12,990 nucleotides of DNA, taken from positions 1 through 12,990 of the forward strand of contig DAOWGI010000014.1 in assembly GCA_030637655.1 (NCBI GenBank), given 5' to 3'. This document shows positions 1-12,990 of the stretch, piece after piece. The notes beneath the pieces were generated by a model, which saw only the letters and a program-made list of their open reading frames with translations, did no database searches and had not been told where the DNA came from. Position numbers and translations under genes: made by a program. The stretch comes from a candidate division FCPU426 bacterium. Lineage in GTDB: Bacteria > Oederibacteriota > JAAXVQ01 > JAUVAV01. Position 1 is the first letter of the stretch. Each line of letters begins with the position of its first letter.

Positions 1-930
1 CATTATAGCCATAGTCAGGAAACCGTGGTTCCGGACGGCACCCTGGTAACTGTGAGTTCTTCGCTGGGGACTATTATAACCACTGACGCGAATACCATTA
101 TTCCGGGCGTACAAGTTCCTACTTCCGGGGGTGTGGTTGAGTTTGTGGTCCAAAGCATCAACCGGGAAATCGGAAAGACAACCCTTCAAGCGCTAACTGC
201 TTCCGGTTTCGCGGATAGCGGGGAGGTCACAGACTATTTGGAAATGGTCTTGGCTGACATGACCAACGGCACGATTTTGGTGAATCCGGCCATGGAAAAT
301 ACCACAGCGGAATATACAATTAGCGCCCGGAGTAACACAATTATTGATTTGCAAAGCGGAGTTGACATCATTACCCTGGGATTTCCCGAACAAATAATGC
401 TGCCTTCTTCCATACCTGCTTATTCAATTACTATCAACAATACCCCGGTAACCAACGCAGCCATAACCGATCAAAGCATATCCTTGCTAATGCCGCTGCT
501 TATCAATACGGCTGCTGATTTCACGATCTTTATTCCGGCTACTGTTAATATTATTAATCCTCCGGCCGGGCACTACGATTTAAGTATCCAAAGCACACAG
601 AATAGATCGCCGATCATCATTCCCTATGATATTCTTATTCATATCACGGATGAGGAGGTTGTGCCGGCTCCTAATCCCAGCAGTATTGGCCGGGTCCGGT
701 TCTTTTTTAACCTGGATGGTCCGGCCCAAGTGGAATTGGCGCTGCTTAATCTTAAGGGAGAAAAGGTCTCCCAGGTGACTGAAAATTACGCGGCCGCCAA
801 AAAAGGCGCAGTAATGGATTGGAATACGGAGCGGGTGGGGCCGGGTATGTATTGGGCGCTTATTAAAATTAAGTATGACGATGGCCGGGTAGTGAAAATG
901 AAAAAGAAGAAAGTGATTATTATTAAATAG
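1..930 (+). CDS. 5'-truncated secreted/surface protein: Ig-like beta-sandwich domains plus C-terminal T9SS type A-like sorting domain
   Basis: Frame 1 is open from base 1 (HYSHSQETV...), so the start lies upstream of the window. The N-terminal part is beta-rich (VPDGTLVTVSSSLGTI..., ...IINPPAGHYDLSIQST). The last ~90 aa (~658-927) read VVPAPNP...VELALLNLKGEKV...WNTERVGPGMYWALIKI...KKKVIIIK-stop, the PNP...G.Y...K.hhh pattern of T9SS-like CTDs. Confidence 0.8.
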   Translation, partial: HYSHSQETVVPDGTLVTVSSSLGTIITTDANTIIPGVQVPTSGGVVEFVVQSINREIGKTTLQALTASGFADSGEVTDYLEMVLADMTNGTILVNPAMENTTAEYTISARSNTIIDLQSGVDIITLGFPEQIMLPSSIPAYSITINNTPVTNAAITDQSISLLMPLLINTAADFTIFIPATVNIINPPAGHYDLSIQSTQNRSPIIIPYDILIHITDEEVVPAPNPSSIGRVRFFFNLDGPAQVELALLNLKGEKVSQVTENYAAAKKGAVMDWNTERVGPGMYWALIKIKYDDGRVVKMKKKKVIIIK

Positions 931-959
931 TTTCTGTTGCGGAAAAGCTGTTTATGATT

Positions 960-1050
960 ATCATCCCCGAATGCTTTAATCGGGATATTGTAGGGGCGCA
1001 CTGAGTGCGCCCGTGTAGGAGCGACCAGCCGGTCGCCCGCTTAAGGCATA
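960..1050. repeat. Composite palindromic intergenic repeat, copy 1 (RTCATCCCCG...CGGGAATGAC shell enclosing two GTAG-type REP hairpins)
   Basis: The ends ATCATCCCCG (960-969) and CGGGAATGAC (1041-1050) are near-inverted. Inside lie GTAG-G-GGCGCAC-TGA-GTGCGCCC (990-1012) and GTAG-GAGCGACC-AGCC-GGTCGCCC (1015-1038). The first ~55 bp are nearly identical to 3270-3325. Confidence 0.85.
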
Positions 1051-1095
1051 CGGGAATGACGCAATTATTATTTTTTTGAAAGGAAACGAATTGCC

Positions 1096-1611
1096 ATGAA
1101 GCGCTTCCCAAAGAACAAACGCCGCCGGATCGTGGTTGATCCTCAGTTTCAGATGCGGATGGTTTTTGTAATGAGCGCCATAGCTGCGATAGAAGTTGTA
1201 ATTGGCACCATACTGGTAATGTCGATCGCCATGACGAGTATCTGGATTCCGGCCGGTGATCATGCGGCGCTCTTCTATAAATTTGTGCTGACAATTCTTG
1301 GTATCGTGGTGGCGGTGACCATCTTTAATGTTATTATTGCCATTTTATTGTCTCACCGGATTGCCGGCCCGGCTTATCGATTAAAGCAAAGCATGCGGCA
1401 ATTTGGCGCCGGAGATTTATCTGTTCTGATCAATCTCCGCGAACATGATGAATTGCAGGAATTAAAAGATGAATTCAATGAGATGGCCAGTAGTATCCGC
1501 GATAAGGTCCGTATATATCTGGCTGAAGATAAAAAAGCAGGCAAAACCAAGGCAACAGCTAAAACACGGGGTCAAAAAGAAAAAGCCGGGTTTCCTTTTA
1601 AGCTGGATTAA
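1096..1611 (+). CDS. Small inner-membrane protein with two TM helices and a HAMP domain, no output domain
   Basis: Basic N-terminus RRRIVVDPQFQ, then two hydrophobic segments and a HAMP-like SHRIAGPAYRL...GDLSVLINLREHDELQELKDEFNEM. A short Lys-rich tail follows. AAGGA lies upstream of the ATG. Confidence 0.85.
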   Translation: MKRFPKNKRRRIVVDPQFQMRMVFVMSAIAAIEVVIGTILVMSIAMTSIWIPAGDHAALFYKFVLTILGIVVAVTIFNVIIAILLSHRIAGPAYRLKQSMRQFGAGDLSVLINLREHDELQELKDEFNEMASSIRDKVRIYLAEDKKAGKTKATAKTRGQKEKAGFPFKLD

Positions 1612-1679
1612 AGCCGCCAAAGGGGGTGGCTGCGGATGAAGCTTGCGGCTACCAAAACGGAGAGCAGAACAGAAATATA

Positions 1680-1911
1680 GTAATATGTCAGTCATGGTAC
1701 TAGGAGCTTGTTGGGCTTAAGTACAAAATTGGATTTTGAGCGATCTTCCCCCTTTGAAAAAGGGGGATAGAGGGGGATTTTGCATATGCAAGCGGGCGTT
1801 TTGTTGATTAAATCCCCCCTGCCCCCTTTACAAAAGGGGGAAAAAGACTAAAGTCCGACAGGCTCTTAGCAATCCTGAAAAAGCTTTCAAGTACCGTAAC
1901 TGACATGCTAC
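1680..1911. mobile_element. MITE-like non-autonomous element, 232 bp, 22-bp imperfect TIRs, 8-bp target-site duplication
   Basis: Left end GTAATATGTCAGTCATGGTACT (1680-1701) matches the reverse complement of the right end (1890-1911), GTAGCATGTCAGTTACGGTACT, at 18/22 positions. GAAATATA directly flanks both ends (1672-1679 and 1912-1919). No transposase ORF is present. Confidence 0.8.
1746..1842. repeat. Inverted pair of CCCCCTTT-N3-AAAGGGGG REP-like hairpins inside the MITE
   Basis: TTCCCCCTTTGAAAAAGGGGGATAGAGGGGGATTT (1746-1780) and AAATCCCCCCTGCCCCCTTTACAAAAGGGGGAA (1810-1842) are inverted copies of each other. Each contains its own 8-bp-stem hairpin. Confidence 0.85.
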
Positions 1912-1963
1912 GAAATATACGATTTTTTTACTACACCTTAAGTAATTAAAGGAGTTGTTTATA

Positions 1964-3205
1964 ATGATTAAATTTTCTGCTGTAAGCAACCACTTTAGGT
2001 TCCTGGTGGGATTGGGCATGATTTTGCTGTGCGTATCTAAAGGACTGGCGTATGATGAATATTGTGATCTGCGTTTTGATCCGCGGATATCAGCTCGTTA
2101 TTTAGGTATGGGCGCGCAATCAGGGTGGCAAACCGGAGCTGAGGCGGTTTTTGGAAATCCGGCGAATCTTGCCGTTCTCAGGAATATGGAATTAAGCTCC
2201 GGGGTTGGGATGTTTGCGGACAACAGTTTGATTGGAACTTTTGCTTACGGCCAGCCAATACCTGAGATTGGTAAGTTCGGGCTGGGGTTTTCAATGCTCT
2301 ACCCTAATAGCGAAGAAGTTTTGGCTGATGACAGCCTGGATAAGCTCAATACCCGCGAACAGATATTTTCACTGGGATATGGCAGAATGATTGCGCCCTC
2401 CTGGTTGCAGGCTGGTATCCGTTTCCGCGCTTTGCATGTCAATAATAAATCCGGCAATGAAGCGGGCGAGAGTATTGATCTTGGCCTGCGGTTTCAATTT
2501 AATAATTTTTTTGCCGGGATCACTGGAATTAATTTGTTGCAACCGCAGATTAACCTCAAGGGCGCAGGGATTGCGTATCCCCGGCGGGCCCAACTCAATC
2601 TCGGTATGGCCTTTAAAAATATCATGCAAGTGGGGGTTGAATACACGCAAGCGCTGGAAGGCGACCTGCCTTTTCGGGCAGCCCTGGGTTGGGAGAGCGC
2701 CTTTTCTGCGAAGTGGTTTATTCGTAATGGAGTAGATACCAGGTCAGTCTATCTGGGTTTTGGTTATTTTGACCGGAGTTGGGGAATTGATTATGCCGGC
2801 CGGGCTGATTTTGATTTGGAGGATATTTATCATTGTTTGGGAGTGCGCTTTAAATGGGGGACCCATCGCGTCGGACTGGAGAGTTCCTCAAAGTATTTAA
2901 CCAAAGGCGGGATCACGCCGCGGGTAACGATTAAAATTAATTACCAGCGGAAGGTATTGTTTAAAAGGTGGGCGCTTCTGATCCTGAATTCTAAGGGGAG
3001 GATGGTAAAATGTTTTGTCGGGAAAAATAAATTTCCCGGTTCAGTTACCTGGGAAGGAAGAAACAACAAGGGACGGATGGTTCCGGATGACGCGTATACC
3101 TGCTTTTTAGAAGGAGTGGATTATGAGGGTAATTTATTGAAATCCAATTTTATTTATATTACGGTTATGAGCCGGAAAGAGCCGGAATTTCACCAGGTGA
3201 AATAG
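1964..3205 (+). CDS. PorV/FadL-like (UPF0164-like) outer-membrane beta-barrel fused to a C-terminal FlgD-type Ig domain
   Basis: AAGGAG at 1949-1954 favours ATG 1964. The signal peptide ends ...SKGLA. The motif ISARYLGMG...AEAVFGNPANLA resembles the PorV/FadL plug motif GARxxGMG...NPAGL. Alternating amphipathic beta-strands follow (SIDLGLRFQF, VYLGFGY, WGIDYA, HCLGVRFKW). The C-terminal WALLILNSKGRMVK...VTWEGRNNKGRMVPDDAY...VDYEGN is FlgD-Ig-like. Confidence 0.75.
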   Translation: MIKFSAVSNHFRFLVGLGMILLCVSKGLAYDEYCDLRFDPRISARYLGMGAQSGWQTGAEAVFGNPANLAVLRNMELSSGVGMFADNSLIGTFAYGQPIPEIGKFGLGFSMLYPNSEEVLADDSLDKLNTREQIFSLGYGRMIAPSWLQAGIRFRALHVNNKSGNEAGESIDLGLRFQFNNFFAGITGINLLQPQINLKGAGIAYPRRAQLNLGMAFKNIMQVGVEYTQALEGDLPFRAALGWESAFSAKWFIRNGVDTRSVYLGFGYFDRSWGIDYAGRADFDLEDIYHCLGVRFKWGTHRVGLESSSKYLTKGGITPRVTIKINYQRKVLFKRWALLILNSKGRMVKCFVGKNKFPGSVTWEGRNNKGRMVPDDAYTCFLEGVDYEGNLLKSNFIYITVMSRKEPEFHQVK

Positions 3206-3238
3206 TATTGCGCCGTAATTAAAAAGATAAGCAATTTT

Positions 3239-3403
3239 GTAACATGTCAGTCATGCGGTTTTTTTGTTTGTCATCCCCGAAGGCTTTAATCGGGGATCTT
3301 GTAGGGGCGCACTGAGTGCGCCCGTAGCCGGTCGTCCCTACCTCTGGATTCCCGCTAAATACCTGCGGGAATGACAATTTTTGTTTAACCGCAGTTTACT
3401 GAC
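3239..3403. mobile_element. Probable second, more decayed member of the same MITE-end family
   Basis: The left end GTAACATGTCAGTCATG matches the 1680 TIR at 16/17 positions. GTCAGTCATGCGGTT pairs imperfectly with AACCGCAGTTTACTGAC (3387-3403). The outer right end and a TSD are not recognisable. Confidence 0.55.
3270..3375. repeat. Composite palindromic intergenic repeat, copy 2
   Basis: GTCATCCCCGAAGGCTTTAATCGGGGATC...GGATTCCCGCTAAATACCTGCGGGAATGAC shell. It contains GTAGGGGCGCACTGAGTGCGCCC (3301-3323, identical to 990-1012) and a truncated inverted REP ending in CCCTAC (3341). Confidence 0.85.
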
Positions 3404-3439
3404 TTGAATGAGGAGATTAAATTGACCGGGAGTTATATG

Positions 3440-6400
3440 ATGCAGCAACAATGCAAGGTGTGGGTTTTAATGGGTGGGATTCTAATTGGGATTATGGGCG
3501 TTATGTCGGCTCAAACAGCCCTTGCCAAAAGCCCAGAAACACAAGCCTGGATTATGCTGGTAAAAGCGATGGAGGCAAATCCCGGCGCTCATAAGACTCT
3601 GAACCAAGCCATAACCTTTATTAATCATTACCCCCGCAGTCAATTTAAATCAGCCGCTGAATACATGGTGGGCGAAAATTATTTTATCAACCGCAAATAT
3701 AAATTAGCCCTGGCTTATTACCAGCAGTTGCTGCGAAAAATCGATACCCTTTCCTATGGCGACAGCGTTATGTTTCGCTTAGGCGAATGTCATTTTAATC
3801 TGGGCAAAATAAAGCAGGCGGAAAACACCTGGAACGCGATGCAAAGCCGGTTTCCTAAAACGTATCTGCGGTCCGAAGTCGAGGTGAATCGCTGCCAGAT
3901 TTTATTAAAACAAGAAAAATATCATGCTGCCATGCGGCGTTATCGTGCTTTGCTTTCGCGCTATCCATATCTTAGGGATCGTAAAAATATTTTAGTAGGG
4001 CTGGCCCGGATTGATTATGCTCAGCAAAAATATGTCGAAGTCTTAAAGAGGCTGGCCCGGATTAAAACCCCAGCCGCTCTGTACTTTAAAGGACGCAGTC
4101 TCTTCGCTTTGAAGCGGTATCAAGAAGCGGCAAATTATTTTGATAAAATCGAAAAACGCCATCCGAAGCATATTTATGTGAAAAACTCCATATATTTGAA
4201 AGCTGAATCGTTTTTTCGTGCCAATAATTTCTCAGCCGCGACTCGGGCCTATAAAAAATTTCTGCAGCGCTACCCTCAAGGCACGCTGGCTTATTTCGCC
4301 CGTTATAAATTAACCGCAGTGCTGCTTTCCCGGAAAAAATATAATGAGGCGCTGGCTAATATTAATCGGGGTATGGCCATGCCACAGCAGCATTTGTCGG
4401 CTTTTTTTATGAAATATTTAAGGGCGGAAATCTATGTGGGATTGAGGCGTTATTCCCAGGCCGCCGAACTTTTTAGGGAGATAGTGGGGAGCAATCCACC
4501 GGAACAAATTTTAGAAACCTGCCTGGTCAAGTATGCCTGGGTGCTGTACAAAAGCAAGAAATATGCTTTGGCCATTAAAATCGCCAAACGCCATCTGGAA
4601 ACTTTCGGCGGCAATGAGCGGGCGGTTTCTGCGCACTGTATTATTGCCAACAGTAATTATTTTATGCGCAATTACCGGCAAGCATTACGTACTTATCGCG
4701 ATATTCTTATGCAACACCCGTACTCTGAACTTATCGAGATTGCTTTAGTGCAAATGCAGATAACCTATTTAAAGACCAAGCAGATCGGTCAAATTATTTC
4801 TCAGACTTCCGACTTTGTAAAAAAGATGGAGGAACATTTCAAACCCATAAGCCGGAAATACCGGAGCATGGCTCTCTATTTTCTGGGAGAGGCGTATTAT
4901 CAGAAAAAACGCCCCCTGGAAGCTATCGCGCTTAACGAGAAAATCATCACCAAATATTGGGACACCAAAGCCTATGCCTATGCCAAAGAAGCTTTAGTTT
5001 GGGCGTATTTTGAACAGGATCAATTCTCACTGGCATTAAAAGAAGCTGAAAAAGTTATTAAAGACCGGCGGATCAGCAAAACCATCCGTGCTGATATCGC
5101 CTTGGTCAAAGGGCACTGTTTATTTAATTTAAAAAGATACAAACCGGCTTTGGAAAATTACAGTGGCTGGTTGAAAAAAAATCCCAGAAGTCCGGAGCGG
5201 GTAAATATTCAATATCTGATGGGTTTGGCCTACTATAGGCTTAAATATTATAAGAGCGCGATGAAGATTTGGGAAAAAGTCATTGCCCACCCCGCGCGTA
5301 ATGAATTTAACCGGACCGCGCTTTTGAAGGTGGCGGATACTCTTTTTAGAGGGAGGGATAATCCGCGCGCGCGCGCGCGTTACCAGTTGTATATCCAGCG
5401 CTATCCCAAAGGTTCGGAAGTTCCTCTGGCTTATCTTCGAATCGCGCAGACCTATTACAACCAGGGGTTTGATGAAAAAGCCATCAATGCCTACCGGGTG
5501 TTTATTCGTCGTTTTCCCAATCACGCCAGTTGTGAAACTGCCCAGGATGGGGTTGAGACCACCGCGTTTCGACGGGTCAAAAAAAACCCAGTGATGAAAA
5601 ATCTCAGAAATTATTTGGCGCATTATCCCAAGAGCAAGTTTGCCAATCAAATACAGTATCAGATCGCGGATAAATATTATAAAAGCAAAAATTATCCGAT
5701 TGCCATCCGGGAGCTTAATCGGTTGATCTTAAACTACCCGGGCAGCGAGGCGATTCCCAACAGCATGTTTTATCTGGGAGACAGTTTCGATCAACTGAAA
5801 AAATATGCAGATGCCATCTCAGCCTATTCGTTATTTATCGAGACCTATCCCAAACATGATTTGATGCCGGAGGTGCTGACCCGGCTGGGCGCTGATTTTT
5901 ACCTGCTGGGAAATTTTGCCGATGCCATCGTTAAATACCGCAGGATTTTGGATAAGTTTCCGGTTAAACCCTATTTGGAAGATGCGCTCTACAACATTGC
6001 GGTGTGTTATGGAAAGATGGGAAGACACAACGAAGCCCTGGCTATGTACATGGATTTTGTGGCGCGGTATCCTAAAAGCCCGCGGGCAGTGGAAGCCGGA
6101 ATTCAGATTGGCATTTACTATCAGGATCAGCAACTTTGGGATTTGGCTATTTCGACCTTTAAAAAAGCATTGTTGGTTAATTCCAGGCACAAAAAAGAGA
6201 TTTACTTTCGCCTCGGCGATAGTTATGAAAACAATAATAAGATTGGCAGGGCGATGCAAAGTTACCAAAAGATAATTCCGATGTCGCCCAAGAGCAATAT
6301 TTATCGGATTACGGGTATTTCACAACTGGCGGCCTATTATGAGCGAAAGCAGCAATGGAGCCTGGCGCTTAAAATGTACCGCGACATTTCCAAAAATGCC

Positions 6401-6460
6401 GCCAATCCGAAATGGCGCTCGGAGGCGGCTAAACGGGTTAAATTGCTCAGTCAACCGTGA
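3440..6460 (+). CDS. Large exported tetratricopeptide-repeat protein (BamD/CpoB-type TPR repeats), ~1006 aa
   Basis: GGGAG at 3428-3432 precedes ATG 3437/3440. Sec signal peptide ends ...AQTALA|KS. Many TPR units with A.y.lGe.yf...y..A...y..l...YP.S signatures (NHYPRS, RFPKT, RYPQG, RYPKGS, RFPNH, HYPKS, NYPGS, TYPKH, RYPKS). Confidence 0.9.
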   Translation: MQQQCKVWVLMGGILIGIMGVMSAQTALAKSPETQAWIMLVKAMEANPGAHKTLNQAITFINHYPRSQFKSAAEYMVGENYFINRKYKLALAYYQQLLRKIDTLSYGDSVMFRLGECHFNLGKIKQAENTWNAMQSRFPKTYLRSEVEVNRCQILLKQEKYHAAMRRYRALLSRYPYLRDRKNILVGLARIDYAQQKYVEVLKRLARIKTPAALYFKGRSLFALKRYQEAANYFDKIEKRHPKHIYVKNSIYLKAESFFRANNFSAATRAYKKFLQRYPQGTLAYFARYKLTAVLLSRKKYNEALANINRGMAMPQQHLSAFFMKYLRAEIYVGLRRYSQAAELFREIVGSNPPEQILETCLVKYAWVLYKSKKYALAIKIAKRHLETFGGNERAVSAHCIIANSNYFMRNYRQALRTYRDILMQHPYSELIEIALVQMQITYLKTKQIGQIISQTSDFVKKMEEHFKPISRKYRSMALYFLGEAYYQKKRPLEAIALNEKIITKYWDTKAYAYAKEALVWAYFEQDQFSLALKEAEKVIKDRRISKTIRADIALVKGHCLFNLKRYKPALENYSGWLKKNPRSPERVNIQYLMGLAYYRLKYYKSAMKIWEKVIAHPARNEFNRTALLKVADTLFRGRDNPRARARYQLYIQRYPKGSEVPLAYLRIAQTYYNQGFDEKAINAYRVFIRRFPNHASCETAQDGVETTAFRRVKKNPVMKNLRNYLAHYPKSKFANQIQYQIADKYYKSKNYPIAIRELNRLILNYPGSEAIPNSMFYLGDSFDQLKKYADAISAYSLFIETYPKHDLMPEVLTRLGADFYLLGNFADAIVKYRRILDKFPVKPYLEDALYNIAVCYGKMGRHNEALAMYMDFVARYPKSPRAVEAGIQIGIYYQDQQLWDLAISTFKKALLVNSRHKKEIYFRLGDSYENNNKIGRAMQSYQKIIPMSPKSNIYRITGISQLAAYYERKQQWSLALKMYRDISKNAANPKWRSEAAKRVKLLSQP

Positions 6461-6582
6461 TGCCGGTTGGTTGAGATGAAAGCTGGGAAGGAATGGATGA
6501 ACAAACAGAAAGATTAATTGTTGTGCCGGTTCATTTTTTTTAAAAATATTATGCTACCAAGAATTTGGTTAAGGAGGCTCAA

Positions 6583-7227
6583 ATGGGCATTGAAATTGAT
6601 GTCATGCAGGTTTTTCGCAGCAGTGTTACCCTGGTTGTATTGTTAATATGTTCAATTGTTGTTTTGACTGTTACCCTGGAACGTTGGTGGGTAACCCGGC
6701 GGAACAATGTTGACATGAACTGGATGTTAGTCCGAGTTCGCCGCTATATTCTGGAAAACCGGTTTTCAGAAGCAATTACCTTTCTCTCGAAACATAAAAG
6801 TTCCATTGCCGCTGTTTTTCGCGAGGGAATACAGAAAAGGACATTGATACGTTCGGATATGGAAGAATTCCTTATCAATGTTATTAGCGGCCAAAATCTG
6901 ATTCTGGAAAAACGTCTGGGCATTTTAGGCACCCTGGGTAGTATGTCGCCGTTTATCGGCCTTTTGGGAACGGTCCTGGGTATTGTCCGGGCGTTCCATG
7001 ATTTAGCTGCCGCCTCAGGCGGTGGACCGAGCGTAGTGGCCAACGGCATCGCGGAAGCGCTGGTGGCAACTGCCGCCGGTTTGGTGGTTGCCATTCCGGC
7101 GTTGATGTTTTTTAATTATTTTTCCAATAAAGTCAGGGTCATTAATGCCAATATGGAAATGGCCGCCCGCAGTCTGATTTTATTAATCTATGCCAAGGAG
7201 CAATCACGCGATGGGGCTAAGTACTAA
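6583..7227 (+). CDS. exbB: MotA/TolQ/ExbB proton channel family protein
   Basis: AAGGAGG at 6571-6577 precedes ATG 6583. TM1 is followed by LERW. The signature LGTLGSMSPFIGLLGTVLGIVRAF...GIAEALVATAAGLVVAIPA..FNYF retains the conserved Thr/Glu/Thr. Confidence 0.95.
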   Translation: MGIEIDVMQVFRSSVTLVVLLICSIVVLTVTLERWWVTRRNNVDMNWMLVRVRRYILENRFSEAITFLSKHKSSIAAVFREGIQKRTLIRSDMEEFLINVISGQNLILEKRLGILGTLGSMSPFIGLLGTVLGIVRAFHDLAAASGGGPSVVANGIAEALVATAAGLVVAIPALMFFNYFSNKVRVINANMEMAARSLILLIYAKEQSRDGAKY

Positions 7228-7672
7228 GCGGGAATCCAAGCCAATTGCGGAGATTAATATGACGCCGTTGGTGGACGTGAGCCTGGTGTTGGTGATCATC
7301 TTTATGGTTTCGGCTCCTATGATTGCCCAGCAGGGTATTCTGGTAAATTCTCAAAAAAAAGAGGTGGGCGACAAGCCGGAGCAAACACGGGAAGCTGTGG
7401 TGGAAACTATTTATATAAAAATCGCAGCAGATTACATCGAACTTAACGGCAAAAAAACCGGTATCAAGGTGTTGCCATTTAAACTTAAGCATATTTTGAT
7501 TAGCAATCCGGACGAGATGGTTTATATAAATTCCGAGGGACAGGTTCAATACGGCCGGGTGGTGAGTGTTCTCGATATTGCCCGGCAAAGTGGCGCGAGA
7601 AAGTTGGCGCTTTTAAATGACAAAGAGGGGCTTTTGGAAAGAACTTTAATTTTTAATAAGAAAAGAAGGTAG
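7211..7672 (+). CDS. exbD: ExbD/TolR family protein 1
   Basis: AAGGAG at 7195-7200 precedes ATG 7211, which overlaps the exbB end. Signature EINMTPLVDVSLVLVIIFMVSAP with the essential Asp; C-terminal VQYGRVVSVLDIARQSGARKLAL. Confidence 0.93.
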   Translation: MGLSTKRESKPIAEINMTPLVDVSLVLVIIFMVSAPMIAQQGILVNSQKKEVGDKPEQTREAVVETIYIKIAADYIELNGKKTGIKVLPFKLKHILISNPDEMVYINSEGQVQYGRVVSVLDIARQSGARKLALLNDKEGLLERTLIFNKKRR

Positions 7673-7678
7673 ATTAAG

Positions 7679-8089
7679 ATGATACCGGCAGCCAAGAAAC
7701 CAGATGCAACAATCAATTCGATCAATGTTACGCCGTTGGTTGACGTCTGTTTGGTGTTGGTGATTATCTTTATGGTTACCGTGCCCATGCTGTTTAAGCC
7801 ATTACGGGAAATCATTATGCCCAAAGCGTATACAGCGCAGTCGCAAAATAAGCAAATTATTTATGTTACCTGCACCAGAGACAAACTTATGTTTTTGGAT
7901 GAAGAGGAGGTAAATGTTCAGGCGCTTTTGGAAAGATTGGGAGCCAAATTGATAACCAGCGAGTATAAAGTAGTGATTATTCGCGCGGACGAGAAGTTGC
8001 CCTACGATCATATTACCCAGGTGATGGCGATCGTTAAAAAAGCCGGTGCCAGAAAAATATATTTCGCAACTGAAGTCAAAAAGAATTGA
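7679..8089 (+). CDS. exbD: ExbD/TolR family protein 2
   Basis: Signature INVTPLVDVCLVLVIIFMVTVP; C-terminal VIIRADEKLPYDHITQVMAIVKKAGARKIYFAT. Confidence 0.95.
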   Translation: MIPAAKKPDATINSINVTPLVDVCLVLVIIFMVTVPMLFKPLREIIMPKAYTAQSQNKQIIYVTCTRDKLMFLDEEEVNVQALLERLGAKLITSEYKVVIIRADEKLPYDHITQVMAIVKKAGARKIYFATEVKKN

Positions 8090-8144
8090 TTCGGCCGGCG
8101 CCGAACAGCTAAAAAGTGCAACCGGCAAAAGGAATGAGTGGTAA

Positions 8145-9158
8145 ATGTTTAAAAAAAGTTTCAAGGAAAAGAAATTGCTGGGTTTGGCATTTTCAGTATC
8201 AATGGCGGTTCATATTACGCTGTTTTTAACTACCGTCTTGATGGGTCAAACTATTATGCGTAAACCCATGTTGCAATTAACCGAGATTGATATTATCGAG
8301 CCGCTGGAGGTTCCGGAAGTGCAGGAGATTATCGCCCTGCCGCCGCCAAAAAAAAGCGTATTTAACATGATTAAAAAAGTTGTGCCCGTGAAAAAGCGAA
8401 AACCGCGGATTAGACGTCCACAGCCGGGCGGCGCAGCAAAAAAAACAACAGCAAAAAAAGCAACAACAAAAAAACGGGTTTACACAGGAGCGCCATTGAT
8501 TTCGAAAAAATCCATAGGCGGCAGCGGCCAGGCCGGCCGGCAACCCATGATTTCCAGAAAAGCAGCAGGACAACGTACCGGCACCGGCGCCCCAAAGTGG
8601 GACAGCGGTCCAGGTAACCGGGTGAGCAGCGGGCGCAAATTGAATCTTTCTAAGTCGCTTTCTTTGCCGGAAGGATACCATCAGGGTGTGGTGGATGCGA
8701 ATATAGCCGCCGCCTTAAAAGGCAAGCGGGGTGAATTAAGCCTGCATAAAAATAGTAATATCAATGCCATTGTAGGCAATGTTACCCAGCGAAAAAGAAT
8801 GGGGCTGGCAGCCGGGCGGGGTAGCGGCTCCGGGGCTAATTTAAAAGGTTTTCGCGATGCTTTCGCGGTTTTTGGGCAGATTAAAAACCGTAAAATCATA
8901 CATATGAAAATGCCTCGTTACCCGGCTTGGGCCGAAGAGCAAGGCATAGAGGCGTCGGTCAAGATTCATGTAGGGGTGCTGGCCGGCGGGGCCGTGGATG
9001 AAAGCAGTATTTACGTGGAATCCACCAGCGGCTATCCGCAATTGGATAAGCTGGCGTTACAAGCCATAAGTTATTTTTATTTCGCGCCTTTGCCGAAAAA
9101 AAAGCCTCAGGTTATGCAATCTGGAAGCGTTCGTTTTGTTTTCCGGTTGAAGCGATAA
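8145..9158 (+). CDS. tonB: TonB-family energy transducer with a Lys/Arg/Gly-rich linker
   Basis: N-terminal TM anchor with the S-x3-H motif (SMAVH), then a low-complexity linker. TonB_C domain PRYPAWAEEQGIEASVKIHVGV...VESTSGYPQLDKLALQAI..FYFAP...VRFVFRL. Lies directly downstream of exbB-exbD-exbD. Confidence 0.88.
   Translation: MFKKSFKEKKLLGLAFSVSMAVHITLFLTTVLMGQTIMRKPMLQLTEIDIIEPLEVPEVQEIIALPPPKKSVFNMIKKVVPVKKRKPRIRRPQPGGAAKKTTAKKATTKKRVYTGAPLISKKSIGGSGQAGRQPMISRKAAGQRTGTGAPKWDSGPGNRVSSGRKLNLSKSLSLPEGYHQGVVDANIAAALKGKRGELSLHKNSNINAIVGNVTQRKRMGLAAGRGSGSGANLKGFRDAFAVFGQIKNRKIIHMKMPRYPAWAEEQGIEASVKIHVGVLAGGAVDESSIYVESTSGYPQLDKLALQAISYFYFAPLPKKKPQVMQSGSVRFVFRLKR
8436..8474 (+). repeat. Imperfect 15-bp in-frame tandem repeat encoding AKKTT-AKKAT-TKK
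   Basis: GCAAAAAAAACAACA / GCAAAAAAAGCAACA / ACAAAAAAA, containing A8, A7 and A7 runs. Confidence 0.75.
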
Positions 9159-9226
9159 TTTTGTAATAAGTTGGTTAATTTTTGTTGCGGGAATGACATA
9201 ATTGTCTAAATAAGGGAGGGAGAAGA

Positions 9227-10177
9227 TTGAAAACCCTGGCAGCCATAAATTTGAACTTTGCGCGGGTAGTGCTGAGTCTTGGCGTACTGGTGATTGTGAT
9301 ACCGGCTCAGGTAATCGGAGCCGCGACCACATCCGGGCCGCAAGGAAAGGATAAGTCAGCCCGTGTAAAGGCGGGCAAGGATTTTGTGGTATCCGGCGAG
9401 GATAAGCTGAAGGTTCGCTCGGATAAACTGATGCGTTCCCTGTTTATTGATGTTGACAAGCCTGTCCAGGAGGCTATGCAAGAATCTTCTAAATTATCCC
9501 GCGCGATCCTTCCGGAAAAAGAACTTAGCAGATATGAAAAAGCCGGTATGCTAAGCAAGAGCCGCATGACGTTTTCGCCCTGGCTGACACTGATTACCAA
9601 GCAACCGATTTTAGTCATTAGAACACAAAAAACGAATATGGCTATAAAAAGTTGGAAATTCACCATTTCCGATGAAACCGGCAGAGTGTTGTACTTAAAA
9701 ACCGGTGGCGGGAAGCTGCCGCCACAATACATTTGGGATGGCCGCTGCCGGGACGGGCGTCTGCTGGATGTAGGAGAGAGTTATTTTTATTCAATTACCC
9801 TGGTTGATAAAGCCGGCAACCCATTGCTTACCAGTTCTAAAATAAGAAGACTTAACAGCCTCGCATATTATGAAGAGAACAATTTAAACATCAAATTACT
9901 TTCCTCGGTTTTGTTTAAAAAAAAGATAAAATCTGAAATTTCCTCAATAGGTATTTCTTTAATGAACGAAAGCTGCGACTATATCATTAAAGATATCGGT
10001 CGCGAGACCCGGATTAATATTAACTGCGCTAATCCAAAGCTGGGCCAGGCTCAGGGACGAGCAGTGAAAGAATATATTGTTGAAAAAATGGCGCTGCCGA
10101 AAAATGATTTAAAAGTAAAAGTTCTGCCTTCCCATGATCGCTTAACCGATGGGGTACATATTATTTGCGTAAGATAA
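9227..10177 (+). CDS. Exported protein with an FlgD-type Ig domain and a degenerate OmpA/MotB-C-like C-terminal domain
   Basis: TTG start behind GGGAGGGAG; hydrophobic signal-like N-terminus. IKSWKFTISDETGRVL...LPPQYIWDGRCRDGRLL..GESYFYSITLVDKAGN is FlgD-Ig-like. LNIKLLSSVLF...SEIS..G..LM...AVKEYIVEKMALPKNDLKV resembles the OmpA-like fold pattern. Confidence 0.7.
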   Translation: MKTLAAINLNFARVVLSLGVLVIVIPAQVIGAATTSGPQGKDKSARVKAGKDFVVSGEDKLKVRSDKLMRSLFIDVDKPVQEAMQESSKLSRAILPEKELSRYEKAGMLSKSRMTFSPWLTLITKQPILVIRTQKTNMAIKSWKFTISDETGRVLYLKTGGGKLPPQYIWDGRCRDGRLLDVGESYFYSITLVDKAGNPLLTSSKIRRLNSLAYYEENNLNIKLLSSVLFKKKIKSEISSIGISLMNESCDYIIKDIGRETRININCANPKLGQAQGRAVKEYIVEKMALPKNDLKVKVLPSHDRLTDGVHIICVR

Positions 10178-10250
10178 AGCAGGGAGCGGTTGTTTATTAT
10201 AAGATGAATATAAGATAATTTTTCAGCACCTGAAAGGCGGTGAAGACATC

Positions 10251-11264
10251 GTGATGAAAAAGATATTGCGGTTTGCCATGTTGGCTATTGCATTGCTGGT
10301 TATGAGCCGATTAAGCTATGCCCAAGAAGAACAGATTACAGACAAAGACATTTTAAATCTTGATGAGCAAACCCTGAATTCTATTCTGGACGAATTAATA
10401 GGGCAGCTTGATGGTGATACTAACCTGGAAGTACCTTCGCCGCCACTTGAGCCTGAACCTCAGGTTGAACAGGCGGAAGAGCCTATGCCGCAGGTGGAGG
10501 CGCCGGTGGAGGATACAACTGCTTTCATGGTTGAGCCGGTTGAAGCAGAGCCGGAAGTAAGTGAAGAGCCTTGGTTTGGATCTGATTATGCGGCAGAGGA
10601 AGCTGTGGCGGAAGAACCGGTTCCTGTAGTAGAAGACCAGGTCGAGCCGCCAATGGAAGAGCCAAGTCCGGAGTTTGCAGCATCGGATGATTATATGCCT
10701 GAACCTGATGTGGTAGAACCAGTGCAAGAGCCGGCTCCTGAGCTGATGATGATTGCCGAGGAACCTACGCTTGAACCCGAATTTGAACCCGAATTTGAAC
10801 CCGAATTTGAACCCGAATTTGAACCCGAAATGATACCTGATCCGCAAATTACTGCGCCTCCTGTGGAACCCGCTGAAGCATTTATGGCAACAGCTGAATC
10901 CTCGCCGGGACCAGAGGCGCGATCTAAAAAAAGCAAGATTATAAAGACCGAGGAACAGCTAAATACCCGGTATGTAAAAATATCCCGTCAACTCAGGGAT
11001 AATGAATTAATCACAGTGGGTGATGTGGTAATGTTACCGACTCCTGATTTCAAGATCATTCGTCTTAATGAACGGTATACAATTTATACACGTATGCGCA
11101 GGAATCTGCCGAATGTGAAATCCGGAATTTTCACTTGGTATGAAAAGGTCGGTGAATTGAATATATTGGAAATCAATGGGCGAGTCAGTTTGGCGCGTGT
11201 GGTTGCAGCCTGCAACATTATCAAAAAAGGTGATGTGGTTCATTTAACAGTTATGGGTGATTGA
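10251..11264 (+). CDS. Exported protein with a long acidic Glu/Pro-rich linker and an FlgT_C/TsaP-like C-terminal domain
   Basis: Start is GTG 10251 or ATG 10254; signal peptide MKKILRFAMLAIALLVMSRLSYA|QE. About 190 aa of E/P-rich disordered sequence follow. The C-terminal GDVVML...RYTIY...KVGELNILEINGRVSLARVVAACNIIKKGDVV resembles the FlgT_C/TsaP pattern. The CDS itself is solid; the domain call is tentative. Confidence 0.7.
   Translation: MMKKILRFAMLAIALLVMSRLSYAQEEQITDKDILNLDEQTLNSILDELIGQLDGDTNLEVPSPPLEPEPQVEQAEEPMPQVEAPVEDTTAFMVEPVEAEPEVSEEPWFGSDYAAEEAVAEEPVPVVEDQVEPPMEEPSPEFAASDDYMPEPDVVEPVQEPAPELMMIAEEPTLEPEFEPEFEPEFEPEFEPEMIPDPQITAPPVEPAEAFMATAESSPGPEARSKKSKIIKTEEQLNTRYVKISRQLRDNELITVGDVVMLPTPDFKIIRLNERYTIYTRMRRNLPNVKSGIFTWYEKVGELNILEINGRVSLARVVAACNIIKKGDVVHLTVMGD
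10771..10829 (+). repeat. Perfect 12-bp tandem repeat (TTGAACCCGAAT) x4.9 encoding (EPEF)n
   Basis: Read directly; no synonymous differences between units. Confidence 0.95.
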
Positions 11265-11287
11265 TCCGACTTCACAGATTAGTTTGC

Positions 11288-11560
11288 TAACCCAGACAAG
11301 CTGGAACCAAATCCAGCCGCTGATACACGCCGAGTGAAATTTTTTGTATCCATAACCCGGACAAGCCGGAACTGAAAATCTTTGACAGGATTATCAGGAT
11401 ATACGGGATTTTAAATAAATTCTATCAATCCTGTTATCCTGTCAAAAGAAATTTTTTACGCTTTTTACGGCGAATAATTTTCTTGCCAAAAAAGCAAGAA
11501 TTTAAGACGTAAGTTAATAAAGCTATAAATATCTGCGTTCATCCGCGTTCATCGGCGGTT
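11288..11560. repeat. Nested inverted/direct repeat cluster between convergent genes
   Basis: Direct repeat TAACCCRGACAAGCYGGAAC at 11288-11307 and 11353-11372. Inverted pair TTTGACAGGATTATCAGGAT (11381-11400) / ATCCTGTTATCCTGTCAAA (11428-11446). Hairpin TTCTTGC-N7-GCAAGAA (11480-11500). Three tandem 10-mers ATCTGCGTTC ATCCGCGTTC ATCGGCGGTT (11531-11560), partly inverted with AGCCGCTGATACACGCCGA (11315-11333). Confidence 0.8.
11476..11503. terminator. Possible weak bidirectional terminator hairpin
   Basis: 7-bp stem TTCTTGC/GCAAGAA in an A/T-rich context between convergent stop codons. The U-tracts are short, and the larger 11381-11446 hairpin (followed by T-rich sequence) could serve the same role. 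Confidence 0.3.
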
Positions 11561-11570
11561 AATTTTCTTT

Positions 11571-12990
11571 TCATTTCCGCCTGATTATGCCGATTTTTCT
11601 GGTCTGTTTAACCGGCCGGCTGTTGTCCTGGGGCTTCACGATTATGCGGCAGATATAGCCACCACTGCCTAATATTACGCCTCTGCCGCTTCTGCCATCC
11701 CAGGAAATGGTATTCCGCTGCCCAATCGGAGTTCCCCGTCCGCCTTCTTCCCCGGCCTTGAACCTGAACCTTTTCACACAATCCCCTAAATAGGTATAAA
11801 TACCTATCTCCACATCCGCATCCTTGGTTAATACATAGGTTATGCTGGTTTTTTCCCGGGGTGCTGCAAAAGGATTAGGATAATTACTAAATTGAGTTAT
11901 TACTTTAGCAACAACGGATATGGTCGTAGTAGTGGTTGGAGTATTTGAAAAAATGGGCAATGGCGAGAGCGTAGGGGATGGAGTGAATGTCGCCGCTGGG
12001 GTAGGCGATATGGTAGCGGTTAGAGTATGTGAGGGCGTAATAGTATTGGTTGGGGTGTGAGTTGGCGTGCTAATAGTTGTTTCCGTGAATGTAGGGGTAT
12101 ACGTGGCCGTGCAGGTTGGCGTATCAGTTGGCGAAGCCGCGCCAGTGGGAGTAAAGGTTGGAGTACTAGTGTGTGTTTGTGTTCCAGTCAGCGTGGCAGT
12201 ATAAGTTGGAGTGTTGGTTGATGTGGATGTGCATGTCGGCGTATCGTTCGGTGTGGCCGTGTTCGTTGGCGTGATTGTATGAGTTGGCGTATTACTCGCT
12301 GTAACCGTTAAAGTTGGAGTGGCAGTGTTCGTTGGAGTATTGGTCGACGTTTCTGTCGGCGTAACTGTGCCCGTAGGAGTCACAGTACTCGTCGGCGTAT
12401 GGGTCGGTGTGTCTGTGGGTGTTGCCGTGCTGGTAGGAGTGTCTGTTGGCGTATCGTTTGGCGTGTCCGTGCTCGTTGGTGTAGTGGTCGATGTTAATGT
12501 ACTCGTCAGCGTTGCTGTCGGTGTGGTCGTTGGTGTATCTGTAGATGTAGCCGTACTAGTCGTTGTATTGGTAGGTGTCCCAGTTTGAGTGGCTGTATTA
12601 GTCGGTGTATTAGTCGGTGTATTAGTCGGTGTTACTGTCCGCGTTGCGGTACTGGTCGGAGTGTCTGTTGGCGTATCGTTTGGCGTGTCCGTGCTCGTTG
12701 GTGTATTGGTCGATGTTGATGTACTCGTCAGCGTTGCTGTCGGTGTGGTCGTTGGTGTATCTGTAGATGTAGCCGTACTAGTCGTTGTATTGGTAGGTGT
12801 CCCTGTAGGCGTGGCTGTACTTGTTGGCGTATTAGTCGGTGTTGTTGTCCGCGTTGCCGTACTGGTAGGAGTATCTGTTGGCGTATCGTTTGGCGTGTCC
12901 GTGCTCGTTGGTGTAGTGGTCGATGTTAATGTACTCGTCAGCGTTGCTGTCGGTGTGGTCGTTGGTGTATCTGTAGATGTAGCCGTACTA
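11571..12990 (-). CDS. 5'-truncated surface protein: Thr/Pro (T-X)n stalk plus C-terminal T9SS-like/FlgD-Ig sorting domain
   Basis: I read the frame from 12383 to the window edge and found no stop; nearly every second codon is Thr. The C-terminus is FSNYPNPF...[28 protein letters not shown]...[22 protein letters not shown]...[10 protein letters not shown]-stop. Confidence 0.9.
12421..12990 (-). repeat. Long in-frame tandem repeats (units of 222 and 210 bp, third copy cut by the window edge) with an internal 12-bp VNTR
   Basis: Near-identical blocks start at 12421, 12643 and 12853. TGTATTAGTCGG x3 at 12594-12629 accounts for the 12-bp length difference between units. Confidence 0.92.

Follow-up and report, generated by a model that had tools for sequence, protein, structure and literature searches.

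A conserved ExbB–ExbD–ExbD–TonB operon linked to a PorV-type carrier and a CTD protein gene in Candidatus Firestonebacteria

The locus and its relatives

The stretch of DNA analysed here (the window; 12,990 nucleotides) comes from Candidatus Firestonebacteria, a lineage outside Bacteroidota. It carries a cluster of co-oriented genes (Table 1), with intergenic gaps of -17 to 234 bp from the barrel gene to the gene for an acidic protein. The motif AAGGAG occurs at 1949, 6571 and 7195, each time 6-10 nucleotides 5' of an ATG (1964, 6583 and 7211, respectively); a fourth copy, at 3111, is intragenic. A scan for promoters and terminators gave results at chance level. The window contains no gene for a TonB-dependent receptor (TBDR), TolB, Pal or a Gld protein. 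The first-pass annotation of this DNA was accurate on all these points: the lineage, the extent and orientation of the cluster, the Shine-Dalgarno-like sites and the genes missing from the window.

Table 1. Features of the window
Position	Strand	Feature	Evidence
1..930	+	Last 309 aa of a large secreted protein with Ig repeats and a terminal CTD of T9SS type; gene truncated by contig start	TIGR04183, E 0.0019, residues 224-299, below cut-off
1096..1611	+	Small inner-membrane protein, HAMP domain, no output domain	PF00672, E 6.7e-9
1964..3205	+	Outer-membrane barrel of 14 strands with FadL/PorV fold (residues ~32-299), then a C-terminal Ig domain of FlgD/CTD fold (~300-403)	NF033709, profile, model
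3440..6460	+	Periplasmic TPR scaffold, ~1006 aa, signal peptide without lipobox	By eye and regex (lipobox)
6583..7227	+	ExbB/TolQ-family motor subunit, LGT and EALVAT motifs intact	PF01618, E 1.7e-32
7211..7672	+	ExbD/TolR subunit 1, membrane aspartate present (PLVD)	PF02472, E 9.2e-21
7679..8089	+	ExbD/TolR subunit 2, membrane aspartate present (PLVD)	PF02472, E 9.8e-27
8145..9158	+	TonB-type transducer: N-terminal helix with conserved S19/H23, linker, TonB_C	PF03544, E 8e-11; alignment A2
9227..10177	+	Periplasmic adaptor with signal peptide, FlgD-Ig domain and an OmpA-like domain that lacks peptidoglycan-binding motifs; TonB-box-like motif at residue 52	Model, fold search, motif tests
10254..11264	+	Secreted protein: acidic Pro-rich linker (30% D+E, 21% P), conserved ~100-aa C-terminal beta domain	Alignment, composition
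11571..12990	-	Thr/Pro-repeat protein, C-terminal CTD	Convergent neighbour

The cluster is genuine, and it has been conserved. The order barrel–TPR–ExbB–ExbD–ExbD–TonB–adaptor is intact at 30 of the 40 adaptor-bearing loci of the phylum, so that the linkage which the annotation proposed to look for in relatives does exist; six of the 40 show a rearranged order or a barrel that lies apart from the rest. At the 26 loci whose upstream gene can be read, the one immediately 5' of the barrel encodes a CTD protein in 22 cases and a HAMP protein in three. A query of named genomes with the TPR protein matched two loci.

The product of 1..930 is probably the cognate cargo; the orthologous position is occupied by Big-domain CTD proteins of at least 1342 aa (locus L069) and of 1538 aa (L158). 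The HAMP-only protein, overlooked by the earlier reading, keeps its place between cargo and barrel at L067-L069. It also adjoins a TPR–adaptor fusion on contig C8 of the window's genome and is specific to the window paralogue. The acidic protein is an accessory of the same paralogue, its gene lying after the adaptor at L066-L069 and after a TPR–adaptor fusion at L071. Its proposed FlgT_C/TsaP identity could not be confirmed, as neither the whole protein nor its last 110 aa matched Pfam and no PDB sequence matched. The annotation further had two CTD proteins bracketing the cluster. Both C-termini are indeed CTD-like, matching the C-terminal ends of TIGR04183 and NF033707 below the curated cut-offs, but the bracketing is one-sided: the minus-strand gene was not found downstream in any of the four closest relatives (L066-L069). 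A near-copy of its CTD (94 of 109 aa) sits at the end of contig C1 of the same genome, and the gene probably lies outside the unit. The window holds a second, fast-evolving copy of the unit, to which a HAMP protein and a protein with an acidic linker have been added.

Motor, scaffold, adaptor and carrier

ExbB, both ExbD subunits and TonB_C all score above the Pfam cut-offs, in agreement with their original assignment. We take the LGT and EALVAT motifs of ExbB to have their customary roles. An ordinary TBDR-serving motor, which the annotation had named as counter-evidence, is not what the trees point to: neither the ExbB nor the TonB of the window groups with TBDR-serving sets, and the ExbBs of adaptor-type modules form one clade (99/97) apart from them. 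The window's genome has five TBDR matches elsewhere, and its TBDR-serving motors occupy separate loci (one on contig C38 next to a TBDR, one of the same type on C35) and a separate clade. No TBDR adjoins the module in the loci read; the motor may act on one in trans.

The exported TPR protein of about 1000 residues stands as first described. We rejected SprE/PorW as its identity, given a score of 94.5 bits against a cut-off of 250 and the lack of a lipobox; a lipobox-like string occurs in only four of 51 long TPR relatives. Paralogues lie on contigs C107, C7 and C1 of the window's genome. Natural fusions to the adaptor are found on contig C8, where the N-terminal part of the TPR protein is joined to it, and at L071.

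Pfam and NCBIfam are silent on the adaptor, though the structural model and a fold search bear out its description as a FlgD-Ig plus OmpA-like protein. When 696 control proteins were scored with a matrix built only from the 16 TBDR-like barrels of a sister unit (see below), their 95th percentile was exceeded, at the N-terminal motif, by 38 of 41 adaptors. By this sequence measure, the adaptor and the TBDR-like sister barrel have a TonB-box-like N-terminal motif in common; 16 SprA proteins and the carriers showed none. On the strength of homology to the TBDR-like family we take it to be a putative TonB-binding site. The comparison with fused PorV–Ig–OmpA anchors likewise establishes, at the level of motifs, that the adaptor's OmpA-like domain has lost the peptidoglycan-binding signatures which the anchors keep: NRRV is found in 12/12 anchors and 3/41 adaptors, G[HY][TS]D in 6/12 and 0/41. 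Because of this loss the adaptor is not a PorE-type wall anchor, even though the fold is present. A complex prediction for TonB_C (residues 232-337) with the adaptor (33-316) scored 0.00 in a run whose controls did not fold, and carries no weight for or against their interaction.

The barrel appears to be a divergent PorV-family carrier. The original description, a PorV-like barrel with a FlgD-Ig domain, holds in that PorV_fam (NF033709) is matched at E 1.2e-8, the FlgD_ig match is weak, and the family profile (A4) finds PorV (6h3i_F, E 2.8e-5) as its best PDB match, with no FadL chain at E<=1; it falls short in that the NF033709 score (34.9 bits) is below the cut-off of 90. The protein scores better as PorV than as PorP. 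Membership of the Toluene_X/FadL family (PF03349) is not reached (E 0.087, 11.7 bits against 29.7), although a 14-strand barrel with an N-terminal hatch, a FadL-type feature, is present. The fold of the model (pLDDT 76) fails to separate the two families, with VIA Z scores of 30.2 to FadL and 29.4 to PorV, so the PorV assignment depends on sequence profiles and gene context. The concern that the barrel would cluster with FadL transporters is therefore answered by sequence and not by fold. The FadL-type fold is common to PorV and to BAM-associated barrels. The Ig domain, which would be periplasmic, resembles the PorU C-terminal domain (Z 11.9). The barrel tree gives the window protein a long branch and does not group it securely with the core-module barrels; this tree and the TonB tree were built by a quick method, and many of their forks are open.

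T9SS components and distribution of the module

SprA, which the annotation suggested searching for, is present in 94 of 99 genomes of the phylum at E<=1e-30. All 16 homologues compared match TIGR04189 (the first with 235 bits, cut-off 200), similarity to the PDB SprA reaches E 1e-48, and the SprA so matched carries N-terminal FN3 repeats. In the window's own assembly, neither TIGR04189 nor PF14349 detected SprA, a profile of the relatives' SprA gave an FN3 protein only, and all 11 queries with sprA neighbours (coaD-like and comF-like genes included) went without a match. We rejected the idea that the lineage lacks SprA: relatives carry it, and this assembly misses it together with its neighbours. 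The same genome encodes about 46-47 PorV-type barrels (32 of 46 matches over cut-off) and, by locally built profiles, at least 70 CTD cargo proteins. A co-oriented CTD gene precedes 29 of 46 such barrels; among 2485 other genes, 29 are so preceded. In many of the other carriers the C-terminus consists of an Ig and an intact OmpA domain, whereas the window carrier has the bare Ig only.

The energy delivered by GldLM is held necessary for pulling carrier–cargo complexes off SprA. No GldK, GldL or GldN was found over cut-off in 99 genomes and no GldM in 61, in searches that had no Gld-bearing genome as control and that remote homologues could escape; plasmid records with SprA, looked up as a source of such a control, gave FN3 matches only. 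The complete GldKLMN set that would have spoken against the annotation's proposal thus did not appear. Peptidase_C25, the PorU sortase, had no match in the window's genome (91.55% complete), in a search without a responding control. With SprA and carriers present and no detectable Gld motor, either another energy source must exist or the step is energy-free. In Flavobacterium johnsoniae, what requires energy is freeing the carrier–substrate complex from SprA, according to the accessible part of PMC10994853. We are confronted with a phylum outside the FCB group, to which T9SS is restricted in the accessible text of PMC8754138, that has SprA as well as carriers and cargoes by the dozen.

Of the 99 genomes, 56 lack the adaptor, and 53 of these are SprA-positive; they include a single-contig genome (G004) and all 31 members of one family (f9). 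A sister unit, TPR–TBDR-like barrel–ExbB–ExbD–TonB, is near-universal in the phylum. Given this difference in distribution the module looks derived, not ancestral, and is a paralogue of the sister unit. Its core form lies among housekeeping genes, and one genome holds duplicated units with different cargoes. Proteins resembling the adaptor are, according to Atlas, most frequent in Elusimicrobiota and WOR-3, and those resembling the sister barrel in Fibrobacterota and Spirochaetota (leads only); a profile search with the latter returned 11 proteins with uninformative names.

Proposed mechanism and comparison with known systems

We propose, with a probability of about 0.5, that the operon encodes a dedicated device, driven by protons, which pulls on a single T9SS carrier–cargo pair, gene order and motifs being what suggests the coupling of motor to carrier. 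The giant CTD protein would be exported via SprA and caught by the adjacently encoded PorV-type barrel, a step that genomics supports and for which the many other CTD/barrel pairs of the genome serve as model. Carriers with an Ig and an intact OmpA domain could be fixed to the wall; the window carrier has a bare Ig tail instead, and its partner adaptor supplies an Ig and an OmpA-like domain, without wall-binding motifs but with a TonB-box-like one. ExbB–ExbD–ExbD would drive TonB, TonB_C would grip the adaptor motif, and the TPR scaffold would link the adaptor to the carrier's Ig tail. The pull might extract the loaded carrier from SprA, or later move, tension or release the displayed protein. 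Intact gene order, CTD–barrel linkage, SprA, the failure to find Gld proteins, the adaptor motif, OmpA motif loss, the TPR–adaptor fusions, the ExbB clade and the energy demand of carrier release in F. johnsoniae all argue for the device. Against it, most of the 47 carriers have no adjoining motor, and their cargo is evidently handled without such a module; also to be counted are the 53 SprA-positive genomes without it, the six loci of 40 that are rearranged or have a non-adjacent barrel, the sub-threshold score, long branch and FadL fold tie of the window barrel, and the SprA missing from the assembly. The operon supplies candidate parts for a testable chain, from TonB_C to the adaptor motif, on to TPR/Ig and finally the carrier.

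The first-pass annotation went further and saw in the module a possible alternative or ancestral energy source for T9SS export in the lineage as a whole. A motor linked to a carrier invites this idea in a setting that has SprA, carriers of PorV type and 70 or more CTD proteins without detectable GldKLMN, but 53 SprA-positive genomes without the module make it too strong. The module was not beside sprA at any of the 20 sprA loci read, and SprA and the other carriers score nothing for the box-like motif. Largely refuted by the patchy distribution, a general energiser of this kind is very improbable. A Tol-like role in envelope maintenance, in which the motor acts on outer-membrane or wall tethers and the cargo gene is merely co-transcribed, would fit the model scores of ExbB and ExbD (TolQ/TolR better than ExbB/ExbD, with every score below cut-off), the absence of TolB and Pal over cut-off from the window's genome, in a search whose controls did match, and the position of the near-universal sister unit next to rpsA in family f9. 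We consider it unlikely: the adaptor has no wall-binding motifs, the cargo–barrel pairing is kept across many families, and the unit is duplicated with different cargoes within one genome.

One could also imagine an Agl-Glt-like motor that propels a T9SS-displayed adhesin on its carrier, much as GldLM propels SprB–SprF. A chemotaxis cluster follows the window-type paralogue at L066-L068 and no flagellin was found in the window's genome, but PilT is present there, so that type IV pili can be what the Che genes work for. Genes for a track or for coupling to the cytoskeleton were not seen, and the core paralogue is set among housekeeping genes. One ExbB, two ExbDs, a TonB-like protein and TPR proteins do make up the Agl-Glt core, which is itself judged insufficient for gliding (both from the accessible part of PMC3169522), and the adhesin mover strikes us as decidedly unlikely. 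Quite improbable, too, is trans-envelope sensing or uptake, whereby the surface protein would bind a ligand or surface and the tensioned chain would signal inward through HAMP and Che or open the barrel hatch for a small molecule. The HAMP-only protein within the operon, the Che neighbourhood, the hatch of the FadL-fold barrel and the TBDR-like barrel served by the sister unit speak for it; HAMP and Che neighbours occur only in the minor paralogue, however, the widespread core having neither, and the unit has no sigma, anti-sigma or kinase genes. A broader scenario is doubtful. In SprA lineages without GldKLMN, T9SS might be powered by the whole family of TPR–ExbB–ExbD–TonB modules, the general energiser being the near-universal unit with its box-bearing TBDR-like barrel. 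Derived copies would have grafted the box onto a released wall-anchor domain, pulling one carrier and its giant adhesin, and GldLM would have replaced, in Bacteroidota only, the Ton motor of an earlier T9SS.

The literature searched, for the most part outside subscription journals, gave no description of the unit or of a T9SS in this phylum. The conserved operon with its motor, carrier, adaptor and giant surface protein suggests an undescribed way of pulling surface-displayed proteins. It resembles the Bacteroidota T9SS in that the phylum has a SprA homologue, PorV-family barrels and CTD cargoes, with a TPR protein and a 5:2-type motor nearby. It differs in that GldK/L/M/N and, in the window's genome, the C25 sortase gave no match (both searches without positive control), SprE is not what the TPR protein is, the carriers have expanded to 47 and have periplasmic tails, SprA begins with FN3 repeats and the phylum lies beyond the FCB limit. 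As in the triad of type B CTD cargo, PorP-SprF and PorE (PMC9143113 and PMC12618676, accessible parts), the cargo gene is linked to its own carrier barrel and a periplasmic OmpA-domain partner exists, but the carrier is nearer PorV than PorP, a Ton motor belongs to the operon, and the OmpA-like partner is without the wall-binding motifs and bears a TonB-box-like one. The Agl-Glt core (AglRQS, GltG and the TPR proteins GltD/E/C) is similar in composition, which is all that was compared, and in having been duplicated for different jobs, according to the same part of PMC3169522. Here, NCBIfam Agl/Glt models yield only a generic TPR match to GltE (E 0.04), and the motor is accompanied by a barrel of PorV type and a CTD cargo. 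Finally, the module has in common with Ton systems serving TBDRs the motor subunits, TonB_C and a box-like motif also found in the TBDR-like barrel family, the bearer of the box being in this case a soluble periplasmic Ig/OmpA-like protein and no transporter. If our reading is correct, it would suggest that a TonB box can be transferred from a transporter-like barrel to a soluble adaptor, a new use of the Ton motor.

Gene order and conservation of the module

The window is a complete contig of a 3.28-Mb genome that is 91.55% complete. ORF reading and family scans established its genes and bear out the co-oriented, plus-strand cluster described in the first-pass annotation, which had proposed a T9SS-like export machine powered by ExbB, ExbD and TonB. 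The three AAGGAG sites also lie where it had placed them. That the lineage falls outside Bacteroidota now has a firmer basis than ribosome-binding sites, namely the close relative Candidatus Firestonebacteria.

Genes of the window, from ORF reading and family scans (CTD, T9SS-type C-terminal domain of cargo)
Feature	Position	Strand
CTD protein, tail only	1-930	+
HAMP-only membrane protein	1096-1611	+
Barrel	1964-3205	+
TPR protein	3440-6460	+
ExbB, ExbD, ExbD, TonB, in that order	between TPR protein and 9227	+
Adaptor, 316-aa protein without annotation	9227-10177	+
Acidic protein	10254-11264	+
Thr/Pro-rich CTD protein, convergent	11571-12990	opposite to cluster

We read 40 loci picked from the best adaptor matches, a sample thus selected for the adaptor gene. 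The order barrel-TPR-ExbB-ExbD-ExbD-TonB-adaptor is contiguous in 30 of the 40 (in three of these a contig end truncates the barrel, and one has frameshifts), and the expected linkage of the barrel and TPR genes to exbBD-tonB is kept in relatives; four other loci end earlier at contig ends and six are rearranged or variant. The gene upstream of the barrel, visible in 26 loci, encodes a CTD protein in 22, mostly of more than 1500 aa, a HAMP protein in three and a frameshift fragment in one.

The source genome holds three copies of this module type, on the window and on contigs C107 and C7. The window copy represents a minor paralogue that is also seen complete in four further genomes (loci L066-L069); the HAMP and acidic genes are its hallmark, and chemotaxis genes follow it in three of those four. 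The bracketing by two CTD proteins seen in the first-pass annotation does not extend to them, as the convergent downstream CTD gene is not conserved there. This gene and one on another contig (C1:38037-38366) have near-identical CTDs (94/109 aa) at contig ends, and their long Thr/Pro repeats probably break the assembly. The HAMP-only family has further members at C74:8779-9354, C8:70755-71354 and C104:10029-10646, and at least three of the four lie in CTD/PorV loci. Contig C8 (59372-74634) and locus L071 combine a CTD giant and a HAMP protein with a fused TPR-adaptor gene that has neither box motif nor motor; a chemotaxis cluster follows immediately. Ahead of the C7 module lie gene pairs that look pilin- or WxL-like by eye, together with a short CTD protein and a fusion of barrel and OmpA (C7:8257-15772 and 25604-29347); close by is a 1247-aa protein whose C-terminus is of barrel type.

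T9SS components and carriers

SprA was not found in the source assembly by family models or by a profile of relatives' SprA. Since the genes adjoining sprA in close relatives, including a CoaD-like gene, are missing as well (11/11 queries find nothing), a gap in the assembly is the likeliest reading of this absence. In relatives, weak SprA_N matches led to proteins of 1750-2200 aa with a terminal Phe; 16/16 candidates match TIGR04189 (235 bits for the first member, cut-off 200), and their profile matches Flavobacterium johnsoniae SprA (E 1e-48) and, at E<=1e-30, 94 of the 99 genomes from the phylum, including two matched as C-terminal fragments only. The phylum's SprA carries N-terminal FN3 repeats (L118:5414-11761; SprA alignment A1), and an FN3-rich CTD protein gene often follows sprA. 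GldM was not detected by the family model in 61 genomes, and GldL, GldN and GldK gave nothing over cut-off in 99; as no control genome carries Gld genes, they count as "not detected" only, and SprA itself illustrates how a distant member can escape a family model. C25 sortase, Pal, TolB and flagellin were likewise not over cut-off in the source genome; PilT was.

The first-pass description of the window barrel as PorV-like stands on sequence profiles, which favour PorV; by fold alone the model (FadL/PorV) ties the two families. Its C-terminal Ig matches the C-terminal domains of PorU and PorZ in model comparison. In core-module barrels the Ig domain is followed by a conserved acidic terminal peptide (last columns of barrel alignment A4), a possible TPR-binding tail that is changed in the window paralogue. 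The genome has 46 PorV-family matches, 32 exceeding the cut-off; locally built profiles count 47 PorV-type barrels and 70 CTD-ending proteins. An upstream gene is present for 46 barrels, and in 29 cases it is a co-oriented CTD gene; the corresponding figure for the genome's other genes is 29 of 2485, which argues that cargoes have their own carriers. Most of the 47 barrels have a CTD cargo gene of their own, and their periplasmic tails vary: Ig plus OmpA, long TPR- or binding-protein-looking tails (by eye), or none. The genome also has many giant ORFs of 2000 to more than 12,000 aa (contigs C73, C20, C8, C115, C10, C56 and others), a large set of which share a similar N-terminal export-like segment and end in small residues such as AA.

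A sister unit and the question of a general motor

Could the window module energise T9SS generally, as the first-pass annotation implied? At E<=1e-30, only 43 of the 99 genomes have a stand-alone adaptor; in the remaining 56 there are either just the FlgD/OmpA domains belonging to fused barrels or no match, and 53 of these 56 possess SprA. Such a role is therefore very improbable. A bolder reading, in which the modules of this family together supply the energy for T9SSs that lack GldLM, has a low probability. A better candidate for the general energiser is a sister unit comprising TPR, a 520-630-aa barrel, ExbB, one ExbD and TonB, found in 17 of 20 loci read. The unit is near-universal, its barrel profile matching 92/99 genomes at E<=1e-30; the barrel resembles those of TonB-dependent receptors (TBDRs), and Pfam finds no plug domain in 4/4 members scanned. 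In family f3 (L150-L152) a PorV gene directly precedes the sister TPR gene. Sister-unit loci include C1:4368-11009 and L138-L157; in family f9 the unit adjoins rpsA.

The ExbB tree places the window, core and C7 types in a single clade (99/97); outside it fall the sister unit and the C35 and C38 motors, the last of these adjoining a TBDR. The module's ExbB does not group with the TBDR-serving sets. Because the tree is midpoint-rooted, the module's "derived" status rests mainly on distribution.

The adaptor, its proposed role and known systems

The sister barrels (16/16) share an N-terminal motif, (L/I/V)P-[DEA]-xxx-G, that we take to be TonB-box-like. Applied to the adaptors, a matrix from these 16 alone settles on their N-terminal motif, and 38/41 exceed the 95th percentile of the scores of 696 control proteins; the likeness was also put to a profile test in the opposite direction. 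Each of the genome's four TPR-linked motors has a partner gene that bears the motif (the C7 partner only weakly; three partners were in the training set), and motif scoring finds it neither in SprA nor in carriers. The adaptor model shows FlgD-Ig and OmpA-like domains. Among the genome's other carriers are 12 barrel-Ig-OmpA fusions, all 12 with an NRRV motif. NRRV is retained in 3/41 adaptors and G[HY][TS]D in 0/41, and assignment to PorE failed on these counts. Because NRRV is present in the fused anchors but largely lost in the adaptors, which bear the TonB-box-like motif, barrel and adaptor look like a split version of a wall-anchored carrier, with the anchor disabled and a TonB handle added.

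In F. johnsoniae, release of the carrier-substrate complex from SprA requires energy (PMC10994853). A plausible job for the TonB handle would, by analogy, be to pull the carrier-cargo complex from SprA; every protein-protein contact in this motor-adaptor-carrier chain is predicted. The envelope machine itself is real and conserved and seems not to have been described before. Our favoured reading of it, at a probability of about 0.5, is a Ton-type motor dedicated to a single T9SS carrier and its giant cargo.

We found no published description of the module in the accessible literature, and a term search of the main text of the Goldbacteria paper (PMC7031533) found no discussion of T9SS. A Fibrobacter succinogenes study reports a cellulose-induced OmpA-TPR-TPR-ExbB-ExbD-ExbD-TonB cluster, interpreted as uptake (PMC6851124). 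The unit does not qualify as the energy chain of the Bacteroidota T9SS (no GldK/L/M/N over cut-off) or as Tol-Pal (no Pal or TolB over cut-off in the source genome). It resembles a hybrid, one half being the triad of cargo, cognate carrier and PorE (PMC9143113, PMC12618676) and the other a Ton or Agl-type motor (PMC3169522).
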